Notes under the pieces: generated by a model
Databases searched by the model: none
The model's input: only the letters and a program-made list of their open reading frames with translations
What the model was told of the DNA's origin: nothing
IMG/VR virus record: IMGVR_UViG_3300021387_000688
DNA from: a virus
Taxonomy: Duplodnaviria; Caudoviricetes
Strand: one strand, 5' to 3'
Length of the DNA stretch: 64,000 nucleotides
Program-made: the position numbers and the translations under genes
In this document: positions 1-64,000 of the stretch, piece after piece
Numbering within the stretch: position 1 is the stretch's first letter
How the letters are laid out: the number at the start of each line of letters is the position of its first letter

Positions 1-2
1 AT

Positions 3-692
3 AACGACTTTACGGACTTCAAGCAGATATGGCCAAACTATGTCTATACAGAAGCTATTCCTACAAACCCTCCTGCTTTAGCAGATGCGGCTTCTGTTAC
101 CAGATATGAAAACCCAGACGGCACTGTATATTCTGTTTATGTATTTAATAAAAAATACGATATGGATGATGTAGAATTACCTCATTTGGTTTATGTAAAT
201 AACATTCAATTAATAAAAGAGTTTAGGCAGTTAAATATCTGGAAGTTAAATTATAAAGGAAATGAAGATTCTTTACGTAGAGTAATATTCCCTGGCACTA
301 CTACACATAGAGATTATACCCCTGTGTTTACTTACCAAGGTAGGTACATACCTTATACGAGCTTGGCACCAAAATTCAATTTGCAAGATTGCAATGTAGA
401 AGTTCATTTGGATTTAGATGAACTTCATTTTTCAGGCTGGTTGTATGTAGGTAAAAGTTTACAAGACGTATTAGTTAAAGCAGAGTTACCTTTTGATGAC
501 GAACTTTGGCTTATACAAGATAAAGAGAATGGTAATAGAGCTAGGTTTAATGTAACTGAAGAAAAGGTTTATGAGTTGCCTCCGGACAATCCAACTCATA
601 TTCCAGATAATAAAGATATGGTTGTTACTACCAATACATTTAACTTTGTATTAAATGAAATTGGTAATGCAGATGAAGGAGAGTACTGGTAA
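3..692 (+). CDS. Virion structural protein (5'-partial)
   Basis: Frame is open from position 3 through the track ORF at 162, so the gene starts before the window. C-terminal DEGEYW resembles the DGGEW/DCGQW ends of 8107..11073 and 11156..13963. Lies directly upstream of the gp25-like gene. Confidence 0.55.
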   Translation, partial: NDFTDFKQIWPNYVYTEAIPTNPPALADAASVTRYENPDGTVYSVYVFNKKYDMDDVELPHLVYVNNIQLIKEFRQLNIWKLNYKGNEDSLRRVIFPGTTTHRDYTPVFTYQGRYIPYTSLAPKFNLQDCNVEVHLDLDELHFSGWLYVGKSLQDVLVKAELPFDDELWLIQDKENGNRARFNVTEEKVYELPPDNPTHIPDNKDMVVTTNTFNFVLNEIGNADEGEYW

Positions 693-1177
693 TGATCGGA
701 ATTAATGGTATAGATAGACACGCACAAGTTGTAAACAATATTTTAGTAAAAAAAGCAGAAAGGGTAGAAAAAACAGATACAGATATTTTTACTCAAGATA
801 TGCAAGTAGATAACTATTCTGATGCATTGATGAATACTGTTAAGCTTTGGTTGTTGTCTTCTAAGTGGGATAGAATTAGAAAACCTAATTGGGCAGGTTT
901 CTTTGATGGAAGATTGGAAAAATATCCTATGAATGAAGAAGGTGCTCAACAAGCTACTGAAGATTTAATTAAAGCTTTCAAAGGTAAAATAGAAGGCGTA
1001 GAATTGACTGACATTCATATGAAACCTAAACTAGTAGAAAGGGGTTGGGAAGTAGCTGTTTCTGCAATTGACACAGAAACTGGCATTTATGCAGATTATA
1101 AGAAATCCCCTAATCCATTTATCTTAGTACAGAAAGATCCTAATTTGGAAGTAACTTCTGTTAACACTATAGAATAA
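692..1177 (+). CDS. Baseplate wedge protein, T4 gp25-like
   Basis: VKLWLLSSKWDRIRKPNWAGFFDGRLEKYP...VELTDI follows the gp25 pattern (ILLTxxGER..PxFG..L..P); size fits. Confidence 0.6.
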   Translation: MIGINGIDRHAQVVNNILVKKAERVEKTDTDIFTQDMQVDNYSDALMNTVKLWLLSSKWDRIRKPNWAGFFDGRLEKYPMNEEGAQQATEDLIKAFKGKIEGVELTDIHMKPKLVERGWEVAVSAIDTETGIYADYKKSPNPFILVQKDPNLEVTSVNTIE

Positions 1178-1205
1178 CCTTCTATAATATTAAAAGGTAA
1201 ACGAG

Positions 1206-1433
1206 ATGGATTACATAGGTAATTTAATTAAAGCCCAAAAGTTATTAATCGCTAAAATCAAAGAGATGGCTGAACGTGATAGTGAAACATACTATTACGA
1301 AAAATATGAAACAGCCAACACCGAAAACCTTGAACTTAAAGAAAAACTCGCCAATTCTGAATTTAAGATTACTCAATTAGAAAAAGAATTGGCTAACAAA
1401 AATACCCTTATACAACAACTCTCCTCAAAATAG
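1206..1433 (+). CDS. Small coiled-coil hypothetical protein
   Basis: CTATAAT at 1182-1188 and AAGG upstream; heptad-rich sequence. Confidence 0.7.
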   Translation: MDYIGNLIKAQKLLIAKIKEMAERDSETYYYEKYETANTENLELKEKLANSEFKITQLEKELANKNTLIQQLSSK

Positions 1434-1438
1434 CAAAG

Positions 1439-1472
1439 TTGCAAAATCCAGAACAACATCTATAATGATATT
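1439..1472 (+). promoter_or_regulatory. Sigma70-like promoter, predicted leaderless
   Basis: TTGCAA (1439-1444), 16 nt, TATAAT (1461-1466), 6 nt, ATG 1473. Confidence 0.6.
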
Positions 1473-3527
1473 ATGAACTTTAGATTAGACAGCTTGGAAC
1501 TCTATGACTTTATGGGTTTCAAAGAGAAGAGGATAGATTTCTCCAAGTTAACGTTGTTGGTTGGCGAGAACGGAACTGGAAAGTCTGCTATCTTGGAAGC
1601 CTTAGCTCTTTCATTCCAGATCAAAGAAAGAGGAAATGCGGTAAACAATTATATCAGGCAAGGATGTAAAAAAGCTACTGTTATTTTACATGCAACTTGG
1701 ATGGACAAACCTTTAGAGATTGAATCTGTATTTGCCGCAACCGGTAGAAAGATTACCCGTACATTAAAGTATGAAGGTAACGTTTACGAAAACATGATGG
1801 CCAACAATTTCTTGACAGAGTATTTTGATTCAAGAAACCTTACTATTTCTTTTGCATTACAAGGTAACGATAAATTCTTATCTGCATCTAAAATGCAAAA
1901 CCTTAAAAACCTCACAGACCTTTTACAGATTGATTTTAATGATGAAGTAGAACTTGTAAAAGCAAGACTTAGAACAGTTACAACTGATAAAGATGAAGCT
2001 TTGACTAAGCTCCATAAACATACCGGTGCAAAATCCGCAGTAGAAGAATCTATTAAAGATTGTATAAGTAAGATTGAATATAACGAAAGGCAACTTACAC
2101 AATACCAAGAAGTAGAAGATTACTCAGTTGTAGAAAATGAAGTTTTGAAATTAAAATCAGAACTTAATGAACTTCTTAAAGCAAAAGACGAAGTTTCTAA
2201 AAAGCAAATAAAATACAAAGAATGTAACGATATATTGCTTAAGGATAGAAACACTTTACAGTCTTATAAAACTCAATTGGATAATTTACCGCAATTGGGA
2301 GAAGTTCAAGATGTAAATCCTTGGAAAGAAAAAGTAGCTTCCCAATCAAAGAATTTGGATGAAAGTAGAATTGCTTACAATCAAATGATTGGCAGTCAAA
2401 GCGAATTAAAAGCAAATATCAAATCTGAAAAAGAAAGATTAGATAAGATTGCAAACGGACTTTGCCCTACTTGTCATCAGCCAGTAGAGGCTCATATACT
2501 TGAAGCATCGGACCATACTATTCAAGAATTCCAAACCAAGTTGGCAGAGATTGAAAAGAGTATGGAAAATCAAACTGCCACTATTTCTCAAATCAAAACT
2601 GAAATAGAATCTCTTACAAAGCAAATCAGTTCTACAGAATTAAACAACAATAACATTTCTCATAACGCTCAGGTTAAGAAGATGTTGGAAGACTCTATAA
2701 ACAATTTGAATAAGAAAATTGTAGAAGAAGAGCAGCGCAAAAACGAATTGGAACAAGAATTGGGTACATTCTCCGAAGATGAAAAAGTAACTCAGTTGAG
2801 GGAATCTATTGCAAAGAAAGAAGAATTTGTAAGAGAAGCTAAAAAGAAAATTGAAGTAAAGGCCCAATGCAAAGCTAATATTCAAAGTTATAAAAACGTT
2901 TTGGATAATTTGCAAATGCAGAAAACTGAAAGCGAACAGCAGATTGAACTTTGCGAATTGGCCATCAGTAAAGATGAAAAAGAGATTGCAAAATTAAATC
3001 GTAAACAAGATATCTTTACATGTTTACCTAAAATCCATTTACAGGAAGTATTGAGTGGCATTCAATTTGTCATGAATGAATTGGTATCTCATTTCGGATT
3101 TAAGGGTCTTAGAATTGAATGTGATGACAAGGGTATAGATTTCTATTTGGTTAAGTGGTCTAAAAAAGATGATGGCACTCATTATGAAATTCCTTACTTC
3201 ATGTGTTCCGCTTTCCAGAAGAACCTTATCAACATTTCATTAATCGTTGCAATGAGTAAATTCTTTGACTTGCCATTTATTTGTGCAGATGAGATTGATA
3301 GTAGTGCATCTGTATCTAGTGAAAGAAAGTTAGGTATTGTAATCTCAGAAGCATTGAACAGTTGCCCTATGGTAACAATTTCTCACTCGGAGGGGTTGGT
3401 GACTGAATTGATTCAAAAAGGGCAAGACGTTTCTATAGTTAAATTAACAGAAGTTTTAGGAGATAGTATGCATGCACCTGATAATGAGAATTTAGAGGAG
3501 GAAGATCTTGAAGAATCTTTTGAATAA
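1473..3527 (+). CDS. SbcC/Rad50 (T4 gp46-like) recombination ATPase
   Basis: Walker A GENGTGKS, long coiled coil with CPTC zinc hook, degenerate signature CSAFQK, Walker B ICADEID, H-loop TISH. Confidence 0.92.
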   Translation: MNFRLDSLELYDFMGFKEKRIDFSKLTLLVGENGTGKSAILEALALSFQIKERGNAVNNYIRQGCKKATVILHATWMDKPLEIESVFAATGRKITRTLKYEGNVYENMMANNFLTEYFDSRNLTISFALQGNDKFLSASKMQNLKNLTDLLQIDFNDEVELVKARLRTVTTDKDEALTKLHKHTGAKSAVEESIKDCISKIEYNERQLTQYQEVEDYSVVENEVLKLKSELNELLKAKDEVSKKQIKYKECNDILLKDRNTLQSYKTQLDNLPQLGEVQDVNPWKEKVASQSKNLDESRIAYNQMIGSQSELKANIKSEKERLDKIANGLCPTCHQPVEAHILEASDHTIQEFQTKLAEIEKSMENQTATISQIKTEIESLTKQISSTELNNNNISHNAQVKKMLEDSINNLNKKIVEEEQRKNELEQELGTFSEDEKVTQLRESIAKKEEFVREAKKKIEVKAQCKANIQSYKNVLDNLQMQKTESEQQIELCELAISKDEKEIAKLNRKQDIFTCLPKIHLQEVLSGIQFVMNELVSHFGFKGLRIECDDKGIDFYLVKWSKKDDGTHYEIPYFMCSAFQKNLINISLIVAMSKFFDLPFICADEIDSSASVSSERKLGIVISEALNSCPMVTISHSEGLVTELIQKGQDVSIVKLTEVLGDSMHAPDNENLEEEDLEESFE

Positions 3528-3804
3528 AATATCAGATTTAAGCAGAACTTCCTTGCAGGATGTTAAGAAGTTCTTAAACATATGTAGACTCACAACATTA
3601 ATGGGCTACATAGAGAATTTGGATGAAGAGGGGAACTCTTTTATTGAGATTCCTTCTTTCGGGAAAATAAAGGTTTCAAGTGAAATGGATTTTGAGTTTA
3701 TTCCTACTACAGAATTGAAGAAGGAAGTATTCTCAATTAAACAGAATCCTAATACATTCTTGAAAAATGAATTGAGAAAAGTATTTCAGATAGAGGATAA
3801 GTAA
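3508..3804 (+). CDS. Hypothetical protein (weak HU/IHF-like resemblance)
   Basis: IEIPSFGKIKV resembles the HU beta-arm root; 98 aa. Confidence 0.5.
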   Translation: MKNLLNKISDLSRTSLQDVKKFLNICRLTTLMGYIENLDEEGNSFIEIPSFGKIKVSSEMDFEFIPTTELKKEVFSIKQNPNTFLKNELRKVFQIEDK

Positions 3805-3806
3805 GT

Positions 3807-5465
3807 ATGAACAAAGTTATGGATTGGCACGGTACTGAAGTACGTAAACAGATTTTAACAGGATATGAAATCTTGTATAAAATGGTAAGTGTTACGTTAG
3901 GACCTAACGGCCGCAATGTAATTATTGATGATGGAGGAGTTAGACCTCTTATTACAAAGGATGGGGTTACGGTAGCAAATCATGTAGACTCAAATGAACC
4001 TTTGTACAAGATTGGTATTTCTCTTGGAAAGGAAATTGCAGATAAGGTAGATGCAACCGCAGGTGATGGTACAACAACGTCTACAATTATCGGTTTCAAT
4101 TTGATGAAGTCCTTAAACAGTTTAGTGGACTTAGGATTGGATGTTAATGATATCCGTTCAGGTTTGAATAGAGCCATTCAGGACTCTGTTGATTTGTTAG
4201 TTAAGTTGTCTAAACCAATGCCAGATGTTAGAACAATTGCAGCAGTTGCATCTAACGGCAATGAAGAAATCATGGACTTATGTGAAGAAGCATATAGTTC
4301 TATTGGAGAAAACGGATCAGTTGTTTTAGCAGATTCTTATAGCAAAACTGGTAAATCATATGTAGAGGTTTCAAAAGGTATTAGATGGGAAGGTGGTATT
4401 CCTAGTGATTTGTTTGTAACAGATCCAATTTCAAATACAACAACTGTATCAGATCCTTACGTATTAGTTTTCGCTTCTGGTGTAGCTAAACTTGATGAAC
4501 TTACACCTTATATAGAAATTGCAAAGAACAATAACAGACCGCTTGTATTGATTGCTCCTTATTTTGAGCCAGAACTTTTCTCTCAAGCTTCTAGTAAGGG
4601 AGTATTGCTCCTTTCTTCTCCAGGAACATCTTTCAGCCACGTAGACTTGCATGAAGCATTAATGGATTTGGCGATTACATTAGGAACAAAAGTTATTCCA
4701 GATACTGCATCTGCACTTAACGTAATTGAAGATATTAAGGACGCAGGAAAAGCAGCTTTGATTACAGCTTCAATTGAAGAGACAAAAGTAACTCAGTACG
4801 AAGAACTTGAACCAGAACATGCAAAGATGTATAAAGAATACATTGATAAACTTAAGGCACAGATTGACGATGACGATGCACTTTCTATTAGCCGTACAGA
4901 ACAGTTGAAAGACAGATTGGCTAGATTGAGTGGAGGTATTGCAACAATTCATGTTGGTGCTTTAACACCTACCGAAAAAGAAGAAAAAGTAGCATTGATT
5001 GTAGATGCTCAACACTCTATTAGATCTGCAATGAAGTATGGTGTATTGCCAGGCGGTGGTACAGCATTGTTAAAAGTTTCGCAGACACTTTCAGATGATA
5101 TTTCAAATAAAACATTTAAATCAGAATCTGAAAAACGTGCATATAAAGCAGTACTTGATGTAATGAGAGTACCAGCTAAGATGCTTGTAGCTTCTCTTAA
5201 GCCAGAAGATTATCAGTATATTGTACAGCAAGTTGCTCATGAAAAGAACTTTACTACAGGTTACAATGTACGCACAGGTGAAGTAGAAGATTTGTTCAAA
5301 TCTGGTATTGTAGATTCAGCCGCAATTGAAATTAATGCTTTGAAGTATTCTAATTCGGTAATTGGATCATTCATCTTATCTAATGGTGTTATCTATAATG
5401 GAGATAGAAATATGAGCTACGATATGAACGATCGTAGAGCAGCGGAGGCAGGTTATGGCAGATAA
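3807..5465 (+). CDS. groEL: Phage-encoded GroEL-like chaperonin
   Basis: TLGPNGRNV, ITKDGVTVA, GDGTTT, RLARLSGGIA, GVLPGGG, GIVD motifs; 552 aa. Confidence 0.95.
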   Translation: MNKVMDWHGTEVRKQILTGYEILYKMVSVTLGPNGRNVIIDDGGVRPLITKDGVTVANHVDSNEPLYKIGISLGKEIADKVDATAGDGTTTSTIIGFNLMKSLNSLVDLGLDVNDIRSGLNRAIQDSVDLLVKLSKPMPDVRTIAAVASNGNEEIMDLCEEAYSSIGENGSVVLADSYSKTGKSYVEVSKGIRWEGGIPSDLFVTDPISNTTTVSDPYVLVFASGVAKLDELTPYIEIAKNNNRPLVLIAPYFEPELFSQASSKGVLLLSSPGTSFSHVDLHEALMDLAITLGTKVIPDTASALNVIEDIKDAGKAALITASIEETKVTQYEELEPEHAKMYKEYIDKLKAQIDDDDALSISRTEQLKDRLARLSGGIATIHVGALTPTEKEEKVALIVDAQHSIRSAMKYGVLPGGGTALLKVSQTLSDDISNKTFKSESEKRAYKAVLDVMRVPAKMLVASLKPEDYQYIVQQVAHEKNFTTGYNVRTGEVEDLFKSGIVDSAAIEINALKYSNSVIGSFILSNGVIYNGDRNMSYDMNDRRAAEAGYGR

Positions 5466-5721
5466 TGAAGAAGTTTTAGTACAAGGTACATTATCAAGTA
5501 GAGTACCTGGCTTTTGCGTACACCCTACTTGGTTTATTTCTGGTATAGAAAAAAGAGTTAAGATTGGTTCTAAGTCATTCAATTATATAGATTATTTGGA
5601 GGCTTGGGAACACCACGATTGTGGAACTCATAGAGGTTGGTTAGCATTAGCTAAGATAACAGACAAGATTAAAGAAGCATTTGCAGAAATAGAAGCTGCA
5701 GGTTATACAGTAAAAAGATAG
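5455..5721 (+). CDS. Hypothetical protein
   Basis: GGAGG RBS; overlaps the groEL stop. Confidence 0.7.
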   Translation: MADNEEVLVQGTLSSRVPGFCVHPTWFISGIEKRVKIGSKSFNYIDYLEAWEHHDCGTHRGWLALAKITDKIKEAFAEIEAAGYTVKR

Positions 5722-5730
5722 TAGTCATTG

Positions 5731-5763
5731 ACCTATACTGTTGTAAAAGACAGTATAGGTTTT
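5731..5763 (+). terminator. Intrinsic terminator-like hairpin
   Basis: ACCTATACTG-N10-CAGTATAGGT followed by TTT, between 5721 and the primase RBS. Confidence 0.55.
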
Positions 5764-5777
5764 AAGGAGAAACATGT

Positions 5778-6725
5778 ATGTATTACACCGGTATGGATTA
5801 TCGTGAAATGTTTTTAGATTGTGGTTTCAATCCTCCTACAAAAGGTAATAAACTTTGTAGGTGCCCTTGCCATGAAGATGCACATCCTTCTATGAGTATT
5901 GATCTCAATAGAGGATTGTTTCATTGCTTTTCTTGTGGGTATAGTGGAAGGATTGATAAAGTTTATTATGAAAAGTTTGGACATTCTTACGGGAAGAAAA
6001 CAACTTATAATGCAAATGAATTAAGAGAATTGTTTTCTAGAAGAGAAAGATATGTAAGAGCTCCAACTAAAAAACAATTCTTCAATGCACAAATCGTAAA
6101 ATATAACAGTCCAATACTTACTCAATGGTTAGAATTTAGAGGCATTAAAAAGTCTGTAGCAGATGCCGCAGGAGCTTTCTATGGCTGTGCAACTATTGAA
6201 TGGACAGATGATGAAGGAAATAAGAAAAGCTATAAGGTAAATGATAGAGTAATGTTTCCTATCTATGACGAAAATCATAAAATGTGTAGCCTTGAAATGA
6301 GATTTCCATTCTTTGGAAACGAAAACGCAAGGTTTAAAGAATCTGTTAAAAAAGTATTATATCCAAAATGTAGTTCTGTAAATCTTTTATACGAACAGGA
6401 TAAGTTGGATAAAACTAAAAAGTTGTATTTGTTGGAAGGTTTAATGGATTGTCTATCTTTTAGATCTTTAACAGGAATTAAAAATAGTACTACAATCTTC
6501 GGTGCAATGATCACAGATCATCAAAAAGAATTATTAAATGAGTTTCCAGAAGTTTGCTATGTTTATAATAACGATGTAGCAGGACTAAATTCTTTAGAGA
6601 GCATGAAGAAGTTTTATAAAGGAAAACTAACAGAACTTAAACCTGCAGGAGACTGGGATGATGTAGGGGATATGGCTAAAGCTAAGTTTACAGGAGTGGA
6701 AGAATGGTTGACGCAGGAACGTTAG
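5778..6725 (+). CDS. DNA primase (CHC2 zinc finger + TOPRIM)
   Basis: CPCHEDAHPS...FHCFSCG zinc finger; RVMFPI; LLEGLMD; YNNDVAG; DVGD. Confidence 0.92.
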   Translation: MYYTGMDYREMFLDCGFNPPTKGNKLCRCPCHEDAHPSMSIDLNRGLFHCFSCGYSGRIDKVYYEKFGHSYGKKTTYNANELRELFSRRERYVRAPTKKQFFNAQIVKYNSPILTQWLEFRGIKKSVADAAGAFYGCATIEWTDDEGNKKSYKVNDRVMFPIYDENHKMCSLEMRFPFFGNENARFKESVKKVLYPKCSSVNLLYEQDKLDKTKKLYLLEGLMDCLSFRSLTGIKNSTTIFGAMITDHQKELLNEFPEVCYVYNNDVAGLNSLESMKKFYKGKLTELKPAGDWDDVGDMAKAKFTGVEEWLTQER

Positions 6726-7222
6726 AATTGAAATTAAAAAATCTATTTAAGCATTTTGTGTGTAGACAAATTCGTGTTAAAGATTTTAAGGTAATAGAGG
6801 AAGGGGATTTGCAATTAAAGGTTACCGGTCCAGGCCTTAACCTTGATATATTCTGCCCCGCTGAGAATTTTGATGAAAAAGATTTTATTCATAAAATAAA
6901 TACTCATCCAGATTTAGCTAAGTACAACCAATTGATGGTTACTGGCGTAAATGAATTTTCAGAAGATATCCTTAAACATTTCTCTTATCAGGACTGCCCC
7001 GATATGTTCTATATTTGTAAACTACCTTATAGACAACTGTTGGTTAAGGTAGGGGAACAGCAAAGTTTTATAAAAGTATGTGCACAGACGTATCAAAAGT
7101 TATTGGCGTCTATAAGTAGTTTGAATGAATGGCCTGCAGAAATTTCTTTTGATAAAATTCAAAGTCTTTTTAAGAGAAAAGAGTTAGTTTCATTAATGCT
7201 TCATATATCGCAATTAAATTAA
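6704..7222 (+). CDS. Hypothetical protein
   Basis: ORF overlapping the primase end, with GGAG upstream. Confidence 0.65.
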   Translation: MVDAGTLELKLKNLFKHFVCRQIRVKDFKVIEEGDLQLKVTGPGLNLDIFCPAENFDEKDFIHKINTHPDLAKYNQLMVTGVNEFSEDILKHFSYQDCPDMFYICKLPYRQLLVKVGEQQSFIKVCAQTYQKLLASISSLNEWPAEISFDKIQSLFKRKELVSLMLHISQLN

Positions 7223-7298
7223 CGGTTTCTAGTTTAATTGCGCTAATTTATTATAATTTCGAAATAGGGTTTACCCCCTATAGCTATAGGAGTAGAAA

Positions 7299-7970
7299 AT
7301 GGTAAGAAGATTTTCTGAATCAAATGCTCAGACACGTAGACAAATGATGACTGAGAAACGCAGAAACCTTCGTGAAGATGAAGAAGTTGACGAGGACGAC
7401 ATCTCTGTTGAAGCAGATGCTACTGAAAACTTCGACGACGAAGGTGGAGATGTTAAGGAGCAGTTGATTGCCTTGTACAAAGCTGCTAAGGCTGATGGTA
7501 TATTGACTGACGAGGACCTCATCGATGATGAAGATTCTGACGAAGGCGATGACGACGATTCTGATGATGAAGACTTCGATGAAGAAGAGGAAATGGATGA
7601 GGAAGAAGAGCCTCTTGAAGAAGAAGACACTTCTGACGACGATGAAGATGATGACGACTCTGACGACGATGACTTGGATGAATCAGTTGTAGCTTCTCGT
7701 AAAAGAGTAGCTGAGGCTAAAGCAAGAATTGCAGCTCGTAAAAGAGTAGCAGAAGCTAAAGCTCGTATCGCCGCACGCAAGAGAGTAGCTGAAGCAAAAG
7801 CTAGAGTAGCTTCTCGTAACAGAGTAGCTGAGTCTAAGAAAGCTCCAGTTTCTTCTAACGCAAAAGCTCGTGCTCAGAGAATTGCTGAAGCAAAAGCAAG
7901 AATCGCTGCTCGTAAGAGAATTGCTGAAGCAAAGGCCAGAGTAGCTGCTCGTAAGAGAAACGCTCGTTAA
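7299..7970 (+). CDS. Putative prohead core/scaffold or DNA-condensing internal protein
   Basis: Very acidic N-half and basic repeated C-half; many hydrophobic-x-E sites (FSES, LRED, LDES, VAEA); AGGAG RBS; GCTAATT at 7242-7248; strong terminator after. Confidence 0.55.
   Translation: MVRRFSESNAQTRRQMMTEKRRNLREDEEVDEDDISVEADATENFDDEGGDVKEQLIALYKAAKADGILTDEDLIDDEDSDEGDDDDSDDEDFDEEEEMDEEEEPLEEEDTSDDDEDDDDSDDDDLDESVVASRKRVAEAKARIAARKRVAEAKARIAARKRVAEAKARVASRNRVAESKKAPVSSNAKARAQRIAEAKARIAARKRIAEAKARVAARKRNAR
7697..7967 (+). repeat. Coding tandem repeat, ~13-aa unit RKRVAEAKARIAA
   Basis: About six copies; nucleotide units diverge at synonymous sites. Confidence 0.85.
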
Positions 7971-7992
7971 TTTGTAGCATTTGATTTATAAG

Positions 7993-8025
7993 AAGTCCTT
8001 AGTTTATTCTAAGGACTTTTTCTTT
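7993..8025 (+). terminator. Rho-independent terminator
   Basis: AAGTCCTTAG-TTTATT-CTAAGGACTT then TTTCTTT. Confidence 0.8.
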
Positions 8026-8045
8026 GCCTAAAATTATTTTGCGTA

Positions 8046-8077
8046 AAGAAAAACCTACTGAAATTAATCAGTAGGTT
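8046..8077 (-). terminator. Rho-independent terminator for 8107..11073
   Basis: AACCTACTGA-AATTAA-TCAGTAGGTT with an A-tract on the left (U-tract on minus). Confidence 0.75.
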
Positions 8078-8106
8078 AAACTTTTAGTTAAGGAGTTTAT
8101 TTTTTA

Positions 8107-11073
8107 TTATAACCATTCTCCACCATCAATTACAGAGTTGTTATTCAACAAAGTACCACTATGGTTTGGAAGAACATTGTTTACTTTTCCACCTACAGGT
8201 AAGTGGCTAGGGTTGTAAGTAATGTCTCCTATTTTTAACTCTATAGGTCCATCACTTTCATCTAACTCTTTTTTAACTGTAACCTTTGTATAAAGAGATA
8301 AGTTGTTAAGTACCTCCTCATGGGCGTCGTCAAATGCTTTTACAAGATAGAAACCAAAGCTCAATGAATTTACAGATCCGTCATATGGATTTTCTTTATC
8401 AAGTATGTCAGATGACCTTGACAATATTTGATTAACACGGCTGTCATAAATCTTTTTACCAGTAGGTGTATCTGCAGGTACAAGAGTTTGCAACCAGTCA
8501 ATTCTACCACTAGTTGTTTGATTCATAATTTCGTTGTAAAGATCTTCAATAATCTTTTTAACTACAACGAATCCTGAGTCTACATAAGTTTCAGTTGCAA
8601 GTACTCCAGAATGAGTAGGAAGTTCAAGTACAGGTGCTTTTTCTCCTAATATTTCAAAACTATATTTACCTACACCATTAGTGTCACGGTCTTTTTCTTG
8701 AGTGAACTTAAATTCCTGGAAGTCTAATACTGTATTAGATGTGGTAGATGCCAGCTGTCCTGATTTTTTACCGAAACCGTGTTTAACATATGAATCTGGT
8801 TTGTTTTCTCCAAACATTGATACGTTAAGGGCTTCGCCACCTGCATTTGTTAAGGAATATTCTGTTACCCCCTCATTGATGTACTTACTGAATAAGAACT
8901 CTATAGAATCTAATGCAGGAGTTGCATCTTCTTTTTCTGTTTTAGGCAATTTCAAACCTGCATGGTTTTTAGTTAATTCAATTCTAGAATTCTTTGCAGT
9001 GCCTTTATCACTGATTACAGGGATGTGACCATCATCTACGAAAGCATCTCCGAATTCTCCATCTTTTTTGAAAACTACTGAATTTGGATTACTAAATTCA
9101 AGACTGCTTGGAGTAGGAGTTAATTTAACCTCATGAGGAGCTTCATCTTCCAAAGCTTTTATTGACTTACCATCCCAATTGGTTTCGAAAACTTTTCTCT
9201 GAACGTCTTTGAATTCTGGTATACCTGCTATCTTAACACCGTCCATTAAGATACCAATGAAAGAAGAACTATTGTCTAATACATCAAACTTCTTATCTTC
9301 TCCATTGTAAATAATCCAGTCGCCGTTTTCAAGAGAATGTACCCATTCACCCTCTTTACCATCTTCGTTAGTTAAGTTAGGATCGTGATCATCTTTATTC
9401 TTTGTAAGATTGAAATAATCTCCTAACTTGTCGATTACTAAATGACCGGCATTCCAAATCCAATAACAACCTGCTTGTAACTTAGTATCATATGCAGTGT
9501 TAGCTTCAGATTCATCTTCATCTGTATCTTCTTCATCTACGTTAATGTCAATATTTTTAAAAGCTTCTGTCCAAGCCAAAGCCAAATCATGAGCGGTTTT
9601 CTGTTCAGGTTCTGTTGTTTCGTCGCCATCTTCAATAGCTGTTTTTATAGCAGCTAAAATATCTGGATTGTTGATAGTGCTCATGTATTTAGGAGCACCT
9701 AACAAGAAATCAGGTAATTGAGAAGAAATAATCTTGCCAGTAGAAGGATCGATATCTACTTTAGTAAGGAATAATCTCTTAATATAATCTGTTATGACAT
9801 TGTTTAAATCAGCTTTGAAATCAGCATCAGTACTATATTTATCTGCTACTGCAGATTTATTATTCCAAATGGCTTCTGCATAATCATCTGCACGTTTGTA
9901 TTCCAAGTTTTTTGCAGACAATATATCAAGTAATTTGCCATAGAGTGAAATTACTGAATATGTTACTCCACCATCGACCGCAGGGATAGAAAGAATTAAA
10001 TCCCCTTCATGTAAACGATCTTCTCCGGTAGTGTATCTACCTGTACCGTCGTCAAATGGAACTCTGTGTCTACCATTTGTAAATGGTATATAATGTATTG
10101 CACCATCGAAATCTGTATTTTTAAAGCTTTCTGGAGTAATTGCTTCACAACCTACAATATGGGCTGCTTCGTCATCCTCTGCATTTTCTTCGACTTCAGT
10201 TATTGTTATTGCCTTCCAACCTTCTGGTCCAATCAAAGATTGGAATCTTCTTGCAGGTCCATCTAAGAAATCTTTCAAAGTTGCAATACGGTCCTTTGAG
10301 GGATCTGAACCGAACAAGTCGGTGAAATACTTTTTCATTGAATTGGATACTAAAGCAAATTGGTTAATCTTTGTTAAAGCATCTGTTGAATGACTTAAAT
10401 GAATAACTACATTTTCATCATATACTGGGCTATAGAAGAACAAATCTCCTGGGTTGATTATTTCAGCTGCTTCTGTAGAGCTGTGACCTACATATCTAGA
10501 TTCTACATCTACAGGTTCTTCTCCTCTAGTACCTGGCTCTCTATTTTTGATAGTAGTATCTGTTAAAGTTTCAATGCTTTTATCAGAAGCTTTCAATCCA
10601 TCTGGACTAGTGGATTTAGATATAGGTCTAGTACCTACATACATGAAAATGAAGTTAGGTTTAGTTTTTCCTTTTTCTTTAAGGGCTTCCCAAGGGTCTG
10701 AAACGGTAGAATCAAAACCAATTACTCCACCCCATTTAAGAGCTCCTCCAGAACCTAAAGACCATACTTCTCCGTATCTACCAGAGCCTGCAAACAAATC
10801 CCCTTCAAAGAAAGTATTGATATAAGATTTTGTTCCTAAATCATAGATACGATATTTTCTTTTGCTACTATCTACACCTGCAGGGGCAACTTCTTCACGA
10901 GTTGCTACTACATTCTCTTGTAAAAGATTTACAGTCTGTATAAATAATTCACCACGAGCTAAAACCCTACTATCATTTCTTTTAATAAGGTTACCACGTG
11001 CCTGCTGAATAATTTGATTACCAGTCAATTTTCCAGTGTTTGGATCATTTGATTGTCCGTGATTGTCTGCCAT
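8107..11073 (-). CDS. Large virion (tail/baseplate-associated) protein
   Basis: 988 aa, acidic; GKIISSQLP...GDWIIYNG...FDVLDN module, LPxHSGxL repeats, IDGGEW C-terminus; AAGGAG RBS; ACTAAAT promoter. Confidence 0.6.
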   Translation of the reverse strand: MADNHGQSNDPNTGKLTGNQIIQQARGNLIKRNDSRVLARGELFIQTVNLLQENVVATREEVAPAGVDSSKRKYRIYDLGTKSYINTFFEGDLFAGSGRYGEVWSLGSGGALKWGGVIGFDSTVSDPWEALKEKGKTKPNFIFMYVGTRPISKSTSPDGLKASDKSIETLTDTTIKNREPGTRGEEPVDVESRYVGHSSTEAAEIINPGDLFFYSPVYDENVVIHLSHSTDALTKINQFALVSNSMKKYFTDLFGSDPSKDRIATLKDFLDGPARRFQSLIGPEGWKAITITEVEENAEDDEAAHIVGCEAITPESFKNTDFDGAIHYIPFTNGRHRVPFDDGTGRYTTGEDRLHEGDLILSIPAVDGGVTYSVISLYGKLLDILSAKNLEYKRADDYAEAIWNNKSAVADKYSTDADFKADLNNVITDYIKRLFLTKVDIDPSTGKIISSQLPDFLLGAPKYMSTINNPDILAAIKTAIEDGDETTEPEQKTAHDLALAWTEAFKNIDINVDEEDTDEDESEANTAYDTKLQAGCYWIWNAGHLVIDKLGDYFNLTKNKDDHDPNLTNEDGKEGEWVHSLENGDWIIYNGEDKKFDVLDNSSSFIGILMDGVKIAGIPEFKDVQRKVFETNWDGKSIKALEDEAPHEVKLTPTPSSLEFSNPNSVVFKKDGEFGDAFVDDGHIPVISDKGTAKNSRIELTKNHAGLKLPKTEKEDATPALDSIEFLFSKYINEGVTEYSLTNAGGEALNVSMFGENKPDSYVKHGFGKKSGQLASTTSNTVLDFQEFKFTQEKDRDTNGVGKYSFEILGEKAPVLELPTHSGVLATETYVDSGFVVVKKIIEDLYNEIMNQTTSGRIDWLQTLVPADTPTGKKIYDSRVNQILSRSSDILDKENPYDGSVNSLSFGFYLVKAFDDAHEEVLNNLSLYTKVTVKKELDESDGPIELKIGDITYNPSHLPVGGKVNNVLPNHSGTLLNNNSVIDGGEWL

Positions 11074-11094
11074 ATTTATAATACTCCTTAACTA

Positions 11095-11124
11095 ACTAAT
11101 TAAAACGAAATATAATAATTTAGT
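11095..11124. promoter_or_regulatory. Face-to-face pair of ACTAAWT (late-type) promoters
   Basis: ACTAATT on + (11095-11101) and ACTAAAT on - (11118-11124) between two divergent virion genes. Confidence 0.6.
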
Positions 11125-11155
11125 GCATATTTCAAAAGTCAAAGAGGGAATTTAG

Positions 11156-13963
11156 ATGCCAGCTATACTTCAACATAATAGGGGAGATGTTTTTTTAGGT
11201 AACCAACAGAATTTCAAAACCGGTCAATTCTTTTGGTCTTATATTAACAAAGACAAATATACATCCAATGGACATTCTTATTCAGAAGGCCAGTTGTGGA
11301 TTAAAGATCCCTCTAATGAAAATCTAACAGAGATAGCAAATAGAAGATCCTTAAACGCGTTTGTATTTAAGGGTAATATGCCTAAAGCATTTTCTGGCGA
11401 TTTCGTAAATGCAGAAGATCCTTTATATGCAGATATGAAACATTGCCATACTGGCGACTTTTGGATTTTCGATCATAATGAAAAAGAAAAGTTCTTAGTA
11501 CCTTTCCAAAAGGGGGATATTCTTGCAATAACAGATACCGTTTACGAAAACATAGAAGGCCAACCTTTTAGAAATGTCCTAACTCATGCAGAATATACAA
11601 GAATTAGATGTGCAGAATTTGATGATGAAGGTTCAGATTTAAATGCAGAAACTCTTAGCGAAGCAATTAAAGAACTTGAACAAAGACTTCTCTATAAAGG
11701 GGAGTTTAAAGGTTTAAGAGAATACTACAACCTTATTAAAAAGAAGGGTTGGCTTTATTTATCTAAAGAAGATATTTCTTTAACTACAGATGAAATCATA
11801 GTTTTACATACAACCAGAGATGACGATGACGAAACTTTCCATACTGTTAGGAAAGGAGATTTCATTTGGTGGAATGGAGAAAAGTGGGTTTTAATTCCTA
11901 CAGGTCTTAAAGCTGAAGATATTCCTTATACTCCTAATGTAGAAGACATTGATGCTCAACCTACTTTCCCTTCTGAACATAAAGAGTTGTTAAAATCAAC
12001 TGACAATGTACAAGATGCAATTGATATTTTAAACTTGCACAAAGCTTCTTTGGATCACAATGGTAAGATTCCTTACGAAGAATTACCTACTTCTATTAGA
12101 TCTGGTTTAGTAATTCAAGGAAAGTTCTATCCAGTAATTGATCCTTCCTTAGATAAAGATGATCCAAACAATCAAAATCATTGGCCAGATAAGATAGACT
12201 TGGACGGTAACGAATTAGAGAATTGGATGAATGGTTGGTTCTGGATTGTAGATACTAACCGTAAAGTAAATGTTCAATACCAAGATAAATTAAATCCAGA
12301 TAGAATAGTTGAATTAAATTCTGGCGATTGGATCGTTTGGGTTGATCAAACCGGCAGATTTGAAGTTATTGATAACAGTGATAGAATTGCTGCAATTGAA
12401 GTTCAAATTCCTAAAAAAGATGGAGACAAAACAGTTACTGTTGTAGGTACGGTAGGTTTAACTACTACTGGTCAAATTGAAATTAAGGTAGAAGACAATA
12501 CTATTATCATTGACGGTGATAAAGTAGTTGGATTAGACATAGAAGGTAAAAAAGACTATTTCCCAATCTTCAAAGATGCCCATACTTTAACTGTAAGTGA
12601 TTTACACAAAGACGGTGAAAACATAATTTCCGATTTAGGATTTGTAATTGGAGCTTCTACAAATACCAGAGATGAAGTAACTTACGGTGATGTTATTATT
12701 AGAAAAACATCTGCACCTGGAAGCCCTCTTGGATGGAGAAATAATTTCTTAATCATTGAAAATGCTTTATTAGATAAAGACAATGAAAGATTTTATAGAC
12801 AAACAAACTTAAGGGCCAGTACAAGAAATAAATTCTTAAAAAACGGAAATACTGAAGAGACTTTAGATGTTTATTTACCTGAATGTAGCGGCGATTTATT
12901 AGCTGTACTTTCTGATGAAAAATTAACCCCTACCTATTTGCAGAAGACTTATGCACATGGATTTACGACAGACTCTCTTAATTCAGAAATTATGGAGCCT
13001 GATAGTTATTTGTTAAAAGAACACGAAGATGGTTATAGTAATGTAGGTTTGGGTCGTACAGCTTCTGAAGATGTAGACTTAGGCGAAATTACATTCTATG
13101 CAAAAACTAAAGACTCTACCCCAAATGCATCCCAAGTAGGTTTCTATACTTCTTTACATGTTTATAAAAACAATGATGCAAGAAATGGTCAAGTTACCGA
13201 ACACTTCTTAAACAGAGCTACAAAGGTTAGAACTCACTTAGTAATCAATCCTACTGTAATAAATGAACTTAAAGAGACATTTGTAAAAATGCCTTGCGAT
13301 GATGGTACATTATTGCTTTGGGAAGATATCCAAATGTTGTTAGGTCGTGGAGTACCTTTAATGATCCCTGCTTGGGAAAGTATGCACCATGATGTACATG
13401 ATTTTGTAGGTTTGTCAACTTCTCCTATTACTATTAAATTGAATAGGAAAAAATCAGGATGGGAAACAACTGATAGGGTAAACGACTTAAGTGAAAATTA
13501 CGGAGACGGCGATAAATCAACTTGGTCTTATATTGATTCTAATAAGGAAGGTTCTTTACAAAATGATACTAGAGGTTCAATCGACGACGTAGTTTCTTTT
13601 GACTCTTGGATTGAATCTCAAAGAGCTATTGCAACTAAAGAAGCTTTCATTATTCCTTCTACTGCAAAGGTAGATGGTGTTTCTAAAATGGACCCTGTTA
13701 CATTAGAGGTTACTAAAGACCCTAACGAAGTTAAAAATGATAAATATGGGCGTGATAAAAAAGGTGGTAAATATCAAAGAATACTCCCATCAAGAACTTT
13801 ATACCCTGATGAAGTAACATATTACGACGCTCTTACTGGTGACCTTATTCCCCAAGATACAACATCAAAAGATGTGGAGATGCCTGCAGTGGGCGGCGTA
13901 TTGTTAACCAGCCGTTCTAGAATTGATTGTGGCCAGTGGGGTGATGTTAGGCAGACTTCTTAG
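11156..13963 (+). CDS. Large virion protein, paralog of 8107..11073
   Basis: 935 aa; GKIPYEELP...GDWIVW...FEVIDN module; (L/M)PxxxGxLL repeats; IDCGQW near the C-terminus. Confidence 0.6.
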   Translation: MPAILQHNRGDVFLGNQQNFKTGQFFWSYINKDKYTSNGHSYSEGQLWIKDPSNENLTEIANRRSLNAFVFKGNMPKAFSGDFVNAEDPLYADMKHCHTGDFWIFDHNEKEKFLVPFQKGDILAITDTVYENIEGQPFRNVLTHAEYTRIRCAEFDDEGSDLNAETLSEAIKELEQRLLYKGEFKGLREYYNLIKKKGWLYLSKEDISLTTDEIIVLHTTRDDDDETFHTVRKGDFIWWNGEKWVLIPTGLKAEDIPYTPNVEDIDAQPTFPSEHKELLKSTDNVQDAIDILNLHKASLDHNGKIPYEELPTSIRSGLVIQGKFYPVIDPSLDKDDPNNQNHWPDKIDLDGNELENWMNGWFWIVDTNRKVNVQYQDKLNPDRIVELNSGDWIVWVDQTGRFEVIDNSDRIAAIEVQIPKKDGDKTVTVVGTVGLTTTGQIEIKVEDNTIIIDGDKVVGLDIEGKKDYFPIFKDAHTLTVSDLHKDGENIISDLGFVIGASTNTRDEVTYGDVIIRKTSAPGSPLGWRNNFLIIENALLDKDNERFYRQTNLRASTRNKFLKNGNTEETLDVYLPECSGDLLAVLSDEKLTPTYLQKTYAHGFTTDSLNSEIMEPDSYLLKEHEDGYSNVGLGRTASEDVDLGEITFYAKTKDSTPNASQVGFYTSLHVYKNNDARNGQVTEHFLNRATKVRTHLVINPTVINELKETFVKMPCDDGTLLLWEDIQMLLGRGVPLMIPAWESMHHDVHDFVGLSTSPITIKLNRKKSGWETTDRVNDLSENYGDGDKSTWSYIDSNKEGSLQNDTRGSIDDVVSFDSWIESQRAIATKEAFIIPSTAKVDGVSKMDPVTLEVTKDPNEVKNDKYGRDKKGGKYQRILPSRTLYPDEVTYYDALTGDLIPQDTTSKDVEMPAVGGVLLTSRSRIDCGQWGDVRQTS

Positions 13964-14258
13964 TCGACTTAACTTTTTCAACTGAAATAACATCATACGG
14001 GTATCTTTTCTTTACGTCTAGGTACCCCGATTCAATAATCTTAAACTTTCTCTTTTCACACCCTCTTACTTTAATAAAGTGATTAATAAAAATATCCCTA
14101 AACTCTTCATAGGAATAATCCTCTACGTACGCGACCATAGTAGAATGCTTTTTAATTGTTTCATACAGCTTATTCAACTTGGCTGTTGGTCTTTTGTACT
14201 TCTTCATTTTCTCTTCAATGCATTCTACTACTACTTCAACTTGGTTGTCATTCAACAT
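13947..14258 (-). CDS. Hypothetical protein
   Basis: GAGG RBS; CTATATT motif near 14399-14405. Confidence 0.7.
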   Translation of the reverse strand: MLNDNQVEVVVECIEEKMKKYKRPTAKLNKLYETIKKHSTMVAYVEDYSYEEFRDIFINHFIKVRGCEKRKFKIIESGYLDVKKRYPYDVISVEKVKSTKKSA

Positions 14259-14429
14259 ATTTCTATCCTCTTTTTATTAATTTGTTTTTAAATATTTTCT
14301 GTTTTTTAAATGATATGTTGAATTGTTAACCAGGCTTCCAATAATAGCCTATTTGCACTAAGCAGTTTACCTCCTTAAAAATAAAATACTGTTTATTTAA
14401 TATAGAAATTTTCGGGTACGGTTTTTTCC

Positions 14430-14461
14430 AAAAGAAAAGGAGCCCCTAACAGAGGCTCCTT
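14430..14461 (-). terminator. Rho-independent terminator
   Basis: AAGGAGCC...GGCTCCTT stem with U-tract on minus. Confidence 0.7.
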
Positions 14462-14486
14462 AAAAACGAGGTACAAATATCTTTAA

Positions 14487-14642
14487 TTAAAAGAATATTT
14501 TTCTGAATTTTTTAGAGACGCACATTGCAGCTACAAATGCAACTACGCCAGTTAAGAAGAGGAATCCGAATCCGGAAATATCCTCTACAAATAAAATATG
14601 TTCCTGCTCATATACGAGCCAATCAATTACTCTTTCTAACAT
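14487..14642 (-). CDS. Small membrane protein (51 aa, not in track)
   Basis: MLERVIDWLVYEQEHILFVEDISGFGFLFLTGVVAFVAAMCVSKKFRKIFF; GGAGG RBS; TAATG coupling to the upstream gene. Confidence 0.65.
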   Translation of the reverse strand: MLERVIDWLVYEQEHILFVEDISGFGFLFLTGVVAFVAAMCVSKKFRKIFF

Positions 14643-14938
14643 TACTCTACCTCCCCTTTAAGTAAAGCTTCAATTTCACTTCCATCTAAATCCCCATAGC
14701 ACTGAGGATTTTCGCAAAGCTTTTCGTACAGTTCGTACTTTGGGTCTACTCCGAATTGGTAGCACCACATTTCATATACGGCCCAAGTAAATTCTGAATC
14801 TGTTTCAGTTTCTGTACGAAGTTCGTCAACTGTTTTGATTTCAAGATACTTTGTATCTGTATCGTAATTAAAAGTTGTTGCTGAGATTGATGCAACTACA
14901 ACCAAAGAAGTTAAAACGATTGCGATAAGTTTTTTCAT
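14642..14938 (-). CDS. Exported protein with signal peptide
   Basis: MKKLIAIVLTSLVVVASISA Sec-type signal; AAGGAG RBS. Confidence 0.75.
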   Translation of the reverse strand: MKKLIAIVLTSLVVVASISATTFNYDTDTKYLEIKTVDELRTETETDSEFTWAVYEMWCYQFGVDPKYELYEKLCENPQCYGDLDGSEIEALLKGEVE

Positions 14939-14989
14939 TTGTTTTCTCCTTGTAGGTGAAAACTTCCATGTTTGCTTAATTTTTAATTA

Positions 14990-15016
14990 AAGGGGTTGAC
15001 ATCCCTTCAACCCCTT
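14990..15016 (-). terminator. Hairpin (terminator or stabiliser)
   Basis: AAGGGGTTGA-N7-TCAACCCCTT just after 15027..15449. Confidence 0.55.
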
Positions 15017-15026
15017 CCGGATTTGA

Positions 15027-15449
15027 TTAATAGTTTGATGCTTTGATACCAGCGATGCGAATGAACTGATCTGCTGAAAGCTTATAGCTAGCACCAAGTG
15101 TGTTCTTTACAATGAATGGATACTTGTGTTTCTTAGTATCAATCATTTCAAGATGGATTGTACCGATTTTTGAATGTACCCAAGTGCCTTCGAACATCTT
15201 CTGAATTTCTGAATCTTCTACTTTGTAGCCATTCTTCATGAAGATGTACTCTGCATCGTAAATTTCCTGCTTGCCCAACTTTCTTGAGCCATCAGCCTTA
15301 AGTTCTACTCCTTCAATTTTGTAAGTAAAACCTGTATCGCTGTAGACTACTTTTGAGCCTGCTTTCTGAGTCATGCCGTATTTGGCAAGGATTGCCTTGA
15401 TTGCTGTGTCGATTTCTTCGTGAACGATTCTTGCTGTTCCTGCTGTCAT
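15027..15449 (-). CDS. Hypothetical early protein
   Basis: GAGGT RBS; first gene after the conserved promoter at 15479-15520. Confidence 0.8.
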   Translation of the reverse strand: MTAGTARIVHEEIDTAIKAILAKYGMTQKAGSKVVYSDTGFTYKIEGVELKADGSRKLGKQEIYDAEYIFMKNGYKVEDSEIQKMFEGTWVHSKIGTIHLEMIDTKKHKYPFIVKNTLGASYKLSADQFIRIAGIKASNY

Positions 15450-15478
15450 AATTTGTACCTCTTATTAGTTATAATTTA

Positions 15479-15520
15479 TGATAATAATATAGCTAACAAG
15501 GGGTACCTAAATTTCAAAAA
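15479..15520 (-). promoter_or_regulatory. Conserved early-type promoter (copy 1)
   Basis: Minus strand GAAATT...TACC...TTAGCTATATTATTATCA; 18 bp identical to 33690-33707. Confidence 0.7.
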
Positions 15521-15542
15521 TGTTTACTTTTTTGAAACTTTT

Positions 15543-16049
15543 TTATTTACCAGAGCTACCGAATCCGGCTTCTCCTCTTAAAGTTTCATTGAGTTTATCT
15601 ACTTCTTTCCATATTACTTTGAAATCAAATCCAAAAGAAGCATCTGATATTGGAGCAATAGGCCTAATGGCCAACTGGCAAATCTTATCTCCTTTAGAAA
15701 TCTTATAAGGCTTAACTCTTGTATTAAGAATCAATGCACATACTTCCCCTCTGTAATTTTCATCGACAGTTCCGGGGGAATTCAAAATAGTAATACCATC
15801 ATTAATAGCTTTACCTGATCTAGGTCTAACTTGCATTTCCCAACCCGGTACCAACTCTACTTTAAAACCAAGAGGTACTTTAGCTGTTCCTAATCCAACT
15901 TCTGGATCAAACCCAGGTACAGTTATATCTTCATCTGCAAAGGCATCTAAACATGCATCTCCTTCTCTTGAATATTCCGGAAGCTTTGCATCCTCAGTTG
16001 TTTTTACAACGTTCACCCATAATCTCTGTTTTGGTAATTCTGCAGCCAT
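15543..16049 (-). CDS. dut: dUTPase (trimeric)
   Basis: Five motifs: DACLD, RPRSG, GTVDENYRGE, GDKICQL, RGEAGFGSSG. Confidence 0.97.
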   Translation of the reverse strand: MAAELPKQRLWVNVVKTTEDAKLPEYSREGDACLDAFADEDITVPGFDPEVGLGTAKVPLGFKVELVPGWEMQVRPRSGKAINDGITILNSPGTVDENYRGEVCALILNTRVKPYKISKGDKICQLAIRPIAPISDASFGFDFKVIWKEVDKLNETLRGEAGFGSSGK

Positions 16050-16058
16050 TTTAACTCC

Positions 16059-16817
16059 TTATACTTTTGGATAAATTTTTTCATCTATAAACTCTTCCCA
16101 ATCCAACATAGATTGAGGATAATGTTTATCTAACCAATGTACTACTTTTTTAGAATCGTGTTTTGAAAAATACGCGCCAATCAAATGCCAGCAATCCTTA
16201 TTCAAAGTATAACCTTTTTGATAGTAATGAATCAATTTTGCTACTAAAGATTTTCTATTAACATCTTGATAGTTTACGCACATTTTATCTGTAATAAAAA
16301 TCTCTTTTGTTTTCAAAGTCTTTTTACAATCTTTTGCATAAAGTTTGTTTTTGTTAACCCAATACGTTGCACCGTCCAATGAAATAAAAGATGACTTTGG
16401 AATGTATTTGAAATGACGATACGGAGTTCTAAATCCGTAACTTGGCATTAATCCGTAACAGTTTTCAAAAGCATCTAAAGGTGAATGATCCTCTAAAGAC
16501 CAAATATCAATTTCTTTATTTGGGAAAGTATCAAAGGGAGAAGGGGGAATTTTGAATCCGCCAAATTCATTTTTTGAATAAGGAATCTTATAAAGTCTTA
16601 AAAGCCTTTCCAGGTCTACTTTTGGAAGGTCTACAATAATATCAAAATCTCTGGGGCCACAATCTTCAAAGTTTTTATCTAAAACCCATCTTACAAATCC
16701 GCCTACAAAAGCATAGTTGTAGTCATTCATATCAAATGTATCTAACAATGCTTCTAAATACGTTTGGTGGTGACGATAATACCGAATGCAATTTTTTAGT
16801 TTTCTTTTTTCGAACAT
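16059..16817 (-). CDS. Pol-beta superfamily nucleotidyltransferase (CCA/polyA polymerase head-like)
   Basis: FVGGFVR...PRDFDIIV...EIDIW; start moved to ATG 16817 (CTATAAT-N6-ATG). Confidence 0.75.
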   Translation of the reverse strand: MFEKRKLKNCIRYYRHHQTYLEALLDTFDMNDYNYAFVGGFVRWVLDKNFEDCGPRDFDIIVDLPKVDLERLLRLYKIPYSKNEFGGFKIPPSPFDTFPNKEIDIWSLEDHSPLDAFENCYGLMPSYGFRTPYRHFKYIPKSSFISLDGATYWVNKNKLYAKDCKKTLKTKEIFITDKMCVNYQDVNRKSLVAKLIHYYQKGYTLNKDCWHLIGAYFSKHDSKKVVHWLDKHYPQSMLDWEEFIDEKIYPKV

Positions 16818-16866
16818 ATTCGTATTATAGATCAATTTTCCCTATTTTTCACAACTAATTAATACT

Positions 16867-17046
16867 ATGTTACAAATTGTGGAGTACAAAAACAATTACT
16901 ATATTTATGATGGATATGACTTTTACGGGGCTTTCCATTCTATCGCAGATACCGAATCAAATATCAGGAGTTATAAAGCCCATCCTAATCTTCACTTAAC
17001 CAATCCTCTAAAAAGTTATACCTTTATTAAAAACTTTTCTTATTAG
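16867..17046 (+). CDS. Small hypothetical protein (59 aa, not in track), paralog A
   Basis: MLQIVEYKNNYYIYDGYDFYGAFHSI...NPLK; ACTAATT-N6-ATG. Confidence 0.75.
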   Translation: MLQIVEYKNNYYIYDGYDFYGAFHSIADTESNIRSYKAHPNLHLTNPLKSYTFIKNFSY

Positions 17047-17060
17047 GAGTAAATCTTAAA

Positions 17061-17243
17061 ATGCTTAGAATAGTATACTGGTGGAAAAAATATTACGTAT
17101 ATGATGGTTGCAATTTTTATGGGCCCTTTCATTCTATAGAAGAATCTAAATATAGAGCCCTTGAAAGGAAAAAATATATAGTAGCTAAACCTCTAAAACG
17201 TTTTAAGATTCTAGAGGTTTTGCCGTACGATTTTTCAGATTAG
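17061..17243 (+). CDS. Small hypothetical protein, paralog B
   Basis: MLRIVYWWKKYYVYDGCNFYGPFHSI...KPLK; AGGAG RBS. Confidence 0.75.
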   Translation: MLRIVYWWKKYYVYDGCNFYGPFHSIEESKYRALERKKYIVAKPLKRFKILEVLPYDFSD

Positions 17244-17668
17244 AGACCTTTACTTTCTTTCTTTAATTTTTCTAAGATCTTCTCTGCCAGTTTTATTTCT
17301 TCGCTTAAATCTACAACATTTTTATTTGGTTCTTTTGTTTCTTTCATATCTTTTACAAGATCTTCCCAAGTGTTAGGTCCTTTGAAGCCCATCAACTTTT
17401 TGTAAGATTCAATTGCATTATTTCCTTTACAAAATTCAGGAAGTAATACTCTTGCTAAAATATCGAGGCGGTCCGTAACCTCTTTAGTTCGTTCCCTATC
17501 CCCATCTATCTTCATAATCAAAGCCCAAATGAAGAAGGTTATTGCCCAGAGGATTGCATGATCAGGATTTCCTCCACCAAACGAATCCGTCCAAAGTCCA
17601 AAAATTGAAAAACCCATTCCTACAATAGATGGGATGCTGTCTATAAACCTATCTGCAGTTGTTCTCAT
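17240..17668 (-). CDS. Hypothetical membrane protein
   Basis: Two N-terminal hydrophobic segments; GAGG RBS. Confidence 0.7.
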   Translation of the reverse strand: MRTTADRFIDSIPSIVGMGFSIFGLWTDSFGGGNPDHAILWAITFFIWALIMKIDGDRERTKEVTDRLDILARVLLPEFCKGNNAIESYKKLMGFKGPNTWEDLVKDMKETKEPNKNVVDLSEEIKLAEKILEKLKKESKGL

Positions 17669-17896
17669 TTACTGTACCTCTTTAACTGTGATTTCCATTT
17701 TAACAATTTCTCCAGGGTTTCCAGATGTAAATTCATGAGCAGCTGAATATACTGTGCAACAATCATCATTCACTTCATTTTCAGGAATCCATCGATCAAG
17801 GAAGAAATTCCAATATTCTACTTCGTGCTTGAAGTTTATATTTTTAACACCGTAACGCTTTACTTTCCATTTATTCATTAGCTTTCTCCTAACCAA
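17669..17896 (-). CDS. Hypothetical protein
   Basis: Member of the coupled minus-strand array; true start may be the later Met. Confidence 0.65.
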   Translation of the reverse strand: MVRRKLMNKWKVKRYGVKNINFKHEVEYWNFFLDRWIPENEVNDDCCTVYSAAHEFTSGNPGEIVKMEITVKEVQ

Positions 17897-18395
17897 TCAA
17901 ACTTGCTCTTGTGCTTACTGAAATGTTTGGATTGTTCTTAACATTTGTAGTATTACTATTGTTCATTTCCAAATTCATTATAGAAGCACTTCCAAGTTCT
18001 ACTGTATTTTCTTTTGAGCCATTTGAAATTAAAACATAAGTGCCAGTTACTGCAACTACTGTCCAAGGATTCTTTTCAATAATGTCTTGGTTCTCTTCAG
18101 CCCAAGCTTCTGCAGTTTTGTTTAAAGTGTAAGTATCTATTTCTTGTGTTTTATCATTCTCTCCAAAATAAAGATGCTCAAAAGGATTTGTTTCCTTAAA
18201 CATTTTATCAGGAGTCAATCCGTAATTCTGAAGCCAATCTATAAGTTCATCCCCTTTAAGTTTTGCGGTGATGTAGTGAGTATATTCTTTTGAGTAACGA
18301 GAGGTTCCATTAATTCCGTAATCATATCCGTCATGGGTTTTCTTGAATTCCCATTTGAATGTATATTCTTGATCTAGTGCAATAAACCTTACCAT
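17889..18395 (-). CDS. Hypothetical protein
   Basis: Coupled ORF in array. Confidence 0.7.
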   Translation of the reverse strand: MVRFIALDQEYTFKWEFKKTHDGYDYGINGTSRYSKEYTHYITAKLKGDELIDWLQNYGLTPDKMFKETNPFEHLYFGENDKTQEIDTYTLNKTAEAWAEENQDIIEKNPWTVVAVTGTYVLISNGSKENTVELGSASIMNLEMNNSNTTNVKNNPNISVSTRASLIG

Positions 18396-18670
18396 TAAAA
18401 CAACCCTGCATTAACTAAAGTTTCTGCCATTCTTTTTGAAGATTCAGGGGCTACTCCAACCGCTTGCAATCCTATTTCTGCATATCTTTTTCTATCTGCT
18501 GTTGTAGTTTTAGTAGCATGCTGTAGTTTTTCGCCGAAGTAGAAATCCTTATCCCCAAAGATCTCTTCAAACTTCTTACGAGCCTCCTCTTCACTCGAAG
18601 CTTTTACCATTCTTAATGTGAGAGAATCGTGTGCGTTTGCATACCATTTTTTAAGCTTGTTTTTGCTCAT
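18395..18670 (-). CDS. Hypothetical protein
   Basis: Start set at MSKNK (GGAG RBS). Confidence 0.65.
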   Translation of the reverse strand: MSKNKLKKWYANAHDSLTLRMVKASSEEEARKKFEEIFGDKDFYFGEKLQHATKTTTADRKRYAEIGLQAVGVAPESSKRMAETLVNAGLF

Positions 18671-19022
18671 CTTGTACTCCGTCTGCTTCTTTATCCAAAG
18701 CATCAAAGATATCTGCTAAGGCTGCAATTAAGCTGGCGGCGTTTCTTAAACCTGCTGCTTTTTTACCGTAAGTTCTATCTTCGAGTCTTGCTTTATTTAC
18801 TTTATTATAGAAATTCCAATTCTTGTAGTGTCTAATTTTTTCATCATTTACATCATTTAATTCAAAAATGAGTCGAAGGTTTTTATAGAAATCGTGGGCA
18901 TCCATTGTCATAAGATTTGCAACAATATCAACCCCCTTCATGTCTAATAGACGGTCTGAGAAAATGGCATCGGCAATTTGATTTTGAATATTAGCAGCTC
19001 TTATTCTTTTCTTTGGGTCCAT
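18651..19022 (-). CDS. Hypothetical protein
   Basis: AGGAG RBS. Confidence 0.7.
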   Translation of the reverse strand: MDPKKRIRAANIQNQIADAIFSDRLLDMKGVDIVANLMTMDAHDFYKNLRLIFELNDVNDEKIRHYKNWNFYNKVNKARLEDRTYGKKAAGLRNAASLIAALADIFDALDKEADGVQDEQKQA

Positions 19023-19031
19023 TTTTGACTC

Positions 19032-19307
19032 CTACATAATTGAAAGATAATCTTGTTCATTATCTCCTCTTGTATACCCTTCTACCCCTCTTGAGAAAAG
19101 GAAGAACAAAATAGTTCGAAGGTTGTACGCAAAAGTAAAATAAAAGTAATCGTCTTCAGTTGTATACTTGATACAGAGATTCCAACCATTACGAATCGGA
19201 TTGAGGAAAGTATCTACACTCATAACATGGCGGATACCTTTATCAAAATGCAATTCTGTTCCAACTGCTTTCTTAATCTTCTTTTTTACTTTGTTGTAAA
19301 ATATCAT
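19032..19307 (-). CDS. Hypothetical protein
   Basis: ATGA overlap with the upstream gene. Confidence 0.65.
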   Translation of the reverse strand: MIFYNKVKKKIKKAVGTELHFDKGIRHVMSVDTFLNPIRNGWNLCIKYTTEDDYFYFTFAYNLRTILFFLFSRGVEGYTRGDNEQDYLSIM

Positions 19308-19747
19308 TTCCCCTCCCCACTTGAATATGTATATTCACCGTTTTTGATCCCTTTAACAATTTCTTCATATACGGCTCTTGCTTGCCAGTCAGTATATTCA
19401 TCTCCGATTAAACAATGATTAAGAGGGAATTCTAAAAGAGAAAACAAATCTGTAATTTCGCTTTTAAGTTCTTCCTTATGTTTTTCTACTTCTGCATTTT
19501 GTACATCATTGGCTTCTTTTGCAGTGAGGAAAGCCCTATCGAGACGGACACCAGAAGTACCTCCAATTCCTCTAACTTCCTTTCCTTCGCTATCTATGGT
19601 TGATTCCCAATCAACCTTGCTAATAACTTTAATGTTACCAATGCTCGCATCTCGTATAGAAGAATCCCTTACCCTTCCTCTTATAACATAGGAGTCTAAA
19701 TCGCGGTAAAAATAAATTGTCATTCCATTTTTAACATTCTCAATCAT
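19304..19747 (-). CDS. Hypothetical protein
   Basis: Coupled ORF. Confidence 0.7.
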   Translation of the reverse strand: MIENVKNGMTIYFYRDLDSYVIRGRVRDSSIRDASIGNIKVISKVDWESTIDSEGKEVRGIGGTSGVRLDRAFLTAKEANDVQNAEVEKHKEELKSEITDLFSLLEFPLNHCLIGDEYTDWQARAVYEEIVKGIKNGEYTYSSGEGK

Positions 19748-20118
19748 TAGTATGTAAACTCCATTAATTCTGATCTTTTAACTGTTCCGTTTTCTTTGAT
19801 GTAATCTAAAACATCCTTTAATACGAATCCCGAAGCCCCATCACTCCATTCCATATCTACAACCTTTCCAATTTCCTCTTCTCTGACTTGGAAAGCTCCA
19901 CAATCACCTGCGTGAAGGTCCTCGATATGGTTGTTTATGTATTCACAAATACCTTCTTCATCCTTTCCTAAAACGACTGGAGAAGTTTTTGGTCTAAATA
20001 AATCTTTATAAATCCACTCTTGCTTTTCTTCGTCATAGCTGTATGGCTCGCACATTCGGCTACAACATGTACAATCAAAAGGAGCTCCCGCACATCCTTC
20101 TTCGCAATTATCGCTCAT
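19747..20118 (-). CDS. Hypothetical protein, Cys-rich N-terminus
   Basis: CEEGC...CTCCSRMC. Confidence 0.7.
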   Translation of the reverse strand: MSDNCEEGCAGAPFDCTCCSRMCEPYSYDEEKQEWIYKDLFRPKTSPVVLGKDEEGICEYINNHIEDLHAGDCGAFQVREEEIGKVVDMEWSDGASGFVLKDVLDYIKENGTVKRSELMEFTY

Positions 20119-20121
20119 TTT

Positions 20122-20364
20122 CTATACCTTAAAAATTATAGCTACTAAAGCAATAACAAAATATGTTCCTGCTTCCCAAGCGTAAGCCATTGCAGTCTTT
20201 CTACAAACATTTCTCTTTTCAAAAGTATTTGTAGCTTCACTTGAAGGTTTACGCTTCGACTGAATTGTATTATAAATCGCGGTACTAAGTTTTCCTAAAC
20301 CTAATACCAAAGCAATGTTACTTATCATCTTCAAACTCCTTGATGCATTTCTTAACAGTTTCAA
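20122..20364 (-). CDS. Hypothetical membrane protein
   Basis: Two hydrophobic segments; start uncertain. Confidence 0.55.
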   Translation of the reverse strand: MKLLRNASRSLKMISNIALVLGLGKLSTAIYNTIQSKRKPSSEATNTFEKRNVCRKTAMAYAWEAGTYFVIALVAIIFKV

Positions 20365-20860
20365 TTAAATCTTCAGGGACAGGATCTGTAAAGGGCACCT
20401 GATTTACAAAATCCCAATCGTCGTAATAGTATTTGTCTTCTACTTTATCGTAAGCGATTCTGATATCCTTTTTATCAATGATAAAAAAGTAACCATCTGA
20501 ATTTGGTCTACAAGTTCCATAAGATGTATAACAGATGGGCTCGCCTGTCATCAGTCCATAAATTTCTCTGAAATAATAATGACTATGACCGGCTGCCAAC
20601 TTAAAATATTCCCCGGCCGTTAATTCATGGTCGTCTTTGAAATACCAATGCTCATAATCTTTTGTTGTAATGTTAGGTTCAATCTGAACATAGAATTCAT
20701 CATAAGTTGGGTGCCAACGAACTTCAACTTCATAATCTTTCAACCATTGTTTATACTCTTCAGGTTCGAGTTCTCTTTTAGCATCTTCTTGTTCTTTATT
20801 TATAATAAAAGCTTCAACTTCTTTTGGATCAAGATCAAAAATTTTTCTAAACATATACAC
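20318..20860 (-). CDS. Hypothetical protein
   Basis: GAGG RBS. Confidence 0.7.
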   Translation of the reverse strand: MYMFRKIFDLDPKEVEAFIINKEQEDAKRELEPEEYKQWLKDYEVEVRWHPTYDEFYVQIEPNITTKDYEHWYFKDDHELTAGEYFKLAAGHSHYYFREIYGLMTGEPICYTSYGTCRPNSDGYFFIIDKKDIRIAYDKVEDKYYYDDWDFVNQVPFTDPVPEDLIETVKKCIKEFEDDK

Positions 20861-20863
20861 CTC

Positions 20864-21250
20864 TTATAAATTACTAATTGTACGTCTTAATAAATCAAGA
20901 TTCTGTTCATTATCTGAAAGGAATCTTAAGATTCCTTTTTGATTTTCGCATTTGATTTTATGCATAGTTTCAATACTTACTGCAATTTGAACAATAACTT
21001 CATCAATCAGTATTAGAAGAATCTTTTTAACTTCTTCGTTGAAATTCCATTCGGCTCCATTCCCAATTGAAATATTCTCCCAAGCCTGATTTGCTTTACG
21101 AATTGCTTTTTCAATATCTTCTGGATTGAAAGAATACTTAGAGGATTTCTTTGCAGCTTCTTTCAATCCCATTGCAGAGATTTCTGTATTTACAAAACCT
21201 AAGGCCGCCAGATATAACAAAACTTTTCTGTCGGCAGTAACTTCCTTCAT
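20864..21250 (-). CDS. Hypothetical protein
   Basis: Start set at MKEVT (TAATG coupling). Confidence 0.65.
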   Translation of the reverse strand: MKEVTADRKVLLYLAALGFVNTEISAMGLKEAAKKSSKYSFNPEDIEKAIRKANQAWENISIGNGAEWNFNEEVKKILLILIDEVIVQIAVSIETMHKIKCENQKGILRFLSDNEQNLDLLRRTISNL

Positions 21251-21624
21251 TATGCACCTACTTCGATAACGGTATCGTACTTCTTGCAAGGGATTCGAAT
21301 ATCTTCAAAGATTGTTCCGATAACAAATTCGCCAGATCGAGGATCACGTTTAACAGAAGTAACATCTTGAACGATTCGAGGGCTTCCTCCTTCATCTTCG
21401 TTTTCTCCATCCGGCCAATACTTTACTGACATCATCATGTTTTTAGCATCAAAGTCTTTCTGCTTACGCTTTGCAATCTGCTCTTTGTAACCTTTCAATT
21501 CCTTGAGCCAATTGTACAGCTGTATATGTTCATTATAGCAAGAAACATTTCCGTTACATTGAGTAGGCAAGATGTCCTTTTCCAAATGTTCAATTGCTTT
21601 TTCCAATTCTGCTAAATCTTCCAT
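21250..21624 (-). CDS. Hypothetical protein
   Basis: AIEH...CYNEHIQLYNWLKEL, a pattern common in small phage proteins. Confidence 0.7.
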   Translation of the reverse strand: MEDLAELEKAIEHLEKDILPTQCNGNVSCYNEHIQLYNWLKELKGYKEQIAKRKQKDFDAKNMMMSVKYWPDGENEDEGGSPRIVQDVTSVKRDPRSGEFVIGTIFEDIRIPCKKYDTVIEVGA

Positions 21625-21626
21625 AA

Positions 21627-21770
21627 TTAATCTTCCTTAATTACTTTCTCTGCTTTACGCTGAGAAGAAGTAAAAAACAAAACTCTTTTAAGTTTAAGTT
21701 TTTTATTTTTCAAAGCGCCGTACCAACAATATGAATTTTTAAGCTTTCTCTTTTTCTTTTCTGAAGCCAT
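21627..21770 (-). CDS. Small basic protein (47 aa, not in track)
   Basis: Fills the gap in the array; GGAG RBS; MASEKKKRKLK... Confidence 0.55.
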   Translation of the reverse strand: MASEKKKRKLKNSYCWYGALKNKKLKLKRVLFFTSSQRKAEKVIKED

Positions 21771-21774
21771 TTTG

Positions 21775-21972
21775 TTACTCCTTTACTGGAACGTAAGCAA
21801 TAGGGATATAAGTAACTCCTCTTTTTGTGTCCAAATTCTTTTCAGCCCACTTTTTAGCTTCTGTCAATTCCATTGGGCTGCTTTCGATATATGCTTTTGT
21901 TTCTATGCAATTGTAAGATACAATCCCTTTAGGGCTTTCTGTTAAACTATATCCTTTTGCAACGTATTTCAT
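21775..21972 (-). CDS. Hypothetical protein
   Basis: GAGG RBS. Confidence 0.65.
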   Translation of the reverse strand: MKYVAKGYSLTESPKGIVSYNCIETKAYIESSPMELTEAKKWAEKNLDTKRGVTYIPIAYVPVKE

Positions 21973-21974
21973 AA

Positions 21975-22175
21975 TTACCTCAATGCATCTTTAGCCAAAT
22001 CTGAAGAAGTCAATCTTCGAAGGGATTCCAAAAGATTATATCCATTTGTCTGAACGTAATCCTCCTTCTGTGAATACTTATGACCTAAAAGATAAAGACC
22101 ATTGTCGTTTTCCTTTACGGAGAAGCCAGTCTGTTTCAAAACATCTTCAAAAAGTTTCTTTTCTGCATCTACCAT
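21975..22175 (-). CDS. Hypothetical protein
   Basis: Start set at MVDAE after CTATATT promoter and GAGGT RBS. Confidence 0.65.
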   Translation of the reverse strand: MVDAEKKLFEDVLKQTGFSVKENDNGLYLLGHKYSQKEDYVQTNGYNLLESLRRLTSSDLAKDALR

Positions 22176-22224
22176 AACTTGTACCTCTTTAATAATATAG
22201 CAGATTCCGGAAACAAAAGTAGCC

Positions 22225-22258
22225 AAAAAGAAACCCTAAGATTCAAAAAATCTTAGGG
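22225..22258 (-). terminator. Rho-independent terminator
   Basis: CCCTAAGATT...AATCTTAGGG with U-rich tail on minus. Confidence 0.7.
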
Positions 22259-22265
22259 CGTTTAA

Positions 22266-22817
22266 TTATCTACAAACGTTGTATACTACATCTACAAGAG
22301 GATTGAAAGATCTTAATAAGGATTGTAAAGTACCTGCTTTTTCTTCATACCAGTTTAACTCAACACCATCTGGACCCATACGGTTATCTACATAAACTTT
22401 AGCCTCTATTATTCTTCCACCAAATGCCTGAGATTCCATTGTCCCAATATAAGTCACGTCTTCATTTAAAAGAATTACATTATCTGCATGGAAGAAGTCG
22501 CAATTTTCTTCTAGGATTTTTTCAATATTTTTACCAATTCTGGCCCTATGGGAGAGGCAACAATTTTGATATTCTCGAAGGAGTTTTTCTTTTTTAAGAT
22601 CCAAGTTGACTTTTTCAGTTTTTGGATCTACACCTCCTTGATTCCATTTTGAAGAATCATAAGGGATATGATCTTGTACGATTCCTTCCGATTCTTTTTT
22701 AGGGGCTTTCTTAATTTTTGCTAAAGCTTCATAGGCTTCAATAATGTCGTCAATATTTGTATTGTAATCAATCTTATTAAGATCTGCAAAGCCAACAATG
22801 TCAAACAAACTAATCAT
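22266..22817 (-). CDS. Hypothetical protein
   Basis: AAGGAG RBS. Confidence 0.7.
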   Translation of the reverse strand: MISLFDIVGFADLNKIDYNTNIDDIIEAYEALAKIKKAPKKESEGIVQDHIPYDSSKWNQGGVDPKTEKVNLDLKKEKLLREYQNCCLSHRARIGKNIEKILEENCDFFHADNVILLNEDVTYIGTMESQAFGGRIIEAKVYVDNRMGPDGVELNWYEEKAGTLQSLLRSFNPLVDVVYNVCR

Positions 22818-23153
22818 TTAAGACTCCTTAAAATGAAGTGTTGGAGGGTAACCACCTCGGTTTCTAAATGCAATTTTATTTTCAAAAAGATACATAATAG
22901 CTTCCGTATAAGTCATATCCTTCAACTTCATAATATCGAAATCTTCATCAACTTCAAGGTATCCGGAAATTATACCATCTTTATCTTTCAAAAGATACAA
23001 TTCAAGATTCATTTCAGGGTTACTTGTTCCTCTTTCAAGAAAATCTGAAGCCCCCATAATGTAAGACTGAATGCAGTTTTCCTGATTTCTGAATCCCTGC
23101 GTTCTTCTTTTTGCTTCTTTTTCTATTTCTTTTCGTAATCCTTCTTTAATCAT
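22818..23153 (-). CDS. Hypothetical protein
   Basis: ATGA coupling. Confidence 0.7.
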   Translation of the reverse strand: MIKEGLRKEIEKEAKRRTQGFRNQENCIQSYIMGASDFLERGTSNPEMNLELYLLKDKDGIISGYLEVDEDFDIMKLKDMTYTEAIMYLFENKIAFRNRGGYPPTLHFKES

Positions 23154-23434
23154 TCTCCTGCCTCCCCAGTTTCTAAAAGCTTTTTATTGAGTTCGTTTTC
23201 CATCTCGTCAATAAATTCTGGAACAGAATCTTCAAAATAAAGTAATCTATTTTCTTTCAACAACTCTATACATTTCTTTATTGCATTTTGAGTTGCTCTT
23301 GTATATCCCCAAGCAAATGTCTTAAAGGAAGTAGGATTATCACCAAGCTGTTTTCTGTAGTAATCGATTTCATCGTTTTCGCATTCCTGCCACTGATTGC
23401 AAATCTCTTCCTGAAACTTTGCACTTTGACTCAT
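23150..23434 (-). CDS. Hypothetical protein
   Basis: AGGAG RBS. Confidence 0.7.
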   Translation of the reverse strand: MSQSAKFQEEICNQWQECENDEIDYYRKQLGDNPTSFKTFAWGYTRATQNAIKKCIELLKENRLLYFEDSVPEFIDEMENELNKKLLETGEAGE

Positions 23435-23443
23435 AAGCTACTC

Positions 23444-24010
23444 CTAAAAAGCTCTTCTAAAAATGGAATCCGGACTTGGTCTCCAATCCTTATAATCAAC
23501 CCATGTTCTTTCTACAACTGGCCAATCACTAAAGCTGTCAAGCATTTTCTTTGTAAAGTTGTAAGTGACGTTGTGTCTAAGATTATAAAACTGCGAAACC
23601 CAATCAACATTGTAAATCATATTACAAATCATTCCCCAAGCAACTTCATCCCTTGCGTCCTTAACAGAAAGACTTACTCCATCGATTCCAAAAGTGTCGC
23701 CTTTATTTTCAGTAAGATATTTATAGAAGTCTGCAGCGTTACCATAAACAATTACGTACTTAATGTTTGGGTACTTTGCTTTGTAATGAGTTGCAATTGC
23801 AGAAGGGTTTGTAAATTCAAAAGGTTCTCCTCCTGTTAAAAACAACCATTCTGCTTTACTCAATTCTTCATCTGTAACTACAGGAACATCGTTTAAGGAA
23901 TAACATTTATTGCAACAATTTGGGCAATTACGAGAACATAAATCTGTTACTAACAAATGAATGCGCTTTACAGTTTTCTCATTCTTTTCGTTTAATATCT
24001 CAGCGCCCAT
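23444..24010 (-). CDS. Radical SAM protein (short)
   Basis: CSRNCPNC (CxxxCxxC), LTGGEPF. Confidence 0.88.
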   Translation of the reverse strand: MGAEILNEKNEKTVKRIHLLVTDLCSRNCPNCCNKCYSLNDVPVVTDEELSKAEWLFLTGGEPFEFTNPSAIATHYKAKYPNIKYVIVYGNAADFYKYLTENKGDTFGIDGVSLSVKDARDEVAWGMICNMIYNVDWVSQFYNLRHNVTYNFTKKMLDSFSDWPVVERTWVDYKDWRPSPDSIFRRAF

Positions 24011-24191
24011 ATGTTTTTCCTTTCTTCAAATATTTATTTGAAAAATATTTTCTTGTTCCCTTAATAGTATCGATAGGAGAAGGTCCATAGAGGTCTTCTA
24101 TGACATCATCTGCTCCCCACATTGATCCTATTATTCCGAATACAAATGCAACTACTAAGAGTGCAAAAAATATAATTACGCCTTTACTCAT
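24000..24191 (-). CDS. Small membrane protein, predicted leaderless
   Basis: N-terminal TM helix; CTATAAT-N6-ATG. Confidence 0.7.
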   Translation of the reverse strand: MSKGVIIFFALLVVAFVFGIIGSMWGADDVIEDLYGPSPIDTIKGTRKYFSNKYLKKGKTYGR

Positions 24192-24205
24192 GTTAATATT
24201 ATAGC

Positions 24206-25765
24206 TTACTCCGGTTTCTTAGGTTTCATTTCTGCCCAAAATTTGTCGACTAAATCTGCCTTGAGAGTTTTATAAGCTTCTTCCCAAATTTCTTTTGGTA
24301 AATAGTCGCAGAAGGTTTGCTCAAAAGACCATACATTTCTTTTATAATACCTGCAATCAGTTTTTCCTTTTGAAAGTATTTCTGATTCGAAACTACCTCT
24401 CAAGCCATGTACCGCAATATAGAGTCCAAAATTCATTTCATTAGGACCATCTATGTAATTACAGCCCCCGTTGCAGAATTTACTAACAATGCCTTTAAGA
24501 AAATCTTCATCCAATCTTACAATAATTCTTCCATCTTTTCCATCAGTTGTAGTAAAGGTATAGTGCCACACGATTTCTTTTGCAGAATCTTCTCTTTCAA
24601 TTTCTGGCTCTTCTTTTGTAAACTCGTCATGATCTTCAAATGAATTCCATAATGCTTCTGTAATTTCAAAAGCTTTATCCTGGTCCAATTTCAAATTATT
24701 GATCAAGTAAGCTTTAAGGACTTCCAAAGAATCTGAGTCACTGTCACAAGTTCTATAGATGTCGGTATGGTTTCCGGCATCCCTGATATTCCATTTGAAT
24801 GTAAGAGGTTTGTCATAAAACAGTATACCTCTTAATGATTTTCTTTCGAACTTAAGTTCGAAAGCTACACTAGGTTTAGTACCATTTCTATTCTGTAGGA
24901 AAATCTTATAATCTTCAAAGCAACCAAGAGGATTAATCTTAATCCAGAATGCTTTCTTTCCACTTTCAAACCATTCATCTACTCTTTTTATAAAATCTTC
25001 GATCTGGTTGTTAGATAGTTTCATTTTCTTAAGAGCGTTTTTAAGAGCTTCTTCTGAGAAATTATACTTATCTTCTTTTATAACTTCTACACCTTTGATT
25101 TCATCATTAGTAATAAGAGGGTGTTTGCGGTCTCCTGGAAGTTTGTAAATACCCCAATCCTGCATGGCTAAGCTAGATTTGAAATCAAGCTCACCATTCC
25201 TTATAAGATTGTAATTGCGGGGTATAAATGCAATATAACGGATTCGGAGATAATAAAAACCATTATTAGTTAATAAACGTGCAGAATTTTCAAACCCGTC
25301 GTTATGCAAATATGTAAATTGATTTTCAATTTCAAGCGGAGGTTCCCAAGTTTCTCTAATCTCTTTAGTTAAAGCATTCTCGAGTAATTTGAAAATCTTA
25401 GTTTCAAAACTTTCATATTTTTCTTTGTAATTTTTAGTAGGGTATGCCTCTTTCAAAGCAGCCATTGCTTTCTTCTTAAAAACCTTCATGAAGTTTATTA
25501 AATCCCTTTCGGAATTAATGTCTTTAAGGATTGCAAACTCTTTATGTTCTTTACCCATAACGTCATTGTTATATCTTGGGGTCCAATACTTTACTCTTAA
25601 ATCAATAAACTTTAAGGCACCCATATCCCAATGGTCGTAAAGAATTTCCTCTCCATTATCTTTAAGTTCTACTCTCCATTCAACTCTAATAAGGTTATGG
25701 GTGGCTGTAAGATTTTCACCTTCATTAAAAGAATAACAAAAATATTTTTTCATATTAGTCTGCAT
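24206..25765 (-). CDS. Hypothetical protein (519 aa)
   Basis: Long ORF; AGGAG RBS. Confidence 0.8.
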   Translation of the reverse strand: MQTNMKKYFCYSFNEGENLTATHNLIRVEWRVELKDNGEEILYDHWDMGALKFIDLRVKYWTPRYNNDVMGKEHKEFAILKDINSERDLINFMKVFKKKAMAALKEAYPTKNYKEKYESFETKIFKLLENALTKEIRETWEPPLEIENQFTYLHNDGFENSARLLTNNGFYYLRIRYIAFIPRNYNLIRNGELDFKSSLAMQDWGIYKLPGDRKHPLITNDEIKGVEVIKEDKYNFSEEALKNALKKMKLSNNQIEDFIKRVDEWFESGKKAFWIKINPLGCFEDYKIFLQNRNGTKPSVAFELKFERKSLRGILFYDKPLTFKWNIRDAGNHTDIYRTCDSDSDSLEVLKAYLINNLKLDQDKAFEITEALWNSFEDHDEFTKEEPEIEREDSAKEIVWHYTFTTTDGKDGRIIVRLDEDFLKGIVSKFCNGGCNYIDGPNEMNFGLYIAVHGLRGSFESEILSKGKTDCRYYKRNVWSFEQTFCDYLPKEIWEEAYKTLKADLVDKFWAEMKPKKPE

Positions 25766-26048
25766 AGTCTCCTACCTGTTTCCAACTATTTGCAAAACGA
25801 TTAGCTTCTGCATCGATTTCGCATCCCATGGTATGGCAAAAGTCATCAATTCTACAATCACAACAACATGTCAAGTTTGGGCAAACTTTATTTGCAATTT
25901 TAATTACATCATCTCCGTAAATGTTCACCAAAATGTTTAATAAAAGATCAAGCTGCTTTCTTCCATTGGATTCGTCGAGTTGAGTTAATGAACATTCGTT
26001 ACAATTTTCGTTACAAAATCTTTTCATTCTATACTCCCCCTTTGTCAC
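25755..26048 (-). CDS. Cys-rich hypothetical protein
   Basis: CNENCNEC...CPNLTCCCDCRIDDFCH. Confidence 0.7.
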   Translation of the reverse strand: MTKGEYRMKRFCNENCNECSLTQLDESNGRKQLDLLLNILVNIYGDDVIKIANKVCPNLTCCCDCRIDDFCHTMGCEIDAEANRFANSWKQVGDYAD

Positions 26049-26562
26049 CCTTTTCGTTGTAATGTCTTTTCCAATCTTCTTTTTTCATATCGAGAGCCTT
26101 ACGAATATCTTCTATTAAAGTTACCATGTCTTCTTTCCAAGAAGAGGAATCGGGGTCTCCTAAACTTCCATCAAACCAATTCGGATAGGAATCAAGATCT
26201 CCTTCAGCGTACTTATAAGTAATCTGGTAACCAGATAAATATTCTTCTATTTTATCTTTTTCCCATTCTAATTCAATTTTAATGGCATAGTAATTTTTAG
26301 AACTTTCTGGGTTCATTTGAATTACAAGAGAGGTAGGCGCATAAGGTATTGCCCAATTTACATCGGTGTAAAAAAACTTCCAGCCTATTTCTCCTTCTTT
26401 TATTTCGTGCAAGTCATCTACTTTCTTAAAAGGAGGTGCTTCCAATTGCTTAGTTTCTTTATTGAATCTGTGATAAATATTGGCCCTTGGATTTTCATTA
26501 GATAAATTCTTTTCAAGAAACTCAATGGTTCTCTTTACATCTGAAAAAGTCTGGTGAAACAT
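26029..26562 (-). CDS. Hypothetical protein
   Basis: Coupled ORF. Confidence 0.7.
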   Translation of the reverse strand: MFHQTFSDVKRTIEFLEKNLSNENPRANIYHRFNKETKQLEAPPFKKVDDLHEIKEGEIGWKFFYTDVNWAIPYAPTSLVIQMNPESSKNYYAIKIELEWEKDKIEEYLSGYQITYKYAEGDLDSYPNWFDGSLGDPDSSSWKEDMVTLIEDIRKALDMKKEDWKRHYNEKGDKGGV

Positions 26563-27170
26563 TATTCTACATCCTCATATCTTAATACTTGATCTTCTCT
26601 ATACGTATGCAACCAACCCACCCATTCGTCATAATTACGAAAAAACTTTTTTGTAAGATTTGGATTGCAATCCCTTTCTCCTAAAACTTCCTGATCTGTA
26701 TCTATTACAAATCTGCAAGGTCTCCAATCCGGTTTGTATTTTTCTTTCAACATATCGTCATATTCTCTTAGCATCTTCTGGCGCTGAGAAAGCTGCAAGT
26801 TACGGAAATGTACCTCGGCTTTAAGATTCTTGATATGTTTCTGGATACCATTCATTTGCTGGCGGTAATAAAGGAGATAAGCATAAGCTTTTGCTCCCAT
26901 AGAAAAATCTGTAGCAGGGTCCCAAAGATTTGGATGATACCAAACTTCTTTTCGCATTGGTGCAAAAATAGCTTTATCATTTGGTATACTGTTTTTGCAA
27001 TACCGGATTCTTTCGTTAAGCCAATTTGACTGGGCTTTATGATTTGCAAGTCTTTCCTTTGCTCCATTAAGACCTTTCTTTTCAGAAAGCATCTTGTCCA
27101 CCAACTTATTTCTTTCTTTACTTTCTTCTGGGGTAGCTCTATTCAAAGTATCTAAATCAATCATCAACAA
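26562..27170 (-). CDS. Hypothetical coiled-coil protein
   Basis: AAGGAG RBS. Confidence 0.7.
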   Translation of the reverse strand: MLMIDLDTLNRATPEESKERNKLVDKMLSEKKGLNGAKERLANHKAQSNWLNERIRYCKNSIPNDKAIFAPMRKEVWYHPNLWDPATDFSMGAKAYAYLLYYRQQMNGIQKHIKNLKAEVHFRNLQLSQRQKMLREYDDMLKEKYKPDWRPCRFVIDTDQEVLGERDCNPNLTKKFFRNYDEWVGWLHTYREDQVLRYEDVE

Positions 27171-27811
27171 TTCTCCTTATCAAATATTGGAAGCTCTGTC
27201 CAATAAGGTGGAGGGGAAGGATACTCCCCGCAACCTCTACTAGGGCTCCATTTACGGAATCCATAATGATAATGACATTTATCCCCGCAAGGGTCTAATA
27301 CGTCAATACTTAAATTGCAATCTTTATTCCTTCTAGGAGGAAGTTCCACTGAAGTTTTATGCCAATTGGTTTTTGGTTTAGATGTTGTATTAAAAGATAC
27401 ATTTCCTCCTATCAATTCCTTCGCCATATTTGCATCATTAATAATACTATCGAGTAGTTCAGTTAAGTTTGTATCTTCTGTTTTATGAATAGATTCTACG
27501 GTACCTTCTTTTTTCAAATCATTTACTTCTTTTTTAAGTTTTGATTCCAACATATCTAAGAACTGAAGTAAAGTTCTTTTTGTGATATCTTCTTCAAAAA
27601 GATTCTCAACCGCAGTTCTGAGAGCTGTAAATTGTATCGTAAAAGAAACTGCAAATTTAGTAATGCATACATCTTTTGAAATGTCTTCCATGTGAAATTT
27701 ATGTATAAAAACTTTTGAAATAGTTTCTATTGCAGCATATACATCGCAATCTTTTTGAATATTAAAAGGCGTTTTATAAATCTCTTGAAGTGCCCAATCT
27801 ACCATACTCAT
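27164..27811 (-). CDS. Hypothetical protein with C-terminal DUF551-like segment
   Basis: NWHKTSVELP...YWTELP pattern. Confidence 0.6.
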   Translation of the reverse strand: MSMVDWALQEIYKTPFNIQKDCDVYAAIETISKVFIHKFHMEDISKDVCITKFAVSFTIQFTALRTAVENLFEEDITKRTLLQFLDMLESKLKKEVNDLKKEGTVESIHKTEDTNLTELLDSIINDANMAKELIGGNVSFNTTSKPKTNWHKTSVELPPRRNKDCNLSIDVLDPCGDKCHYHYGFRKWSPSRGCGEYPSPPPYWTELPIFDKENC

Positions 27812-27823
27812 TTTTACTTCTCC

Positions 27824-28306
27824 TTAGAAATAAATCTTGAAGAACTTAATATGTTCTTCTGGCTGATAAAATTCAACTCTCCAACCTGCTTTAAGGAGGT
27901 AAAGTCCAAGTTCATGCATTATATTATCTGCCAGGATTCGATAATGTTTGTAATGCTCTTCATCGGTTTCTTCCCATTCATGATGAACCTTTTTGTGAGT
28001 AAGTTTCTGCCAGAATGTTTCCGGCCAATCCCCTTCCCGTTTAACTTTCTTTTCTTCATAATCAAGGTTGTTAAAAATGTAAGAATAATAGAAGAAGCAT
28101 TCTGGGCGTTCAGCTGTTTTTGCAGCTTCTTTAATTTTACCTAAAAGTAAATCAACTGGATGAACTTTACAATGTTCTGGATAGAAAAGATTAAAATCGA
28201 TGATAATATTGTCATGCGCCTTGAGATGGTTGTTATCCCAAATAGTTTTTGCATCTGATGGAGACAAGTAAGTTTTGTTTAATATTTCTGTTTTCTTTTT
28301 AGCCAT
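27824..28306 (-). CDS. Hypothetical protein
   Basis: AAGGAG RBS. Confidence 0.7.
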   Translation of the reverse strand: MAKKKTEILNKTYLSPSDAKTIWDNNHLKAHDNIIIDFNLFYPEHCKVHPVDLLLGKIKEAAKTAERPECFFYYSYIFNNLDYEEKKVKREGDWPETFWQKLTHKKVHHEWEETDEEHYKHYRILADNIMHELGLYLLKAGWRVEFYQPEEHIKFFKIYF

Positions 28307-28317
28307 TTAACTACTCC

Positions 28318-28563
28318 TTAAAAAGCTGGATATGGGATATTGAGAATTGCCCAACCTTCTACACCACTATCCAATAGTGTAATTGACATGTCATCCTTTC
28401 TTCTGTAATTGAAGTTATCAAGGAAATCAATTTCAACTACCTTTCTTCCATTTAAGTTTTTTGCAACTGCTACATATGCAAAAATGTCGGTACCTGACGG
28501 CATAACATTTCCTTTAACCCACTGAATTGTAGTCATTCTTGTAGATGTAATCATTTCTTTCAT
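28318..28563 (-). CDS. Hypothetical protein
   Basis: ATGA coupling. Confidence 0.65.
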   Translation of the reverse strand: MKEMITSTRMTTIQWVKGNVMPSGTDIFAYVAVAKNLNGRKVVEIDFLDNFNYRRKDDMSITLLDSGVEGWAILNIPYPAF

Positions 28564-28856
28564 AATTCCCTCATCATCTTGTCGATGACTGTTTTATCCC
28601 CGTCTAATAGACATCCCCAATATTTATTTGTTTCAAGAAATTCGCGAGCCTCATATTCAAACCAGTCGTTTTCTTTACAGTAGACTTCTACCTGATTAAG
28701 AATTTCAGCTTTAAAAGGATCTGTGCAATGAAATCTAGAACTTGCATTCAATTCTCTTCTCCAAAACGATGCCCTTTTATACATATCGTCGAAGTTATTT
28801 TTTATGCTCTGTAATAGGCCTATTCTATTACTTCTTATTTCGTTTGGCTCTGTCAT
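28560..28856 (-). CDS. Hypothetical protein
   Basis: Overlapping array member. Confidence 0.65.
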   Translation of the reverse strand: MTEPNEIRSNRIGLLQSIKNNFDDMYKRASFWRRELNASSRFHCTDPFKAEILNQVEVYCKENDWFEYEAREFLETNKYWGCLLDGDKTVIDKMMREL

Positions 28857-29205
28857 CCATTTCTCCCATCTTTAACCCTGCAGCTTTTTCCATAGCTTTT
28901 GCACAATCACGTAGTTTACAAAGTCTTTTGATTTCTTTTTCCTGCTCGATGATATCTCTTCTATTTTCATCTACGTTACAACCCCAACCACCACCGCGAT
29001 ACATGATCGACTTCTTCATATAACGAAGTTGGGCTCTCATCAAATTGATTTCCTTTGCATATTCAGCCCAAGACTTCCTTACAACCATATCCTGTTCATT
29101 TGGATTCAAACGAACTTCTCTTGGTAGCTCGTCGTTAAAGAAGTCTCTATTTTCCTGTTCATAATCTGGAAGGTTACCCCAATCTAAATCCAAATCGTCA
29201 TCCAT
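28828..29205 (-). CDS. Hypothetical protein
   Basis: TAATG coupling. Confidence 0.7.
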   Translation of the reverse strand: MDDDLDLDWGNLPDYEQENRDFFNDELPREVRLNPNEQDMVVRKSWAEYAKEINLMRAQLRYMKKSIMYRGGGWGCNVDENRRDIIEQEKEIKRLCKLRDCAKAMEKAAGLKMGEMDDRAKRNKK

Positions 29206-29528
29206 TATTCATTCTCCTCGTCATAATCTTCATCGTCATAATCTTCATCGTCCCAGCCATCGAAATCAGGAGACTGTTCCCAGTAATCATTAATCTTGTC
29301 AACCATTTTCATTGAAACACGAAGCAAGTGATTGTAATCAGAAGACATTGCATCTTTTGTATATGCAGAAACCGCATCGGAATCAAAAAGCTTCATTGCA
29401 ACTTCATCTACTTGACCTTCATAATCTGGTTCTTTTGCATCCCTATAAGCTTCTTTCATCCAACGCGAAACTGTACCCATCACGCACCATGCGTTACCAT
29501 TTACTCCAACTAATGTTTTCTTTTCCAT
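29205..29528 (-). CDS. Conserved phage-type hypothetical protein
   Basis: LVGVNGNAWCVMG...AMSSDYNHLL; start at MEKK with GGAGG RBS; acidic tail. Confidence 0.7.
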   Translation of the reverse strand: MEKKTLVGVNGNAWCVMGTVSRWMKEAYRDAKEPDYEGQVDEVAMKLFDSDAVSAYTKDAMSSDYNHLLRVSMKMVDKINDYWEQSPDFDGWDDEDYDDEDYDEENE

Positions 29529-29797
29529 TAAAATCCCTCCGCATTCTCGGCAGCAGAAACCTCTGCACATTCATAACCTTCATCGAATCCTACACTACGA
29601 ATCTCATCGAAGAGAGCTTTACCAAATTGTTTTACATCCTCGTCACGATTAGTTAAAACATTGATAGGAAGATTGAAAGTAAGGAGGAAACTTCTCAAAT
29701 TGGAAGTTACCCAATTCTCAATCTCTTTTTTAGAATTCTGTTGCAGTGATCCCCACTGGATATCTGCATCTGGTATTTTTGAAAGTTTGAATGGCAT
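29528..29797 (-). CDS. Hypothetical protein
   Basis: GGAGG RBS. Confidence 0.7.
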   Translation of the reverse strand: MPFKLSKIPDADIQWGSLQQNSKKEIENWVTSNLRSFLLTFNLPINVLTNRDEDVKQFGKALFDEIRSVGFDEGYECAEVSAAENAEGF

Positions 29798-29798
29798 T

Positions 29799-29951
29799 TT
29801 AGTCCTCCATTGCTCTTACTTCGCAATGTTCTACAATATCAAATAAAAGATCGTCCAATTTGGCAGCGTCTTTATTTAATCCATTTGATTTCAAAATAGA
29901 AATTATTTTTTCACCCATTTCGGAAATGCGTTCAATATCTGTTTTACTCAT
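29799..29951 (-). CDS. Small protein (50 aa, not in track), predicted leaderless
   Basis: MSKTDIERISEMGEK...AMED; CTATAAT-N6-ATG. Confidence 0.65.
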   Translation of the reverse strand: MSKTDIERISEMGEKIISILKSNGLNKDAAKLDDLLFDIVEHCEVRAMED

Positions 29952-30003
29952 GATAATATTATAGCTTTTTCAAGGTTTCGGGTTGTCAACTAATTTCAAT
30001 AAT

Positions 30004-30384
30004 ATGAAAGAAATGTTAGAAAAATTAAATAAAAATCCTATCGACTGGTGTTTTAATTGTGCAAGTATAGGAATGAAAGATGTTAAGAAATTAATGTTTA
30101 CTTATATATTTGTAAACTATGTAAGGACTTTAGGAAAGGGAGTTTATTCGTTTTTTGAAAATGGAACCGGTGATTCTTTTATATTTTCTTTCAAGCCGGG
30201 ATTCCTAAAAGATTGGGATAATGTAGCAATAAATAAATCTAAAAACAAGAAAAGTTATTATAAGGGATTGATTCGAATTCTAGATGAACATCTACATAAC
30301 TGCGGAGTAAATAATTATTGCAAATATTATGTAGATGTCCACCATGGGGACTTATCGGTATTGATTACCTTACAGTTTTCTTAA
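30004..30384 (+). CDS. Hypothetical protein (late-type promoter)
   Basis: ACTAATT at 29989-29995, 8 nt before ATG 30004. Confidence 0.6.
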   Translation: MKEMLEKLNKNPIDWCFNCASIGMKDVKKLMFTYIFVNYVRTLGKGVYSFFENGTGDSFIFSFKPGFLKDWDNVAINKSKNKKSYYKGLIRILDEHLHNCGVNNYCKYYVDVHHGDLSVLITLQFS

Positions 30385-31495
30385 TAAAATCATATTGTGC
30401 ATTAATTCTATGTTTCAAATCCTCTACATGTTTCTCGGCATCTTGTTTCTTTACCTGCAATTGATGTAAAGCATCTTTTGAAGGATCATTTAAAAACAAT
30501 ATGGTGTATAACCCGATATCCCTTGCCCTTGATTCAATTTCCTTTTTCTGATTTTCAATTAAATAATCTAAACGGTAAACTGAAACACTGGCTTCAATCA
30601 ATTCGTCATAGAGTTCTCCTAAGTCGTCTAATCCTTTGAAAATCTTATAACGGTTGTATTCTTTAAGAGCATCGGCTTTTGCTTTAGCTTTCTCATCTTC
30701 TTCGCATTCCTTTGATTCAGTCTCTTCATCTTTATGGAAATGAAGTTTATAATCTTCTTCTACTTGTGCAATTTCGTTTGCCAATGAAGTTCGGATTGGA
30801 TTCTCTTTATCCACGCGGATTCCAATTCTTTCCAAATACTGGAAAATCAAAGGAGATAAGTTCGTTCTGACACCGTTGAGGGTTTTAGTCATATTCCAAC
30901 TGCTATTATAACCATCTTCGTAACCCCAAGTTACTCTAATTTCCATTCTATCAAAGAAGTTAATTTTATGTAATGAATGCATTGAAGCTTCGTCGTTAAG
31001 TTCTTCAAGAATCTTTTCAACACTCTTAGGATTAAGTGTAACGAATACGCGGTAAAGTGTTTCGTCATCTTTAATCTGCATTTCAAAAGTTTTAGGTTCT
31101 AAAGTCATTTTCTTTTCCTCTTTACATTCTCTATTAGGATAAGGAACTTCCACCCTATTAGAAGTTGCTTCTGTCATTATAGTTTCCGCAATGTTTTTAG
31201 TAATGTCTCGAACTATGATGTCGGAAAGTTCATCATCGTCAATTCTGCAATAAATGTCTTCTTCCCAACAACTTGGAGCAATAAACAAACTTCTCTTTTC
31301 GTTATTCTTTACCAAATCTAAAAGCATTGGCTCTGAGAGACTTTTACCTATAAAGTAAGGTATTACTTCTGAATCCTCATAACCTCCTTCTATAGAAGTC
31401 TTTCTAACCATAACATCCCATTTACCATCATCAAACTTCAACTTGGCTGTATATTTAACTGGACCGTAGTTTCCTTTGATTATTTTTTCCATCAA
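30365..31495 (-). CDS. Hypothetical protein (376 aa)
   Basis: CTATATT at 31511-31517; AAGGAG RBS. Confidence 0.75.
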   Translation of the reverse strand: MMEKIIKGNYGPVKYTAKLKFDDGKWDVMVRKTSIEGGYEDSEVIPYFIGKSLSEPMLLDLVKNNEKRSLFIAPSCWEEDIYCRIDDDELSDIIVRDITKNIAETIMTEATSNRVEVPYPNRECKEEKKMTLEPKTFEMQIKDDETLYRVFVTLNPKSVEKILEELNDEASMHSLHKINFFDRMEIRVTWGYEDGYNSSWNMTKTLNGVRTNLSPLIFQYLERIGIRVDKENPIRTSLANEIAQVEEDYKLHFHKDEETESKECEEDEKAKAKADALKEYNRYKIFKGLDDLGELYDELIEASVSVYRLDYLIENQKKEIESRARDIGLYTILFLNDPSKDALHQLQVKKQDAEKHVEDLKHRINAQYDFIKKTVR

Positions 31496-31524
31496 TTACT
31501 CCTTAAAGGAAATATAGAGAAGAA

Positions 31525-31550
31525 AAGCCTCTTCTACTTCGAAGAGGCTT
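31525..31550 (-). terminator. Terminator hairpin
   Basis: AAGCCTCTTC-N6-GAAGAGGCTT. Confidence 0.7.
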
Positions 31551-31579
31551 CAACTTTTTTAATTGTATACAATTTTTAA

Positions 31580-32515
31580 TTATCTGTAGTTATCAATTTC
31601 AGTATTGAATTCCTGAACAAATTCTTCAAAAGTATCTACGGCCCATTCAGAAACCGGTACAGTATTATCTGAAACATAGTATAAAGTTGCATGAACTTGA
31701 TTATTTTCGTCTAAGTGGAATTCAATAAAAATACCTAATTCATCTTCGTTGCTATAGATTTTAGAACCTTCTTTAGTTCCGTCATAAAGCTCTCCGCCAA
31801 TTGTAGGTAACAACTTTTCTATATAAGCCATACAGTTGTCGAAGACAAATGATGGATCTTCGTTAGGGTCTCTTGAACCGATTCCGGATTCTCCTACTAT
31901 AACTGTTTCTGCCTCATTCTTATAACCTCTTTCGAAAGCTATAAGTTTAATACCTGCGGCACCTTCTCGCTGAACTGCTGGAACCCAACCTGCTAACAAA
32001 GGTTCAATTTCTGCAATGATGTCTCCTGGAGCGGCTTCCTGAGATTCATAAGTAAATACTACATAATCTGAATCGAATGGGTAGTTACAATCAATTGACT
32101 TATAACGAATGTTATGAGAGATTTCTCCTTTACGATCTGCATTCATAATAGAACGTTCAATATTGTCACACAAATCGTAAACGGTAGCTGAACTTTCTTT
32201 TAAGTTACCTTTTGACTTCTTTGATTCTTTCAATGATAAGGCTGTGGCTTTGTCTACAATCTTTCCCCAGAATATACCAGTGAATGGGAATTTATCCCAA
32301 TCCAATACATCTGTTAAAACCTTTAAGGAACTTACATCGAATCCGGCCCCCATATTATATCTAATTTCAGATAATAAATCTTCAGCCAAGTCATCTAGTT
32401 TCGAATGAGGGTTAAAAGTTTCTCCATGCAATTCTGCATTCTTCTGCTGCCATTCAACACTATTCAAAATGCTCTTAAAAATCTTTTCAAAATCTTTATC
32501 TAATTTAACCTGCAT
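31580..32515 (-). CDS. Putative internal head protein
   Basis: ACTAATT promoter (32537-32543); LKES..LKES sites; acidic. Confidence 0.5.
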   Translation of the reverse strand: MQVKLDKDFEKIFKSILNSVEWQQKNAELHGETFNPHSKLDDLAEDLLSEIRYNMGAGFDVSSLKVLTDVLDWDKFPFTGIFWGKIVDKATALSLKESKKSKGNLKESSATVYDLCDNIERSIMNADRKGEISHNIRYKSIDCNYPFDSDYVVFTYESQEAAPGDIIAEIEPLLAGWVPAVQREGAAGIKLIAFERGYKNEAETVIVGESGIGSRDPNEDPSFVFDNCMAYIEKLLPTIGGELYDGTKEGSKIYSNEDELGIFIEFHLDENNQVHATLYYVSDNTVPVSEWAVDTFEEFVQEFNTEIDNYR

Positions 32516-32548
32516 TGTTTACTCCTAATAATAAAAAATTAGTAGTTT

Positions 32549-32842
32549 TTAAGGAAGTTTGTATTCCCCGGATTCGTCTGGATATAAATGAATTAGGTTT
32601 TTCGTTCCTAGTAATTTGTCAAGGGGATTTTTCCTGCTCGGACCTTCTTTTAAAATATCTATTAGTTCTTCAAAAGGTTTATTCAAATCATAAAACCAAC
32701 CGGATTTCCAATCATCCGGTATTAAAATACATTGAGAAATAGGGACTTTATAAAGTTCAGCTACTTTGTGGGAGGGTATATAATGTTCTTGACCATCATT
32801 TATGGAGTTTACGTACCCTCCAAACACTGCATATTTTTTCAC
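32549..32842 (-). CDS. Hypothetical protein
   Basis: GTGA coupling; YAVFGGYVNSINDGQEHYI. Confidence 0.7.
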   Translation of the reverse strand: MKKYAVFGGYVNSINDGQEHYIPSHKVAELYKVPISQCILIPDDWKSGWFYDLNKPFEELIDILKEGPSRKNPLDKLLGTKNLIHLYPDESGEYKLP

Positions 32843-33141
32843 GATACGTATACCTTATTACCATCAATATCGTAATATTTGTTGCGATGTTTTCTGAGCA
32901 ATTTAAGTTCATCTACTGCATCGTACCACTCTGTATAAAATCCCATAGGACGATAAGCTCTATGAGTAGAAGGTGTATTAAGAATTTCCTGTACTTTGGT
33001 TATATCCAAATTGTCAATTGGTTTCAAATGCTCGCAATGAATCTCATTATCATAAGGATAACAATTATCTACTGTACCAATAAAAAGATGGTCCCCTTTT
33101 CTAGCGGCGTCTACACAAAAAGCAATTTCGCGAAAATTCAT
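32839..33141 (-). CDS. Hypothetical protein
   Basis: TAATG coupling. Confidence 0.7.
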   Translation of the reverse strand: MNFREIAFCVDAARKGDHLFIGTVDNCYPYDNEIHCEHLKPIDNLDITKVQEILNTPSTHRAYRPMGFYTEWYDAVDELKLLRKHRNKYYDIDGNKVYVS

Positions 33142-33374
33142 TACGCTTCCTCCTTAATACGAAGTTCAGAAACATCCCACTTATCTTCCATGCACTTGAG
33201 GGCAAACTCAGGAGTAACATCTTTCCAGAAGCCACCGTCTCCGTGGTCATCCCAATACTGAATTGTTTTACCGAGCAATGAAGCTGCAAGCAATTCTGAA
33301 GCCCTTTTAGCTTTTGCATCCATCTGTGCCCATACATTGGCCATCAATTTTGCAATTGTCTCATTTGCTTCCAT
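33141..33374 (-). CDS. Hypothetical protein
   Basis: GGAGG RBS; GKTIQY...W...RIK pattern. Confidence 0.7.
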   Translation of the reverse strand: MEANETIAKLMANVWAQMDAKAKRASELLAASLLGKTIQYWDDHGDGGFWKDVTPEFALKCMEDKWDVSELRIKEEA

Positions 33375-33388
33375 AATTGTCCTCCTGG

Positions 33389-33676
33389 TTATTTATCAAG
33401 CTTTGAATATACAAAGTTATGAATGTTCTTCATATGTTTTTCCCGAGCTACAGGATCATTATGCCATGGACCTATAACATTAAATTCAATAGTTGAATAA
33501 ATACTTTTACGTGAAATCCTTTTTTCTGCAAGTTTTGCTTTCCAATTTGCAAGTGTTTCTTCTGGAATTGTGTCAAGTGTAATTGCTTCGCCAGTAGACT
33601 TTAGTTTAAGATGTCCAGCCTCTGCCTTAACGATTGCTACTGCGATTGAATCCCTAACGTCCTTTTTTGTTGCCAT
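33389..33676 (-). CDS. Hypothetical early protein
   Basis: First gene after conserved promoter copy 2; GAGGT RBS. Confidence 0.75.
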   Translation of the reverse strand: MATKKDVRDSIAVAIVKAEAGHLKLKSTGEAITLDTIPEETLANWKAKLAEKRISRKSIYSTIEFNVIGPWHNDPVAREKHMKNIHNFVYSKLDK

Positions 33677-33689
33677 ATTTCGTACCTCT

Positions 33690-33730
33690 TGATAATAATA
33701 TAGCTAAACCCGGAACCCTGAATTTCTAAA
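33690..33730 (-). promoter_or_regulatory. Conserved early-type promoter (copy 2)
   Basis: Minus strand GAAATT...TTCC...TTAGCTATATTATTATCA. Confidence 0.7.
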
Positions 33731-33742
33731 AAGGCAAAATAA

Positions 33743-33766
33743 TACTCCTATTTTTCAATAGGAGTG
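33743..33766 (-). terminator. Terminator hairpin
   Basis: ACTCCTATT-TTTC-AATAGGAGT downstream of 33773..34468. Confidence 0.6.
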
Positions 33767-33772
33767 TTTTTA

Positions 33773-34468
33773 TTAAATCCTTCTTAAATGATCTTTTGAA
33801 ATCCAACCCGCTAGATATAAACCTACTACTATGTCTCTACCGTCGTAAGAATCTTTTCCTTCTATAGTTATAATATCCTTTGCGGTTCTTCCTAAGTCCG
33901 TTATTGTACCGTATTCGACGGGATTGTCTTTGTCTTCCCAAATTTCTATTTTATCATAACGGTTATTTACATAAGGGATTTTTCCTTCTTTAACATATCT
34001 TTCTGCAATCTCTTTACATTCTTCCATAGAAGGTACATACAATACGGCAGATTTTACATGACGGGAACCTGTAACTTTATTTTCATCCCCTTCATGTCTA
34101 AACTCTACTAAGTAGTATTCTCTTACATCGTTTTCACTTGGCTTTTTAACTTTAGCACTTCCTATAAATTTCTTGTAAAGTTTTTCTGCCAATTTTTTAA
34201 CTTCTTTAGGGTCCTTATAGATTTCTAATGCTTTTTTCCTTAAGTATGCTTTTGAGGTCATCTGTACAACATTTTTATCTGTATATTTTACGACTTCCTC
34301 TACACTAGTCATGCCTTTATCATATACGGCTTCTTCTACTTTATTGGCTATTTCTGTATTAAGACTGGTCCTGAATTTAAATTCATTACCTATATACTCT
34401 ATTGAGTCCATGTAGAGTTTATCTTTATCAATGTTTGCTACTTCAGATTCTCTTATTATTCTAGCCAT
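33773..34468 (-). CDS. Putative internal head protein
   Basis: N-terminal IIRES site; second gene of an ACTAATT unit. Confidence 0.5.
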   Translation of the reverse strand: MARIIRESEVANIDKDKLYMDSIEYIGNEFKFRTSLNTEIANKVEEAVYDKGMTSVEEVVKYTDKNVVQMTSKAYLRKKALEIYKDPKEVKKLAEKLYKKFIGSAKVKKPSENDVREYYLVEFRHEGDENKVTGSRHVKSAVLYVPSMEECKEIAERYVKEGKIPYVNNRYDKIEIWEDKDNPVEYGTITDLGRTAKDIITIEGKDSYDGRDIVVGLYLAGWISKDHLRRI

Positions 34469-34470
34469 GA

Positions 34471-34878
34471 CTAATCTCCGTAAGTAATATTAGGTGCCCA
34501 AGTTTTTTCTTCGAAAGGTTCATCACCCCATTTGACGCCTGGGTTTTGTTTCTTTGTAGGGAATGGATCATCCCCATATTTGATTCCAGGAGTCATAGAT
34601 TTCTCTGGGAAAGATTCTCCATATTTAATGCCTGGCTTATGTACACCGTTTTCTCCGCCTTTTGCATCCCAAGAAGCGAAAGCAGCTTTTCTTCTTCTAT
34701 TACGAATATTGCCACCATCGTTAAATTCATCATTCTCTTCGTATTCAAAAGGTTCTTCTACATCTTCTCTTAAGGCGTTTTCTTTTAGATATTCTTCTTC
34801 CCAATCATAGTCATTTTCAGCTTCTTTAAAAGAATATTCTTGAGTTAAACGTTCTATATCTTTTTGTAAATCACTCAT
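34471..34878 (-). CDS. Putative internal head protein with PGIKYGD repeats
   Basis: ACTAATT-N6-ATG; FKEA, LKEN, LRED sites; four C-terminal repeats. Confidence 0.55.
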   Translation of the reverse strand: MSDLQKDIERLTQEYSFKEAENDYDWEEEYLKENALREDVEEPFEYEENDEFNDGGNIRNRRRKAAFASWDAKGGENGVHKPGIKYGESFPEKSMTPGIKYGDDPFPTKKQNPGVKWGDEPFEEKTWAPNITYGD

Positions 34879-34893
34879 AAACTTAATTAGTAA

Positions 34894-35898
34894 CTACTTT
34901 AGTATCTCAATAATCCTTACGCCGAAGTTTTCATCTAATACAACTACTTCACCTTTTGCAATAGTTTTTCCATTGCATGTAATGTCACAAGGTTCTCCTG
35001 CCAACTTATCGAGTTCGATAATTGTACCTTCTCCCATTTTTGAGATTTCTTTCAATGTTTTAGAAGCGGAACCCAATTTAACTTCTATTGGCAACTTAGT
35101 ATCCATTAAAGGATTTAATCCAATATCTTTAGGGGCGGTTTTAATTTCTTTTTCTCCGTTAATTTCTTTCATAAGTTTTTTTATTATCCTCCAATCAAAT
35201 CCTATATTAAAAAATCCTTCTGATGTAGATTTCTCATCAACCTCTGCACGAAATTCGAAAGTTAATAAGCAATACATTTGGCCCATTTCTAATGGAGACT
35301 TATCTGAATGGTAAGGGTCATCAAAATATTTGATTTTATTTATAGTAGGTGTTTTTAAGTTTTCATAAGAACTGAATGATTTCTTCAACAAACGAAGAAT
35401 AGGATGGAGTACAAGTTTATTATACTTTTTAACTTCTGTAGAAGTAAGTACTCTATTTGTCATTTTAGCTTCAGTTGGTTTACCTTTTGACAAAACAGGA
35501 GGATTATGAATTCCGCACAGATCAAAAACTATAAAAGGATCAATTGAAACAATCATTTCTTGATTATTAAAGTTGCAAACAGTAAAAGGAGAGGGGCAAG
35601 GAAAACTTCTTATACATTCTTCATAGGTTAGTTGATCTACAGAATCTATATGAATATGCACATTGTCTTTTCCATATTGTTTAGAATTAAATAAAAGAGA
35701 TAACTTTTTGGCAAAAAGTTCCCCGATATTAGATACTCTCCTTAATTCTTCTCGAGAAAATCTATCGGGCCTTTTGAAATCGTATATTTTAATTTTTCTA
35801 CGACGATGTTCGTCCATCTCTTCATGATCGTCGTCTCCTGAAGATATTGCTTTCAATAATTGATCTATTTCTGCTTGAGATAATGGTTCTGATCCCAT
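34894..35898 (-). CDS. fliM: Flagellar motor switch FliM-like protein fused to a FliN/FliY-type SpoA domain
   Basis: [10 protein letters not shown] (CheY-P-binding peptide), [27 protein letters not shown]; C-terminal [16 protein letters not shown]...[16 protein letters not shown]. Confidence 0.9.
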
Positions 35899-35917
35899 CT
35901 TTTACACTCCTACTTAT

Positions 35918-35949
35918 AATATAGAAAAGCCTTCCACTAGGAAGGCTTT
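35918..35949 (-). promoter_or_regulatory. Terminator hairpin abutting the CTATATT promoter of the fliM-like gene
   Basis: AAAGCCTTCC-ACTA-GGAAGGCTTT (35926-35949); CTATATT at 35918-35924; AGGAG RBS. Confidence 0.65.
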
Positions 35950-35969
35950 ACTTAAAAGTAAATTAAAAA

Positions 35970-36389
35970 TTACTCCTCTTCTGTTTCATCTTCAAGGTCT
36001 TCATCCTCGGCTTCGATTTCTTCCTCTTCTTCAGGTTCTTCACGAACTGGGGCATCTACTGGATTACCTTCTAACGCAGCTTTGAATTCATCTACGAACA
36101 ATACTGTGTCGTCAAGGTCCATATCCAATTCTGCATATTCACCTGCCCAAGCTTCAATCTTATCTCCCTGACTATCTTTTGCAGTAATCTCATAGGCTTC
36201 CGGGTCCATTGTAAACTCAAAATTCAATTCTGCTTTACCGCAATCTGCAAACCAGTTTACGGCAGAGTTGGAAAGTCTCTGTACAGTTATATCTTCTCTT
36301 CCTAGTTCGTTAAGGAAGTTCAATACCCTTGCTCTCATCTTGGCATTGTAGTTACCTAAGCGCGCTTCCTGTATACGTTCTTTTCTCAT
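35970..36389 (-). CDS. Putative internal head protein (acidic)
   Basis: ACTAATT at 36410-36416; AAGGAG RBS; IQEA and VREE sites. Confidence 0.5.
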   Translation of the reverse strand: MRKERIQEARLGNYNAKMRARVLNFLNELGREDITVQRLSNSAVNWFADCGKAELNFEFTMDPEAYEITAKDSQGDKIEAWAGEYAELDMDLDDTVLFVDEFKAALEGNPVDAPVREEPEEEEEIEAEDEDLEDETEEE

Positions 36390-36415
36390 TAAAGTCTCCT
36401 TTATAGGATAATTAG

Positions 36416-36631
36416 TTATTTAGAAGAGAATTTAATAGTAACTGTTTTACTTAGATTGTCTACTTGATAATCAAATGCAGGGTCTTTAAGATGCAAATCT
36501 ACATTTCCGTTCCCATTAAGGATTTGAAATTCTACATCATGCAACGATAACCCCTCGTTAGCCCAAAGTTGGAAAAGATTAGCAATACCTGCTACTGTTA
36601 ATTTTTCAGACATTTCTCCTCCAATAATCAT
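36416..36631 (-). CDS. Hypothetical protein
   Basis: Array member; probable start at MSEK. Confidence 0.6.
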   Translation of the reverse strand: MIIGGEMSEKLTVAGIANLFQLWANEGLSLHDVEFQILNGNGNVDLHLKDPAFDYQVDNLSKTVTIKFSSK

Positions 36632-36717
36632 CTCTATTCTTCATATTAGATACATGATCCATGTATACAAAGATGCATACAAATACAAATGCCATTCCCA
36701 ATGCTAATGAAATCATA

Positions 36718-36927
36718 TTAATTCTCCTCCATTTTACAAGCTTTATATCCTGCAATAAAACTTTGACGGGCTTGCAATTCCTCACAAGGATCATCAAAGA
36801 ATTTATTACTACTATACTTCTTCCAAGCTAATTCTGCTTTCTTTTGAATACTTGCAAATTCTCTTATTTCAAGAGGTTGCTTAGTTTTTACCTTCTTCGA
36901 CCCATTCGAGAAAAATCCCATCTTCAA
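36718..36927 (-). CDS. Hypothetical protein
   Basis: SFIAGY pattern typical of small phage proteins. Confidence 0.55.
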   Translation of the reverse strand: MKMGFFSNGSKKVKTKQPLEIREFASIQKKAELAWKKYSSNKFFDDPCEELQARQSFIAGYKACKMEEN

Positions 36928-37267
36928 ATGCTCCTCTTTCTTTTCGCTTTTTAATTACTGCTTCAAAAACCTGCTTAGTAGATATGTTAAAGGCTTTCAA
37001 AGCATTTATATAAACTTCAAATAGGTCTGCCATTTCTTCTATAAGTTTTTCATATTCGGCGTCCCCATGACCTGCTTCAACACCGCAAACATGATCAAGC
37101 CATTCCCATGCATTAAAAACTTCTTCAGATTCTTCTTTAAGTTTCTTTGCAATAGCTCTATCGTAAGCAGAGCCTTTTACAACTTTTGCTTTAAAGGAAA
37201 GTCCTTTACCAATAATAATGTTAGGAATCTTATCTCTTACAAGTTTATTATAAGTTGTCTTTTTCAT
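36881..37267 (-). CDS. MazG-like / phosphoribosyl-ATP pyrophosphohydrolase-family protein
   Basis: YNKLVRDKIP...KLKEE..E...EEMADLFEV...KRKERGAF..GIFL. Confidence 0.85.
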   Translation of the reverse strand: MKKTTYNKLVRDKIPNIIIGKGLSFKAKVVKGSAYDRAIAKKLKEESEEVFNAWEWLDHVCGVEAGHGDAEYEKLIEEMADLFEVYINALKAFNISTKQVFEAVIKKRKERGAFEDGIFLEWVEEGKN

Positions 37268-37521
37268 TCTTCTACCTCCCTATTCTGTAATGGAGTTGAA
37301 TTCAAATAATATTCTGGGCATTCACTCATATCGTCATCTAACTCTTCTTCTGTTAGTTCTACACCTGAACAATTGCAAAAATATTTATTTTCTTTTCCTT
37401 TGCAAGCTACTGCACAATACCTGCAACAATGTTGATACGCTTTCATTAATACCTTCCTATTACAAAACCTACTATCATTCCTAAACCGAAAAAGATTATA
37501 CCAAACATTATCCGGGTCCAA
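37264..37521 (-). CDS. Cys-rich hypothetical protein
   Basis: CCRYCAVAC...FCNC...CPEY; probable start at MKAY. Confidence 0.55.
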   Translation of the reverse strand: MDPDNVWYNLFRFRNDSRFCNRKVLMKAYQHCCRYCAVACKGKENKYFCNCSGVELTEEELDDDMSECPEYYLNSTPLQNREVEE

Positions 37522-37703
37522 AATGAACGATTAATGTTAAACTTTACCCCAGGGCCAAATAAAGCTTTTATTGGATTGTAATCCTCTTTTACCATTTCCA
37601 ATTTTGGAGGCTCGGGAACCGGAACATCTTTTGCAGTTAATCTCTTAGCTTCTTTTCTTAAAGCTTCTTTCTCTTCTTCAGTTACAGGAATTTCTGTCAG
37701 CAT
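37446..37703 (-). CDS. Hypothetical protein with C-terminal TM helix
   Basis: IMFGIIFFGLGMIVGFVIG. Confidence 0.65.
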   Translation of the reverse strand: MLTEIPVTEEEKEALRKEAKRLTAKDVPVPEPPKLEMVKEDYNPIKALFGPGVKFNINRSFWTRIMFGIIFFGLGMIVGFVIGRY

Positions 37704-39001
37704 TTTGAGCCCACCTTTATAATTAATTCCAACATTTGTTTTAAGATACTCTTTACCTGGGAAATATCATAACTGTGAGGTAAACGATTCAAACTTTCGT
37801 TTATAGCATTAACCATATCTGCAGTAGAATTAGATTCACCACCAATTGTTTCTATATAACATTTATCCCAATGTTCAGGGTCTCCATAGTCTTCAGGATG
37901 TTCTTTAGCGAATTTTCTAAAGTCTTCTGCCTCTTCATCTGGAAGTTCTTTAAGATGTTCTTCTAATGAAATGCGTTCAATGCCTCGTTCCTTTTTCAAA
38001 AATTCTCTATAAAGTTTTTCCCATTCTTCATAAAGGATAGGTTCGAAAATCGCAAGCATTGCAGGATAATTAATTTTCAAGAAAGTTTTAAAATCTTTAA
38101 TTCTTTCATCTTCTTTAACTTGAGATTCGAGATAGTCTTCAAGTGTGTAAAGTCCTACTTTTTTATTCTCATACTTTTCTGAAAACTTTTTATAATCTTC
38201 CTGCCATTCTTCTCTTGTTCTTTTTAGAGAGATATCCCAATCTGCTGATTGACAAAATGCACTTGCTTTTACTTTGTCATCAATGAAAGCCTCAGTATAT
38301 TCTGACAAAGAATAAGTTTCTGCTTTAAGATTCTCTTCGGCTCTCTTCTTAAAGATTTCTTCTAATTCCTTTTGAGAGGTTTCTGGAAGATATTCTTTCT
38401 TTCCATAGAATCTCCAAATATTTGGAGAATACCATCGAAGCATTTTAATATTATTTTTTACTGTAACGATGTTGCAGAAGTTATGATTGTAACAAAAAGC
38501 TAACATAGGGATATTTTCAAGATCCCATTCTGTAACCATTGGTTCTCCATACTTCGCTTTAAATTCCATTACTTGTTCGTAAGTAGGATCATTAAACTTT
38601 AAGCGAATCTTTCCTTCTGCAAATTGAGAGAAGTCTAAAGGAAGTCCTGGTGGAAGTACATTCCATTCATCTCCATCAAAATATTCAATTTCTGCACCCT
38701 GCTCATAACAATTTTTCAAGAGTTTCTGAGAGTCAATTAAAAATTGATTTTTATTTTTCTTTTCCTTTTTAATCATTTCTTTTCCTTCTGTCGTATACAT
38801 TTTGTGCAAGTTTCCCCATCCTTTGATGCTCATATCCTCATATTCATAACCTGCTTTTTTAGCCCACTCCTCAAAGTCGATTGTATCTGCTTTACTATAT
38901 CCTAAAGTCTTGCAGTATTCTTCGAGACTATAAGGTTTATTCTTTTCATATTCTAATGCTTCTTGCAAAGAATCAAAAGTGTCGCAAATAAGTCTTTTCA
39001 T
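37697..39001 (-). CDS. Hypothetical protein with internal repeats
   Basis: YSLEEY / YSLSEY / YTLEDY / ISLEEH units. Confidence 0.75.
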   Translation of the reverse strand: MKRLICDTFDSLQEALEYEKNKPYSLEEYCKTLGYSKADTIDFEEWAKKAGYEYEDMSIKGWGNLHKMYTTEGKEMIKKEKKNKNQFLIDSQKLLKNCYEQGAEIEYFDGDEWNVLPPGLPLDFSQFAEGKIRLKFNDPTYEQVMEFKAKYGEPMVTEWDLENIPMLAFCYNHNFCNIVTVKNNIKMLRWYSPNIWRFYGKKEYLPETSQKELEEIFKKRAEENLKAETYSLSEYTEAFIDDKVKASAFCQSADWDISLKRTREEWQEDYKKFSEKYENKKVGLYTLEDYLESQVKEDERIKDFKTFLKINYPAMLAIFEPILYEEWEKLYREFLKKERGIERISLEEHLKELPDEEAEDFRKFAKEHPEDYGDPEHWDKCYIETIGGESNSTADMVNAINESLNRLPHSYDISQVKSILKQMLELIIKVGSKC

Positions 39002-39003
39002 TT

Positions 39004-39237
39004 TTACATCCTTGGAATATGGAAAGCGTTCAAAAAGTTTTCCACAGCTTCTACTTTTTCTTTATAAAAACCAATTTCTTTTCCGGCAGGATGACTATTG
39101 TAGCCATCATCAAATCCATTTATTCTAAACTTTTGCAATAGATCTATAGCTTCTCTTTCGTCCTTAAACTTCCACCAATCTGGACCTTTCTTCTTTTCTT
39201 CGTTTATTAAATCTCCAAATGTTGGTACACTAGCCAT
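39004..39237 (-). CDS. Hypothetical protein
   Basis: GGAGG RBS. Confidence 0.65.
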   Translation of the reverse strand: MASVPTFGDLINEEKKKGPDWWKFKDEREAIDLLQKFRINGFDDGYNSHPAGKEIGFYKEKVEAVENFLNAFHIPRM

Positions 39238-39580
39238 TATTAGTTGCCTCCGTTTGTAATTGCAATTCTTCTCTTATTACTGTAGCCATAAGTTTCTTAG
39301 TAGAATCTGGTAACGTTGCTAAGAAAGCTTGAAACGAAATTTCTGCAGGAGTTGTACAATGCAAGATTTGTTCTGCATCATCATATCTAAAATAATGAGG
39401 GTACTCATCTGCTACATGCCACCATTTTTTATTTGAATCATGAACCCAAGCTATTTTCAAACTCATCAATCCATTATAGATTTTAGCATAACAAGCTTCC
39501 ATAAAGGATTGAACAAATTGATGCCAACCTGTCATTACATAAATTGCAGCTATGATTTGTTCATCTCTTATAATTGTCAT
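39230..39580 (-). CDS. Hypothetical protein
   Basis: Coupled ORF. Confidence 0.65.
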   Translation of the reverse strand: MTIIRDEQIIAAIYVMTGWHQFVQSFMEACYAKIYNGLMSLKIAWVHDSNKKWWHVADEYPHYFRYDDAEQILHCTTPAEISFQAFLATLPDSTKKLMATVIREELQLQTEATNNG

Positions 39581-39978
39581 TATATTATCCTCAAACTATG
39601 TAAAACTAAAGCTTCTTTGTATCTTAAGGTATCTTCTTCTACAAAGTAATCCGCTACATGCTCTTCACCGGCCCTAAGTAGAGCTATTTGAATACCTTCA
39701 TAATCAATATTAATATCGGGGTGGTCAAAGTTTAAGTAACCTTTTAGGTTAATTTTGGAAACATATGTTTTAATACAATTACTGATATAATCATAATCGT
39801 TTCGATGATTCATGTACCAAAAATATTCTTGGCTTTCACAGTAACGTTTTATATCCTCCTGTATGTGATCTAGAGTATCAGATAACTGACAATATATGGC
39901 ATCAACTATAGCTTGACAAGGATCATCCCACCTGACTAAATCAAACTTGTCAAAATCTAATAAATGTTTCCAATTCAT
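39580..39978 (-). CDS. Hypothetical protein
   Basis: Coupled ORF. Confidence 0.65.
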   Translation of the reverse strand: MNWKHLLDFDKFDLVRWDDPCQAIVDAIYCQLSDTLDHIQEDIKRYCESQEYFWYMNHRNDYDYISNCIKTYVSKINLKGYLNFDHPDINIDYEGIQIALLRAGEEHVADYFVEEDTLRYKEALVLHSLRII

Positions 39979-39980
39979 TT

Positions 39981-40622
39981 TTACCAGCCTAATTTTTTAT
40001 TTGGGTTTGATGTTCTTATTACTACAAGATTAGTAGGGTCCCATCTACCTGCAATTCTTTCACCAGTAAGGTCTTTAGCTATAACTTGATGCACGTCTAC
40101 TGCACTTACCCCGTAGTTATCACATGGATGTGATATAAAATCCCCTACTTCAATTTTGACACCAAACTTATCTTTGTGAGGGGAATTTACGGCTACCATT
40201 TCTTCAGCTTCTTTTGTAATAGAAGTTAATTTTGCTTCAAACTTAAATTCCCATGAATATAAATCTTTTCCAAAAACAATTTTTAGAAGTGGAAGAGTTC
40301 TTGCCTCATCAAAATCATGTCCTAAATTTGAATCAGAATATAATTTACCATCTGGTTGTATAACTGCTTCCTTAACGGTGACTCTATGGGTTGAAGGGTT
40401 AAGAGTAACACTAAACAGGATTGTATTTTTATTTAATTCTATATCTGCTTCTCCTAAATCCTGCCCGTAATACGTTACTACTTTTTCAAAATCATCGCAA
40501 CAATTTTCTAAAGAAACTACTTTTGTTTTAGGAGTACATTGCCAATATCTTGCACGACCCCCTTTTGTATAACCGGTGAGTGTTTTAACCCACTCATCTG
40601 CATTTACGTGAACAAATTTCAT
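39981..40622 (-). CDS. Hypothetical protein
   Basis: C-terminal DKFGVKIEVGD (YopX/YorX-like start pattern). Confidence 0.7.
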   Translation of the reverse strand: MKFVHVNADEWVKTLTGYTKGGRARYWQCTPKTKVVSLENCCDDFEKVVTYYGQDLGEADIELNKNTILFSVTLNPSTHRVTVKEAVIQPDGKLYSDSNLGHDFDEARTLPLLKIVFGKDLYSWEFKFEAKLTSITKEAEEMVAVNSPHKDKFGVKIEVGDFISHPCDNYGVSAVDVHQVIAKDLTGERIAGRWDPTNLVVIRTSNPNKKLGW

Positions 40623-40624
40623 AC

Positions 40625-41683
40625 CTACTCCTCTATGTTATAATTTGACAATGAAAGCTTAAAAGCTTCTTCAAATGTTTCTTTACCATAAGGAATTCTC
40701 TGCCATTTAGATTGAGTAGAAGATCTTGCAATTTCTCTTTTTACAGCATCAAAATAAAATGTACTAGGCGCGTCCTTACCTTCTGGGTCCCCGTAATCAT
40801 TACCTTGAAATCTTTTTCGCCATTCTTTATCAGAGATTCCTAAAATAGTTTTTACAGATAATTGATTTATGGCTGCATTATCAAAAGACATTGTTTCATA
40901 AAAATCTACTCCAAAATTCTTTTTCCAATTTCTAATTCTTTGTAGATGCCTTATCAACCAGTTCATTCCGTCGCAGATTTCCTGCATGTGTTCTTCATAG
41001 AAATGACTGCCTCTGCCCGTACCGGATTTATATCCAAGAATCAAAACTTTATTATTTTCGCAATAATTTGCTAAAGCTTCATTATAGATTCCTGCAATAA
41101 CATGGAATACGATGTTCTTGGTTATTTTCTTTAATTCGTCTATTGCTTTTTCTTCTTCTGGAGTAGGGGGATAATTCAAAGAGATTCCTATCCCCTTAAT
41201 TACATCCTTAAGTATTAAACCCTTCAACTCTTCTAAATGTTTAGGAAGATGTTTTTGATTTATAGTTACATTACAAATAACACCTTTATGAGTCATATCG
41301 CTTACAAACTTCGTAAAGTCAGGATGTTCTAAAGGATTTCCTCCGCCAATTGCAATTTCAGTACCTGCATGCCAAGTTTTGAAAATAGGAATCAATTCCC
41401 CATTAGTCTCATATAACTTTGCATGTTTACCTCTAAGAGAACTATTTTCATGGCAATATTTACAACCACCGTCGCAATAATTGGTTATCTTAACATCTAC
41501 ATTTTCGGCAAAATCAAAAGTGCATTTCTTAGAAAAGATAGAAGGTACATAACGAATTCTTGTACCATCTGATAAAAGGTAAGTGATGTGATTACCATTT
41601 TCATAAGAGGTAAAACTTAAATTATGTAGATCGCAATATCTAAATATTTTGCGATCCATTTTTCCAACTCTTTTATAGTTCAT
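40625..41683 (-). CDS. Radical SAM protein
   Basis: DVKITNYCDGGCKYCHE (CxxxCxxC), AIGGGNPL, NVTIN. Confidence 0.9.
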   Translation of the reverse strand: MNYKRVGKMDRKIFRYCDLHNLSFTSYENGNHITYLLSDGTRIRYVPSIFSKKCTFDFAENVDVKITNYCDGGCKYCHENSSLRGKHAKLYETNGELIPIFKTWHAGTEIAIGGGNPLEHPDFTKFVSDMTHKGVICNVTINQKHLPKHLEELKGLILKDVIKGIGISLNYPPTPEEEKAIDELKKITKNIVFHVIAGIYNEALANYCENNKVLILGYKSGTGRGSHFYEEHMQEICDGMNWLIRHLQRIRNWKKNFGVDFYETMSFDNAAINQLSVKTILGISDKEWRKRFQGNDYGDPEGKDAPSTFYFDAVKREIARSSTQSKWQRIPYGKETFEEAFKLSLSNYNIEE

Positions 41684-42258
41684 TATTTAATTACATCCTT
41701 TGATTTGAAAAGTCCGTAAGTATCTTTTGCAGTATCTAATTCATAAAGCTCTTCTAAACAAGAAGAACAATAATCTGGCCAATCCCCTCCATATTCGTAA
41801 GTTCCTCCGAACATGTGATTAAGATGTTCGCACATAACTTCATCTTCAATAAAGTCATAATCTGGCATATAAAGATTACCGCAATGCTTACAAATCTTTA
41901 TAGGATTTTCCATATTATCAAAAGCAATTTTTGAAGGATCAATATCTGAACACTCTGGGAACATTTTATTCGGAGTAGATATATCATCTATTTCATAAGC
42001 ATCAATATAAATTCTCCAGATACGATTTGCAGAATCATCTAAAGGATCATAATCATGAGGTTCGTTGATTCTTTTTTCAAACTTTTCTCGGATTTCCTCT
42101 GGAAGTATTCCTTCCAAGAGGTATGATTTTCCTCCAGAAACTTCCAACTGGTGTTTAAGAGAATAATCCCCATCGTGCTTTACTTTGATAAACTTAAGAA
42201 AGTTATTCCCTTCCATAAGATTATAACCTATTAACATAAGGTCTCTTCTAGAACCCAT
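41683..42258 (-). CDS. Hypothetical protein with putative zinc ribbon
   Basis: CKHC...CSSC. Confidence 0.7.
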   Translation of the reverse strand: MGSRRDLMLIGYNLMEGNNFLKFIKVKHDGDYSLKHQLEVSGGKSYLLEGILPEEIREKFEKRINEPHDYDPLDDSANRIWRIYIDAYEIDDISTPNKMFPECSDIDPSKIAFDNMENPIKICKHCGNLYMPDYDFIEDEVMCEHLNHMFGGTYEYGGDWPDYCSSCLEELYELDTAKDTYGLFKSKDVIK

Positions 42259-42262
42259 AGTT

Positions 42263-42601
42263 TTATACCCCCAATTTTTTGTTAATTTTCTTTATTTGTT
42301 TTCTCGCTTTCTTTTCTTGTTTTTTAAGTTCTTCTTCTGAAATAATGTAGCCTTGTTTTTCCATATACCGTTCTGCGGCTTCTATAGCTTTATCAGCTTT
42401 CTTCAATAAGGCATCCGTATGAGGATTTATATTTTTGACAGGTTGTTTAGGGAGAGGGTTGCCACAATATGGGCAAGTGTCCTTTTCTTTGTGAGGGAAA
42501 AATCTCCAACCGATTAAGACACCTGTCCATACTGAAAGTATAATGAATATTAAAAATGTAAAAACATCTATTCCGGCACTTTGAATTAACAATTCTTTCA
42601 T
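42263..42601 (-). CDS. Membrane-anchored protein, predicted leaderless
   Basis: TM helix then CPYCG; CTATATT-N6-ATG. Confidence 0.7.
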   Translation of the reverse strand: MKELLIQSAGIDVFTFLIFIILSVWTGVLIGWRFFPHKEKDTCPYCGNPLPKQPVKNINPHTDALLKKADKAIEAAERYMEKQGYIISEEELKKQEKKARKQIKKINKKLGV

Positions 42602-42629
42602 GCTTATAATATAGAAAAATTAAAGAACG

Positions 42630-43292
42630 TTATTCTCTATTAACACTACCCAATTGCATAGCTTGCTGAGCCAATTTTTCTACAGCGTTATCATCAGAAT
42701 CTGGTGGTAAATAATTTTGTGCTTTATAGTTTGAACCATTTGCATAAGCTTCAGCCTGGAGGTTTTTACTTACAGTTCCTAAAGCGAATTGATAAGAACC
42801 CCAAGTTTCCAAAAGATGCTTCATGAATGAATAACGTCCTTCTGCTACTGCAAGCTTAGCATTAAGTTTAGCAAACTTAGCTTTATACTTTGTATGAGCC
42901 GCAGCTTGAAGTTCTGTACTTGAATACCAAACCTTCTTATTATCATCTCGGTTATATTCTCTTTTAACATCCATTAAGGCCTGGTCTTCGAAAGCCTGTA
43001 ACTCTTTCTTAACCCTATCTGCATCATATTTTGCTCTTTGATATAAAGTGTTTAATGAGAAAGATTCTCCAGCCCACTGCAAAAGGTTTGTATTTACATC
43101 TGTAAGGGTCGGCATCTTTACAGTAAGAAGTTTCTGCTTCATTAATTCAATATTTTGTTGAACGAATTTTATAAGTTTCTGTTCAGATTCGGAATAGGCT
43201 CCTCTAACAAGTTCTTCCCCGGAAGCTATTGATTCTTCTTGTAACTCTATTTCTTTTTCTTTTTCTGATTCTTCTGCTTCGCTAATATTCAT
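42630..43292 (-). CDS. Helical protein, possible UvsY-like recombination mediator
   Basis: Start set at MNISE after CTATAAT (43311-43317) and GAGG. The helical pattern only loosely resembles UvsY. Confidence 0.4.
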   Translation of the reverse strand: MNISEAEESEKEKEIELQEESIASGEELVRGAYSESEQKLIKFVQQNIELMKQKLLTVKMPTLTDVNTNLLQWAGESFSLNTLYQRAKYDADRVKKELQAFEDQALMDVKREYNRDDNKKVWYSSTELQAAAHTKYKAKFAKLNAKLAVAEGRYSFMKHLLETWGSYQFALGTVSKNLQAEAYANGSNYKAQNYLPPDSDDNAVEKLAQQAMQLGSVNRE

Positions 43293-43351
43293 AGTAATCC
43301 TCTTTGAAGTATTATAGAAAAAGTTTTCCACTACTATAATCTAAATAAATT

Positions 43352-43750
43352 ATGAGACGAGATAAAGATGATCAACAATGGCAAGAAGTTAAAAGAAAAG
43401 TTTTTGAAATAGATAAAGGTCAATGTCTTTTATGCCAAGACCTTACCCCTGCAGAAATGGAATTGTGGAAGCAATCTGGAACTGACGGATTCTCTACAAC
43501 TAAAATGGACCCAGCCCATCATCACCCTGTTTCTCTTTATACTGAATTAATGTACGATGTAGACAATCTTTACACCCTTTGTAGATGTCACCATGAAAGA
43601 TTAGATTATATGATGCACCCTCTTACGGGTAAACATATTCAACAAGATGAAGTTGAACAATGGTGGCAAAGAATTATAAATCGTAGAAAAATAAATCAAG
43701 GTAAAGGTAAAGTTGAATTAACAGAAATGTATTATGATTCTTTAGATTAA
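43352..43750 (+). CDS. HNH-family nuclease
   Basis: CLLC...DPAHHHP...DVDNLYTLCRCHH. Confidence 0.75.
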   Translation: MRRDKDDQQWQEVKRKVFEIDKGQCLLCQDLTPAEMELWKQSGTDGFSTTKMDPAHHHPVSLYTELMYDVDNLYTLCRCHHERLDYMMHPLTGKHIQQDEVEQWWQRIINRRKINQGKGKVELTEMYYDSLD

Positions 43751-44094
43751 TTTACTTTAGTGTATCCTCCAGTTTCTTTATTAAGAACCCACTTGAAATA
43801 TCTTTTAGCATCCGGATCGTATATCATTTCAAATTCTGGACGTTCAATGATTTGAGGTTCAAATTCTACTTTTGAATACTTCTCATGTTCCCTTTCATTA
43901 AGTAAAGATCTGGTAGGTGCAATAGTAGTCTGCCCTACTTTAGGAATATAACCCATCATCCAATTACCAGAAGCTTCGCCGAATTGCTCTTCGGCTAAAT
44001 GATAAGCTTCTGTTTTATCTTTGGCTTTAATGGATCGGATTTGACCGGTTTTGTAGAATTGGATATAAAACTTTTTTAACTTATCTTTTGACAT
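43747..44094 (-). CDS. Hypothetical protein
   Basis: TAATG coupling. Confidence 0.7.
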   Translation of the reverse strand: MSKDKLKKFYIQFYKTGQIRSIKAKDKTEAYHLAEEQFGEASGNWMMGYIPKVGQTTIAPTRSLLNEREHEKYSKVEFEPQIIERPEFEMIYDPDAKRYFKWVLNKETGGYTKVN

Positions 44095-44927
44095 TAAGCT
44101 TCACCTACAAGTTTGAGGAACTCTGTACTTGTAATGATTGGTGTACCCAACTGCTTTGCTTTTACGTTCTTAGAAGAACCAGATTCGGTATCATCGGTTA
44201 CGAGATAAGAAAGCCCCTTCTTAACGCTTGCAAGAGTTCCGCCATTATCTACTACCAATTTTTCAAGTTCCTTACGTGGACGAACTGCAGCACCTGTAAA
44301 ACAGAAACTCATTCCTGAAAGAACTCCACCTTCTTTCTTTACTGGAGCTGCGTCTGCAATTTTGAAATATTCCATACAAGATAAGATTTCAGGAAGTGCC
44401 TTTTTGATACCTTCGTAAATCTTAGTAGCCATTGTATCTTTGATTCCTTCTCCGATATACTGAGTGTAATTACCCTGCTTAAGGAAGAAGTTGATATCAT
44501 AGTTGTTTGAATTTTTCTGGATTTGTTCAATACGTCTGCGGCCTACATCTTCGATATCAAAGATTGCGATATAGTCAGAAACTTTAACATCTTTTGAAAG
44601 AACTTTGTTTACTTTATTGTAAATCTTTGTACCATTTACACCGCCAGCCCACTTGCAAGATTCTTTATCACTTTTTGTGATTGCCTCGAAGAAGTCTTCA
44701 AGACCTTTACAATCTTTAGAAGCTGCTTCAAAATAAGCTGGACCTGCACCTTTGATTTCAAATACATCAAAGAACTTTTCGATTTTGTGAGCTATCTTTG
44801 ATGTACAAAGAGGATTAGCACATTTAACTTCCCCGTTTTCCTGAATTATAATATCCCCGCCACATACAGGGCAAACTTCTGGGAGACCCAAACCATCGAA
44901 ATAAAAATTAGATTTATTGATAATCAT
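44094..44927 (-). CDS. Stand-alone C-terminal half of NAD-dependent DNA ligase (Zn finger-HhH-BRCT)
   Basis: PEVCPVCG...KCANPLC, FEIKGAGP, IEDVGRR, LSGMSFCFTG...SVKKGLSYLV...SSKNVKAKQLG; own CTATAAT promoter and GAGG RBS. Confidence 0.85.
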   Translation of the reverse strand: MIINKSNFYFDGLGLPEVCPVCGGDIIIQENGEVKCANPLCTSKIAHKIEKFFDVFEIKGAGPAYFEAASKDCKGLEDFFEAITKSDKESCKWAGGVNGTKIYNKVNKVLSKDVKVSDYIAIFDIEDVGRRRIEQIQKNSNNYDINFFLKQGNYTQYIGEGIKDTMATKIYEGIKKALPEILSCMEYFKIADAAPVKKEGGVLSGMSFCFTGAAVRPRKELEKLVVDNGGTLASVKKGLSYLVTDDTESGSSKNVKAKQLGTPIITSTEFLKLVGEA

Positions 44928-44954
44928 TGCATACCTCTTGCTAATATTATAGCT

Positions 44955-45137
44955 TTACTGGGTATTTGCATTTTCCATTTTTTTAGCTTTTTTGTTATTT
45001 ATGTCTACAAGTAAATCTAAATTCTGAGAAATTGCATCTTGAAGGGTTTTTAATAAAGCATTTGCCGAACTTTCTATTCTAAGTTGATCCCTTCTAACTT
45101 CATCCTCAGTTTTGTTAGGTAAATGAAAGTTGGTCAT
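44955..45137 (-). CDS. Hypothetical protein
   Basis: AAGGAG RBS, coupled. Confidence 0.6.
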   Translation of the reverse strand: MTNFHLPNKTEDEVRRDQLRIESSANALLKTLQDAISQNLDLLVDINNKKAKKMENANTQ

Positions 45138-45757
45138 TATTGCTCCTTAGTTACTGTATAAGAAAAGGAGTCTACGTCTGTACAAGAGAAAGTAGTGTTA
45201 ATAAAACTCTTTTCATACTCTTCCAATTCTTCTTCAGTTTGAATGAAAATCTTTTCTTTAGAAGGGCGGCTTACAGAAATAGTTGGGGTACAACCTTCTT
45301 TAAGATTGAATGTTCTTTTCATTAATCCAAACCATTCTTTAAGTTCTTCATCCTGTTCGTTTTCAATATTTTTTATTTCTTCTCTAACAGGACTAGGAGG
45401 ATAAATGGTTAATTCATATTTAGGACTAACCCAAGTTTTTATAACACCTTCTTCATAATACTTGAAGGTAACTTTATTTAACACATCTTGAATCTTGCCA
45501 ATCTTTTCATTAATAGGTAAAGGAATATTATGTTTGCGCCAAATAGCATTCATTTGAACATTGGGGATCATTCTTGCCCATGGGTATTTAGCTTTATTCT
45601 CTGGGTTCTTCCACCACTCTTCAATTTCTCTCAAAACAACTTCTACAAGTTCAGGTTTGTTTTGAACGCACCAAGCTGCGGCTATTGAAATCTCTTCATC
45701 GTGAGCTTTAATTTTTACTTCTTCTTCCAATTCATTTGGGTCTAATATTACATGCAT
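45137..45757 (-). CDS. Hypothetical protein
   Basis: First gene of the leftward array; CTATAAT upstream. Confidence 0.7.
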   Translation of the reverse strand: MHVILDPNELEEEVKIKAHDEEISIAAAWCVQNKPELVEVVLREIEEWWKNPENKAKYPWARMIPNVQMNAIWRKHNIPLPINEKIGKIQDVLNKVTFKYYEEGVIKTWVSPKYELTIYPPSPVREEIKNIENEQDEELKEWFGLMKRTFNLKEGCTPTISVSRPSKEKIFIQTEEELEEYEKSFINTTFSCTDVDSFSYTVTKEQ

Positions 45758-45915
45758 AGATTTATCCTTGTTTTAATTATAGTAAGTGGGTGTCTACATT
45801 TTAAAGGTAAAAATATAACAAACAATTTTAATTAAAATAATAAATTTTAAAAAATATTTTTAGTAAATATTTTTATTTCAGTCCACGGGGATAATTCTAT
45901 ATAATATAAAGAATT

Positions 45916-45969
45916 AATTGAAATGTACAAAAAATGACCCTCATACATTTCAATTCGTACATTTCAATT
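45916..45969. repeat. Three 12-13-bp copies, one inverted and two direct
   Basis: AATTGAAATGTAC (45916-45928) versus TACATTTCAATT (45944-45955) and GTACATTTCAATT (45957-45969). Confidence 0.8.
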
Positions 45970-46010
45970 GAAAAAGGTTTCATAAAGAAAACCTCTTCTA
46001 TATTTTAGGT

Positions 46011-46466
46011 ATGTTAGAAATGTCGTTAGAAGAAGCAGAAAAAACATTGAGTTTTTTGAGGGATATGATTACTTTGTTCCCTACAGATGAGTTGGATAGA
46101 GTTCAGGCAGATATGCAGGACTTTATGATAGATGAAAAGGCCCTCCAAGAATACAGTTCTTTTGATAGAGATATTCCTAATCTTAAAAACTTGATTAGAG
46201 TTTTAAGAAAGGCAAAGAATTTACTTGCAAAAGATGGAAAGGTTGATAAGATTTTCAACGATGAAAAGTTCGCTCAAAAGGATTTGGAAGATTGGTATGA
46301 TGCATATGTACGTATGCAGAACTCACTTCTCCAGATGGGTGTAGATGCAAAGAAAGAGCTTGCAAAAATGGAGCAGGAAGAGCAAAACGAAAAGGTTGCA
46401 AAAATTGAAGCTTTGATTGAAGAGGGAAAGAAAAAGCAAGCCGAACTTAATGGAAAGAAGGAATAG
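46011..46466 (+). CDS. Hypothetical helical protein, predicted leaderless
   Basis: CTATATT-N6-ATG. Confidence 0.75.
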   Translation: MLEMSLEEAEKTLSFLRDMITLFPTDELDRVQADMQDFMIDEKALQEYSSFDRDIPNLKNLIRVLRKAKNLLAKDGKVDKIFNDEKFAQKDLEDWYDAYVRMQNSLLQMGVDAKKELAKMEQEEQNEKVAKIEALIEEGKKKQAELNGKKE

Positions 46467-46469
46467 GTA

Positions 46470-46715
46470 ATGAACGATCTTCAAGAAGCATGTGATGCCC
46501 TTTTAGCATTAGTTCCTCAATTAACAGATAAGGTAGTATCCTTAAAAACAGATAAGGATAACCTTACTGCAGAATTGAATAAACTTAAGGATGAGAACTC
46601 TTATCTTAAGAGCCTCAATGAAGAAAGTGCGGAGAAGTTTACTCTAACAGATGAACGTAAAATTCAGATAGAAAAACTTCTCAAAGACACAAAGTATATT
46701 TTGGAAACTACTTAA
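46470..46715 (+). CDS. Small coiled-coil protein
   Basis: Heptad-rich. Confidence 0.7.
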   Translation: MNDLQEACDALLALVPQLTDKVVSLKTDKDNLTAELNKLKDENSYLKSLNEESAEKFTLTDERKIQIEKLLKDTKYILETT

Positions 46716-46734
46716 TTACCCACTAATTGAAAAT

Positions 46735-46998
46735 ATGGAAATAGGACTAACACAAGAAGTATCAATTTGGATGAATAGGTTTATCAATGACTTGGCTGCA
46801 GATAAGCAAAAAGTTTTAGATGCTATAGCTTTGTTTCCTGGAAACCAAAATGTTGTAAAAAATGCAATTGAAAATGGGCCAGAAAACCTTTCAAAAGAAG
46901 ACGCAGATACTTGTAGAGAAATCTTAAACTTTATAGAATTTTACGCAACTGGGTCTATTTCCAATTTAGGGGTAGTTAGCAATGCCAGGAAAGAATAA
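46735..46998 (+). CDS. Hypothetical late protein
   Basis: ACTAATT-N6-ATG. Confidence 0.7.
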   Translation: MEIGLTQEVSIWMNRFINDLAADKQKVLDAIALFPGNQNVVKNAIENGPENLSKEDADTCREILNFIEFYATGSISNLGVVSNARKE

Positions 46999-48781
46999 TA
47001 GATTTTCAGGAACAGGATCTCACGTACATCTTTTTGAAAAAGAAGTATATAACACAGTCCCTTCAAATTATATTTTCTATTATAAAGGTAGAGAAATTGC
47101 CAGAAGGGTAAACTATTCTTTGGAACAAGATCCTGTATACAAAACTCAATTCAAAAATGAGTGGCTAGCCAATGCTGTTGAACCATTAAACGAATATACC
47201 CAAATAGATTTATTTGATGCTCAAGGTAACAAAATAAACTTAGTTGCTAACTTACCACATTTGGATATTAAAAGAGCTTCATTAATCTATGAAGTTGAAC
47301 CAATCAATAATATTCCAGCCTCAATTTCTGTAGTTGTTTATACCGGTCCTACAGAATTAAATACAATTGTATCTAACGGAATGAACCAAATGGATGAAGG
47401 TTACATTCCTATTGAAGATAAAGATGTAGTTACTAAAGATTACCTTGACGATATAATTGAAGATTTCGTAGCTTCACATTCTGCTATAAGCACTATCGAT
47501 ATTTACCAAGATGAGAAACCTTTACCTAATGGTATAAACCATATCGATAATTTAGAGTATCCTGTATTGTTAGTAAAGGGGCAGAATAGTTTACCTGTAA
47601 AGAAATCTCAAATTGTCGTAGCACCTTTCGCAATTAGTAATTCTTATGTAGAACCTACTTTATGTATTCTTGTAAACGGAACTAGAAAATTATATGAAAC
47701 TAAAGTAGAAGACATTCTTGAAGAAAGGACTACGGTATGGCAAACCATTTCTACAGAAAACATTTTCAAATTAGGCGAACCTCCTGCAAAAACATATTGG
47801 AAGAATAGCTATAAAGTAGAATTCAACCCAATTGTATTAGAGGATTTATTAAACAATGATAACCCAATCTGTACAATTTCTTTAATGGTATCTGACCCTG
47901 TTAGTAGACAATCTGTACAAACAGAAATAAAAACAATAGGTATAGACATGCTTATTGGTAAAGGTCACGGGGAACAAGAAGTAACTTATGATCCAGATGT
48001 AATAGAACATCATAAAACGGTTTGGGTTTCTGGAACAGCTTACTATCCTAACACGGAAGATAATTATACTTTACCTTTAACTGTAAATTTGAAAAATAAT
48101 TTCTTAAACAATTTCAGGCCTAAAGTGGTTGCGAAAATAGTAAGAATACAAGATGATGAAAATGAAGAGACTTTGAATGAAATCTCTTTACCTAGTCACC
48201 TTCCTTTATCAGGTTTTGTAAAAGAAATACAAGTAACTTCAAAATACAATATACATACAACTGCATTAGAATTACACACTTATAATGTAAGGGGTGATTT
48301 ATTAGATGTAGTTAGAATTGAAATTGATTGCCATATTGATGAAAGCGATGAAAGTAATAGAGTTACTACACCAGATGCAGAAATTGTTTATCCTAATACA
48401 GAATTTGGGGAACCTTGGGACTCTAAAGCACCTTTAAACATTTTTGATATGATTTTGAAGGACGGGGAATATCATCACAACGATCCTAGAATTTCTGCAG
48501 TATGTTTCAAATATAAACCTATAGATTGTTATAGCCATGCTATCTTAGATATAGATACAGATGGAGATATCCAATTAATGTCAGAAGGTAATACAGGTTG
48601 GTTAGACGGAAAATCTTTATTACAACCTTTCCATGCACCTACTGCTCACGGAGACCCTTGCAAAGTAGATAACGGTACTAAAGGGTATTATTCATTTGGA
48701 AGAGTGGTTTATAAATCTCCGGTATTCGTAAGAATCATTAAAGCAACTCATGCAAAAGTAAATTCTATCGTCATAGAGTAA
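46982..48781 (+). CDS. Virion structural protein (baseplate/tail)
   Basis: 599 aa in a late unit; C-terminal YSFGR..Y..PVFVRI resembles the end of 48800..53767. Confidence 0.55.
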   Translation: MPGKNNRFSGTGSHVHLFEKEVYNTVPSNYIFYYKGREIARRVNYSLEQDPVYKTQFKNEWLANAVEPLNEYTQIDLFDAQGNKINLVANLPHLDIKRASLIYEVEPINNIPASISVVVYTGPTELNTIVSNGMNQMDEGYIPIEDKDVVTKDYLDDIIEDFVASHSAISTIDIYQDEKPLPNGINHIDNLEYPVLLVKGQNSLPVKKSQIVVAPFAISNSYVEPTLCILVNGTRKLYETKVEDILEERTTVWQTISTENIFKLGEPPAKTYWKNSYKVEFNPIVLEDLLNNDNPICTISLMVSDPVSRQSVQTEIKTIGIDMLIGKGHGEQEVTYDPDVIEHHKTVWVSGTAYYPNTEDNYTLPLTVNLKNNFLNNFRPKVVAKIVRIQDDENEETLNEISLPSHLPLSGFVKEIQVTSKYNIHTTALELHTYNVRGDLLDVVRIEIDCHIDESDESNRVTTPDAEIVYPNTEFGEPWDSKAPLNIFDMILKDGEYHHNDPRISAVCFKYKPIDCYSHAILDIDTDGDIQLMSEGNTGWLDGKSLLQPFHAPTAHGDPCKVDNGTKGYYSFGRVVYKSPVFVRIIKATHAKVNSIVIE

Positions 48782-48799
48782 TTTACCACTAAATAATGT

Positions 48800-51700
48800 A
48801 TGAGTAACATATTAGACAAAAGCACTACACTATGGAAAAATTATAAAGGTTGGGGCGACACTCATTCAGAAAGAGAAACTTTCGAAGAGTTGTACAGAGC
48901 TTTTAATAGGATTTCATCTGAACAAGTTTTAACTTACGGTCAGGATATTCCTAGAGAACCTTCTGATGCTTTATACGATGCAGTATCTCATTTAACTGCA
49001 ACTAACGATACAGCTTATTTACAAGAGTCATTATATAAGAAAATACCTATTGTTAAGAAACATGTAGAGGTAACTCTTGAACCAATCTCTCCAAATTGTA
49101 ACCATTCATTCATTGTAAAGATTGATGGTAAGCAAGCCAAAAATATTATACCTTTTGATTACAGTGATACAGGTATCTATAATTATGAATTAAAAACTCA
49201 AGAAGGTAGAGAGATACCTTTTGGTATATGTGATTGGATTTTAGATACAAACTCAAGTTTATTAGTTTTCCAAAATGGTACTCCATTAGGTGTAAGTGCA
49301 TCTAAACCTCCTGTATTGACATTCTATCAGTATGTTGGTCCAAGTGGTGAAAGACATTATATCGATGCAATCTTATTAGACACAGAGAACGTAGAATTTG
49401 AAAACGGCAGCCCAGTAGCCGATGTTACTCCTTATGCAAGAAATTCTACAAACAACATTGAAGAAGATTTCTTACACAAATATGGTTTACATGGAGGAGA
49501 TGGTAATCCAGGTATTGGATTGGAATATAACCTTCTTACTCCAGTAACAGATTCTAATACAAATGACCCTATCATGGGTTATGATGATAATAGTAACAGC
49601 CAAGTAGTAAATCTTTTATCAAGTAAAAAAGGTACCGGACCTTTAGAAGTATTATTTGTTTCTCAAGAAATTGAAAACGGAGAACATGTTGTAGTTGTTG
49701 AAAAAGATGGTATTTCTAAAATAGATGAAGAGCATGGCTTCTTTGTAGTTAAAGCAGCTCCAGGTACTTATACAATTACAGTAGAAGAAACCGAAGAACT
49801 TAAGACTGTACTTTTAGTAAAGGATAATGAAACTCAAGATTGGGAATTATTCTTCCCTCGCAGTCCTTTACAATTAACAGTTAAGTTACCAGTATTTGCA
49901 GATTTAATTACATTGCCTCCACATCTTAAATTATCTGTATTCAATTCTTATTCAGACCATATTACTCATCAATATTATGGTCCAAGGACAGTAGACTTTG
50001 TAATTGCAACAGATGAATCTGCTAGTTGGAGATCTGCAGACTTTGTAATTTATAACAAAGACAAATTCTATTTGAAAGACGCCTTCGCCGTAAAAGAAGG
50101 TAAACATATACTTGCAAGAAATGCAACTTATAAAAACCATGATGAAGAATTAGAAATTAAAGGTATGACTTTCTCTGGAGAAACTAAAGAGAATGTTATA
50201 TTAAAAGAACTTTCAATCAAACTTGAGGATGCAGTATTAGAGAACGCTGTAATAGAAGGGGACATTGAAGTTTCCGGAACTTCTATTTTAAGAAACGTTA
50301 AATGTACTGGTACCATAACTGTAAAAGAAGAAGGTACATTATTAATAGAAGACAGTGAATTAAATACTGTAGAAAACTATGGCGAGTTGAAAGTTTTCGA
50401 TTCTGGTGTAATTAATATTAGAACTTATAAAGTTCAAAAAGAAGATATAACTGCTTATGCAGTAACTACTATCTTTGATACTACAGTTTCTAATGATTTC
50501 TATTCAGAAGGAAAAGTTTATGTAAACGGTGGTTACGTAAATAACTTTACAGTAGAAGAGGGTGCCTTCTATGTACAAGGTTCAAGAATTTCAAACTTGA
50601 AAGCAGTTGAAGCTGAAGAAGGTTCATTACTTGACACTACTTCAATTGACTATGTAGAAAACTTGCCTTCTACTGTTAAAATTGATTCTTCTTATGTAAC
50701 CAAATTCTCTGATGCTGTTGAAAGACCTGTTTATCCAGACGAGGCTACAATGCCTTTCTATACAGCTTTCAATAATAGAGTTTATGCAAAAATACCTGCA
50801 CCATTTAAGTACGAGCCAGAAACAAATACATTAGAACTTAAATTGGATAGCATTACTCATACATTATTCATTAACGATAATGGAGAGTTGCAGGCAAGAT
50901 TCTTCAACAGTGATGAAATTGCATTTACTTCTAAAGACAATGTAAAGACTCAAATTGAAGAAGTTTATGGCGAACACGCAGATACTGTATTAGATAAAAA
51001 ACGTCCAGACAATGTTGATGAAGCTTTGATTGATTTGTATTGGTCTAAAGCAGATTTGAAAGGCGGTAAAATTCCTCTTGATCAAATCCCAGACGCTATT
51101 GCAAGTGGCGGTTTGTCTCCAGTAGGTACTTGGTCATTTGAAGACCATGGAGGTAGATATCCTACATTCGCAGATATAGACTTTAGGTTTATGAGCGATG
51201 ATAGTTATACTGACTTACAAAGAGGATGGTTCTTCATTGTAGCTGCTTCTCATAAAGATGACGATCCTTGCTACCCACAAAGAGCAATTGACGGAGTTGA
51301 ATTTACTGCAGGTGACTGGATTGTATATGGAGGAAGAAATAAAGAGTTAGTAAGAGACAATATTACAGTTCAGCCTTTGAATGGAATGTCCCCTGTAAAA
51401 GAAGATAAAAATACTTTTTTACAATACTCTAAAGATTATGGAAAGACAGCTGTATTCTCTTCTTGTAAACAGTACAGTGATAAGAATAAGAAGTTTAATG
51501 ATTTAAGTACAGTAGCTTTCTTCGAGAATAAAGTTGACTTATACAAATCTGAAGGTAACTTCCATTTTGTAGAATCTTATCCAGTTGAATATATTGAAGG
51601 AGTATTTACAGGAGATAGAGAGGGAGTTGTCCCTTATAGAACTGTAACTCAGATTAAGATTGGAGAATATACATTTAATGTATTAGGTACTGCAGTAAGA

Positions 51701-53767
51701 AGTGATGCAACTTCTTATAATAATCTTTATACCCATTACCTTACTAAAGAAGATTACTTAAATGGTAAGGCAGGTACAGTAGGTCGTTTAATCTTAGAGG
51801 CCGCCAATGATGAATCTAAAGATTGGGCAGAATCTATATTTGAAACGGTAGATGGTAAGTTTGCTTTAAGACCAACCATGATAGATGGTTGGTATGGCGA
51901 AACTCATGCAGAGAATGATTTGCCATTGGATAAATGGGATGCAATATATACAATCATTGCTTATTGGAGTGGTGCAGTTCCAGGAGCAGATCATCAATTT
52001 GATAAATGGGAAAAGATTGATAGAGCTTATCTCGATCCTGTATATTCCAGATTACCAGAAATGGCACCTGTAAAAGATGGTGTAAACGTACATTGGTCTG
52101 TAGATGATGGTGGTACAGGTTTATTGAGATTAGATTATAAGACTTTAGCAGAAGCTATTAGACTTATAAATGAACAGTTGTTAAACTTCTATCCTGATAG
52201 ACCAACTACTATTAGAAAAATTCAACCAACAATTGATGTAGAGAAAACAACTTCTCCATTAACAGAATATATTGAAATCGATTTAGGACAGTTGAGTCAA
52301 TATGTAACTGATGCTCCAAAATATGCTTATGATGCAGGTTTAGGTGTAGTAGCTATTTCTCAAACCGGCGTGCACGATTATTTGCCACTTGAATGTTGCT
52401 TCTATTCTGGATTAGAATCTACTGTAGATGTATTAGATTTTACAAAATCTGTTTTGGCAGATAATGAATTCAATATTGAAAAGTTTGATCCTTATGAAAA
52501 ATACAAATTAGGATTTAGAGCCCCTACTAAGATATTAGCAACTGAGATTAATGGATTATTAAATATGGGGTTGATTGAAGGTTATGCATTCAATCACTCT
52601 ATTAGATTCTCTCAATACGATTTAGTAGCTGACGCAACTGTATTGAAAATACCTGAATTGGAAGGAGAGTCTTTAACATTAGAATTTGAAGAAAGAAAAT
52701 TCTATGATATGTCAGAGACTATCATTAATCCTTGCGTATCGACTGAAGTAAATATTGCAGCTTTGAACAACTTAATGAACTCAAACAGAACTGGTGGTAT
52801 AGGATTTATACCTAATGGAACTTCTGTAGTAGGTCAATTCAAGATTAACAACTTTACAAAGTATAAGTCAATTTCTAAAGATGCAAAAGTTGAAATGACC
52901 GCAAGATTTGGAGAAGTAGAACTTCCTGTAGAAATTACAAGCCAGTACTTGGATTTAGTAAATAGGGAAGAAGGTGCATTTGACCTTACAGTACAATTTG
53001 CAATTCCTATCGAATTAGATATAGATGCTGTAGATGAGCTGGAAGTAAAAGCAAGTTGTTCGAACTTTGGATATGACGTTCCTGAAACAACAATCTTAGA
53101 TATAAAAGATTTGTATGTTTGTCAACCAAATGAAATGATGGAATTACAAGTACAGCCAGGTGTAGGAGTCAATCCAACATTCGGTACAGGTGCAAACGAT
53201 TTCGGTGCACCTTATGTTAAGAAAGATTCTATCAATGCATGCAATGAATTAGCTTGGTTAGACGATGAAGGAATTGGTTATCAATTCCCTAAGAAAGATT
53301 TATATTTGAACAAATTAAATAATGATTTGGAAGCAAATAATTATCAGCCTAATGATAAGAATGGTACTCCAATAGAAGATGAAGAATACCGTTACGTAAT
53401 GTTCAAATATTCTTTAGGAGAGATTAAAGACATTTGCGGATTTACAATTGCACTTGATTGGGATACTACATTGCCAGAAGTTTCTAACTTAGACGGTACA
53501 TTGAAAGGAGTTACTTTACAAGTAATGCCTCGTTCTCAAGAATTGCAGAATGTTAATTTATCTAATGGTAATTCTCCAGTTCCAGTATTCTTCCAAGCCG
53601 AATTCACTCCTGATGAACCTTGTTTATATCCTGGTCACGGAGATGCTAAATTCAGAAGAATTACATTTGGTAGAAAGCCTATTCCAGTAGAAGATATTTA
53701 TATAAGAGTTGGTATCGCTAAAAATACAGGTCTGTGTCTAAATAAAATAGGAGTGTTCTTAGAATAG
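48800..53767 (+). CDS. Very large virion structural protein
   Basis: 1655 aa; beta-helix-like central region; GKIPLDQIP...GWFFIV...GDWIVY module; ACTAAAT-N5-ATG. Confidence 0.65.
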   Translation: MSNILDKSTTLWKNYKGWGDTHSERETFEELYRAFNRISSEQVLTYGQDIPREPSDALYDAVSHLTATNDTAYLQESLYKKIPIVKKHVEVTLEPISPNCNHSFIVKIDGKQAKNIIPFDYSDTGIYNYELKTQEGREIPFGICDWILDTNSSLLVFQNGTPLGVSASKPPVLTFYQYVGPSGERHYIDAILLDTENVEFENGSPVADVTPYARNSTNNIEEDFLHKYGLHGGDGNPGIGLEYNLLTPVTDSNTNDPIMGYDDNSNSQVVNLLSSKKGTGPLEVLFVSQEIENGEHVVVVEKDGISKIDEEHGFFVVKAAPGTYTITVEETEELKTVLLVKDNETQDWELFFPRSPLQLTVKLPVFADLITLPPHLKLSVFNSYSDHITHQYYGPRTVDFVIATDESASWRSADFVIYNKDKFYLKDAFAVKEGKHILARNATYKNHDEELEIKGMTFSGETKENVILKELSIKLEDAVLENAVIEGDIEVSGTSILRNVKCTGTITVKEEGTLLIEDSELNTVENYGELKVFDSGVINIRTYKVQKEDITAYAVTTIFDTTVSNDFYSEGKVYVNGGYVNNFTVEEGAFYVQGSRISNLKAVEAEEGSLLDTTSIDYVENLPSTVKIDSSYVTKFSDAVERPVYPDEATMPFYTAFNNRVYAKIPAPFKYEPETNTLELKLDSITHTLFINDNGELQARFFNSDEIAFTSKDNVKTQIEEVYGEHADTVLDKKRPDNVDEALIDLYWSKADLKGGKIPLDQIPDAIASGGLSPVGTWSFEDHGGRYPTFADIDFRFMSDDSYTDLQRGWFFIVAASHKDDDPCYPQRAIDGVEFTAGDWIVYGGRNKELVRDNITVQPLNGMSPVKEDKNTFLQYSKDYGKTAVFSSCKQYSDKNKKFNDLSTVAFFENKVDLYKSEGNFHFVESYPVEYIEGVFTGDREGVVPYRTVTQIKIGEYTFNVLGTAVRSDATSYNNLYTHYLTKEDYLNGKAGTVGRLILEAANDESKDWAESIFETVDGKFALRPTMIDGWYGETHAENDLPLDKWDAIYTIIAYWSGAVPGADHQFDKWEKIDRAYLDPVYSRLPEMAPVKDGVNVHWSVDDGGTGLLRLDYKTLAEAIRLINEQLLNFYPDRPTTIRKIQPTIDVEKTTSPLTEYIEIDLGQLSQYVTDAPKYAYDAGLGVVAISQTGVHDYLPLECCFYSGLESTVDVLDFTKSVLADNEFNIEKFDPYEKYKLGFRAPTKILATEINGLLNMGLIEGYAFNHSIRFSQYDLVADATVLKIPELEGESLTLEFEERKFYDMSETIINPCVSTEVNIAALNNLMNSNRTGGIGFIPNGTSVVGQFKINNFTKYKSISKDAKVEMTARFGEVELPVEITSQYLDLVNREEGAFDLTVQFAIPIELDIDAVDELEVKASCSNFGYDVPETTILDIKDLYVCQPNEMMELQVQPGVGVNPTFGTGANDFGAPYVKKDSINACNELAWLDDEGIGYQFPKKDLYLNKLNNDLEANNYQPNDKNGTPIEDEEYRYVMFKYSLGEIKDICGFTIALDWDTTLPEVSNLDGTLKGVTLQVMPRSQELQNVNLSNGNSPVPVFFQAEFTPDEPCLYPGHGDAKFRRITFGRKPIPVEDIYIRVGIAKNTGLCLNKIGVFLE

Positions 53768-55888
53768 ATGCTGACAGACTTAAAGAAATACGATCCTAAT
53801 AAATATATGAGAATGGATGACCAGTTTTTGGACATCCTGCTTGATGCACTTGCAGGGGATCCAAAGGCTTTGGCCATGCCAGAGATTCAATCTATTAACG
53901 TAGATAACTTAAAAGCCGCTTTAGAGTTTTATGCAAATTCAAATTCCAAATTAGGAGATTATGCAAATACATTAGCTTCAGATGGATGGAGGTTGATGTA
54001 TAAAAGAAAGCCACCTACACCTGAAGAATTTTTAACTTATGAATGGATAGGTCCTCAGTCTGAAGGTTTGTGGCCTAACGTTAAAAAAGCATTCGTAGAG
54101 TTCTGCGATCCAAGTCCATTAAATCCAAAACGAGGGTTGGCTTTGTCAACTTCAATTGGATGGGGTAAATCTTTACTTTCTAACTTAATTGTAGCTTATA
54201 CAATCTTGCAATTCTGTTTCATGCGAGAACCTTATAAAGTATTAGGTCATTCGGCAATGACTTCTTATTGTATTGCCTTAGCTGCATATTCTTTGAATAA
54301 AGTATGGGACTTGTTAGGTACACCACTTGAACAGTTTATTGAGCAGAGTCCTATTTTTGAAAAAGTACCTCACCGTGAAGACGTAGTTAATGCAGATAAA
54401 CTTGATCCAGGCTGTAATAAAATCATTTATTCAACTGCAGGTCGTGGATCTGCTCGTATGTTGTTTAGAAATAATCTTCAGTTGAAGATGATGTCTACTG
54501 AAGGTCACTTGTTAGGAAACACGATTATTGCAGCAGTATTTACTGAGTTGGCATGGTGGGAACAAAACGGTTGGACAAAAGAACAAATTAAAAGATTCTT
54601 TGATAAAGCCTGTCAACGTGTTGACTCTCGTATGGGTGGACACTTCTTAGGAAGATATATTATCGACTCTTCTCCTTTCTCATTAGAGTCTCCAATTGAT
54701 AAATGGATTTGGGAAGAAGCAATTTATGATCCAAAATGGTATTGCGTATTAGGTGCCAAGTGGGATTATTTTAAGAATGAGTTCCCTGGCTTCTTTGATA
54801 AGAATGGCGAAGAAATACACAACTGGGATGTAGGTTTCCAATGTTATAAAGGCGGAAAAAATGAACCTCCTAAGTGTTTGAAATCTGAAGTAGAAGCTCA
54901 ATTATATGATCCATTAGACTTAGTATGGTGTCCAAGATTGGATGTTACTGCAAAAGGTACTACACAATTAATGTCTCTTGCAATGCAGAACCCAATTGAA
55001 TTCTTAAGAGACTGGGCAGGTATTCCTGCAGGTTCTTCTGATAGAATTTTCCAAGCCGGTGCTGTAGTAGAAAATATCTTTGACAACGATTTGAAAAATA
55101 TTTATACTTCTATTGTAGCGGATGCCGCCTATGAACCTAAAGATTTAATATGGAATCAAATTAAAGATAAATTGTTTATAAACTTTAACGGCAATTACAT
55201 GTTTTATAGAGAGCCTCATGCTAAACGCGTATTATCTGTCGACCAGTCATTGACAGGAGACGCAACAGGTTTATCTGTATGTCACTGGGAGTTTGAAAAA
55301 GAAAAAGATGGAGTGACTACACATAATATTTGTGTAGTAGATTTCACTTTAGCTATTATTCCAAAAGGTGGAAGAATTAACCTTGATGCTATAAAGGACT
55401 TTATTATGGCTTTAATAGAATATGCCGGTATGAATATTGCATATGTAAACTTCGATACTTTCCAATCTGAATCTACTAAACAGTATTTGAAGAGAAAGAA
55501 AATACCTATCGAATATATTTCTGTAGATAAGGATAACGGTCCTTATCAAACTTTAATTGATTATGTAACTCACGAAAGATTGGTTTGTGGAAAGAACATT
55601 TTCTTTAAGAATAATTTAAGATCTTTGCATTGGTCTAAGAGAGATACAGGTTCTGTAAAGATTGATCACTTTAAAGGAAAGATAACTAACGAATCTTCAA
55701 ATACAAGTTGGGAAGATTCTATGTTAGGAACAAATGCAAAGGACGTTGCAGATACAGTGGCAGCTTGTATAGCCATGCTAACAAAATATGATGTAGAATT
55801 AGCTCCATCTACAGAATGGAGAAATACTAAGCTTCTTGGTCCAAAATCTGTAAATGAAACTTTGAAAAAATACGGATTTAAGATTTAA
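53768..55888 (+). CDS. terL: Terminase large subunit
   Basis: Walker A STSIGWGKS, Walker B-like AAVFTEL, IIDSS coupling motif, nuclease VLSVDQSLTGD, FDTFQS, KDVADTV. Confidence 0.85.
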   Translation: MLTDLKKYDPNKYMRMDDQFLDILLDALAGDPKALAMPEIQSINVDNLKAALEFYANSNSKLGDYANTLASDGWRLMYKRKPPTPEEFLTYEWIGPQSEGLWPNVKKAFVEFCDPSPLNPKRGLALSTSIGWGKSLLSNLIVAYTILQFCFMREPYKVLGHSAMTSYCIALAAYSLNKVWDLLGTPLEQFIEQSPIFEKVPHREDVVNADKLDPGCNKIIYSTAGRGSARMLFRNNLQLKMMSTEGHLLGNTIIAAVFTELAWWEQNGWTKEQIKRFFDKACQRVDSRMGGHFLGRYIIDSSPFSLESPIDKWIWEEAIYDPKWYCVLGAKWDYFKNEFPGFFDKNGEEIHNWDVGFQCYKGGKNEPPKCLKSEVEAQLYDPLDLVWCPRLDVTAKGTTQLMSLAMQNPIEFLRDWAGIPAGSSDRIFQAGAVVENIFDNDLKNIYTSIVADAAYEPKDLIWNQIKDKLFINFNGNYMFYREPHAKRVLSVDQSLTGDATGLSVCHWEFEKEKDGVTTHNICVVDFTLAIIPKGGRINLDAIKDFIMALIEYAGMNIAYVNFDTFQSESTKQYLKRKKIPIEYISVDKDNGPYQTLIDYVTHERLVCGKNIFFKNNLRSLHWSKRDTGSVKIDHFKGKITNESSNTSWEDSMLGTNAKDVADTVAACIAMLTKYDVELAPSTEWRNTKLLGPKSVNETLKKYGFKI

Positions 55889-56670
55889 CAAGCTTCGTCA
55901 TAACTAACATCCAAGAATGCACTTTCTAATACACCTCTTAAATGATTAGACTTAACTTGATTGACTTGTTGATAAGGGTCTACTAAAGAATAGGCGGTAG
56001 TAGCAATTGCAGATACTTTTTTATCTTGACGACTTTTCTGCAACATAGAAATGTATAAAAGATATTCAAGGAACATTGTATCGAGTTTTTTATAATCATG
56101 CAACTCTTCTACTTTTTTAAGTTCTTCGCAAGTACGATCTACTCTATTCATAATATAATCGATTGCTTCATCTAAATCGATTTCTTCCCCTTGTTCTTTC
56201 AAATACTCTTTATAAGAAAGACGGGTTTCATTAGAAATAGAATTTTCATCATCTCCCCAAGTTGCATTTAATGACATCTTGGAGTCAACGTTTGTACCTT
56301 TGAAATATTCTGATAGAACTTCACGTACCTTAAAAGTAAGAATACCATAGAACGAAGCACCTACTGCAGGTTCATCATTTCTGAAGTATCTCTTTAAGAA
56401 GTTTTCAGCTGCAGTATCTGCCATGCCTTCTACGATAGCGCCATCAATATAATCGTTTCCTCCAGACAGCATTTTCAAAAGAATAGACTTAGCATATTCT
56501 CCTAATGCTTTCTTGAAATCTTTTAACACTTTATAATTATTTTTTACCAATACTTCATACTGGTAATTTTGACAATCTACTTCAATCTGTGGCGGATTTG
56601 GCTTATAATAAAACTTGCTTTTGAACTCTTTATATTCTTCTTCGGTCATTCTAGGAGCATCATAAATCAT
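55885..56670 (-). CDS. Putative phage sigma-factor-like protein
   Basis: ASFYGILTFKVREVL (region 2-like) followed by KMSLNATWGDDEN (SLD..gddd region 3.2-like). Confidence 0.45.
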   Translation of the reverse strand: MIYDAPRMTEEEYKEFKSKFYYKPNPPQIEVDCQNYQYEVLVKNNYKVLKDFKKALGEYAKSILLKMLSGGNDYIDGAIVEGMADTAAENFLKRYFRNDEPAVGASFYGILTFKVREVLSEYFKGTNVDSKMSLNATWGDDENSISNETRLSYKEYLKEQGEEIDLDEAIDYIMNRVDRTCEELKKVEELHDYKKLDTMFLEYLLYISMLQKSRQDKKVSAIATTAYSLVDPYQQVNQVKSNHLRGVLESAFLDVSYDEAC

Positions 56671-56741
56671 TTAACTTTTCCTTTTACGCGGCCATACTTG
56701 CCGGTACCTTAGAAGTATAGAAAGGGGTTTTCGATTATTTT

Positions 56742-57056
56742 CTATAATTTTATGTCATCAAAAGTATAGTCTAAATCTTTTGCATCTGCGACCAATTTTG
56801 AAGTACCAAATAGTTTATCATAAGTTACATTATCGATACCTTTTTCTTGATCTCTATACTTTTTTAATTCTTTAGCAATTTCTTCAATCCAATCGAGACC
56901 ATTATAAGTCATTGAGACTCCTAATATATCTGCCATACCTGCAAGTATCGCAATTTGGCCGTATCTAAAAACTTCTTCTTTCGAAAGGTCTTCTGCTTTA
57001 TATCCTTTCTGTTTAAGAAATTCGTTAAAACTTATAAGTCTCATTGTTCTTCCCAT
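56742..57056 (-). CDS. Putative internal head protein
   Basis: Start at MGRTM (GAGG RBS; ACTAATT at 57075-57081); LISFNEF resembles T4-type capsid-targeting N-termini. Confidence 0.5.
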   Translation of the reverse strand: MGRTMRLISFNEFLKQKGYKAEDLSKEEVFRYGQIAILAGMADILGVSMTYNGLDWIEEIAKELKKYRDQEKGIDNVTYDKLFGTSKLVADAKDLDYTFDDIKL

Positions 57057-57098
57057 AATTTTCGTCCTCTTAAAAATTAGTAGGTAAATTATTTTTGG

Positions 57099-57130
57099 CA
57101 AAAGAAAACCCTCTATTCACATAGAGGGTT
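57099..57130 (-). terminator. Rho-independent terminator
   Basis: AACCCTCTAT-TCAC-ATAGAGGGTT with U-tract on minus. Confidence 0.75.
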
Positions 57131-57147
57131 AAGTAAACAAATAAGGG

Positions 57148-58323
57148 TTACAACAATTTACCAGACAACATCTGAATTTCGCCTGATCTTAAAGCAACCG
57201 CATTATCTACATTTTCATCATATATAAAGGTCAACAACTGATTTCCCTTTACAATGTTACAAATAGATCTGAGAGGAAGTGCAATTGCGAATGAAGTGAA
57301 AACATCATCGCTTGGATTTTCATCTGCAACGTTTCCTACATTTACATTTACTTTTGAAGTAGATGCTTCATCAGATCCTGTCGACATTTCAAATGAAACA
57401 CCTTCACCGTTCTTATAAAGTTTAACTTCATAATTCCTTGTTTCAATAAATGTCTGAATCTTGCTACCAACAACATCGAATGTTGTAAACAATTCATTCA
57501 AATCAACTTCTACTTTTGTAGAAGTATTTTCATCTGGAGTGATACTTGCCAAGTCTTCATCGCTTGGATTCTCATCTGGTGCATCAAATACTGCAGATAC
57601 GTTTCTTACAACTTCATTCTCTCCAATATAACCAACAATCTGCAAATGCTGACCGGACTTAAGTTTTACTGTATCGCAATAATCCAAGTACTGCAAAATC
57701 TTATTTGCCATGTACATGTTTACATAAAGTTCTGAACCATCAGTTGTAAACTTTTCATTGTTTGGAGTTCTGAAGAAGAATGAATCATCGCGGAATGTAA
57801 TTGAGTTTCCAACAAACATAGATGCTTCTGGATTAGAAGACATGTTTGCCAAATAGTCTACAATTGCAGACTGCTTATCTACGTCCAATTCAATATTTGG
57901 AGTTGCATCGTTAGATTCAATAATAGAAAGGAATTCGTTTAACTGACTTTCTACTTCTGATACAGAAGATGTATAAGAATCTTCAGCTCTGAAAGAACCA
58001 ATCTTCATTACAATCTTTCTTTCCTTAAATTCGAAAGTTGTTCCATTCTCCATCATAGAAAGAATCTTAGTTGTAAGAGAAATATAAGTTTCTGTTCCAA
58101 TTGGATTTTCGTCATCATCTGCTGGCAACTTAACAAAAGATAAACGGCTGGCCGGAATAGCACATTCATACAATGAACATTCCCAATAACCATCCTGTTT
58201 AGTTCCTTTAAGTACTACAGGAGTTTTGTTTTTAGAGACATCCTTCAAGTACTTGAAAAATGGAGTTGAATCTCCATTAAGTTCATTAATCTTTTCTAGA
58301 TCAATATTAATTCTGATATCCAT
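57148..58323 (-). CDS. Putative DNA sliding clamp (beta-clamp-like)
   Basis: 391 aa, acidic, alternating alpha/beta repeats, size of a three-domain clamp; no diagnostic motif seen. Confidence 0.4.
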   Translation of the reverse strand: MDIRINIDLEKINELNGDSTPFFKYLKDVSKNKTPVVLKGTKQDGYWECSLYECAIPASRLSFVKLPADDDENPIGTETYISLTTKILSMMENGTTFEFKERKIVMKIGSFRAEDSYTSSVSEVESQLNEFLSIIESNDATPNIELDVDKQSAIVDYLANMSSNPEASMFVGNSITFRDDSFFFRTPNNEKFTTDGSELYVNMYMANKILQYLDYCDTVKLKSGQHLQIVGYIGENEVVRNVSAVFDAPDENPSDEDLASITPDENTSTKVEVDLNELFTTFDVVGSKIQTFIETRNYEVKLYKNGEGVSFEMSTGSDEASTSKVNVNVGNVADENPSDDVFTSFAIALPLRSICNIVKGNQLLTFIYDENVDNAVALRSGEIQMLSGKLL

Positions 58324-58393
58324 AATTGAGTTTGTGCTCCTTATTTGTTTTTATTCAATATAGGTGGGAGTTTAAGATGTGAACCAATTATTT

Positions 58394-58801
58394 TTATTTT
58401 GGGAAACCTTGAGTTTTATAATTTGAACCTGCTGTATAAGCTTGTGCAAGTGTAACATAATCTGGCTGCCCAAAACTATTAGGACCTTCTCCGAATTTAC
58501 GGTCATCGTTTTCATACTTTGGCCAGAAATAATCTGAACCGTTATCATCATAACCGTCTTCAAAGGCTTGCTGAATATAGCACATATCTACTTCATCAAT
58601 AGAAGGAAAGATTTCAGAGAAGAAGCCATTGTAATAAAAATCACTCCATGCTTCTTCTTTTATATATTTGTAACATTTGTTTGCGTCTTCATTTTTCCAA
58701 ATTACTTTTACGTCACCGCAACATAAATCTAATTCACTTTGATTCCAAACATGGAAATCGCTTGGGTTTGGGGACATTGGAAGTTGTACTACATAAAACA
58801 T
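58394..58801 (-). CDS. Hypothetical protein
   Basis: TAATG coupling. Confidence 0.7.
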   Translation of the reverse strand: MFYVVQLPMSPNPSDFHVWNQSELDLCCGDVKVIWKNEDANKCYKYIKEEAWSDFYYNGFFSEIFPSIDEVDMCYIQQAFEDGYDDNGSDYFWPKYENDDRKFGEGPNSFGQPDYVTLAQAYTAGSNYKTQGFPK

Positions 58802-58998
58802 TATTCTTCCTCCTCTTTTTCATCTTCTTTCGAAGCAGCTTCTTTTTCAGCTTTATAAAGCATAAACTCTTTTAATTCAGCAAGCTGCTTGAGTTTGAAT
58901 TCTTTGAGAGTCCATTTATCCCAATTAGATTGTTTCGCGCATTCACTGCCAATACAAGCAATGAAGAATCCTATAAAAATTCCTAATATAATTTCCAT
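58801..58998 (-). CDS. Small membrane-anchored protein
   Basis: N-terminal hydrophobic helix. Confidence 0.65.
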   Translation of the reverse strand: MEIILGIFIGFFIACIGSECAKQSNWDKWTLKEFKLKQLAELKEFMLYKAEKEAASKEDEKEEEE

Positions 58999-59130
58999 TA
59001 TTTTTTACCCCTTGGAAACCATTCCTTCCAGTTTTCAAGTAAAAGGAAAAATATTACACTTCCAATTAAAATAAAAACTGAAGCAACCTTATGAGTATCC
59101 ATAAAAGCCGTTACAAATACTTGGATTGGA

Positions 59131-59397
59131 TTATTCATACTGAGCCTCCGTTATGACATAACAAGGTACTCCACAAGTTTTGCGAATATCTTCATCCATT
59201 ATAAGCTCTCTGTTGATAGGAGAGTAATGAACCTGAGCCAATCTCTGAAGGTAAGGAGAAACACGATCCATCAATGTATCAAAATATTTACTTTTAGAAT
59301 CCCATTTAGCAGGAAAGTAAGTATGAGCACTAGGATCGTATACATGATAAACTTTTTTATTTACTAGTTTGTTTACTGGTAAAGGGTTAAGTACCAT
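59131..59397 (-). CDS. Hypothetical protein
   Basis: CTATATT promoter and GGAGG RBS. Confidence 0.7.
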   Translation of the reverse strand: MVLNPLPVNKLVNKKVYHVYDPSAHTYFPAKWDSKSKYFDTLMDRVSPYLQRLAQVHYSPINRELIMDEDIRKTCGVPCYVITEAQYE

Positions 59398-59435
59398 TTC
59401 TGTTTCCTCCTATAATAATATAGGAGTTTTCAGGT

Positions 59436-60194
59436 TTAAGAATTTCTATCTTTTTTCACCAACTCATCCAAGTCAAATACTTTATAAGGGGAGTCGGGAT
59501 TGTCCCAGCAAATATTTTTATACATTTTAGGATCGACTACAAATTGTTCCCAATTCTTTTTGTGCTGTAAAGGTGGAACTTCCCTTCCAGAATCTTTGTA
59601 GGCTTTTCTTACCATTCTGTAATTTTCCAAATCCCAAGTAAAGTAAGATTCGTCAACGGGAATTTGATGGGTATGGCCATGGATGTTTATGAATTGAGAA
59701 TTCTTTTTTAAGAAAACAGGTTCGTGACTTAAGATAAAACTATCCTTGTAAAGAATTGGTCTATCATAAACTTTATCAAAACCAAGATATCTAAAAATAT
59801 CTTCCAAAGAAGAATTCTTGTCAAAAGGTTCAATTTTATCCCAATCCTCTTTCGATTTTCTAAAATGATTGAATTGACGATCATGGTTTCCAAGAACAAT
59901 ATTCAACTGACGGTAATTACCCTTCATTACATCAATGAAAGCTTTCAACTGATCGAGAGTACATTCTCCAAATAATTTACCGTAAAATAAATCCCCAAGA
60001 TTCCAAAGTATTACTCCTTTCTCATCTGGAATTTGCTTGTTAATTGAGTTTACAATATCCCAAGACATTTGTATAGATTTTTCATCATTAAAGGGGAGAT
60101 AATCTTTTCGTTCTGCGTATTTTATAATATTGCTATGAAGTAAGTGACTTACTTAATGTAAGTCAGAAGTAATATAATTTCTTTCTGACTGCAT
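59436..60194 (-). CDS. Calcineurin-like metallophosphoesterase interrupted by a 12-nt stop-containing insert
   Basis: GGAGG RBS, ATG 60194: MQSERNYITSDLH-TAA-VSH-LLHSNIIKY... in frame with NLGDLF, LGNHD, SHEP, IHGHTH. The track ORF (59436..60068) lacks motif I. Confidence 0.85.
60144..60165 (-). other. Candidate recoding element (coding gap hairpin)
   Basis: Minus strand TGACTTAC-ATTAA-GTAAGTCA, 8-bp stem; CAT (His), TAA, GTA, AGT, CAC (His). Confidence 0.6.
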
Positions 60195-60281
60195 TTTTAT
60201 GTCCTCCTAAAATAATTAGCATAATTATATTATAGTATTTGATTATGTTAGTGTGTAACAAATGTTTGCACTAATTAAAGT

Positions 60282-61300
60282 ATGAATTACGAAAAAAATT
60301 ATTATGATTATGTAAATTATGTAAAAAACACCATGTTAAGCCTAGAAGTTTAGGAGGAGACAACTCTAAAGAAAATTTGATTTTACTTACAGCAAGAGAA
60401 CATTTTCTAGCACATTATTTACTTTGTAAATTTACAAAAGGAGAAGATAAAAAGAAAATGGTTTGGGCTTTCCATAGACTATGTTATTCGGATTCTTCTA
60501 ACCATATTAGAAAAGAAAATAATTTCAAAATGAGTAGTAAATTTTATGAATATTTAAGAAAAGAATTTGTTAAAATTTTTGAAAGTGAAGATTGGAAAAA
60601 AGCATGTAGTGAACGTAGTAAAGACAGGGTTTGGATAAACGACGGTAAAAACTCTAAAATGGTTAAGGATTTTGAATTAGATGATTTCTTAAAGGATGGC
60701 TGGACAGTCGGAAGAATTATGAATAAATCCAATTTAGGAAAGTATACACCTACAGAGGAGGAGAAAAAAAGAAAAGCATTAAAATTATCCATTAGAGGGA
60801 AAAACTCTGTTTGGGTCCACAATGATTTAGAAGACAGAATGATTCAAAAAGATCAATTAAAAGAATTTTTAGATAAAGGGTATTCAGAAGGTAGAACCCA
60901 TAAAAAGAAAGCATCTTCCAACGGTCAAATTGGTAAAATAGCTGTTTACAATCCTTTAACTGATGAGGAAAGGAGGATAGATAAGAAAGATTTAGAGATC
61001 TTTTTAAGTAAAGGTTTCATTAAGGGTAGAAGAAAAGCCAGTGAAGAAACTAAACAAAAAATGAGTAAGTCCCATACAGATCCGGATAGTAAATCCCAAA
61101 AATATTATCAAAGCCTTAGAAATGGTATTTCTAAAAGAAAACATTTCGAAGGTAAAATTGTACATAAAGATGGTATTTATAAAGGGGTTTCTTTGGAAGA
61201 GTTGGACACCTATTTATCTAAAGGGTGGCAAATAGGTGCCAGACCTAAATCAGAAGATTGGAAAAGAAAAGCCAGAGAAAGAAATCAAAAAAAGATTTAA
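60282..61300 (+). mobile_element. Free-standing HNH homing endonuclease gene with a -1 frameshift near the 5' end
   Basis: ACTAATT-N5-ATG MNYEKNYYDYVNYVK; the -1 frame gives HHVKPRSLGGDNSKENLILLTAREHFLAH; four W.ndG...L..G...GR repeats and a NUMOD3-like SEETKQKMSKSH. Confidence 0.85.
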
Positions 61301-61302
61301 AA

Positions 61303-61788
61303 TTATTTTGTAACCTCCTGATTAGGTGAATGAGTAACATCATCTTCAAACATTCCAAAATGATTTAAGAACTTCCACCTCTTTTTAATAGAGAATCCTC
61401 TTGTCAATTTGTATTTAAGGGCTGCCCGAGATAATCTTAAATTATTAATAATTTCTCCTGCTTTTTTATTATCCTCTTCTTTTTGAGGATCGAGCCCGGC
61501 TGTAAGTCTACCACATTCATTTGCATAATCTAAAACAACTGTTGCAAAATTAACAAACATTCTTTGAGTAGAATTTAAGAAAGGAGTGGTTGCAATATCA
61601 TTAGGTTCTACCTGCCAGTAACACTCTGTAAGCATTCCCAATAATGTTTCGTAAAGCTTACGGTCTTTCTTAAATAAAAATTTTGGCGGATTGTTAAACC
61701 AATTTGCTTTCAATTCCAGCATTCCCTTTTCAAGCAAATCCATGTATTGCTGTTCCAGCCAATTGTATACTACAACTTCGTACATCAT
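61303..61788 (-). CDS. Hypothetical protein
   Basis: Coupled ORF. Confidence 0.7.
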   Translation of the reverse strand: MMYEVVVYNWLEQQYMDLLEKGMLELKANWFNNPPKFLFKKDRKLYETLLGMLTECYWQVEPNDIATTPFLNSTQRMFVNFATVVLDYANECGRLTAGLDPQKEEDNKKAGEIINNLRLSRAALKYKLTRGFSIKKRWKFLNHFGMFEDDVTHSPNQEVTK

Positions 61789-62249
61789 TATTTTATTTCT
61801 CCTCTTGCTTTATATTGAGATTCTGTTAAGCAATCTCTCTTTACAAAGTCTATATCTTTAGAATATTGATTCTTTTCTACCCACCGGATCATGGTACCAA
61901 AAGGTCTACTTACTGTACACTTTTCATAAAACTGCGAATTATCCTTATTAACATAATGCCAGAAAACTTCTTGGTTTTCATATTTGCAAACAGGTAGTAC
62001 TAGTTTTACATAAAGATCATCTTTTACATCTTTATTAAATTCGTTACTAAAAGTTTTGTAAGGGGCTACGTGGAATCCGTTTTCGGTATCTATATCTAAA
62101 AGTACATAGTATTCTTCTTTGTAAAGACTTTTAGTTAAATCAGCTTTAGTATTTCCTGCTAAGTAAATATCTCCAATTCTAGGAATCGCCCCTGTTTTGA
62201 AATCAAAAATCTTTGTAGAATCGTTTAAGTCAACATAATATAAATTCAT
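61788..62249 (-). CDS. Hypothetical protein
   Basis: Coupled ORF. Confidence 0.7.
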   Translation of the reverse strand: MNLYYVDLNDSTKIFDFKTGAIPRIGDIYLAGNTKADLTKSLYKEEYYVLLDIDTENGFHVAPYKTFSNEFNKDVKDDLYVKLVLPVCKYENQEVFWHYVNKDNSQFYEKCTVSRPFGTMIRWVEKNQYSKDIDFVKRDCLTESQYKARGEIK

Positions 62250-62569
62250 TATTCAACTCCCCTTTCTTCGTTTAATTTTTTCATTTTATTTGTTAAAGGT
62301 TCAAAAAGCTTTCTTAAGCAATCAAAGATTAAGAAAATAAAAGCCATTACAAAATAAAGAGGACTGAATACCAAATTAAAGATTCCTTGAGATATTTCAT
62401 ATCTGTTGGTACGTTCATCCCAAAAGAAATCAGTCCATATTTCTTTGAATGGGGTTTCTTTTCCTTCTATATGGTCACTGAGCCAAAGCGTGCAAGCCAA
62501 TAGATAATAGAAGGCAGCTTCGACAACTACCCATAAAGTTATAAATGATACGATTTCAATAATATTCAT
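62249..62569 (-). CDS. Membrane protein, predicted leaderless
   Basis: Two TM helices; CTATATT-N6-ATG. Confidence 0.7.
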   Translation of the reverse strand: MNIIEIVSFITLWVVVEAAFYYLLACTLWLSDHIEGKETPFKEIWTDFFWDERTNRYEISQGIFNLVFSPLYFVMAFIFLIFDCLRKLFEPLTNKMKKLNEERGVE

Positions 62570-62594
62570 GAAAATAATATAGGCGGGAAGTTTG

Positions 62595-62963
62595 TTATAT
62601 GTATGGAATTATTTTAACTTTCTTTTCAAGTTCTTTACAGAAATCTATTGAACTTTTAGTCCCTTTAGATTTATAGTCCCAAAAGGCTAAACAACAATCG
62701 CATTCTTTAACCATTTGTTTATTTCGAATTGGGCCTGCAGCTTTTCCATATTTGTTCCAATCTGCAGGGTATTTTTCTAAGAGGATGTTATGAGATAAAG
62801 CGAATTCTTTTGCGAAGGAATCGGCTCCGGTAGGGCACTCTCCTTCTAAAATAATTAAATGAGAATAGTCGAGGTTTTCTTCTTCAAGGAATTTTTGGAT
62901 GGAAGAGAAGCACAATTCTTTATTTGCGAAATCTCTTCCACCACATATCATTAATTTATACAT
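62595..62963 (-). CDS. SLOG-family (YspA/DUF2493-like) protein
   Basis: MICGGRDF...GECPTGAD...YPADWNKYGKAAGPIRNKQM...FWD..SKGT. Confidence 0.88.
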   Translation of the reverse strand: MYKLMICGGRDFANKELCFSSIQKFLEEENLDYSHLIILEGECPTGADSFAKEFALSHNILLEKYPADWNKYGKAAGPIRNKQMVKECDCCLAFWDYKSKGTKSSIDFCKELEKKVKIIPYI

Positions 62964-63375
62964 TAGGGTCTTCTACTATTTCCCACATCTCGTTAAAATC
63001 TTCAGGGCTATAACCAAGTTCAATATGTTCGAAGTCTCCGTAATTGTCACGAATCTTACTCATCATCTTAGCCCTTTTTGTAAACCACATTGTTTTTGGG
63101 CGCTTGTACATATCTCTTCCTGGAAGGATAAAACGAGCTTCTGGTAAAAGATACATATTATATTTGTTGAATCTACTACGGATTGTTTTACCTTCCAATC
63201 CTCTAAAGAATCTTAAATCATCTACTTCTTCATCAGAAACTTTACGTACAGGTTCAATAATCCAGCCATTACCTGTAGTAGTTTTTAAGCTATATAAATC
63301 TTTATATTGATTAATAAGATTGTCTAATGCTACTGTAAATTGATCCCTTCGAATCATGATATCGGCTTCTGTCAT
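62956..63375 (-). CDS. Hypothetical protein
   Basis: AGGAG RBS. Confidence 0.7.
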   Translation of the reverse strand: MTEADIMIRRDQFTVALDNLINQYKDLYSLKTTTGNGWIIEPVRKVSDEEVDDLRFFRGLEGKTIRSRFNKYNMYLLPEARFILPGRDMYKRPKTMWFTKRAKMMSKIRDNYGDFEHIELGYSPEDFNEMWEIVEDPNV

Positions 63376-63402
63376 TTTTGACTCCTATAGAAATAATAAG
63401 TG

Positions 63403-63987
63403 TTAAAAGATTTCTTCCCAGAGAGATTTGCCAGCAGAAATCATGTCTGCAAGGTGAAGTAAATGAGCTTCTGCATATTTCATTTTGCGATTAAGTCCTT
63501 TTGTATAATTCTTATTGATCTTTTCACGATCTGCAAATTCACAATTGAAGCGACCATCATGCCACTTAATCAAATGTGCAATAAACTTAAACTGCTTTCT
63601 AAGTTTACGATTAAAGTTCTTACTGTATTCCAAAACATTCTTTGCTTCAATTGCTGGATGTTCTGGATGTGTATGTTCATCACTGCAAATTGTATACTTA
63701 GACATGTCGTGGAGGATTGCTGCAGCATAAACTTCATCCCATTTCAAATTAGGATAAGCTCTATTGAATACCTGAAGAATTTTTACAACATTCTTTGTGT
63801 GGCGACCATTTCCTCCTTCCCCATTCTGCCAACTTGGATGATACTTACCTGTAGAAGAAGTAGGTCTTTCCATTTTGAATTTAGGCTGTCTTGCAATATA
63901 AGAAGTTATGGCTTCTCTCAATTCATCATCATTGATATAATGAAGTTCCTTTTCAAAATATTTATCCAAAGTCATATAATGATTCAA
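63403..63987 (-). CDS. HD-domain phosphohydrolase
   Basis: SSTGKYHP...RHTK...ILHDMSK...WHDG...LHLADM; frame is open to the window edge, so the start is uncertain. Confidence 0.85.
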   Translation of the reverse strand: MNHYMTLDKYFEKELHYINDDELREAITSYIARQPKFKMERPTSSTGKYHPSWQNGEGGNGRHTKNVVKILQVFNRAYPNLKWDEVYAAAILHDMSKYTICSDEHTHPEHPAIEAKNVLEYSKNFNRKLRKQFKFIAHLIKWHDGRFNCEFADREKINKNYTKGLNRKMKYAEAHLLHLADMISAGKSLWEEIF

Positions 63988-64000
63988 AAGCGCAATATCT

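Follow-up and report, generated by a model that had tools for sequence, protein, structure and literature searches.

P0001, a gene on the 64-kb stretch of phage DNA analysed here (referred to throughout as the window), encodes a hybrid flagellar switch protein in which the N-terminal peptide and middle domain of FliM are fused to a C-terminal domain of FliN/FliY type. This fusion, put forward in the original prediction, is borne out by separate BLAST searches with residues 1–250 and 250–334 and by comparison of folds (TM of about 0.8). Alignments, a regular-expression search, Pfam and the fold comparison likewise confirm that the CheY-docking peptide is intact and that the middle domain is diverged and has no GGxG motif. 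We propose that P0001 may be a decoy subunit that binds phosphorylated CheY (CheY-P) and/or enters the base of the C-ring without coupling to FliG, a proposition that we hold to be evenly balanced.

The features of the gene are collected in Table 1. The interval first assigned to it, which extends to position 35949, comprises the coding sequence together with its upstream signals, and the coding sequence itself ends at 35898. Every amino acid string that had been quoted in the original prediction was located in the translation: the ten-residue peptide of CheY-docking type at residues 6–15, a second ten-residue string at 39–48, DLCGIHN at 126–132, and two strings in the C-terminal domain at 290–304 and 315–330. 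Along the coding strand, the order before P0001 is hairpin, CTATATT, AGGAG and ATG, so that both the promoter motif and the ribosome-binding site claimed for it are present. CTATATT occurs 20 times in the window, with nine copies lying no more than 60 nt upstream of a same-strand called start, where about one would be expected; this enrichment exceeds chance and suggests that the motif, assigned by consensus match, is a candidate promoter.

Table 1. Positions of P0001, its domains and its upstream signals in the window
Feature	Position	Strand	Basis
FliM-FliN hybrid CDS (P0001), 334 aa	34894-35898	-	ORF list and translation; ATG start; stop codon 34894-34896
FliN/FliY-type SpoA domain, residues 264-333	34900-35109	-	TIGR02480, PDB FliN, BLAST, nucleotide similarity
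FliM-type middle domain (CheC/FliM fold), diverged, residues 37-250	35149-35790	-	Pfam, AF2, Foldseek
Remodelled loop at the FliM GGxG position, residues 128-152	35443-35517	-	Alignments to long forms and H. pylori FliM
FliM_N-type CheY-docking peptide, residues 1-20	35839-35898	-	LSQAEID-LL letter-for-letter with Salmonella FliM (8umd_C)
AGGAG ribosome-binding site	35907-35911	-	Direct sequence reading; ATG 8 nt downstream
CTATATT, promoter-like recurrent phage motif	35918-35924	-	Consensus match only
Terminator-like hairpin of the upstream gene	35926-35949	-	Pattern scan; 10-bp stem, T-rich tail

G+C content is even across the window, at about 34%, and the genes, most of them of unknown function, follow one another closely in long same-strand runs. 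PHROG families identify a phage GroEL (E 5e-102) as well as an SbcC-like nuclease subunit, a radical-SAM gene and a MazG-like gene are also encoded, and among the neighbours of P0001, no family was assigned except to one MazG-like gene. Searches of all six frames with HMMs from FliG and from the FliM-like family found no other FliM, FliN or FliG homologue, and the description of P0001 as a lone flagellar gene among phage genes is correct within the 64-kb window. Within the window, no gene for a virion or structural protein could be recognised. A GroEL identical to that of the window is present on a 397,621-bp metagenome contig, and the source phage is therefore likely to be huge (roughly 400 kb). 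The sequence occurs in sequencing runs from metagenomes of animal gut and sheep gut.

P0001 is a real phage gene and not an assembly chimera, because independent contigs span it, synteny is kept in a diverged phage and its base composition is phage-like. Positions 33000–38000 are covered at 99% identity by a 30.7-kb contig from a second sample, P0001 and both of its neighbours are covered at 97% by a 9.6-kb contig belonging to another study, and a diverged relative (contigs L001-L003) carries a counterpart of P0001 at the same place in a collinear block. The GC and GC3 values of P0001 (0.318 and 0.218) are in keeping with the phage means (0.342 and 0.273), not with the values of the fliM gene of Treponema bryantii (0.416 and 0.332). 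Chimeric assembly with broken read continuity, the hazard that the original prediction had itself flagged, is thus contradicted by both the independent contigs and the synteny. Misassembly of a bacterial fliM into a phage contig has a parallel in GenBank, where several “phage” fliM records, such as MaAM05, are bacterial-looking DNA, and decay into a functionless pseudogene could be read into the one IMG/VR phage with a split copy; against these contigs, this synteny and composition, and an intact frame with a dN/dS of 0.11, we regard either origin for P0001 as scarcely credible.

Contigs from RNA libraries (X20, about 94% identical) cover the gene, a result that could reflect carry-over of DNA, and in the near-identical RNA run X8 no contig crosses the interior of the gene. 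A megablast search with 12 kb of the window gave no match among GenBank phages. The fliM of MaAM05, found by tblastn, was considered as a precedent and rejected, as it lies in a bacterial-looking stretch with murJ, pomA, ompA, fabI and engB; tblastn also matched Listeria and Salmonella “phage” records, which are short and unannotated. No true precedent for a phage-borne gene like P0001 was found among deposited phage genomes.

At the N-terminus, residues L6 and L15 of the docking peptide are invariant in the family alignment, and a phmmer search of the PDB with residues 1–48 alone returned no match. The middle domain is recognised by the Pfam FliM family (PF02154) over residues 39–182, at 66.7 bits against a cut-off of 27 bits and covering profile positions 1–138 of 192. 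AlphaFold2 (AF2) modelled P0001 with a mean pLDDT of 75 and values of about 90 in the greater part of the middle domain, and in Foldseek comparisons the modelled domain is closest to FliM (TM 0.78–0.84), followed by FliY (0.69–0.73) and CheC (0.61–0.66). By BLAST, residues 1–250 share 35% identity with canonical Treponema FliM (E 1e-36 to 1e-38), whereas the match of the same residues to Treponema FliY is confined to the 19-residue peptide. Among solved structures, Salmonella FliM aligns only to residues 1–126 of P0001. CheC gave no Pfam match in P0001, and the D/S-x3-E-x2-N-x22-P phosphatase motif is absent.

The GGxG loop of FliM and the EHPQR loop of FliG form the interface between FliM_M and FliG_M (PMC7355467). 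A regular-expression search found GGxG neither in P0001 nor in any other member of clade A, the clade to which P0001 belongs. Opposite the motif P0001 has LCGIHN (SKGK when aligned with HMMER), along with an insertion. Prediction of a complex between T. bryantii FliG (residues 120–370) and the P0001 middle domain (residues 40–255) scored 0.00, a value that is uninformative for either side.

The C-terminal domain is matched by Pfam FliMN_C over residues 264–333 (78.8 bits) and is of FliN type. It scores 92 bits with the NCBIfam fliN domain model (TIGR02480), above the cut-off of 84.05, and 100.6 bits with a FliN-type HMM. Its matches to T. maritima FliN (1o6a and 1yab) reach 59–60% identity at E values of about 1e-20, Salmonella FliN also matches, and in 4YXB, an engineered FliM::FliN fusion, it is the FliN half to which the domain aligns. 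Residues 250–334 are 64–66% identical to the C-terminal end of Treponema FliY (BLAST, E 1e-27), and the C-domain has no BLAST match at E≤10 to canonical FliM (two from Treponema and one from Turneriella). The same affinity can be seen in the DNA: the 3′ segment of P0001 is 72–79% identical to the 3′ ends of fliY over 120–160 nt in 247 of 301 Treponemataceae genomes, in a search that used a 20-kb DNA query, scored two candidates per genome and returned mostly this fliY 3′ homology. In the AF2 monomer the SpoA domain has a pLDDT of 53–72, as expected for an obligate dimer. By its sequence matches, the C-domain is a bona fide FliN domain, and the module order of P0001 is FliY-like.

The middle and FliN-type domains are joined by a linker of just 13 residues. 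P0001 aligns to a long FliM-FliN protein (P0050) over residues 6–247 and 264–333, with an inner stretch of about 115 residues missing between them; judged from this alignment, the missing segment corresponds to FliM's own SpoA domain. P0001 falls outside both the FliM and the FliY family. It is not a FliM, having no GGxG, a FliN-type SpoA domain, a location outside any flagellar operon and a score with the FliM equivalog model (TIGR01397, full-length alignment) of 110.5 bits, below the NCBIfam cut-off of 219.6. Neither is it a FliY, as it has no CheC domain or motif and scores 106 bits with the NCBIfam FliY model (NF005995) against a cut-off of 218.

P0001 is under purifying selection in all three domains. 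Its frame is intact, and comparison with a natural variant that is 92% identical (L098) gives a dN/dS of 0.11 overall, with values of 0.06 for the N-terminal part, 0.14 for the middle domain and 0.07 for the C-domain. The middle domain is probably more than a spacer, given its omega of 0.14 and its confidently predicted fold, and this counts against the decoy. Over longer distances the segments diverge to very different extents: across 23 clade-A members, mean identity to P0001 is 63% in the CheY-type peptide, the best-conserved segment, and 59% in the FliN domain, and declines to 41% in the first half of the middle domain, 24% in its second half and 19% in the former GGxG loop, the least conserved segment. 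Between the phage and its syntenic relative P0001 is 49% identical, compared with 74–78% for the two flanking genes, and this faster evolution fits a host-interaction gene that tracks its host partners.

P0001 is not a unique fusion but one member of a family that is large, old and diverse and that extends to spirochaete chromosomes. Word-indexed and exhaustive HMMER searches together collected 257 related proteins. At least 50 of these share the architecture of P0001, defined as a length of no more than 375 aa, a single FliN-type SpoA domain, no GGxG and a CheY-type peptide; 17 more differ only in having a peptide outside the pattern used. Members are spread over several huge phages and over the mobile or defence islands of spirochaete genomes. 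One member shares a phage-like contig with genes for ThyX and for an HNH protein and with a gene of the poly(A)-polymerase family, and others are on IMG/VR records of 154 kb and 305.8 kb, the latter with the split copy. In the IMG/VR scan, an alignment-based search recovered five loci, none of which was found by P0001 alone. The nearest clusters in the ESM Atlas are FliM-like, and the few taxa recorded for them are mostly Uroviricota or Spirochaetota. The presence of the same architecture in other phage contigs and in IMG/VR phages is an observation in favour of the decoy.

A maximum-likelihood tree of the N-terminal and middle parts (57 rows, built by a quick method with two poor outgroups) separates two groups. 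P0001, nearly all short forms and the orphan genes of T. bryantii form a long-branched clade (SH-aLRT 98) in which no member has GGxG, whilst canonical Spirochaetota FliM and the long FliM-FliN forms make up a short-branched group in which GGxG is kept. Clade A thus evolves much faster than canonical FliM. The long forms sit directly after FliG both in the complete 329-kb IMG/VR phage G001, which also encodes a flagellin, and in a Treponema metagenome-assembled genome (MAG), and the order in the canonical Treponema operon is motA-motB-fliL-fliM-fliY. These relatives of the same fold, with GGxG kept and a phage FliG adjoining, are an observation against the decoy, and some phages may build functional switch parts.

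Cyanophages provide photosystem parts to their hosts, and by analogy P0001 could be a constructive, FliY-like or FliM-like component that replaces or remodels part of the C-ring, perhaps together with other phage-borne flagellar genes, and that keeps motors running or rebuilds them once expression of host genes has been shut off. In the order of its domains, with a CheY peptide, a middle domain of CheC/FliM fold and a FliN domain, it agrees with FliY, which is a true part of the C-ring; purifying selection acts on all three domains; FliG, flagellin and a GGxG-keeping long FliM-FliN form coexist in G001; and flagellar remodelling driven by phage flagellin has been described (PMC13418256). We nevertheless consider a spare part unlikely. 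With GGxG lost, P0001 cannot replace FliM, its scores lie far under the equivalog cut-offs of both FliM and FliY, and the middle domain has no similarity to that of Treponema FliY. Identity of about 35% to any canonical FliM, combined with long branches apart from the slow canonical clade, also argues against such a part, and P0001 evolves faster than both the host switch proteins and its phage neighbours, unlike typical spare-part genes.

Clade-A orphans on spirochaete chromosomes, including those of rumen T. bryantii, are located outside flagellar operons and immediately adjacent to an AAA+ ATPase that shows similarity to IetA; other neighbours are PcfJ, a MoxR-type AAA_5 with DUF2201, McrBC and a UvrD-like helicase. 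The AAA+ ATPases, PcfJ and McrBC beside these orphans hint at non-motor roles, which is a further observation against the decoy. P0001 might in that case be an adaptor of mobile elements that reuses SpoA dimerisation and the docking peptide, as partner of an AAA+ ATPase or conflict system, or else a protein packaged in the virion and brought into the cell along with the DNA, a variant to which the recurrent CTATATT motif ahead of the gene would be congenial. In the phage, however, no AAA+ partner gene adjoins P0001, and the PADLOC defence-system models gave no match for it. The best-conserved parts of the protein are moreover exactly those two modules for which partners in the motor or CheY are known: the peptide fits the CheY-docking consensus residue for residue, and the FliN domain is still close in sequence to that of host FliY. 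A role away from the motor therefore seems to us decidedly improbable.

The host is probably a Treponema-like spirochaete of the gut or rumen. In comparisons with canonical FliM, P0001 scores 123–126 bits with Treponema, 51 with H. pylori, 44 with a FliM from a faecal scaffold, 26 with T. maritima and about 20 with Salmonella; outside the spirochaetes the comparisons covered PDB proteins, L118 and L119, and a set centred on a MAG titled Anaerobutyricum drew in the same genomes as one centred on T. bryantii. The FliN domain alone does not discriminate between hosts, as the identity reached by T. maritima shows. A Treponema-like host is likely because Spirochaetota are nearest among those compared, because orphans occur in T. 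bryantii and because the habitat is the gut. The spirochaete host named in the original prediction hence agrees with the nearest cellular relatives and with the habitat, and the assignment itself stands as likely.

Canonical FliM (TIGR01397/PF02154; 2HP7, 4FHR and 4FQ0) shares with it the LSQxEIDxLL peptide, an eleven-residue motif and the SVDQLTYEE motif, the fold of the middle domain, a similar overall length and the presence of a C-terminal SpoA domain, but has the GGxG loop, an SpoA domain of FliM type and a location in a flagellar operon, whereas P0001 is phage-encoded and fast-evolving. FliY (4HYN, from B. subtilis/T. maritima; also Treponema) resembles P0001 in its peptide, in a middle domain of CheC/FliM fold that does not bind FliG and in its FliN-type SpoA domain; the middle domain of P0001, in contrast, is FliM-like and not CheC-like, and similarity to Treponema FliY does not extend beyond the peptide and C-domain. 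FliN (TIGR02480; 1O6A/1YAB; Salmonella 8UMD) is a small stand-alone protein, while in P0001 the same domain forms the tail of a FliM-like protein, whose C-terminal 70 residues keep the GEVVV...FGVRI core.

The long FliM-FliN forms (420–465 aa; from G001 and the Treponema MAG) have the peptide, a related middle domain and a terminal FliN-type domain that is 66–69% identical to that of P0001; like P0001, they are not part of flagellar operons, and some of them are carried by phages. They differ from P0001 in their GGxG, their inner FliM-type SpoA domain of about 115 aa, their FliG neighbour and their grouping with canonical FliM.

Phages use flagella as receptors, and a few alter filament genes. 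The closest functional parallel is the TldR/phage flagellin system, in which a phage alters the flagellum of its host through phage-borne flagellar genes; that system acts on filament gene expression and flagellin identity in temperate enterobacterial phages, whereas the candidate target of P0001 is the switch complex or CheY (PMC13418256). Full-text searching of the literature brought up no work on FliM, FliN or FliG proteins encoded by phages, and FliG appears in a passing listing among putative viral auxiliary genes (PMC12993620). FlaA (PF04620) had no match in five IMG/VR records, a result that is uninformative since the control genomes were likewise silent.

An uncoupled decoy is the simplest reading of P0001, because the peptide and a host-like FliN domain have been kept and the FliG coupler has been discarded. 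In the E. coli switch, CheY has three binding sites, on FliM_N, FliN and FliM_M (PMC7957414), and P0001 joins homologues of all three. FliM and FliN exchange in working motors, and pairs of FliM_C and FliN also hold FliH of the export apparatus (PMC7355467). As a decoy, P0001 would dock the phosphorylated CheY of the host through its FliM_N peptide, while its FliM-type middle domain, folded and fast-evolving and without GGxG, would provide no coupling to FliG. The FliN/FliY-type SpoA domain would pair with the SpoA domains of host FliM_C, FliY or FliN, either at the base of the C-ring, where FliM and FliN subunits are exchangeable, or in the cytoplasm. CheY-P would be soaked up and/or FliN/FliY positions would be occupied, and the signal would not be passed to FliG. 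In the infected cell the result would be altered motor switching and possibly altered FliH-dependent flagellar export.

That P0001 binds CheY-P, pairs with host proteins through SpoA and leaves FliG unbound are predictions that we infer from the make-up of the protein, as are the way in which motility would change and any gain for the phage. The function of a CheY-P sponge or dominant-negative subunit, as the original prediction had it, is likewise one that we infer from these modules. As to what a phage might gain, dispersal, energy saving and exclusion of flagellum-dependent competitors can be offered as speculation.

More broadly, we suggest tentatively, and with somewhat less than even confidence, that huge phages and mobile elements of spirochaetes carry a diverse and previously undescribed family of C-ring mimics, accompanied in some phages by FliG, long FliM-FliN forms and flagellin, for viral control of the chemotactic switch or the periplasmic-flagellar motor during infection; P0001 would be the uncoupled decoy version. 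With at least 50 of the 257 relatives sharing its architecture, the family amounts to a natural experiment in which the CheY peptide and FliN domain have been kept and the FliG loop discarded. P0001 is small and easily expressed, and its predicted partners (CheY, FliM_C, FliY, FliG and FliH) are known. If it is a CheY-P trap or a C-ring cap, nature would have provided in P0001 an inhibitor or modulator of motor switching, together with a handle on the assembly of FliM, FliY and FliN in spirochaete motors, for which genetic dissection is difficult. If true, this would also be evidence for viruses that steer the swimming of infected cells in the gut and rumen.

Flagellar genes are carried by other huge phages. 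In the complete 329-kb genome of IMG/VR UViG 3300010167_000010 (L009/L007, L095, L101), which has direct terminal repeats, a gene for FliG runs into the first codons of one for a 465-aa FliM-FliN long form retaining the GGxG loop. This phage also encodes flagellin (297-aa frame), homing endonucleases and a protein of the GGDEF type. In a 305.8-kb IMG/VR phage with terminal repeats (L012), two overlapping ORFs make up the FliM-like gene; a frameshift or sequencing error could account for the split, as could decay. The fliM annotated in 'Microcystis phage MaAM05' (GenBank MW495066.1, L118) lies among murJ, acyl-CoA dehydrogenase, pomA, ompA, fabI and engB, and this stretch looks bacterial.

FliM-like genes are also found in spirochaete genomes and MAGs. 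The rumen Treponema T. bryantii (G006) has four FliG-like and at least five FliM-like genes. Of two inspected orphans, located outside flagellar operons, one adjoins a gene for a 720-aa AAA+ ATPase (IetA-like match), with a PcfJ-like gene nearby, and the other has both a McrBC pair and a gene for a UvrD-like helicase in its vicinity. A short FliM-like gene next to AAA_5 and DUF2201 genes is present in CAVHTI010000037.1 (L014/L117), from a MAG titled Anaerobutyricum sp.; this MAG has Treponema-like fliM and fliY, the 'phylum' genome sample around it is identical to that centred on T. bryantii, and its NCBI name is probably wrong.

Coordinates of the features discussed
Feature	Location	Strand	Remark
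FliM-like gene	window 34894-35898	-	334 aa
FliM-like gene, related phage	L001 10001-11044		
Upstream gene	window 35970-36389	-	139 aa
Downstream gene	window 34471-34878	-	135 aa; begins 16 nt past FliM-like stop
CTATATT example sites	window 35918, 31511, 33697, 42608, 59417, 62576	-	
CTATATT example site	window 45998	+	
Split FliM-like gene, first ORF	L012 9983-10660		225 aa
Split FliM-like gene, second ORF	L012 10654-11121		155 aa
Stretch around annotated fliM	MW495066.1 102600-115538		
T. bryantii G006 locus	L115 9609-10787		
T. bryantii G006 locus	L116 8543-9703		
T. bryantii G006 loci	L122-L125		

In the window, the FliM-like gene and the downstream 135-aa gene probably share a transcript. 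The product of the latter, for which there is no Pfam family, consists of an acidic N-half and a C-half with four PG(I/V)K(Y/W)G(D/E)-type repeats. At its C-terminus the 139-aa upstream protein carries an extended tail rich in Glu and Asp (especially 36000-36032), and because this low-complexity stretch draws many unrelated contigs when coverage is mapped, local depth spikes arise there. CTATATT occurs at 20 sites in the window, with an enrichment of about 8-fold in the short interval preceding start codons; at several sites the start codon is only 7 nt away, a spacing that suggests leaderless or very short-leader transcripts.

Comparison with the syntenic relative L001 gives 49% identity for the FliM-like gene, against 74% and 78% for its flanking genes, the higher value being that of the 135-aa gene. 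Few of the genes that the two phages share in the syntenic block evolve as fast as the FliM-like gene.

Follow-up and report, generated by a model that had tools for sequence, protein, structure and literature searches.

Organisation of the locus

We analysed a stretch of 64,000 nucleotides, hereafter the window, from a Caudoviricetes virus (Duplodnaviria; IMG/VR record IMGVR_UViG_3300021387_000688). The source is a gut phage of the rumen type, and one of its genes, encoding a phosphoesterase, is split by 12 nt within catalytic motif I. The features of the locus are collected in Table 1.

Table 1. Positions of the features at the phosphoesterase locus, in window coordinates.
Feature	Position	Strand	Remarks
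Second coding piece of the phosphoesterase	59436-60143	-	235 codons and a stop ending at 59436; opens TTA CTT CAT AGC
Mobile cassette	60138-61333		about 1.2 kb, delimited relative to the gapless relative L003
Coding gap	60144-60155	-	TAA GTA AGT CAC; stop 60155-60153, landing codon CAC 60146-60144
Hairpin	60145-60165	-	8 bp, TGACTTAC/GTAAGTCA; folding, -9.2 kcal/mol, z = -3.5
First coding piece of the phosphoesterase	60156-60194	-	ATG 60194, 13 codons MQSERNYITSDLH; the last is the take-off codon CAT (60158-60156)
Shine-Dalgarno sequence	60203-60207	-	GGAGG, 8 nt ahead of the ATG
Promoter-like stretch	60224-60257	-	hexamers TACACA or CTAACA, 16-17 nt spacer, TATAAT; consensus matches only
HNH homing-endonuclease gene	60282-61300	+	free-standing, phrog_655 type, divergent from the phosphoesterase

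The Asp and the His of motif I (DxH) are encoded in the first coding piece of the phosphoesterase, and GD, GNHD, SHEP and GHTH follow in the second. The motif set of calcineurin-like metallophosphoesterases (DxH, GD, GNH(D/E), H, GHxH) is thus present across both pieces. In Pfam the gene matches the metallophosphoesterase family PF00149 (E = 4e-6, 27.8 bits against a cut-off of 21.5), and the second piece also matches the phosphoesterase phrog_547. A comparison with 50,697 deposited phage records gave no match to the phosphoesterase in either DNA or protein. The promoter-like stretch lies upstream of the gene, inside the cassette described below, and is conserved in three of the related alleles (L001, L069 and L085).

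The initial annotation of this DNA had proposed that a gene with intact start signals is interrupted by exactly 12 nt, the removal of which restores a DxHxxH motif in frame. The sequence and the gapless homologues bear this out. Deleting the gap yields ITSDLHLLHSNIIKY, which has the motif spacing of about 50 homologues that read ...SDLHxxH... without the 12 bases. It is equally true of the window that a stop stands straight after the His codon CAT and that the gap ends in the synonymous His codon CAC.

One could suppose, a priori, that such a small gap is an error of assembly or sequencing, all the more since our comparison across samples rests on contigs and not on raw reads. The gap region is free of indels in the contigs of the source run (X1), of a sister sample from the source study (X3, about 97-99% identical) and of a sample from a different study (X7, about 91% identical). 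The same gap recurs in assemblies made independently for eight or more different samples or studies. We regard the chance of an artefact as negligible, and the check for assembly errors that had been called for is answered at the level of contigs. Among the listed coding differences between the window and X3, 20 of 23 fall at third codon positions (counted by hand).

Gaps of many lengths at the same motif

We found 18 further metagenome alleles with gaps at the same motif, of 6, 7, 8, 11, 12, 14, 36, 37 and 38 nt. In all 19 alleles, the window included, a stop codon (TAA, TAG or TGA) lies directly 3' of the take-off codon, and a landing codon cognate to the take-off codon stands directly before the codon at which the frame resumes. 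The pair is CAY and CAY (His/His) for gaps of 8, 11, 12, 14, 36, 37 and 38 nt, CTT and CTT (Leu/Leu) for the 6-nt gap, where allele L041 reads CTT TGA CTT, and TCG and TCA (Ser/Ser) for the 7-nt gap. Within the 12-nt class the variable gap positions show only TAA to TAG and CAC to CAT changes, which keep both the stop and the His identity. A grammar of take-off codon, stop and matching landing codon recurs in at least three or four gap families that are apparently independent, and the comparison of alleles shows a site in motif I that has been struck repeatedly across many phage lineages. In one locus (L051), which was left outside the gap classes, a GGT codon is followed by five extra bases (TGAGC) but by no cognate landing codon.

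In nine of the 19 alleles the gap length is not divisible by three (7, 8, 11 in three alleles, 14 in two, 37 and 38 nt). Behind these frame-shifting gaps the downstream frame is open and the motifs are kept, from which we infer a decoding that does not depend on frame. A single homologous family has gaps of 36, 37 and 38 nt, i.e. all three frames, and the 11-nt gaps of L004 and L087 represent two independent one-base losses from the same gap. These lengths bear directly on the idea that the in-frame TAA is simply read as an amino acid, by readthrough or suppression, to give an enzyme with four extra residues (xVSH) in motif I. The 12-nt gap of the window and the 6- and 36-nt gaps are multiples of three, as this idea needs, and Asp-x-His is kept ahead of the insert. 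Yet, lengths of 11 nt (L004, L087), 8 nt and 14 nt are found in close derivatives of the 12-nt gap, with open frames downstream, and no homologue carries a stop-free insertion at this site. TAA is also the main ordinary stop of the window, where it ends 70 of 98 long frames; the listed gene-sized frames all end at standard stops, mostly TAA, with no sign of codon reassignment. There is no tRNA gene in the window and therefore no suppressor tRNA there. Plain readthrough is ruled out by the nine gaps that are not multiples of three, and we consider this whole class of explanations extremely improbable.

Scans of IMG/VR with sequence patterns added no allele. The pattern for the 12/11-nt gap had a single true match, the already known L004 contig, and 11 other matches that lay in other frames and were set aside as chance. 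The patterns for the 14-nt and 36-nt gaps had no match.

A mobile cassette with an inactivated nuclease

The initial annotation had also pointed to an HNH gene close by on the opposite strand. Its ATG is separated from that of the phosphoesterase by an 87-nt spacer; the assignment to phrog_655 was made on the copy of the related allele L001. In the window the HNH frame is broken at an A-run (60323-60328) by a 40-nt deletion: the frame that starts at the ATG ends in TAG at 60351-60353, and the HNH frame goes on in -1. Relative to the intact 353-aa protein of L001 the window copy is 82% identical and lacks residues 16-28 and one base. The missing 36+4 letters are present in frame in X3, where the HNH gene is intact. 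The earlier talk of a "repaired" HNH is justified by the break in the window copy. Rescue of the frame by programmed -1 frameshifting at the slippery-looking A AAA AAC was considered and rejected, because the 40-nt deletion also costs the protein the 13 residues that directly precede the HH motif and because the gene of the sister sample is intact. With its nuclease inactivated, the cassette of the window is probably no longer mobile by itself. The only match among the 50,697 deposited phage records was one of 78 nt between the HNH motif and T4-like homing endonucleases.

Relative to L003, which has neither gap nor HNH gene, the cassette gives the upstream 161-aa gene a new 3' end and brings in the HNH gene, the promoter, the ribosome-binding site, the 13 codons, the gap and two more codons; it substitutes for about 69 nt of L003-type sequence. 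Its right end lies about 6 nt past the landing codon. Outside it the backbone is 96-100% identical to L003, starting some 9 nt beyond the gap, and the same range of nucleotide identity holds over most of the second coding piece. To L001, in contrast, the window is 93-96% identical over spans of 51-60 nt between the ATG and the gap's stop codon. The whole cassette is present in the window and in X3; the gap patch alone is found in X7, L085, L086 and L018, the X7 contig lacking 60218-61315 and keeping the gap. Comparison thus shows a cassette that is both mobile and mosaic. It also agrees with the expectation that alleles with and without the insert exist and that the insert travels with the HNH gene as a unit.

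The predicted co-occurrence of insert and nuclease holds as well. Homing-endonuclease genes lie within 1.5 kb of 6 of 16 distinct gap-bearing loci and of none of 38 gapless loci (Fisher p = 3e-4), for a search with seven query proteins that would miss other nuclease families near gapless loci. The other 10 gap-bearing loci have no such gene nearby.

Does the gene still make a protein?

All of this might describe a null allele: the gap would be an immunity scar and nothing else, a dispensable phosphoesterase would be switched off, and the gene bodies would look intact through repeated homing into working genes. Homing elements can spread at a cost, and several of our observations fit. The patch from ATG to landing codon is 92% identical among seven 12-nt alleles, far more conserved than their gene bodies (70%). 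The high identity of the window's gene body to the gapless L003 points the same way. Within the 36-38-nt group a gapless allele (L024) is nested, and many of the insertions may therefore be young.

The state of the gap-bearing genes is harder to reconcile with a dead gene. The GGAG(G)-type ribosome-binding site, the ATG, the SDLH residues of the first frame, the motif residues and the open downstream frame are kept in 19 of 19 alleles. Decay of insert-bearing relatives, which had been named as a possible refutation, is not what we find: none of the 19 has a second lesion, and dN/dS is 0.09-0.25 at dS 0.24-0.76 among alleles with diverged gaps. In the 36-38-nt family the gaps have diverged by 8-20% (counted by hand) while the bodies show dN/dS near 0.1. 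Since L024 is nested among gap-bearing alleles, dN/dS alone is no proof of selection after insertion. Recombination carries the patch into functional genes, and part of the integrity of the bodies and of the low dN/dS could stem from recent conversion instead of such selection. Yet, a dead gene explains neither the stop placed exactly after the take-off codon nor the cognate codon at the gap's end in three to four apparently independent families, and it leaves unexplained why the variable positions of the 12-nt gaps still spell a stop and a His codon. We consider loss of the product unlikely.

A hairpin around the take-off codon

An 8-bp hairpin capped by the take-off codon and the stop had been described from the sequence, and folding finds it. 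Its 5' arm (60165-60158) reaches one base into the take-off codon, its loop ATTAA (60157-60153) is made of the remainder of CAT and the stop, and its 3' arm (60152-60145) extends over the landing codon's first two bases. One of 200 shuffled sequences folds as well, and the gapless L003 has no structure at the equivalent site (z = 0). Related hairpins occur in the 8-, 11-, 12-, 14- and 36-38-nt alleles, with the take-off codon inside the hairpin in most alleles. It lies in the 5' arm, at z = -2.7 to -4.3, in the 8-, 12-, 14- and 36-37-nt alleles. In the 14-nt form the entire take-off codon is paired and UGA forms the loop; in the 36-38-nt forms CAU and UGA are within a 12-bp stem. The structure is less marked in L027 and L089 (z about -2.0, mononucleotide shuffles), and in two alleles there is a weak inverted repeat (L004, z = 0.1; L088, z = -1.05). 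The inverted repeat could also be a by-product of the formation of the insert, a scar of fold-back repair of the nuclease break. In the short gaps both arms would sit inside the ribosome at take-off, which makes a role of the stem harder to picture.

A hairpin that spans the site invites the thought that the gap is removed before translation, as a micro-intron, by hairpin-guided RNA processing, or by slippage at repeats at the level of DNA or transcription. The insert of the window can also pair with its downstream flank. This second pairing, real in the window, is not kept in L001, L018 and L069, and the gap sequence is not conserved between families. An Rfam search gave no family match at the gap, either to self-splicing or to other described RNAs, and a single chance-level match elsewhere in the gene. 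We know of no intron near the 6-14 nt of the shorter gaps, which are far below known intron sizes. Splicing requires neither a stop codon nor matching flanking codons, and the gap is retained in all DNA contigs. Removal before translation is in our judgement very unlikely.

Probable bypassing of the gap by ribosomes

The existence of 18 relatives with versions of 6-38 bases at the same motif suggests that ribosomes most likely hop over the insert. The best reading, which we hold to be probable on comparative grounds, is a translational bypass of the gap in the phosphoesterase gene, borne by a homing endonuclease. A cassette with the HNH gene, a promoter, a replacement 5' end and the 12-nt gap would have been copied into motif I. 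The gap would split the DNA sequence recognised by this nuclease family in gapless alleles, which would render carriers immune to cutting, and ribosomes would bypass it, so that the full-length enzyme of 248 aa is still made. The initial annotation had proposed an independent, very short hop element. Every comparative prediction that could be tested held; a correction is needed for the HNH copy of the window itself, which is inactivated.

At take-off, peptidyl-tRNA-His would sit on CAU in the P site with UAA in the A site, and the tRNA would release the message. About 12 nt would slide through before the same tRNA re-pairs with CAC, and decoding would restart at UUA to give ...SDLH-LLHSNIIKY.... 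The product would contain the junction peptide NYITSDLHLLHSNIIK, without the four extra residues. The hairpin, whose 5' arm carries the take-off codon and whose loop contains or adjoins the stop, probably helps to strip the codon from the anticodon or to conceal the stop from the release factor, as proposed for T4 gene 60. A nascent-peptide signal in the exit tunnel, like that of gene 60, is unlikely since only 10-17 residues precede take-off across the alleles; by inspection there is no clear GAG/GGAGG element in the short gaps. In E. coli, measured hops that lack such aids have a low efficiency, and the efficiency of bypassing may be low here too. Metatranscriptome runs of the same samples, X21 of the source sample among them, contained none of the sequence, which counts neither for nor against bypassing. 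Our literature search found no published bypass for this phosphoesterase gene.

A broader proposal, to which we give about even chances, is that phage homing endonucleases have time and again produced minimal "stop-hop" bypass sites, of 6-38 nt and in catalytic motifs, and dispersed them, with a signal that would amount to a stop, a cognate landing codon and a hairpin sequestering the take-off codon, and with no nascent-peptide signal. If this is true, bypassing is not a T4 curiosity but a common and evolvable survival route for phage genes under nuclease-driven disruption of their targets. The nine gap lengths at one site would then amount to a mutagenesis experiment done by nature, from which the minimal rules of bypassing could be worked out. 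The allelic series, whose members differ in gap length, stop codon, landing codon and stem, with gaps down to 6-14 nt and take-off after about 13 codons, would offer a much simpler system in which to dissect take-off, sliding and landing.

There is also a consequence for annotation. Gene callers cut such genes to an internal Met or TTG start, as in 9 of the 87 database homologues with contigs checked. A truncated N-terminus in a database is not always a sign of a gap: a tenth late-start call, P0021/L002, was considered as a gap allele and rejected, the gene being uninterrupted and its start called late.

Comparison with known bypass systems

Natural phage bypassing has been documented in the T4 gene 60 family, always in a single topoisomerase gene, and in the terminase of phiHau3. 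In the MobA/gene 60 element the HNH gene is followed by a homologous stretch that has been replaced and then by the bypass, an architecture that our locus matches, and the insert ends at or just after the landing codon; the gap of gene 60 is 50 nt and that of its shortest published homologue 20 nt (Manning & Atkins, bioRxiv 10.1101/2022.08.31.505936). Our locus shares with gene 60 the matched take-off and landing codons, the stop in the A site and a stem-loop in which both the take-off codon and the stop lie. With the MobA element it shares the size (about 1.1-1.2 kb), the free-standing HNH gene, the replacement copy of the adjacent coding stretch, the gap, the near-identical genomes with and without the element, the "hit and run" alleles with the gap only, and the exchange of HNH for a GIY-YIG-type gene in some loci. 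The differences are nevertheless substantial. The host sequence is motif I of a metallophosphoesterase instead of the Toprim domain of a topoisomerase; gaps are of 6-38 nt (12 in the window) instead of 50 nt, with no homology of gap sequence; early take-off probably leaves no room for the nascent-peptide signal of gene 60; and no internal Shine-Dalgarno element is evident. In the short forms the hairpin's 5' arm precedes the take-off codon, whereas in gene 60 it follows it, and the nuclease lies outside the gene, which is not split into two genes. Given the PF00149 host gene, the lack of gap homology and an HNH belonging to the broad phrog_655, we see the locus as an analogue of T4 gene 60/MobA and not as a member. 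An independent nuclease-borne bypass in another gene would make the gene 60 arrangement a general evolutionary solution.

The terminase of the Streptomyces phage phiHau3 is also a natural phage gene decoded by bypassing, as our locus may be judging from its sequence. There, the junction peptide was proven by mass spectrometry and an RNA structure brings the landing codon close to the take-off site (RNA Biol 2023, PMC10732093). HNH genes and homing are unmentioned in that paper (PMC10732093). The gene is a different one, and the trigger is a rare UUA codon with a regulatory role, whereas here it would be a stop codon.

Two further systems invite comparison. Lang and colleagues are said to have described in 2014 the "byp" elements of Magnusiomyces mitochondria, mobile inserts of only 27-55 nt that occur in large numbers within coding sequences; their take-off and landing codons reportedly match, the A-site codon cannot be decoded, a hairpin is present and no nascent-peptide signal is needed. 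Our gaps resemble them as short mobile inserts in coding regions with matched codons and a hairpin, but the byp elements are mitochondrial, GC-cluster-like and without a homing-endonuclease gene, and the gaps described here go down to 6 nt. In E. coli reporters, Weiss and colleagues (1987 and later) reportedly saw "stop-hops", in which the peptidyl-tRNA quits a codon beside a stop and re-pairs with a cognate one a few bases downstream regardless of frame; these hops are said to have been synthetic or adventitious and of low efficiency. The 6-nt CTT TGA CTT of L041 has exactly this form. Unlike the reporter hops, the sites described here are natural, recurrent in a conserved catalytic motif, linked to a mobile element and mostly accompanied by a hairpin.

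The split phosphoesterase gene

With 34% GC the window is AT-rich; it is densely packed with genes, uses the standard genetic code with TAA as its commonest stop, and appears to be a portion of a large phage sampled from an animal gut. Its gene content includes an SbcC-like ATPase (phrog_77) and a GroEL-like chaperonin (phrog_5725, E = 6e-102), both within 1434-5465. Most of the remaining large frames lack PHROG matches, and a tRNA gene search across the window found none. The split gene is the only metallophosphoesterase gene of this kind in the window, and its second piece belongs to the calcineurin-like family (PF00149, over cut-off; phrog_547). About 50 homologues read ...ITSDLHxxHxNIIKY... 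uninterrupted, without the 12 bases, and the initial annotation, which described a 12-nt coding gap in motif I and an 8-bp hairpin (here -9.2 kcal/mol, z = -3.5), is therefore exact.

The insert is real. Logan contigs from the source run (X1), from a second sample of the same study (X3, ~97-99% identical to the window) and from an unrelated 2025 study (X7, ~91%) span 60144-60155 without indel, and assemblies of six further data sets carry the same gap. An assembly artefact is practically out of the question given the presence of the gap in all of these.

Features of the split gene, its allelic series and the neighbouring nuclease genes. L numbers are homologous loci on metagenome and MAG contigs; the take-off codon is the last before the gap.
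Feature	Locus and position	Remarks
RBS GGAGG and start ATG	window, ATG at 60194, minus strand	open the first coding piece
First coding piece, 13 codons	window, from 60194, minus strand	MQSERNYITSDLH; final codon CAT
Gap TAA GTA AGT CAC	window, 60155-60144, minus strand	directly after CAT
Second coding piece, 235 codons	window, ends 59436, minus strand	after the gap
Mobile cassette	window, 60138-61333	about 1.2 kb in place of about 69 nt, by comparison with L003
6-nt gap	L041 1092-1097	take-off CTT, then TGA CTT
7-nt gap	L088 1020-1026	take-off TCG, then TAGG TCA
8-nt gap	L072 2097-2104	take-off CAT, then TAGGT CAC
11-nt gap	L004 2987-2997; L087 1924-1934	two distinct one-base losses from the 12-nt form
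12-nt gap	L001 1608-1619; L018/L019 2986-2997; L068 2414-2425; L069 2414-2425; L085 1559-1570; L086 342-353	seven distinct alleles, window among them; take-off CAT, then TAR GTA AGT CAY
14-nt gap	L070 1933-1946; L071	take-off CAC, then TGAGTGTAAGT CAT
36-nt gap	L026 2040-2075; L027 2959-2994	CAT to CAT
37-nt gap	L023 267-303	CAT to CAT
38-nt gap	L089 2460-2497	CAT to CAT
Upstream HNH family	window, L001, L069, L041
Second HNH family	L001 2487-3455; L068 3253-4218; L069 3270-4228; L023 1149-1934	directly downstream of the phosphoesterase
NUMOD3 gene	L068	GIY-YIG-like motif (by eye)

An allelic series at motif I

Gaps were sought upstream of homologues called with a late start, and of tblastn matches in contigs from metagenomes and MAGs. 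All 19 gap-bearing alleles have a strong RBS and ATG for the short first frame, a stop codon immediately 3' of the take-off codon, a landing codon, made up of the gap's last three bases, which is cognate with that preceding codon, and an open downstream frame with GD, GNHD, HEP-type and GHxH motifs. No extra His codon precedes the landing codon in the long gaps. Gap length is not a multiple of three in 9 of the 19, and the 36-, 37- and 38-nt gaps, which are homologous to one another, together span all three frame relations. Plain readthrough of the stop cannot decode such alleles, because their gaps are not multiples of three and yet their downstream frames are open; we regard it as highly improbable. 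Removal of the gap from RNA or DNA is hardly more credible, since splicing would require neither a stop codon nor matching codons. The initial annotation had proposed that ribosomes bypass the gap, and the comparison of these alleles supports that proposal: the P-site tRNA would re-pair with the cognate landing codon past the gap, and such re-pairing would account for the stop, the matched codons and the mixed frame relations alike. Judged on sequence, ribosomal bypassing is the probable reading.

Two further loci deserve mention. A more distant homologue on a 1.3-kb contig (L051, about 780-850) has five extra bases, TGAGC, stop first, between the GGT of SDTHFG and HENIIKYC, with no cognate landing codon; candidate explanations are a 5-nt hop whose re-pairing is imperfect, a mutation that shifts the frame, and an error in the contig. 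In an 11-nt-gap allele (L087 1935-2582) the body, i.e. the phosphoesterase after the gap, is chimeric: downstream of GNHDKQ it continues as another metallophosphoesterase's C-terminal half, in a frame that remains open and includes HGHTHG.

Stem z-scores range from -2.7 to -4.3 in most alleles, are about -2.0 in L027 and L089 and 0 in gapless L003; folding is weak in L004 and L088. The 14-nt form has a stem lengthened to 9 bp, with the entire take-off codon paired and UGA as the loop. In the 8-nt form the upstream Leu codon is CTT, not TTA, and the 3' arm matches (TGACCT/AGGTCA). A 12-bp stem with CAU and UGA inside its 5' arm characterizes the 36-38-nt forms; we take this to be the arrangement of gene 60. 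The stem may promote take-off, or it may have been left behind when a nuclease break was mended by fold-back repair. The 6-nt CTT TGA CTT allele (L041 1070-1125) has a different, longer-range fold (z = -4.0), with an outer stem of 7 bp (TCAGATC + GATCTGA) and an inner one of 5 bp.

It is unlikely, in our view, that the split gene is a null allele spread by homing. Among the seven 12-nt alleles the gap varies only by TAA to TAG and CAC to CAT. The 36-38-nt gaps have diverged by substitutions and indels (roughly 8% for L027 vs L089 and 20% for L026 vs L027, hand count), and the bodies of this family show dN/dS of 0.09-0.25, with dS up to 0.76. Between window and X3, 20 of the 23 coding differences listed fall at third codon positions (hand count). 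The gapless allele L024 is nested among gap-bearing ones, so part of the body divergence may be older than each insertion.

A mobile cassette and nearby nuclease genes

Compared with L003, a relative lacking gap and HNH, the window's gene shows 96-100% identity that begins ~9 nt past the gap and persists almost to the 3' end; in L003 the upstream gene abuts the phosphoesterase start. On the opposite side identity to L003 ends at 61333, among the final nine codons of the 161-aa gene upstream, and the two boundaries thus delimit the cassette. From the ATG to the gap's stop codon, the window is 93-96% identical over 51-60-nt spans to the distant L001, whose body shares 72% protein identity with its own. 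Mean identity is 92% for the patch (ATG to landing codon) vs 70% for the bodies. Several alleles have the patch and no nuclease gene. In L085, which has no HNH and a body just 67% identical, the patch matches the window at 100% identity, beginning ~45 nt ahead of the ATG and extending 8 nt beyond the gap. L086 has the patch within a clade whose other gaps are 36-38 nt, and the X7 contig has the gap and skips 60218-61315. An N run in L003 (3829-3919), with the same 55-nt sequence on either side, looks like an unmerged overlap, not missing sequence.

With seven query proteins, nuclease genes were found no more than 1.5 kb from 6/16 distinct gap-bearing loci vs 0/38 gapless ones (Fisher p = 3e-4), which bears out the association of insert and HNH suggested initially. 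The second-HNH match of L069 is in two pieces, so this copy may be split. Relative to L001, L069 and the X3 contig, 40 nt are missing from the window's HNH gene at the A-run 60323-60328, i.e. 13 codons just ahead of the HH motif plus one base; therefore the frame opened by the ATG meets a stop at 60351-60353, and the HNH frame runs on in another phase. The window's own nuclease is dead, and the near-identical phage of the second sample (X3) has an intact gene. The deletion lies between short A-runs, and its junction happens to form A AAA AAC, which is a classic heptamer for -1 slippage. Putative IS200/IS605-like TnpA and TnpB genes (L027 267-2046; by eye, from ORF translations) precede one 36-nt-gap phosphoesterase by about 1 kb.

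Many homologous contigs fall in Treponema/Spirochaetaceae MAGs from the rumen and others in Bacteroidales bins. Relatives carry genes for a spirochaete-type FlaA sheath protein and flagellin. From these loci (L085 538-1422; L002 3339-4205; L089, L096-L109), rumen spirochaetes are a lead as hosts.

Comparison with known bypassing elements

Full-text literature searches returned phage bypassing only in the gene 60 family, whose members are all topoisomerase genes and whose shortest gap measures 20 nt, and in the phiHau3 terminase (PMC10732093); they returned no paper connecting bypassing with a phosphoesterase. For the MobA/gene 60 element, 'hit and run' alleles and replacement of the nuclease have been described, and its insert ends with the landing codon or immediately past it (Manning and Atkins, bioRxiv 10.1101/2022.08.31.505936). 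The likeness to our loci lies in patch-only alleles, varied nuclease genes and an insert end near the landing codon. By these sequence features, the window element appears to work like gene 60, yet outside the gene 60 family.
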